DNA from: an uncultured virus (IMG/VR IMGVR_UViG_3300001765_000069)
Taxonomy: Duplodnaviria > Heunggongvirae > Uroviricota > Caudoviricetes
DNA length: 20,000 nucleotides
IMG/VR virus record: IMGVR_UViG_3300001765_000069
Direction: 5' to 3' (one strand)
Every line of letters starts with the position of its first letter. Within the stretch, counting starts at the first letter, position 1. Below the pieces are notes generated by a model, which did not search any database, was not told the DNA's origin, and saw only the letters and a list, made by a program, of their open reading frames with translations. Shown one piece after another: positions 1 through 20,000 of this stretch. The position numbers and the translations under genes are program-made.

Positions 1-753
1 GGTGAAACGATGGAGACGGAAACTGCGATTGCTGAACGGTACGTGTCTGTAGCCTTGACCAAGCAGGAGCGCAACGGTGATGCGGGCCAGAAAGCGTTCA
101 ACTATTGCATGCGAAATCGGGCCATCTTTGCCAAGGTGGGCAAGACACTGGTGAGCGATGCACTGGTGCTTGACATGGACGAGGTTTACGACGAGATCGA
201 GGCCAATGAGGCCACGGTGGGCGCGTTGATACCTGGCAGGTCAACTGATGAGTCTCGTCGCATCTTCAACTATGCCGTGATGATGTTTGGGCTGGACCGC
301 TTCCTGAGGGTCGTGGATACCGCATTTCCCGGCGAATACACCGAGGTGATCGATACCTTGAAGGATGCTGTATTAGCCAACATCGCTTCTGAGTTGCCAA
401 GGAACATGTCGGAGTCCAGCAAGGTACTTGACACTATTGCCTTCCTGACAAAGAAGGAAACGGACGACGACTACCGCTTGATCTTCGGCACCGATTACAC
501 GGTGATGGCCAATGCTGCGGACCTCAAGTTGCAGAATTGCTTCAACAAGTATTTGCGTTACAGCAAGGCTCACGGTCAGGCCCCGTTGTTCCCCAGCTAC
601 GATCGGTTTGTGGCGGCGATGCGCAAGCATCCGGCTATCGTCGACACGATCTGCATGGACAACGAGGCATTGAAGGACTCCTCAAGGGTTGACGTGTTCC
701 GGTTCGATACCGACGCGCTCGACACAGAAGGGGTGGATGTTTTCAGAAGCTAG
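1..753 (+). CDS. C-terminal part of a large phage replication protein, probably primase/helicase (5' truncated by the window)
   Basis: Frame is open from base 1 (GGT GAA ACG ATG) to TAG at 751-753. No diagnostic motif in this fragment; the function is inferred only from its position in a replication module otherwise lacking primase/helicase. Confidence 0.4.
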   Translation, partial: GETMETETAIAERYVSVALTKQERNGDAGQKAFNYCMRNRAIFAKVGKTLVSDALVLDMDEVYDEIEANEATVGALIPGRSTDESRRIFNYAVMMFGLDRFLRVVDTAFPGEYTEVIDTLKDAVLANIASELPRNMSESSKVLDTIAFLTKKETDDDYRLIFGTDYTVMANAADLKLQNCFNKYLRYSKAHGQAPLFPSYDRFVAAMRKHPAIVDTICMDNEALKDSSRVDVFRFDTDALDTEGVDVFRS

Positions 754-768
754 CCTATAAAGGAGTAG

Positions 769-858
769 ATGATGAAAAAAATGTTGACGTTTATGAACAT
801 AGTGACTAATATTACTGCTCGTGCTGCAGAACAGCATGAATCAAACCCGAACCCTTAA
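769..858 (+). CDS. Putative 28-29 aa small ORF (MMKKMLTFMNIVTNITARAAEQHESNPNP)
   Basis: AAGGAG at 760-765, ATGs at 769 and 772; its TAA (856-858) overlaps the TAAGGAG RBS of the next gene. Below the ORF-track cutoff. Confidence 0.35.
   Translation: MMKKMLTFMNIVTNITARAAEQHESNPNP
784..812 (+). promoter_or_regulatory. Sigma70-type promoter
   Basis: TTGACG (784-789), 17-nt spacer, TAATAT (807-812), preceded by an A tract (775-781). Confidence 0.75.
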
Positions 859-869
859 GGAGTATCAAA

Positions 870-1604
870 ATGGCACTGAGAAACGCTGAATCCGAAACCT
901 TTGAAAACGTAGCCACTGCAACTGCAGAGACCAAGGCTGCACCCAAGATTGAACCTGAAATTAGTAACAGCAAACCTGGCTCTGCTGTAGCCGCTGCCGC
1001 GAAGACGGCCATCGGTGCGGCAATGAAGTTCAAGCCGGCCCTGTCCAGTTACGAGAACGTGATCGACGCATCCGACCTGTTTGGTGTGTTCCCAAAGATC
1101 ATCGTCAACCTGGGCGGCTTCAAGATCGACGAGAACCGTCCGGAAGGCATGACTGACAAGCTCGGCCCCAGCATCACCATCAACATGGCGAGTTGGAACA
1201 AGCGTTGGCTGGCAAGTCCCGGTAGCGATGATGCTGAAGCCAAGAAGTTCGTCAAGTATTCCAACGACGGCAAGGTCATCGCTGAAGATGGCTCCTCATT
1301 GGCCGATTACGTGGCCCACCTGAAGGAAGTCGAGGGCTTCAAGAACGCGTCGATCAAGGAATACTTCGCGATCTGGGGCTTCATGACGGCCTACGGCACC
1401 ACCGAGATCCCTCAGGTCGACCAGTGCATGGTCGAACTGCAGTGCAGCCCGCAGACGGTCGGCCAGTTCAAGCGTCACATGATCGAGCACGGCATGAAGG
1501 TGTCGCAAGGTCTGATGACCGAGTCCAGCGTGCTGAAGTGCCATGCCAAGCAGGGCAGCTTCAACTCCAAGGACTTTGGCTACGCCAGCTTCACTGCCGG
1601 TTAA
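870..1604 (+). CDS. Conserved phage replication-module protein, possibly ssDNA-binding
   Basis: 244 aa, strong RBS TAAGGAG, own promoter and terminator, biased codon usage, Ala/Thr/Glu/Lys-rich N-terminus. SSB role is inferred from context only. Confidence 0.45.
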   Translation: MALRNAESETFENVATATAETKAAPKIEPEISNSKPGSAVAAAAKTAIGAAMKFKPALSSYENVIDASDLFGVFPKIIVNLGGFKIDENRPEGMTDKLGPSITINMASWNKRWLASPGSDDAEAKKFVKYSNDGKVIAEDGSSLADYVAHLKEVEGFKNASIKEYFAIWGFMTAYGTTEIPQVDQCMVELQCSPQTVGQFKRHMIEHGMKVSQGLMTESSVLKCHAKQGSFNSKDFGYASFTAG

Positions 1605-1637
1605 CGAACCTCCCTGCTGGCTGCAATGCCAGCTTTT

Positions 1638-1663
1638 GACTCCACTTCGGTGGAGTCCTTTTT
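1638..1663 (+). terminator. Rho-independent terminator
   Basis: GACTCCAC-TTCG-GTGGAGTC perfect 8-bp stem with UUCG tetraloop, followed by CTTTTT. A second hairpin GCTGGC-TGCAAT-GCCAGC-TTTT lies at 1616-1637. Confidence 0.85.
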
Positions 1664-1707
1664 CGGTCAGGTTCAAACGAGCCTGCCAGACAAAGGAAGT
1701 TCCAACA

Positions 1708-2310
1708 ATGGCAGTAAGGTCACACGGGATGTCCGGGACACCAACTTATAGATCATGGGAAGCCATGGTCAGAAGGTGCAGTGTAGAAAAGGATCCGTCG
1801 TATGAGAATTACGGCGGACGCGGAATAACTGTATGTGAGAACTGGCTGTCGTTTGAAGGATTTTTCAAGGATATGGGATTGTGCCCACCTGGGCTCACCA
1901 TTGACAGGTTGGACCCAAGCGGCCCGTATGCTCCGAATAACTGCAGGTGGGCAACCAGGCTGCAGCAAGGTGAAAACAGACGTGGTCACAAGTTTTTAGA
2001 GACTGCGATAGGGCCGGTGTTCCAAGCAGAAGCTGCACGGCTGAATGGCCTTAGTCCGGGAACGCTGCACGCTCGGATAAAGGCTGGATGGACGGATGCC
2101 GAGGCGACTACTGCAAAGCTTGGACACAAGCGGGATCTAGCCAGGAGTTGTGTATCTGACAAATTGATTAATTTTGGTGGAGTGGAACTCCACCAAGCTG
2201 AAATGGCGAGGTTGCATGGGTTGTCCCCGGCAACTCTACATGCCAGATTAAAGCTTGGATGGAGTGAGGAGAAGGCTTTGACAACCCCAGCAAGAGGTAA
2301 GATATCTTGA
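1708..2310 (+). CDS. Phage HNH-type (homing) endonuclease with duplicated C-terminal HTH-like repeats
   Basis: Motifs TYRSWEAMVRRC, YGGRGITVC, TIDRLD-x3-PYAPNNCRWAT; repeats AEAARLNGLSPGTLHARIKAGW and AEMARLHGLSPATLHARLKLGW. Start set at ATG 1708 after AAAGGAAG. Confidence 0.8.
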   Translation: MAVRSHGMSGTPTYRSWEAMVRRCSVEKDPSYENYGGRGITVCENWLSFEGFFKDMGLCPPGLTIDRLDPSGPYAPNNCRWATRLQQGENRRGHKFLETAIGPVFQAEAARLNGLSPGTLHARIKAGWTDAEATTAKLGHKRDLARSCVSDKLINFGGVELHQAEMARLHGLSPATLHARLKLGWSEEKALTTPARGKIS

Positions 2311-2657
2311 AAGAAATGATAAAGCCAGTGAGAAAGCTTATGGAAGCTTCTGGTCAGACATACCCCGATGAATCCACTTCAGCCTTGTACATGAAGCTGA
2401 TTGACGAAGAGTACAAGGAACTGAAGGATGCGACGAGCGACGTCGAGAGACTTGACGCGGTTTGTGACCTTATGTGGGTCGCTGTAGGTTATGCCATTGC
2501 CAATGGTTGGCTGATCCGCACGGCATGGGACGAGGTTGCTCGATCCAACATGTCAAAGCTTGACCCGGAGACCGGCAAGATGTTGCGACGTGATGACGGC
2601 AAGTACTTGAAAGGTCCAAACTACTCGGCTCCAGACTTGAAGAAGTTTCTGGCATGA
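2307..2657 (+). CDS. MazG-like all-alpha NTP pyrophosphohydrolase (DR2231/dUTPase-like)
   Basis: LIDEEYKEL, DAVCDLMWV, EVARSNMSKL and RRDDGKYLKGPNY motifs. Confidence 0.85.
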   Translation: MKEMIKPVRKLMEASGQTYPDESTSALYMKLIDEEYKELKDATSDVERLDAVCDLMWVAVGYAIANGWLIRTAWDEVARSNMSKLDPETGKMLRRDDGKYLKGPNYSAPDLKKFLA

Positions 2658-3346
2658 GATTCTTTTTCCTTGACACTGAAACCACAGGGTTCGGGCCTCA
2701 GTCCGCGATCTGTGAGATTGCCTGGGTTGAGACCGACGATCAACTGAACATCGTTGATCGCGTTCACAGCCTGATAGATCCGCAGATGCCGATCAGTGCC
2801 GGGGCCTCTGGCGTGCACGGCATCACCAACGAAGACGTTGCTGATGCGCCTACCCTTGATGAATTCCTAACCATTGTGAAGCCCGGTGCTTTCGATGGAG
2901 AAATTGTTGTCGTAGCCCACAACGCTGCGTTCGACATGAAGTACGTTGGTCCGCTAGTCAGTTCACTCGCAGGCGTGATCTGCACGCTGAAGGTTGCTCG
3001 AAGGGTCTATCCCAACAACGAGGACCACAAGCTGCAGACACTGCGCTATGAATTGAATCTGAAGGTAGCGGGCGCCAACGCGCACTCTGCGGCCGGAGAT
3101 GTCGAGGTCTTGGTTGCCCTTGTTCAAAAGATGATGGCAGACACTGGCCTCGACCTTGAAGGTCTCATTGCACTCAGTAACAAACCGATGAAGCTTGTCA
3201 AGATGGCATTTGGCAAGCACAAAGGTGAGAAGCTGGAAGATTTACCCACTGAGTATGTCAACTGGCTGCTCACTCAAGCAAAGATTGATGACGATCTACG
3301 CGCCACCCTTGTTGAAATTTTTGTAACCCCTGGAGAAACTGCATGA
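2654..3346 (+). CDS. DEDDh 3'-5' exonuclease, exodeoxyribonuclease X-like, with C-terminal FGKHKG domain
   Basis: LDTETTG, AHNAAFD, AHSAAGDV; C-terminal MAFGKHKGEKLEDLPTEYVNWLL. Confidence 0.9.
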   Translation: MRFFFLDTETTGFGPQSAICEIAWVETDDQLNIVDRVHSLIDPQMPISAGASGVHGITNEDVADAPTLDEFLTIVKPGAFDGEIVVVAHNAAFDMKYVGPLVSSLAGVICTLKVARRVYPNNEDHKLQTLRYELNLKVAGANAHSAAGDVEVLVALVQKMMADTGLDLEGLIALSNKPMKLVKMAFGKHKGEKLEDLPTEYVNWLLTQAKIDDDLRATLVEIFVTPGETA

Positions 3347-3669
3347 AAATCGCTCAAATCGTCACCACTTCCGACGGCAAGAAATTTACCGGTGAAGACG
3401 CCCTGTCCAAAGGCCAAGCTCACGAGAATGCGCTGAAGCTGTCAGCCTTGTTCAACGCCTTTGCCGACCACGCTGGCATGAAAGATGGCAAGACCGGCCG
3501 TCGCAAGGTCAGCCTTGAAATGATCGCCGCCTGGGAAGCTGCCCGTAACGACGGCACTCTGGACAAGCTGCAAGAAGAACTGGAAGCCGCAGCTGTTGTC
3601 GCTGCTGCTGATGCCGAGGCCGCTGCTGATGCCGAGGCTGCTGCTGATGCCGAGGCTGCTGAGGCCTAA
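3343..3669 (+). CDS. Hypothetical phage protein with acidic Ala-rich repeat tail
   Basis: 108 aa, ATGA-coupled to the exonuclease, RBS GGAG; N-terminal TSDGKKF, C-terminal (AAADAE)x3. Confidence 0.75.
   Translation: MKIAQIVTTSDGKKFTGEDALSKGQAHENALKLSALFNAFADHAGMKDGKTGRRKVSLEMIAAWEAARNDGTLDKLQEELEAAAVVAAADAEAAADAEAAADAEAAEA
3601..3663 (+). repeat. 18-bp coding tandem repeat (GCYGCTGCTGATGCCGAG x3 plus partial copy)
   Basis: Directly visible; encodes AAADAE repeats. Confidence 0.9.
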
Positions 3670-3690
3670 GCTTCGAACCGCTCGACGAAC

Positions 3691-3716
3691 AGGCCAGCCT
3701 TACCGCTGGCCTTTCT
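3691..3716 (+). terminator. Probable intrinsic terminator/hairpin
   Basis: AGGCCAGC-CTTACC-GCTGGCCT 8-bp stem followed by a short TTCT tract. Confidence 0.55.
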
Positions 3717-3717
3717 C

Positions 3718-4707
3718 ATGGAGATTAGATTGGACACGCAGATAGCCCTCAAGATCGCGCTGCAGTGGATTGTGGCAAGGGTTGGTAAACCTGATCACGA
3801 CTTCAACGAGTTCACTACGGCAATACCATGCCCAGACCCGAGAATCCCACTTGACAAGTCCCACAGAATGCACGAGGTGCTTGCAGCCCTCCGTTACCCG
3901 TTAGGCGTGTCAGATGCCTACAAGTTGGCTGAGCACTACCGGCTGATTGTGTCGAGGTTCACAAGGCCCACTTGTGAGACCAGTGTCAACGTGCCTATGC
4001 AGATGACCAAGTACTTACCGATTTCTGCCTGGAGAGCTAAGTATCTGTTTGGAGATGGTGATGGCAGCGTAACTCGGCAACTTGCCGAGTTTGCTTATCG
4101 AACGGCGATAATGGCCAACGAACTGTACGGATGCCCACTGGTGTCCACAGATAAAGACTTCTACTCAACATGTGGAAATACCCCCACCTTCGGAGTAGAA
4201 TCCAAAAGTTTATTAGGCGTAAACGACTTTGAGATCGACATATTCAGCAAAGGGCCACCAGTGAGCAGTCAACCTAGCAGGCGGGTAGGCTATGCCCCAA
4301 TCCTCTGCCTCTACGATAGGGCCGAGGCCCTCGGCGAGCACGAGGTTTCATTTGCCATACAGTCAGCTGTCTGGCTGAATGAAAAATCGGCGTCAAAGCT
4401 GCAAACTGCCATGACAAGACTGTACCCAGATCAGTCTAGTCGGCCTCAAAGATCTTCACGTTCAGCTACGACTGCCTCTCCCGAGGCAGTCTGCAAGTTG
4501 CCTCAGGACGTCTACCGGAAGGGTTTGCACATACTCAACACGATGGACAACCCAAGACTGGAGCTGTATCAACTTCTTGTTCCGTCGCAGATCACGTCCA
4601 GGTATTACCGCTCAAACTTTGCTAACACCAGCCTTACCAGCCGCATTTCGGATGGCATGCGCCAGAAAATGCTTGATTCACTTAATCAGATGTACTCAGG
4701 AACATGA
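3718..4707 (+). CDS. Hypothetical protein, no family recognised (start may be TTG 3730)
   Basis: 329-codon ORF filling the gap between neighbours; GGAG at 3720-3723 fits a TTG start at 3730; codon usage less GC3-biased than core genes. Confidence 0.6.
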   Translation: MEIRLDTQIALKIALQWIVARVGKPDHDFNEFTTAIPCPDPRIPLDKSHRMHEVLAALRYPLGVSDAYKLAEHYRLIVSRFTRPTCETSVNVPMQMTKYLPISAWRAKYLFGDGDGSVTRQLAEFAYRTAIMANELYGCPLVSTDKDFYSTCGNTPTFGVESKSLLGVNDFEIDIFSKGPPVSSQPSRRVGYAPILCLYDRAEALGEHEVSFAIQSAVWLNEKSASKLQTAMTRLYPDQSSRPQRSSRSATTASPEAVCKLPQDVYRKGLHILNTMDNPRLELYQLLVPSQITSRYYRSNFANTSLTSRISDGMRQKMLDSLNQMYSGT

Positions 4708-4708
4708 C

Positions 4709-5266
4709 ATGCTAAAGAAAAAGAAACTCATAGGTATCACAGGCCGTGCAAAGTCTGGCAAGGACACGCTGGGCAAACACTTGATGATGCGCCATAACTT
4801 CCACCGTATGGCCTTTGCCGACCCGTTGAAAGATGCGATGGCGGCAATCTTTGGTGTGGCCGTGGAAGAGTTTCATTGCGAAAAGCTGAAGGACGAGATC
4901 GAACCGCACTGGGGCATCACTCGACGCTTCATGCTGCAGCACGGCGCTGATGCGCTACGGGCCAAGTTTGGCCAGGGACTGTTCGTTGATCGTTGGGTTC
5001 ACGGCTTCCTGAAGGTGGCCGACACCGACCACGTCGTCGTGACCGATGTCAGATACTCGGCCGAGGCTGAGGTAATCCGTTCCCTTGGCGGTGTCATCGT
5101 TGACATCCGGCGTGAAGAATCTGGCCTGCCAGGGCTGGCAGGTGAGCACAGTTCAGAGCAGGCCATCAACGCTTCTCTGATTGACCGCATCATCATCAAC
5201 AACAGTGCCAAGGAAGACTTGTATCAGTGGGTCGACCTTATGCTGTTTGAGGGGTTCGACAAGTGA
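4709..5266 (+). CDS. Deoxynucleoside monophosphate kinase (T4 gp1-like)
   Basis: IGITGRAKSGKDT P-loop, AFADPLK, RFMLQHG, VVTDVRY, HSSE, IIINN. Start set at ATG 4709 after AGGA. Confidence 0.9.
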   Translation: MLKKKKLIGITGRAKSGKDTLGKHLMMRHNFHRMAFADPLKDAMAAIFGVAVEEFHCEKLKDEIEPHWGITRRFMLQHGADALRAKFGQGLFVDRWVHGFLKVADTDHVVVTDVRYSAEAEVIRSLGGVIVDIRREESGLPGLAGEHSSEQAINASLIDRIIINNSAKEDLYQWVDLMLFEGFDK

Positions 5267-5538
5267 TCGAAGACCAGGAGCGCATGGCTGATCCGGTCGA
5301 CGTGGCGTCGGACGGAGAGCTTCGCAACACAGAAGAGCACATCCGCCGTCAGCGCATGCTGGCAGCACCTGAGCAGGAGCAGCAGACGGACACTTACGGT
5401 GGCAAGTATTGGCCAGTTACCGAGTGCCTAGACTGCGGAGATGACATCGAACCTGCCCGCTTGCAGATGGGCAAGGTTCGCTGCGTTGGCTGTCAGACTG
5501 CGAAGGAGCGCAGGATCAAACTTTATGGGGGCAGGTGA
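5263..5538 (+). CDS. TraR/DksA-family C4 zinc-finger protein
   Basis: DPVDVA (DxxDxA) tip motif; CLDCGDDIEPARL-x6-CVGCQ zinc finger. Confidence 0.85.
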   Translation: MIEDQERMADPVDVASDGELRNTEEHIRRQRMLAAPEQEQQTDTYGGKYWPVTECLDCGDDIEPARLQMGKVRCVGCQTAKERRIKLYGGR

Positions 5539-5741
5539 TGAGATTCAAGTTCAAGTCCCGCTCAGCGAGGACGGTAGCAGTCTGGTTCTACGCATTTGTG
5601 ATGGTTTTCATCACGATCGGAATTGTCGCTTGGAAAGTGACAGGGAACCTGATCAAGGTGATCTTTTACACTGGATGGGGTGCCGTGAATGGGTACTGCA
5701 CCTCAGTCGAAAAACTATATGAGGTGAATTACCATGATTAG
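5535..5741 (+). CDS. Small putative membrane protein
   Basis: Basic N-terminus then hydrophobic VAVWFYAFVMVFITIGIVAW; overlaps both neighbours. Confidence 0.6.
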   Translation: MMRFKFKSRSARTVAVWFYAFVMVFITIGIVAWKVTGNLIKVIFYTGWGAVNGYCTSVEKLYEVNYHD

Positions 5742-8700
5742 ACGTGCAATTGCAGACGTGTCCAGCATATGCTGGACTTCGCTTTTGGCAGGTAAGGATA
5801 AGGAAAACGGCATCAAGGTTGAGTTTGATGGCAAGGAAGTGTTGGTCAACTCGGCCACCTTTGGCTACGAGAATGCCATCAACTACGTGATGTCTGCCTT
5901 GAAGCAAATCAATGTCCAGCCGATTAACCTGATCCTGGTGGTTGAGGGCAAGAACAGCAAGTCGATGCGCCAGAGGTTGATAGAGGGCTACAAAGACACT
6001 CGCGACAGCCGCCCGCCTGAAGCCTACGAGCAGTTCAACATCTTGAAGGAACGCCTGGTTGAAGTCCTGCTCGCGATCGGCGCCAGCGCCGTGACCCAGG
6101 ATGGGCTGGAAGCAGACGACGTGATCGCCTATCTGGTGCAGAACCTCGATGGCGAGTGCTACATCATCTCGCGTGACGGAGACTTGCTGCAGCTGGTCGG
6201 CGGCGACATCCACATGCTGCGCAACAGTGAGATCGACCTGAACACCTACGGCCCGTTCCCGCACAAGTTTGTGCGCCTCTACAAAACGCTGGTCGGCAAG
6301 CAGGATGAGTCACCTGGTGCTTACAAGTTTGGTGAGAAAGCCTTCCTTGACCTCTACGCCATCTTCGGAGACAGCGGCTGCCAGGCGCTGGAAACCTTGA
6401 TCAAGCTGAAGAAGATCAAGGATCTCGCCGAGGATGTGCCGGAACTGAAGAGCCTGCAGCGCATCATCGATTCCGAGGAGATGGTCTACAAAAGCTATGC
6501 CGTGTCCTGCCTGTACCCGGAGAAGGTCAACACCATGCGGATGCCACTGCAGTGGCGCGTCGGCATGGTCAAGCCTCTGGCCGAGGTGACTGACGAGCGC
6601 CTGCAGCCTTACGCCGGCCGTGCCCGCCTGGTCCACGCTGGCAATTACGAGCAGGCCATCGTTTGGGCCGCGCCACTGATCCGTAAGTCGGCCGTTGTCT
6701 CACTCGATATCGAGACCTCCACGCCGTACGAATCGGACGTCTGGCTGGCCGATGCCAAGGGCTTGGACGTCGACAACGGCGCCGTGGACCTGGGCGTCGA
6801 CGTGTTCGGTAGCTTCCTAGTCAGCATGTCGCTGACCTTCGGCGAGAACAACCAGTACACCTTGTACTTCACCCACAAGCATGCGGAAACGGATAAGGTC
6901 AAGAATCTGACCAGTGCTCAGATGCGTCAGGCCGTGGAACTGGTGCCACAGGAAATCCCGCTGATCATCCAGAACGTGTCGTTCGAACTGACCGTGACGT
7001 ATCAGGAATGGCGCGAAGAGTGGAAGGACAACGGCTGGCATGGCTTCCTGCCTAATGTGCTTGACACGGCCATCATGTCCCACTACGTGAACGAGAACCG
7101 CGCCAAAGGCCTGAAGGACAACTCGAAGCTGTTGCTTAATTACGACCAGCAGACTTTTGACTCGGTGACACAGATCGAGGACTCGGTGGATCTACTGCCG
7201 CGTGGTGGCAGGTTGGTAAGCCAGATCATGGCCGAAGGTGCCGGCGCCATCCAGAAACGCCGCTACAAGATGGACGAACTCACCGCCGCGCACGTGTTTC
7301 ATTACGGCTGCGACGACACCATCTGCACCATCGCACTGCACAACCATTACCGCACGGTAATGGAACTGGAGAAGACGTGGGACGTGTTCGTTGAGGTCGA
7401 GCAGCTGCCGGCCTACCTGACGGCACTGGCCTACGTGCAGGGCGTGCCGATGAGCATGCAGCGCATGCTGGAACTGAAGACGGACGATGATGTTACCTAC
7501 GACAAGGCCTGGGGCACCGTGCGCCAGTTCCTGCTCGACAACAAGTGGGAAGGCACCGTGCGTCCCGAGTTTGTCTCGGCTGCCGAGTTCGACGCGCTTT
7601 ATCCTGATGAGGATGAGCGCAAGTTTCTGCTCACTTCAAAGTCAGACGGCAAACGCCTTGACGTTCGCCACCGTAGCATCGCCTGCCCCGCTCACATCAA
7701 GGAGGCTGTCAAACTCTATTCCGGCGTTGAACTTGAAAGCAGCGCCCGCAAGCCTGCGGCACTGGCCGGCGCCATCCTTGAGCAGGTGCCGGGTACAGGC
7801 GCCTTGGCTGCTGCCGTGGAGCACCAGGACGTAGTCACGCTGAACGCCTTGATCAAGTCTCGCTTCACCAGCGAGCCCGTGCTGGAACTGGACTCGCCGA
7901 AGAAGATGCAGCGCCTGCTCTACGACGTGATCGGCATCCCGCCGCGCCTCGTCAACAAGCTGACGCCGACCGAGCGTGAGAAGAACAAGCCGCTGGCCGA
8001 GGCCATGGGCAAGTACAACAAAATCCTCAACGGCAGTTCCAGCGCCGAGATGACGCAGGAGGATCTGGACCTGATCCGCGTCAAGGCAAAGACCGATGCG
8101 TTCGCCTTGAAGTGGGCCATAAAGTTCGACGCCACGCCGGAACAGCAGGATATCCTCAACGCCCTGCAGGCCATGGCCACGGTGTCGACGCGGCGCAGCC
8201 TGTACTACGGCCCGTATCGGTACGTGCGCCACTGGAAGGACGGCCTGATCCACGCCAATGCCAACCAGTGCGGCGCGGTAACCCGGCGTTACAGCTTCAG
8301 CAAGCCGAACTTCCAGCAGCTTCCGAAGAAGGGCGAGGGCGTGAAGTTCCGCGAGGTGGTCATCCCTCACGTGAAGGACGGCCTTGTAGCTTCTATCGAC
8401 TTCGTCGGTCAGGAACTGCGTCTGATGGCGGGCCAGTCTGGCGACAAGAACATGATGGACTGCTACGTCGGCCCTAAGCTGAAGGACATCCACTCGATCA
8501 CCGCGGCCGGCGCCATGGAAAAGAAGTGGCAGAAGGAGCAGCGTGCAGCCTACGCCGCAGCCTACGCCGACGGCATCGACAAGTCTGACCCTGACTACGA
8601 GTATGACTTGTTCCTGCGCTTGCGGAAGGCTGCTGACAAGGCCGTGGCCAAGGCTGCGGATGATCTGCGCAAGGACGCGAAGAACGTGAACTTCGCTGCT

Positions 8701-9270
8701 CAGTTCGATGCCCAGCCCAAGAAGTTGAGCGAGATGCTGACCATCCCGCTTGAAGACGCCACCGCGTTCCTTGAGGCCAAGATGGCCCGCTTCCCGAAGG
8801 TGGAGACGTGGAAGGAAGACGTCCGCGGGGTGCTGATGTCAAATGGTTTTGTGACCACGATGCACGGCGCTCGCCGGCACCTTGCTGACGCTGTTCAGAA
8901 CGAGAACAAGTGGGAAGCTGAGCGTGCCGGCCGGCAGGGTCCAAACTTCATGATTCAGGGCTCCGCCGGCGAGATGACCAAGCTGGCCATGGCGCGGATC
9001 TGGCGGTCTGGCGTGATGCTGTGGGAAGGCGTCAGGTTCTACTTCCCGGTGCACGACGAACTGGTCTGGTCAGCCCACAAGGACATCATGTCGGCTTCCG
9101 CTAAGATCGTTCACGAGTGCATGACCAAATCATACTCAACGCTGCCAGTGCCCATCCTTGGCTCAATCTCTGTAGGCAAGACCTTCGGGCAGCAAGTTGA
9201 AGCGGGAGATGATTATGTGGAAGCTGACGTTGATGAGGCTATTGGCAAAGCCTTGGCTGTTGCCGTTTAA
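5734..9270 (+). CDS. polA: Family A DNA polymerase with N-terminal 5'-3' (flap) nuclease and 3'-5' exonuclease domains
   Basis: 5' nuclease YKDTR, EADDVIA, SRDGDLLQL; Exo I SLDIETS, Exo III YGCDD; TRRYSFSKPNFQQLP; motif A DFVGQELR, motif B RKDAKNVNF, motif C VHDEL. Confidence 0.95.
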   Translation: MIRRAIADVSSICWTSLLAGKDKENGIKVEFDGKEVLVNSATFGYENAINYVMSALKQINVQPINLILVVEGKNSKSMRQRLIEGYKDTRDSRPPEAYEQFNILKERLVEVLLAIGASAVTQDGLEADDVIAYLVQNLDGECYIISRDGDLLQLVGGDIHMLRNSEIDLNTYGPFPHKFVRLYKTLVGKQDESPGAYKFGEKAFLDLYAIFGDSGCQALETLIKLKKIKDLAEDVPELKSLQRIIDSEEMVYKSYAVSCLYPEKVNTMRMPLQWRVGMVKPLAEVTDERLQPYAGRARLVHAGNYEQAIVWAAPLIRKSAVVSLDIETSTPYESDVWLADAKGLDVDNGAVDLGVDVFGSFLVSMSLTFGENNQYTLYFTHKHAETDKVKNLTSAQMRQAVELVPQEIPLIIQNVSFELTVTYQEWREEWKDNGWHGFLPNVLDTAIMSHYVNENRAKGLKDNSKLLLNYDQQTFDSVTQIEDSVDLLPRGGRLVSQIMAEGAGAIQKRRYKMDELTAAHVFHYGCDDTICTIALHNHYRTVMELEKTWDVFVEVEQLPAYLTALAYVQGVPMSMQRMLELKTDDDVTYDKAWGTVRQFLLDNKWEGTVRPEFVSAAEFDALYPDEDERKFLLTSKSDGKRLDVRHRSIACPAHIKEAVKLYSGVELESSARKPAALAGAILEQVPGTGALAAAVEHQDVVTLNALIKSRFTSEPVLELDSPKKMQRLLYDVIGIPPRLVNKLTPTEREKNKPLAEAMGKYNKILNGSSSAEMTQEDLDLIRVKAKTDAFALKWAIKFDATPEQQDILNALQAMATVSTRRSLYYGPYRYVRHWKDGLIHANANQCGAVTRRYSFSKPNFQQLPKKGEGVKFREVVIPHVKDGLVASIDFVGQELRLMAGQSGDKNMMDCYVGPKLKDIHSITAAGAMEKKWQKEQRAAYAAAYADGIDKSDPDYEYDLFLRLRKAADKAVAKAADDLRKDAKNVNFAAQFDAQPKKLSEMLTIPLEDATAFLEAKMARFPKVETWKEDVRGVLMSNGFVTTMHGARRHLADAVQNENKWEAERAGRQGPNFMIQGSAGEMTKLAMARIWRSGVMLWEGVRFYFPVHDELVWSAHKDIMSASAKIVHECMTKSYSTLPVPILGSISVGKTFGQQVEAGDDYVEADVDEAIGKALAVAV

Positions 9271-9286
9271 CAAGAAAGGAACTGAT

Positions 9287-9724
9287 ATGGACGTTAAAGC
9301 TGAAATTGAAGAGGGCAAGAAGATTATTGCTAATCTGCCCTATGTAAGGGACTTCTGTCTGATAGGTAGTGCTATGTACCTAGACGACGCGAATGATGTT
9401 GACTTTTTAGTACTGACAGAACTTGCGGTGCCTGCGAACGAATTTGCCTACAGGCTCGTTAACGCGGGGTGGAGTCCTTGCAGCAAGTACGTGGTGTCCG
9501 ACGGGTCTGGGTGCAGTCCATTCGCGGCTGTAAGACTAGGCAACCTTAACCTGATCATCACTCACGACACCAAGTTTTACGAGCGTTACAAAACAGCAAT
9601 GGAGGTCTGCAAAGCACTCCGTCTGGTTCACAGAGAAGACCGTATTGCTGTATGCCAGATCGTGAGAGATGGCCGAATAGCTGATGAAGTAATCACTTAC
9701 CATGAAATAAAGGAACTGGTATGA
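9287..9724 (+). CDS. Pol-beta-superfamily nucleotidyltransferase-like protein
   Basis: LIGSAMYLDDANDVDFLVL matches the hGS-x(n)-DhD signature. Start at ATG 9287 after AAAGGA. Confidence 0.6.
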   Translation: MDVKAEIEEGKKIIANLPYVRDFCLIGSAMYLDDANDVDFLVLTELAVPANEFAYRLVNAGWSPCSKYVVSDGSGCSPFAAVRLGNLNLIITHDTKFYERYKTAMEVCKALRLVHREDRIAVCQIVRDGRIADEVITYHEIKELV

Positions 9725-9912
9725 AAGTCTGTGATGTATTTGCCGCTGGCGAGTTTGAAGACCTGCTCAGCGAGGCGGAAAGCAACGCTGTTTCAGGCTG
9801 GGACATGGCGTTTGTGGAAGACTTGGATGAGAAGTTTCAGCAGTACGGGTCTGACATGTTCATTTCCGACAGCCAGTTGAAGCAACTGCGTCGGATTGCG
9901 GGAGACGAGTGA
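9721..9912 (+). CDS. Small acidic hypothetical protein
   Basis: 63 aa, RBS AAGGA, ATGA overlap; 15 D/E versus 5 K/R. Confidence 0.75.
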   Translation: MKVCDVFAAGEFEDLLSEAESNAVSGWDMAFVEDLDEKFQQYGSDMFISDSQLKQLRRIAGDE

Positions 9913-9985
9913 TGCCTGTTTTACGCTGAGGCTCGCAAGGTTGAGCCGGACATCGATTTCATGAACAACATCAAGGTTGCCTGAT

Positions 9986-10138
9986 ATGCCAAATTTCAAT
10001 AACAAGGCAGTCCTTGATCGAATCAGGGAGCTTTTTACTAAGGGTCTCCAGAAGAATACCGGATGGGGCCGTAACGAGATTGAAATACTTTACGACAAAT
10101 GTGTAACTCAAACCTTGATGGAGATGCTCGATGCCTAG
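9986..10138 (+). CDS. Small hypothetical protein (50 aa; not in ORF track)
   Basis: MPNFNNKAVLDRIRELFTKGLQKNTGWGRNEIEILYDKCVTQTLMEMLDA; AAGG upstream; stop overlaps the next start. Confidence 0.6.
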   Translation: MPNFNNKAVLDRIRELFTKGLQKNTGWGRNEIEILYDKCVTQTLMEMLDA

Positions 10139-10580
10139 CTTCAAACCCGACAAACCCAAGACCTCCGACCGTGGCAAGCCCGAGGAGAAGGAAGTCCAGG
10201 GCGTACTTGAGCGCCGCTCCGCTGCCCGTGCCGACTTCGACTTCCTGCGCCTGCCCGATGCCAAGAGTGCCATGGGCCGCGTCAAGTCCATGCCTGCCGA
10301 CTTCGAGTTCTTTTCTCCGAGCGGCCACGGCCTCATCGAAGTCAAGTCCACCGAGCACGATTACAGGCTCTCCCGCGACAAGGTCAGCCAGCTTCCGATG
10401 ATGCGAAAGCGCATCCTGGCCGGTGGGCGCTGCGTCATCCTTGTCCACCACAGCATGATAGGCAAGTGGCGCCGCATCAACATCGGCATGCTTGACCCGA
10501 CGGCGCCGTCCTGGGATCTGTCCACATTCACCACGTATGACTCGGCGGAAGCCGCACTGAAAGGATTGTTTGATGCATGA
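10131..10580 (+). CDS. PD-(D/E)xK nuclease, RecU-like Holliday junction resolvase
   Basis: RGKPEEKEV, PADFEF, LIEVKST motifs; size and context fit. Confidence 0.7.
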   Translation: MPSFKPDKPKTSDRGKPEEKEVQGVLERRSAARADFDFLRLPDAKSAMGRVKSMPADFEFFSPSGHGLIEVKSTEHDYRLSRDKVSQLPMMRKRILAGGRCVILVHHSMIGKWRRINIGMLDPTAPSWDLSTFTTYDSAEAALKGLFDA

Positions 10581-10830
10581 AACCATAGTTGTTGAGAAGT
10601 GCTCGCAGGTTGGTATGTCCGAGGAGTTAATCCCGTTTGACTTTGGCGATCTCCCCAACGTCAGCACGCCTTCACCCGAAGAAATCAAAGCCGCCGAGAC
10701 CGCGCCGAAGATCCTGAAACCGAAGTTCCTCGTCTGGGCCATGGCTATCGTCCTGAACATGCCCTGCCCGCCCATCCTGATCTGCCAGTCCCACCATGGC
10801 CGTGTAACTGTTCGTGGAGTCAACATATGA
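10570..10830 (+). CDS. Hypothetical protein
   Basis: 86-aa ORF overlapping both neighbours; exact start uncertain. Confidence 0.55.
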   Translation: MMHETIVVEKCSQVGMSEELIPFDFGDLPNVSTPSPEEIKAAETAPKILKPKFLVWAMAIVLNMPCPPILICQSHHGRVTVRGVNI

Positions 10831-11789
10831 CCATGCCAATGCTCGCTTCCGACTACGATGAGTCGAAGCTTAAATTCCCCCTGCTTGCCCAACCCAAGAT
10901 CGACGGCGTGCGCGGCGTCCACTTGAATGGTTCGTTCACCGGTCGCAGCCTCAAGGCTCACAAGAACAAGGCAGCCACTGCCACATTCAGTGTCCCGGAG
11001 TTCGCGGGACTTGACGGCGAACTCACCGTCGGCGACCTGACCGGCACTGATCTGTGCCGCGACACTACTAGCAAGATGGGCACGATCAAGGGTGACGCGG
11101 ACGATATCGTCTGGAACGTGTTTGACTTGATCAACGAGAACACGGCCAGCCTGACCTACGTCGAGCGCTACGCGGCCCTCGGCCGGCGCCTCAGCGCCAT
11201 CGCTGAGTTCCACCCGGAAGTTAGCCACCTGCTCAACATCATGCCGACCTACTTCGTGACCACGCTGGATCAGTTGCTGGAACTGGACGACAAGTGGCTG
11301 GACGAAGGTTACGAGGGCACTATCATCCGCGACCCGAACGGCCTGTACAAGCAGGGCCGCAGCACCGTCAAGGAAGGTGGCCTGCTCCGCATCAAGCGTT
11401 TCATGCAGGAGGACGCCGAGGTCATCGACGTCGTCGAAGGCCAGTCCAACGGCAACGAGGCCAAGACCAACGAACTCGGCCGCACCGAGCGCAGCAGCCA
11501 CCAAGAGAACATGACGCCGAATGGCATGGTTGGCACGCTCACCTGTAGAGTGCTGAAGGACGTGCTGGATCTGCGCCGCCCGGACGGCATCCTGCTCCGC
11601 AAGGATCAGATCATCACAGTAAGTGCCGGCAAGATGAAGCAAGACATGCGCCAAGACTTAATGGCCAATCCCGACAAGATCGTGGGCAAGACTATCTCGT
11701 TCAAATTCTTCCCGAAGGGCATGCTGGACAAGCCACGCTTCCCCACCTTTCACTCAATTCGACTGGAGAGCGACAATGCGGCTGAGTAA
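10827..11789 (+). CDS. lig: ATP-dependent DNA ligase (compact phage type)
   Basis: QPKIDGVR (KxDG), LDGEL, VFDL, EGYEGTIIR, LRIKRF, C-terminal PRFP. Confidence 0.95.
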   Translation: MTMPMLASDYDESKLKFPLLAQPKIDGVRGVHLNGSFTGRSLKAHKNKAATATFSVPEFAGLDGELTVGDLTGTDLCRDTTSKMGTIKGDADDIVWNVFDLINENTASLTYVERYAALGRRLSAIAEFHPEVSHLLNIMPTYFVTTLDQLLELDDKWLDEGYEGTIIRDPNGLYKQGRSTVKEGGLLRIKRFMQEDAEVIDVVEGQSNGNEAKTNELGRTERSSHQENMTPNGMVGTLTCRVLKDVLDLRRPDGILLRKDQIITVSAGKMKQDMRQDLMANPDKIVGKTISFKFFPKGMLDKPRFPTFHSIRLESDNAAE

Positions 11790-12444
11790 ACATCACATTG
11801 AACGATTCGTTCAGGACGTCATGGATGACGTGCCGACGCCCGCGGCCAAGGCCAAGACGCAGGCCATTGCTGATTACAAGAAGGCGGTTGAAGACACCCT
11901 GCCTGCTGACGTTAAGCCGATCTTGAAGAAGTACCCGCACCTGTTAGAACGTAAATCCATGTACGTCAAAGGCTGGGAAACATTCAGATCTGACGGCGTA
12001 TTCTCCAGTATGTATGTCCACGTTGTACTCATGGATGGGCAGTTGCCGTTTAAGCCTGACACTGAAGTTACTCAGGTTCCGTACGCCAAAGAGTTTCAGG
12101 CTCGTAAGGAACTGCGCCGCCGCCTTCTCGACGTAGGCTCGAAGTGTTCAACCCTTGCCAAACTCAAGGAAGCGTTCCCGGAGCTCATCAAGTACATGCC
12201 AGAGGAGGTGGAGCAGCCTAAGCTGAACTTGCCGATGGCTGCCGGCGGCGTGGTGGCTGACCTGTTCAAGTCTGGACTGCCTGCACCTGCAAAGGTTGAG
12301 GCGCCGAAGCAGCGTGTCACAGTGTCTGCCAAGGCTATGCAAGCTATCCAGAACGCAGTCGACAATCCGCCTGATCCAAATACTGCATTGAAGAAGGCAG
12401 CTAGGGCGTACAAAACCAAGGTGAAAACCAATGCCAAGACTTGA
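11776..12444 (+). CDS. Nmad5-like (nucleotide-modification-associated domain 5) protein with C-terminal DUF1778-like extension
   Basis: N-terminal MRLSK-x5-FVQDVMDDVP and CSTLAKLKEAFPELIKYMP...LP...LFKSGLP resemble Nmad5 as I recall it; extra tail RVTVS...DNPPDPNTALKKAA. Confidence 0.65.
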   Translation: MRLSKHHIERFVQDVMDDVPTPAAKAKTQAIADYKKAVEDTLPADVKPILKKYPHLLERKSMYVKGWETFRSDGVFSSMYVHVVLMDGQLPFKPDTEVTQVPYAKEFQARKELRRRLLDVGSKCSTLAKLKEAFPELIKYMPEEVEQPKLNLPMAAGGVVADLFKSGLPAPAKVEAPKQRVTVSAKAMQAIQNAVDNPPDPNTALKKAARAYKTKVKTNAKT

Positions 12445-12628
12445 AGACTACGTCGAGGTGACTGGTGTCGTTCTTGACAACACTCGTGCCGACATCAAGT
12501 TCAACTTCGGACATGGCGAGATATGGGTGCCGAAGAGTAAGATACTTGAGGACTTCTTCAACATCGGCGATATCAAGACGTGGCACATCGATACTAACCA
12601 TGCCATAAGACTAGGGCTCGTCAACTAA
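12431..12628 (+). CDS. Small hypothetical protein
   Basis: 65 aa, RBS AAGGTG, beta-rich with IWVPKS. Confidence 0.7.
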   Translation: MPRLEDYVEVTGVVLDNTRADIKFNFGHGEIWVPKSKILEDFFNIGDIKTWHIDTNHAIRLGLVN

Positions 12629-12630
12629 AG

Positions 12631-12659
12631 TTGACACTTTACGGGATGGGAACTAATAT
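12631..12659 (+). promoter_or_regulatory. Sigma70-type promoter for the sbcD-sbcC-nrdB-thyX block
   Basis: Perfect TTGACA (12631-12636), 17-nt spacer, TAATAT (12654-12659); AGGAG RBS at 12673-12677. Confidence 0.8.
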
Positions 12660-12685
12660 CTCATCCCGGTTTAGGAGATATTTAG

Positions 12686-13744
12686 ATGATTACGATACTG
12701 AATGACGTACACCTTGGTGCCAAGCGTAAGTCAGGCACCACTCCTCAATCACAGCAAGACCTTAGCGACTACCTGCTCAGCACTTTCTCGCTGCAGGTGC
12801 AGTCGGCGACTGGCAAGCTAGTCATCGCTGGCGACCTGTTCGACAGCTTTGAGGTTGACAGTAACACCGTCCTGCAAGCCTACCTGACTTTGGAAAATCA
12901 CCTCGCTAATGGTGCTTATCTGGCTCTGATTGCCGGCAACCACGACTGGTCCCCGCGTGGCGACAAGCTGTCCAGCTTCCACCTGTTGGCCGGGTTGTTG
13001 AAGGCCACCTACCCTGGTCACATAACCCTGATCGACAAGGCGTTGACCTTGGTTGACCTTCCAACTGGCACCTTCGCCATTCCTCACATGCCAAACCAGG
13101 ACGTGTTCGATCTGGAACTGGAGAGGGCTATTGACATAGGCCCTACCGTACAAAACCTGATCCTGCACGCCAACTACGCAAACGGCTTCTGTGATCACTC
13201 CGACCACTCTCTCAACGTCAGCCGCGAGGTTGCTGAACGCTTCGCTGCCAAGGGCATCCGCCTGATCTTTGCGCATGAGCACCAGGCTAAGCAGGATTTC
13301 GGCGGCATGGTGTTTGTGATGGGCAACCAGATGCCCAGTTCGATTGCTGACTGCCTTGGCAACGACGCCAAGTATATGCACATCCTGAATGACAACGGTG
13401 GCATCCATACTCAGCAGACATGGCGCCGCTTCGATGCTGAAGGCTACGCCGAGATCGACTGGCGCGAACTGGAACTCAACCCGTCTGGCGACAAAGGATT
13501 CATCCGCGTCACCGGCAGCGCTGGAGCGGGTGAAGCGGAAGCCGTGGTCAACGCCATCTCGAAGTACCGCGCCAAGTCCACCAGCTTCGTCGTCACCAAC
13601 GCCGTACGCATCGCTGGCATGGCCGACATGAGCGCGATGGGGGAGGTCGCTGCAGAGTCCATCAAGACCTTCGACGTGCTGACTGCACTGCTTGAAGAAC
13701 TCGATGATCGTGAACGTAAAGTGGTGAAGGAGATGTTGGAATGA
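12686..13744 (+). CDS. sbcD: SbcD/Mre11-like metallophosphoesterase nuclease
   Basis: DVHLG, GDLFD, GNHD, LHAN, AHEH motifs; close to an SbcC-like ATPase. Confidence 0.88.
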   Translation: MITILNDVHLGAKRKSGTTPQSQQDLSDYLLSTFSLQVQSATGKLVIAGDLFDSFEVDSNTVLQAYLTLENHLANGAYLALIAGNHDWSPRGDKLSSFHLLAGLLKATYPGHITLIDKALTLVDLPTGTFAIPHMPNQDVFDLELERAIDIGPTVQNLILHANYANGFCDHSDHSLNVSREVAERFAAKGIRLIFAHEHQAKQDFGGMVFVMGNQMPSSIADCLGNDAKYMHILNDNGGIHTQQTWRRFDAEGYAEIDWRELELNPSGDKGFIRVTGSAGAGEAEAVVNAISKYRAKSTSFVVTNAVRIAGMADMSAMGEVAAESIKTFDVLTALLEELDDRERKVVKEMLE

Positions 13745-13902
13745 AAGAGATTGCCGTTATCTCAGTGTTGGCATTGGTGGCACTAGCAGTGATTTCGTAC
13801 AACCTTGCAGAAGGCCACGAGGTGTACCGTGAATGCTTGGCCACGCAGGAACGTATTGCAACGATCAATCCTGAGTTTTCAGGAATTGGCTGCTACAGGT
13901 GA
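13741..13902 (+). CDS. Small protein with N-terminal hydrophobic helix (53 aa; not in ORF track)
   Basis: MKEIAVISVLALVALAVISYNLAEGHEVYRECLATQERIATINPEFSGIGCYR; RBS AAGGAG; ATGA and GTGA overlaps on both sides. Confidence 0.65.
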   Translation: MKEIAVISVLALVALAVISYNLAEGHEVYRECLATQERIATINPEFSGIGCYR

Positions 13903-14105
13903 ACGAAATGAGCGATCTTGAAAATCTGAAGCTTAAAATTAAGCAAGTTGAAGAGCTTATGCAGAGAATCTTGGAAGACTCTATAGAAATACTGTATACG
14001 GCTGGCGCGAGGCATGTTGAACTGAATCTGGAAAAACGGGTGTCACAGCCGATTGGTATGATTCCAATCACCATTCACACGATTAAGGTGGAGGTGAAAC
14101 TATGA
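13899..14105 (+). CDS. Small hypothetical protein
   Basis: 68 aa, coiled-coil-like N-half, coupled to the sbcC start. Confidence 0.55.
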   Translation: MNEMSDLENLKLKIKQVEELMQRILEDSIEILYTAGARHVELNLEKRVSQPIGMIPITIHTIKVEVKL

Positions 14106-16294
14106 TCAAGAATCTGAAACTACAAAACTTCATGCGCCACGAGAACCTTGAAGTGGCGTTTACCGGTGGGCTGCAGGTGCTGCGCGGCGCCAACGAGGGT
14201 GGCAAGTCGAGTCTCCTGCTCGGCATCGCTTATGCCTTGTTCGGTTCCAAAGTGCTGCGCGGCAACTTCTCTGACACAGTGACCTGGGGCCAGCCCGAGA
14301 CCAGCCTGCGCGTCACGCTCGATCTCAACATCGCCGGCAAGTCTCTGCGCGTGGTGCGCCACAAGGGCGGGGCTGAGGTGCAGGCGTTTGTTCCGGGGCC
14401 TGAGTTCGTGGACATCGGTGGAGGCGAGGTTCGAAGATTTGAATCCATCGAAGGCGGCAGCATGCGCCCCATCGTCACCGGTCAGAACGAAGTCTCGGCC
14501 TACATCGCCAACCTGATCGGGGCTGATGCCACGGCCGCGTCGAAGCTTATGCTGGCCAACCAGGGCAACCTGCGTGGCGCCCTAGATCAGGGTCCGAAGG
14601 CCACCAGCCAGATGATCGAAGACCTCGCTGACTTCGACATGTTCGAACGCTTGATCGAGGCCATGATCGGCAAACTGGTGCTCGGCAACACAGATGCCAT
14701 CGAGAAGCAGGTGGCCGAGGCGGAAGCCGCACTGGCTGCCGTGCCCGACGTGGTGTCTCCGGACTATGCGCCGATCGATTTCGAGATCGCCTCGCTGAGC
14801 GCCGGCATTGCCGATGCCGAGCAGGCTGCTAAGGTTGAGTTCGACAAGCTGGGCAAAGCTGACGCGGATCTGGCCGCGGCGCGGGCCGCTGTGTCGGTGG
14901 TGGCCGAGGTGCGGGCGCAGATGGTGCAGTCGGCTGACAAATCGCTGGTGCTGCTTGATCGTGAGAAGGCACTGGCTGCAGAAAGAGTCTGCATGTTCTC
15001 TGCAGATGACCGGACGGCGATCTCTAACGACTTGGCCGATGCCAAGACATGGCAGGCCAATCGGAACCTGTACGGGCAGTATCTGGCACTCACTTACCCG
15101 AAGATCTCGTGGGACAAGCCAGAGGCCGACTTCCTTCAGGAGTACGCCATGATTGCCGCCCGCCTGAACGAGGCCCGCGCCAACCGTGCTGAACTTGAAA
15201 CACAGATCAAGGTGCTGGAATCCTCGCTTGTCACGTCGGCATTCTGCGGCTACTGCGGAGAGGATTTCTCGAAGCTGCCGGAAGTGGCCAGCAAGAATGC
15301 TGCCACCCTTGCTTCAATCGCTGCCAAGAAGATGCTGGCAACCGCTGCCGACGATCTAGTTACGTCCTTGATGAAGGACATCCACGTTATGGACGGCTTG
15401 GCCTCCTCGGCCCGAGAGTACGTCGTCTCTGCCGCAAAGCTGGGCGACAAGGTTGAGATGCACAGCAACAGCTGGCCACCCAGTGCCAACTGGATCTGCA
15501 GCATCCCGCCGGAGACTGGCCCTGACGCAGCGGCCCTGGCCGGCAAGCTGTCTCGTATAGATGCCGCGATCAAGACCTCAGAAGCGGCGGCTGCCAAGCT
15601 ACTGGTTGTTCTTGACCAGATCGAAGACGAGCGCGGCGTGGCCAAGCGCCTGCTGGAGCGCCTTGAAGCGCTGCCCCAACCCTCCGTCGCCGAGGCCGAG
15701 GCCGCCCGGGAAGCCGCTCACGCCGTCTGGACCACGGCCTACCAAGCCTACTCGACATCCAGCGTGCGCCTGCAGGAACTGCGCAGCCAGCGCGAACGCA
15801 CGGCGTCAGAGTACGAGACAGCCCTGACCACCAGAGTGAAGCTAGCCGGGGACTGGGCTGACAAGAAGGAGCAGGTTGATACCATGCGCTTCAACAACGC
15901 CTTGCTCAAGAAGGTGCGTGCCGCTCGCCCGATCATCTCCGACAAGTTGTGGAATACGGTGCTCACTTCGGTCAGCACAGCCTTCAGCCGCCTGCGGGGT
16001 GAGCCTTCCGTCGTCACCAAGGCGAAGGACGGTTTCACGGTGAATGGCAAGGCTGTCGAGTTACTGAGCGGCAGCACGTTGGATCTGTTGGGCCTGGCCA
16101 TCCGCACTTCGCTGGTCAAGACCTTCATCCCACATTGCCCGTTCCTCGTTCTGGACGAGCCCAGTGCCGCGTGCGACATCGATCGAACCACTACAATGCT
16201 GGGCTTCATCCACGCCATTGGCTTCGACCAAGTCGTCCTTGTGACCCACGATCCCGTCGCCGAGACCGTGGCCGATAATCTGATTCAACTGTGA
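14102..16294 (+). CDS. sbcC: SbcC/Rad50-like ABC ATPase
   Basis: Walker A GANEGGKS, coiled coils, zinc hook CGYC, signature LSGST, Walker B LVLDEP, H-loop VTHD. Confidence 0.92.
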   Translation: MIKNLKLQNFMRHENLEVAFTGGLQVLRGANEGGKSSLLLGIAYALFGSKVLRGNFSDTVTWGQPETSLRVTLDLNIAGKSLRVVRHKGGAEVQAFVPGPEFVDIGGGEVRRFESIEGGSMRPIVTGQNEVSAYIANLIGADATAASKLMLANQGNLRGALDQGPKATSQMIEDLADFDMFERLIEAMIGKLVLGNTDAIEKQVAEAEAALAAVPDVVSPDYAPIDFEIASLSAGIADAEQAAKVEFDKLGKADADLAAARAAVSVVAEVRAQMVQSADKSLVLLDREKALAAERVCMFSADDRTAISNDLADAKTWQANRNLYGQYLALTYPKISWDKPEADFLQEYAMIAARLNEARANRAELETQIKVLESSLVTSAFCGYCGEDFSKLPEVASKNAATLASIAAKKMLATAADDLVTSLMKDIHVMDGLASSAREYVVSAAKLGDKVEMHSNSWPPSANWICSIPPETGPDAAALAGKLSRIDAAIKTSEAAAAKLLVVLDQIEDERGVAKRLLERLEALPQPSVAEAEAAREAAHAVWTTAYQAYSTSSVRLQELRSQRERTASEYETALTTRVKLAGDWADKKEQVDTMRFNNALLKKVRAARPIISDKLWNTVLTSVSTAFSRLRGEPSVVTKAKDGFTVNGKAVELLSGSTLDLLGLAIRTSLVKTFIPHCPFLVLDEPSAACDIDRTTTMLGFIHAIGFDQVVLVTHDPVAETVADNLIQL

Positions 16295-17307
16295 GAAACA
16301 TGCAACCAACAAAAGCATCTGACAAGCGCGTCGTCAATGGCAAGGGCGACATTAACCAACTCATGCCCTTACGCTACGAATGGGCATGGGATTACTTCTT
16401 GAACGGCAACAAGAACCACTGGCTGCCCACCGAGATCCCCATGGGCCAAGACATCGCCGATTACCGCACGCTCACTCCGGCCGAGAAGCACGTTTACGAG
16501 AACGTGCTGGCCTATCTCACGACGGCTGACATCTTGGCTATGCGCAACATCGGCTTGGCCATCATGGAAAAGGTCACCGCGCCGGAATTGCAGATGTACA
16601 TGGCGCGGCAGGTGATGGATGAAGCGATCCACACCATGAGCTACCAGCACTGCATCGAGAACCTCGGCCTTGACCAGGGCGAAATCTACAACCGCTACCG
16701 TGTCGTGCCGGAGATCCACCGCAAGATTGAACTGAGCAATCGGCGCCTGAGTGCAGTGCTGCACAGCGACCTTGACCTGACTGGCAAGCACGCGCTGAAC
16801 ACCTTTGCCATGTCCTATCTGTTCTTCGCAGCGGTCTTCGAGGGAACGTGGTTCTTCAACGGCTTCTCACCGGTCTTCAGCTTGCAGCGCCGCGGCCTGA
16901 TGAAGGCTACAGGGGAGATGTTCCAGTACATCCTGCGCGACGAGACCATGCACGCCTCATTTGGCTTGCGCGTCATCAAAACACTGATGGAGGAAGAGGG
17001 GTTGGTACTCAACCCGGCTGAAGTGGATGAAATGTGGAAGGAGTGCCACGAAGCTGAAGAAGACTATATCCGCTACGTCCTGCGCACTCCGATTCTGGGC
17101 TACTCGGTTGATATGCACATGGGGCAGTTCCGCTACGTCGCCAATCGCCGGATGCATCAGCTTGGACTGCCTGACCAGTACCCTGGCGCAGTGGACTGCA
17201 TTCCTTGGCTGGACGAGCAGGTAGGCGGCACCAAGAAGGAGAAGAACTTTTTTGAAACCCGCGTCACCGAATATCAGACCGGTGGCGCAGTTAATTGGGA
17301 GGATTGA
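16291..17307 (+). CDS. nrdB: Class I ribonucleotide reductase beta subunit (start may be ATG 16300)
   Basis: NHWLPTEI, TADI, DEAIHTMSY (radical Tyr retained), FEGTWFFNGF, RDETMH, C-terminal KEKNFFETRVTEY. Confidence 0.95.
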   Translation: MRNMQPTKASDKRVVNGKGDINQLMPLRYEWAWDYFLNGNKNHWLPTEIPMGQDIADYRTLTPAEKHVYENVLAYLTTADILAMRNIGLAIMEKVTAPELQMYMARQVMDEAIHTMSYQHCIENLGLDQGEIYNRYRVVPEIHRKIELSNRRLSAVLHSDLDLTGKHALNTFAMSYLFFAAVFEGTWFFNGFSPVFSLQRRGLMKATGEMFQYILRDETMHASFGLRVIKTLMEEEGLVLNPAEVDEMWKECHEAEEDYIRYVLRTPILGYSVDMHMGQFRYVANRRMHQLGLPDQYPGAVDCIPWLDEQVGGTKKEKNFFETRVTEYQTGGAVNWED

Positions 17308-17308
17308 C

Positions 17309-17542
17309 ATGACATGCTACTTTTGCGACGACCCCGCACGTATTGAAGACGACACTGCGGTTACAACTGAATTCACGCTGCCAACATCGCCTAAGCTGTC
17401 AGACTTGAAGAGCAAGGAATGCACTGTGGTAGAACTGCAGGCCGCACTTGCCCACTTGATTGACCTCTACAACGAGCAGGGCAAGGTGATGAGTGCTGCT
17501 ATTGCGGATAAGCAGGACCGCGAATGGAGAGCAACGATATGA
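17309..17542 (+). CDS. Small hypothetical protein
   Basis: Start set at ATG 17309 after GGAGG; N-terminal CYFC; ATGA overlap with the deaminase. Confidence 0.65.
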   Translation: MTCYFCDDPARIEDDTAVTTEFTLPTSPKLSDLKSKECTVVELQAALAHLIDLYNEQGKVMSAAIADKQDREWRATI

Positions 17543-18123
17543 GCAACAACAAATGTATGACGTGCGCGATGAAAAACTCATGGAATACTGCTGAAGGTGT
17601 TTCTGTGTGCTCAGTATGTGTTGGCTTCAAGAACTGGGTGGCAGCTGAAGAACAAAAGCCATACGTTGTGATCACGACTGGAGGCTACAACGTCACCAAG
17701 GCACTTGCATTCCTCGACATCGCGCAAGCCTACGCCCGTCGATCCAAGGATCGGAGTACACGGGTTGGAGTCCTTATTCTGGACCCCAACTTCAACGTCC
17801 GCAGTTCAGGTTGGAACGGATTCCCGCGAGGCATTGATGACACGATCGAAGTACGTCATGACCGCCCAGCCAAGTACCTTTGGACGTGTCATGCTGAAGA
17901 GAATGCTGTGGCACAGGCCGCACGCGTTGGAGTTTCTCTTGACGGATGCACGGCCCTTGTAACTGCGCTATTCCCATGCACCACGTGCTCACGCATGATG
18001 ATCCAGGCTGGCATTGTCCGCATCCTTGCTCCCGGTGTACCAGCCAACACAAGGTGGGACGAGCAGGAAGTTGTAGCCCTGGAGATGTTGGCGGAAGCTG
18101 GTATTGAAATTGTTCGTTACTGA
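17539..18123 (+). CDS. dCMP deaminase with Cys-rich N-terminal extension
   Basis: SKDRSTRVG, GWNGFPRG, HAEENA, PCTTC zinc-deaminase motifs. Start at ATG 17539 after GGAG. Confidence 0.92.
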   Translation: MSNNKCMTCAMKNSWNTAEGVSVCSVCVGFKNWVAAEEQKPYVVITTGGYNVTKALAFLDIAQAYARRSKDRSTRVGVLILDPNFNVRSSGWNGFPRGIDDTIEVRHDRPAKYLWTCHAEENAVAQAARVGVSLDGCTALVTALFPCTTCSRMMIQAGIVRILAPGVPANTRWDEQEVVALEMLAEAGIEIVRY

Positions 18124-18150
18124 GTGTCACTTTTAAGGATAGGAACCAAT

Positions 18151-18849
18151 ATGAAACGGATTGATCTGCTGGACAATGGCTACGTGCAACTGGTAGAAGC
18201 ATGGGGAAGTGATTCAAGATTCATTGAAGCTGCTCGCATGAGTACTGATGGTGGTTTCAAGGGATGGGGCACGCCTGACTCGCCAGGAGACGAGCGCCTG
18301 CTGGCTTACCTCTACAACAACAAGCACTCCACCCCGTTCGAGATGGGCGGGCTGATCCTTGAGGTCAAGGCGCCAATCTTCGTGTTCCGAGAGTGGCATC
18401 GCCACCGCACCCAGTCCTACAACGAGATGTCGGCACGTTACATCCCGCTGCCGGACGAGAACTACATGCCGTCGATCGAACGCTTGTTGACTGGTGCCAA
18501 CACGGCGACAACCAACAAGCAGGCACAAGGTCTTGGTGGTCTTAGTGCCGACAACGCCGAAGACTTCAGGCTGATGCTGGAAAGTCTGTACGAGCATGCT
18601 CAGATTGTGTATGACGCTGGGTTGAAGTGGGGCGTGCCGAAGGAACTGGCTCGCTTGCCCGTACCTGTTGCTCGCTACAGCAGAATGCGTGCCAGCGCAA
18701 ATCTGCGCAACTGGTTGGCCTTCTTGACTTTGCGGATGAATCCTGCTGCGCAGTGGGAGATCCGGCAGTACGCAGACGCAGTTGGTCAGCTTGTCAAGGA
18801 GAATTTCCCACGTACGTGGGATCTGTTCGAAGCTGAGCAATCTGCTTAA
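18151..18849 (+). CDS. thyX: FAD-dependent thymidylate synthase
   Basis: HSTPFE, RHRTQSYNEMSARY (ThyX motif), ELAR, NLRNW, LR-x4-AQWEIR. Start at ATG 18151 after AGGA. Confidence 0.96.
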   Translation: MKRIDLLDNGYVQLVEAWGSDSRFIEAARMSTDGGFKGWGTPDSPGDERLLAYLYNNKHSTPFEMGGLILEVKAPIFVFREWHRHRTQSYNEMSARYIPLPDENYMPSIERLLTGANTATTNKQAQGLGGLSADNAEDFRLMLESLYEHAQIVYDAGLKWGVPKELARLPVPVARYSRMRASANLRNWLAFLTLRMNPAAQWEIRQYADAVGQLVKENFPRTWDLFEAEQSA

Positions 18850-18872
18850 TATTTAATCAACCAAAACGCGCT

Positions 18873-19214
18873 ATGCTCAACGATCTCGACACGGCCAAAG
18901 CATCGGTATCAGAAGAGGCCTTGCCCCTCAGCATTGGCCTGAAAAGCCGCTCCACGCGGGTGGCTATTTCAAACCCGGCGCTGAGGACCATAGGTACGGC
19001 AGAACTTGCTCAAATTGTGGGCAAGATGGAGTCAACCCTCAAAAGGGAGTTGACAACTAACCCTGATAGGTATCCACCAAGGTTCCGCCCCCCTGGTAGC
19101 AACAAGATCCTGTGGCTCGAACGTGTCGTGATCGATTGGCTTGACAAAGTTCAAAATGGATGTTGGCAGGAACCGAAGCGTCGGACTGGACGTCGGCGAC
19201 AGGTTCCGGCTTAG
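18873..19214 (+). CDS. AlpA/excisionase-like winged HTH protein (start may be GTG 18960)
   Basis: IGTAELAQIVG...TLKREL...RYPPRFR...ILWLERVVIDWL pattern, basic tail, near the integrase. Confidence 0.7.
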   Translation: MLNDLDTAKASVSEEALPLSIGLKSRSTRVAISNPALRTIGTAELAQIVGKMESTLKRELTTNPDRYPPRFRPPGSNKILWLERVVIDWLDKVQNGCWQEPKRRTGRRRQVPA

Positions 19215-19222
19215 GAGGTTCA

Positions 19223-19438
19223 ATGGCCATTAAAATAGTTTATGTGAGACCCGGGACGATGATGGATATAAGGGTTGTCAGCACACTTGATGAAACACTT
19301 GACAAACGCGGGTGGGTGAGTCAGAACAGGCCGGGTAGTCTACTTGTGACGGTTCACGGCAGGGACAAGGTTGAGGTTCATGGTCATGACATCGACACTT
19401 ACGGAGGGCGTCAATGTGGGCAGATTAAGCACACGTGA
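19223..19438 (+). CDS. Small hypothetical protein
   Basis: Strong RBS AGGAGG at 19213-19218, ATG 19223. Confidence 0.65.
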   Translation: MAIKIVYVRPGTMMDIRVVSTLDETLDKRGWVSQNRPGSLLVTVHGRDKVEVHGHDIDTYGGRQCGQIKHT

Positions 19439-19730
19439 AAAGTTGGCAGCATTGCTGCAGTCTAGCTTTCCAGAGGTCGGTGGTCAGCCTGTAGTGTGGC
19501 ACCCGGACGACCTTTACCCTGCCACTGGGGCATACCGGTCAAACGCCCAACTCGATTGCTGCCGGTGGGAGGGGTGGGCGAGCAGAGCAAATGCGGACGG
19601 CACCCGTCACCCAATAGCATCAGTCCACAGCTACGAGACCATGACCAGGCTGGTGAAAATCGGCGGGTTGAGTATTTCAGCTGACGGCGAGATTTACGCG
19701 TCTAGCCCAACTTCTTCGCCAGGTCGGTAA
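19416..19730 (+). CDS. Hypothetical protein
   Basis: GGAGG then GTG 19416; 3' end overlaps the integrase 3' end by 29 nt. Confidence 0.55.
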   Translation: MGRLSTREKLAALLQSSFPEVGGQPVVWHPDDLYPATGAYRSNAQLDCCRWEGWASRANADGTRHPIASVHSYETMTRLVKIGGLSISADGEIYASSPTSSPGR

Positions 19731-20000
19731 CGTCTGGCGAGTAGTAGACGTTCAGGCTTCTGACGTCTTTGTGGCCGGTGACAGCGGCCAATTCCAACAC
19801 ATTGGCAAACTTCGACGCAACCCGGGTGGTCACATCCCGGCGCGTGTCATGCAGATGCAGATCCTTGATTCCCAGATCCTTGCAAGCCTGCCTGAAGTAG
19901 ACGCCGATCGTTCCCTTGTTCACTTCGAACACCCTCCCGGACTTCCTGTCCCCGATCACCACTCCCAGCAATTCCACTGCCCGCAAGCTGAGCGGCACAT
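19702..20000 (-). CDS. int: Tyrosine recombinase/integrase, C-terminal catalytic part (5' truncated by the window)
   Basis: HDTR (H-x-x-R), TGHKD and catalytic Tyr region LNVYY. Confidence 0.9.
   Translation of the reverse strand, partial: VPLSLRAVELLGVVIGDRKSGRVFEVNKGTIGVYFRQACKDLGIKDLHLHDTRRDVTTRVASKFANVLELAAVTGHKDVRSLNVYYSPDVTDLAKKLG

Follow-up and report, generated by a model that had tools for sequence, protein, structure and literature searches.

A segment resembling the neutralising half of TacA-type antitoxins lies inside a phage Nmad5-like protein and recurs without a toxin in unrelated phage proteins: a candidate decoy for host GNAT toxins

The stretch of DNA analysed here (the window, 20,000 nucleotides) forms the final 20 kb of a virus record of 79,828 bp, which has direct terminal repeats and is rated 100% complete. 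Table 1 lists the gene under study, whose protein we call P0001, with its parts and neighbours. The N-terminal part of the tyrosine integrase is encoded at the genome start, the gene spanning the record's two ends, and judging from this integrase the phage is probably temperate. At 18873-20000 of the window and the genome start, an excisionase-like gene faces the integrase gene. The window also encodes a set of nucleotide-metabolism genes (17524-18849, 2307-2657, 4709-5266 and 16291-17307, by Pfam): dCMP deaminase, ThyX, a MazG-like (PRA-PH) protein, dNMP kinase and the ribonucleotide reductase small chain. Searches for the host by the integrase gave matches only 28-36% identical, spread over beta- and gammaproteobacterial records; a genome scan gave one 29% match and a ligase scan gave zero. 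The DNA polymerase is 26-27% identical to those of the nearest cultured phages. A promoter scan was uninformative, with 2 sites found and 2.1 expected. A contig of run X1, which may be the source sample, covers 12075-12806 with zero differences from the window. A second contig of the same run (record 7) aligns ungapped over 12322-12510 with 37 differences in 189 bases (about 80% identity), which suggests a further full-length allele with the insert in this run.

Table 1. Coordinates in the window of the fusion gene, its parts and the neighbouring genes.
Feature	Position	Strand	Remarks
Nmad5-TacA-half fusion ORF (P0001)	11776-12444	+	222 aa; in a replication gene run; overlaps both neighbours
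Nmad5 core, aa 1-169, carrier	11776-12282	+	PF18757 match
Pro/Ala/Lys linker, aa 170-178	12283-12309	+	coil in AF2 model
TacA/DUF1778 toxin-neutralising half, Q179-K213	12310-12414	+	Pfam, PDB sequence search, HMM control
30-codon in-frame insert, S184-K213	12325-12414	+	alignment with insert-less relatives
Native gene end, TKVKTNAKT-stop	12415-12444	+	overlaps the start of the next ORF
Downstream ORF, 65 aa	12431-12628	+	not a GNAT toxin
ATP-dependent DNA ligase, upstream neighbour	10827-11789	+	same gene order in L003 and L004
Tyrosine integrase, C-terminal part	19702-19998	-	PF00589, 31.8 bits

The carrier is an Nmad5 protein by both profile and fold. P0001 matches PF18757 just above the cut-off (27.5 bits, cut-off 27, E 3.9e-6, aa 109-154), and its fold matches in BFVD are named Nmad5 (E 2.8e-4); a fold search of the PDB with its model returned none at E≤0.001. 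The 149 Nmad5 representatives aligned to it cover aa 1-170, end near aa 169 and have a median length of 174 aa. The AF2 model of P0001 (mean pLDDT 88) places two helices, 185-196 and 201-220, after the coil. Scans of viral contigs for Nmad5, in which records close to this one may be absent, gave zero matches.

The initial annotation had held that the peptide at 12310-12414, which is Q179-K213, resembles the C-terminus of DUF1778 antitoxins, and a profile search bears this out. P0001 matches the TacA1/DUF1778 profile PF08681 with 25.5 bits (cut-off 21, E 1.3e-5, aa 172-213), limited to profile positions 38-79 of 80, i.e., to the C-terminal, neutralising half; positions 1-37, the N-terminal RHH, are unmatched. 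The tail alone scores 27.8 bits, and the whole genome holds a single PF08681 match (profile positions 36-79). A search of PDB sequences with the 53-aa tail gave seven matches at E≤10, and six of them are chains of DUF1778/KacA type or similar: 6gtq_C (E 0.011), 6ajm_C, 5zgn_A (KacA), 6ajn_C, 7zg5_C and 1y9b_A. We take 6gtq and 6ajm to be AtaR and 7zg5 a TacA, their database label being only DUF1778; 1y9b_A, labelled only 'conserved hypothetical protein', presumably belongs to the DUF1778/KacA-type group as well. The top five chains align without gaps, as had been claimed for the antitoxin end. Since their E-values are weak (0.011-0.2), a shuffle control was run: an HMM of 10 true antitoxin C-halves gave the tail 45.7 bits and the best of 5000 shuffles (4527 scored) 8.3 bits. 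Among plasmids, 9 of 11 weak tail matches are annotated DUF1778, and the single one inspected precedes a GNAT gene; 401 genomes from a single phylum yielded 12 matches, 8 of them antitoxins adjoining a TacT-type toxin. Searching short proteins for words of the tail gave zero candidates. The resemblance of the segment to the C-half of TacA/DUF1778 antitoxins is real.

The absence of the RHH half and of a GNAT toxin gene, noted before for the window, holds for the complete 79.8-kb genome. No GNAT was found there by PF00583, by an HMM of 28 viral-locus toxins or by a 16-row toxin alignment, the last of which finds the toxin in both control records (212-237 bits). As it passes the Pfam cut-off but has no RHH domain and no toxin gene beside it, we place P0001 outside the DUF1778 antitoxin family, although it likely works like that family's neutralising half. 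With phage antitoxin mimics it shares that it is encoded by a phage, in a complete record with terminal repeats, without a cognate toxin.

The segment had been described as a C-terminal tail following Nmad5. Comparison with close relatives (five homologues at 77-89% identity and one cluster member) retains the antitoxin-like segment and revises its placement, as it is an insert, S184-K213, within the native Nmad5 end. The whole insert is present in P0003 and missing in P0004-P0007; relatives lacking it end ...PKKVT[I/V]RKVK[P/T]NAK, and the window gene therefore has 30 extra codons inside this native end. P0008 carries the first part of the insert and then the native end again, which makes it a decayed copy. 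The Pro/Ala/Lys linker is native to the close lineage, since it is found in the insert-less P0004-P0006; the KVK[P/T]NAK end is common to P0003, P0005, P0006 and P0008, and the native VTV of the Nmad5 end provides the antitoxin-like strand. Among 1.84 billion representatives, a profile including the tail matched 500 proteins, and of the best 150 only P0003 extends through the tail. An HMM of the module, as we call the antitoxin-like half, found it in none of the other 149, distant Nmad5 representatives (best 8.5 bits, longest 202 aa), and a syntenic relative of 42% identity (L004) stops directly after the Nmad5 core. With four close relatives and 149 distant representatives lacking it, the insert is a lineage-specific addition to Nmad5. 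In L004 (2117-3979) the Nmad5 neighbourhood is followed by what we take, from their translations, to be QueD-like and QueE-like genes and by a further gene, hinting at 7-deazaguanine DNA modification; these genes are not found at this place in the window phage.

The history of the insert is one of a shared insertion that was relaxed in at least the P0008 lineage. In a tree of the Nmad5 core, P0003 groups with the insert-less P0005-P0007 (98/95), apart from P0001, and the insert was therefore lost several times or moved by recombination; three of the five inner branches of this tree are open. P0001 and P0003 are identical at 24 of 33 module positions (73%) and 135 of 169 core positions (80%), and by these values the module appears to be conserved about like the core. 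Between P0001 and P0008 (locus L003), dS is 0.60 and dN/dS 0.56 in the module (23 codons only), and 0.43 and 0.11 in the core. The P0008 module has lost its last helix, has no Pfam match and scores 18.8 bits. A native EAPKK-like word lies on both sides of its shortened insert (L003:2277-2421), which suggests that the last helix was removed by recombination at a short repeat. The 65-aa ORF downstream of the fusion gene, which has no Pfam or PHROG match, is kept in L003 with dN/dS 0.10 (45 codons).

How the segment would meet a toxin can be read from KacA. According to the available part of the structural report (PMC6698736), KacA's C-terminal part (betaB 52-56, alphaC 57-70, PPAP, alphaD 75-86) wraps KacT, its R77A change abolishes neutralisation, and further KacA copies, using the RHH assembly, block the face at which the toxin dimerises; a review, in the part available, states that AtaR neutralises AtaT via a disordered C-terminal region (PMC7758455). 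Q179-K213 has the same layout of strand, helix, NPPxP and helix as KacA betaB-alphaC-PPAP-alphaD (aa 52-86), maps onto these residues one for one and aligns ungapped over KacA 48-87. Five of the 15 contact residues are identical (R53, A67, P72, N75 and L78). M54, N57, W61, V64, I68 and L85 are replaced by V, S, M, I, V and Y, and R52, E58, S60 and R77 by Q, A, A and A, the R77 position being A204. Since this position is also Ala in a true antitoxin (L148) and in 20 of the 50 distinct orphan sequences described below, R77 would be toxin-specific rather than universal.

We modelled a complex of aa 173-216 (47 alignment rows) with the toxin that adjoins the best cellular match (L148; 16 rows). 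The model passes, scoring 0.76 with the best control at 0.00; of 157 solved pairs 116 came up to the score mark, and of 215 mismatched pairs 2 did. Contacts agree between runs to at least 92%, with partner pLDDT of at least 75, and the predicted interface lays aa 178-213 on toxin surfaces 62-69, 106-114, 143-152 and 159-167, corresponding to those covered by KacA1 on KacT. The pass may be a memory of solved complexes. Since like complexes are already solved and the partner alignment contained halves of true antitoxins, 10 in all and among them the cognate of the modelled toxin, we read the predicted KacA-like docking on a cellular GNAT toxin as likeness and compatibility, not as binding.

The same half-antitoxin occurs in other phages. 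A scan of viral contigs (59 of 64 parts) with the pattern NPPxPNxxLxxAA returned 120 loci, namely 42 canonical antitoxin-GNAT operons, two whole antitoxins without a toxin, eight chance matches dropped by eye, and 68 orphan halves with no toxin neighbour, which amount to 50 distinct sequences; a narrower motif pattern gave 0 loci. A few of the 68 are doubtful: L084 is perhaps a whole antitoxin that has diverged, debris could account for the tiny ORFs L015 and L100, and L063 has an HTH. Conservation among the 50 sequences extends to positions that the pattern left free (L in 40, S/T in 47, D in 49, L/F/I in 50, Y in 35), the window copy being without the D. Whole records were searched for 43 orphan loci out of 46 selected. 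PF08681 matches in 42 of the 43, with 41 above the cut-off; the matches never begin before profile position 28 and run across 30-44 positions. The toxin alignment found a TacT-type toxin in 0 of these 43 records, of which 10 are at least 90% complete and many are fragments; six have some GNAT, none of TacT type, and 37 have no PF00583 match. Whole or near-whole TacA-type antitoxins also occur as orphans, at L040:1336-1560 (+), L115:103-366 (+) and possibly L084:1171-1557 (+), with no TacT-type toxin in the record. The record of L063 (G023), a 341-kb T4-like phage, has six GNAT matches, none of TacT type, five of them in frames of about 500-550 aa.

The carriers of the orphan halves are at least eight unrelated proteins, mostly of T4-like jumbo phages: two membrane-protein families, a coiled-coil family, a cytidylyltransferase, a DNA methylase, an exonuclease-like protein and an HTH protein are among them. 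All five large orphan records tested have terminase and T4-type gp23 capsid genes. When 53 of the 68 were clustered by their upstream part (the other 15 having too little upstream sequence), they fell into groups of 25, 18, 4 and 2 and four singletons. The orphan loci are not independent, because 47 of the 68 lie in three families of phages of 29-37% GC. A module profile matched 1422 of 8000 scored proteins, and of the best 120 matches 106 are 232-581 aa long and 14 antitoxin-sized; as these families supplied most of the profile, the count speaks of abundance and not of independence.

In one of the membrane-protein families, family B, we examined the best 80 of 181 loci; the module is present in 38 of the 56 distinct proteins, and the family tree requires seven gain/loss changes, at least four of them forced by strong branches. 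Members without the module often keep the first helix and miss the NPP-helix half, like P0008, and distant members have an older helix at the module's place. The proteins of L022 and L080, which represent two unrelated membrane-protein families of T4-like jumbo phages, differ in their N-termini altogether and are identical in 189 of 193 residues from the module on. Comparison of these sequences indicates that the module is gained and lost repeatedly. The proteins of L022 (ORF 1050-2414, -), L080, L012, L027, L029 and L031 have acidic C-terminal regions made of recurring short motifs together with the TacA half, and the other motifs could be further decoy modules. Among cultured phages, the jumbo phage Vibrio phage 2.275.O carries an internal variant of the TacA half in NVP2275O_112 (L133:2027-2917, +; 22.1 bits, over the Pfam cut-off), flanked there by Cys/His-rich stretches. 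A match in Brevundimonas phage Gurke was set aside as unclear, as it lies after a stop, between annotated genes, and keeps only NPPDP.

As a control we searched 201 cellular genomes, which gave 82 PF08681 matches in 45 genomes. Seven of these are to the C-half only: one MazE/AbrB hybrid, one split antitoxin, one adjoining a toxin fragment, and the others lying in short, weak or ambiguous frames. No graft of the half on a long cellular protein was seen in this 201-genome sample. In the hybrid (L149:1330-1617, +) a MazE/AbrB DNA-binding domain is fused to the TacA C-half, and an intact TacT-type GNAT toxin follows (L149:1613-2113, +); the TacA half is therefore not tied to RHH. Such shuffling in cells, seen also in DUF4065-GNAT pairs in the available part of PMC9177977, likewise moves the neutralising half between scaffolds; however, the cellular antitoxins stay beside their toxin as autoregulated operons, which the phage module does not.

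The initial annotation had proposed that the phage captured the neutralising peptide to disarm a host GNAT toxin. Part of this stands on what was found: the C-half match, the lineage-specific insert, the lack of a toxin of its own, the passing model and the orphan recurrence. The recurrence of the orphan half in many unrelated phage proteins strengthens the anti-toxin reading, and we consider it somewhat better than an even chance that the insert is a portable antitoxin mimic, or decoy, against host RHH-GNAT toxins. Type II GNAT toxins acetylate aminoacyl-tRNAs (PMC9177977, in the part available). Infection would free the host toxin, through antitoxin decay after host shut-off or through a trigger; the fusion, made together with the replication genes, would mop up the freed toxin, and by binding it would prevent aminoacyl-tRNA acetylation during infection. 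The RHH half may have been dropped because it serves DNA binding, and the carrier would be incidental, offering only expression and a flexible mount, so that any protein would do. One point against a decoy is that the second interface of KacA on the toxin dimer requires the RHH assembly, which the insert lacks. Others are the changed KacA contacts of this copy, with Ala at the R77 position, and its missing D, the decay of the P0008 allele, the half-only debris in cells and the lack of independence among most orphan loci. GNAT-TA pairs are mostly specific, as stated in the available text of PMC9431474, and the reach of one decoy is therefore limited; narrow specificity would also explain the patchy gain, loss and divergence of the module, whose gains and losses would track which GNAT-TA loci a host has and how specific these are. 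The idea is testable, because a cultured phage, 2.275.O, carries the variant module. A broader proposal, which we put forward tentatively and at somewhat less than even chances, is that unrelated phage lineages graft the 35-residue TacA half as a plug-in decoy into flexible stretches, where it is swapped by recombination, and that RHH-GNAT systems are an anti-phage defence.

The evidence can be read in other ways. The insert could be a neutral or decaying passenger, a host antitoxin fragment recombined at short similarity into the tolerant, disordered end of Nmad5. The decayed P0008 allele with its module dN/dS of 0.56, the lack of the insert in four of seven close relatives, the half-only remnants in cells, the frequent meeting of temperate phages with host TA loci and the departure of the window copy from the orphan consensus would all fit. 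We nevertheless regard this as fairly unlikely: the P0001 and P0003 modules are nearly as alike as their cores (73% and 80%), halves with like borders sit in at least eight unrelated carriers with unsearched positions kept, and the cellular remnants are short or broken frames (two of six ambiguous) rather than grafts on long proteins. It is decidedly unlikely that the segment is a look-alike, a generic helix-NPPxPN-helix motif that came up in low-complexity tails of phage proteins or was passed around among them, serves another partner and is like TacA partly by convergence. The similar first helix in family B members without the NPP-helix half, the older helix in distant ones, the native VTV strand of the window gene and the jumbo-phage tails built as strings of other recurring motifs suit this idea, but the orphan records match 30-44 profile positions and pass the Pfam cut-off in 41 of 43 cases, and the tail's top matches in the PDB, plasmids and cellular genomes are true antitoxins with GNAT toxins next to them. 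Were the likeness to this exact surface convergent, that in itself would suggest selection for toxin binding.

Two further explanations accept that a GNAT protein is bound. The purpose might be anti-addiction or competition, with protection of a lysogen or an infected cell upon loss or degradation of a plasmid or island bearing a TA system; it might be a disturbance of TA stoichiometry and promoter control; or a non-toxic GNAT might be the partner. The same sequence and model evidence serves here as for the decoy; the available text of PMC10899753 describes tacAT as a strong post-segregational killer, a module that kills cells efficiently after loss of its genes, that of PMC9431474 describes anti-addiction by antitoxins on other replicons, the phage encodes an integrase, and a non-TacT GNAT is present in 6 of 43 orphan records. 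We think this set of explanations unlikely, since the gene sits in a replication run and not in a separate lysogeny-type cassette, the carriers are mostly proteins of T4-like jumbo phages, and 37 of the 43 orphan records have no PF00583 GNAT. That P0001 acts in trans as the antitoxin of a toxin encoded by the phage itself is very improbable. Prophages often carry TacA-GNAT pairs (42 of the 120 viral loci), but the 100%-complete genome has no GNAT and none of the 43 other orphan records has a TacT-type one, so that this explanation is already largely refuted and could be saved only by a structurally unrecognised toxin.

The decoy reading has its closest parallels in known antitoxins and known phage anti-TA factors. 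The RHH-GNAT antitoxins KacA, AtaR and TacA (PF08681) have a C-terminal strand-helix-PPxP-helix like that of the insert (available parts of PMC6698736 and PMC7758455). Unlike them, the phage fusion has no RHH, toxin gene or operon and is embedded in an unrelated phage protein, and unlike KacA it has several contact residues changed, including R77. Phage anti-TA factors described in the accessible portions of the literature are T4 Dmd (against RnlA/LsoA), TifA and pseudo-toxI (ToxIN), ICP1 Gp145 and orphan DarG-like enzymes (DarTG) (PMC10305079, PMC13728456, PMC11825919); a phage-encoded neutraliser of a host toxin is common to them and to the decoy reading. T-even phages encode a DarG1-like enzyme that is homologous to an antitoxin and has lost an N-terminal domain (PMC13728456 and PMC10305079, in part). 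These known factors are whole stand-alone genes or RNAs directed against TA systems proven to stop phages, whereas the type found in the window is a module of 30-35 aa in many unrelated carriers, and its target would be a TA family for which no anti-phage role was found in print. Dhillonvirus Nmad5 belongs to the same Pfam family (PF18757) and is also a phage gene; it is longer (residue 296) and was not among the tblastn matches in cultured phages. A missense change in it gives escape from Tmn and its deletion does not; this paper (PMC11846954), the only experimental one found on Nmad5, ties the protein to sensitivity to Tmn and not to counter-defence, and reading Nmad5 as an anti-Tmn protein was wrong. 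Nothing connects this result with the insert, and the part of the paper available mentions no antitoxin segment.

In the literature searched, from which subscription journals largely fall outside, we found no report of TacA halves in phage proteins and none of anti-phage activity of RHH-GNAT systems. GNAT, TacT, AtaT and acetyltransferase do not occur in the available part of a November 2026 review (PMC13728456), PADLOC has no model for the five TA proteins tested, and TacAT was included in a phage-defence screen (PMC13645617, available part); general TA background is given in the part available of PMC8138530. Antitoxin mimicry by phages is known, and the portable-module form is apparently a wider, unreported pattern.

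Whether RHH-GNAT TA systems serve persistence, plasmid addiction or defence is open. Finding a decoy on the phage side in many unrelated genes would strongly hint that these are anti-phage toxins, and it gives a direct test. If so, RHH-GNAT systems would be a widespread, unrecognised anti-phage defence, and anti-defence would exist as 30-residue inserts in genes annotated otherwise, which gene-level searches miss; the search by half-profile can be extended to the neutralising peptides of other antitoxins. Counter-defence would then be hidden as short modules within ordinary genes, and the acidic tails of jumbo-phage proteins may be strings of decoys.
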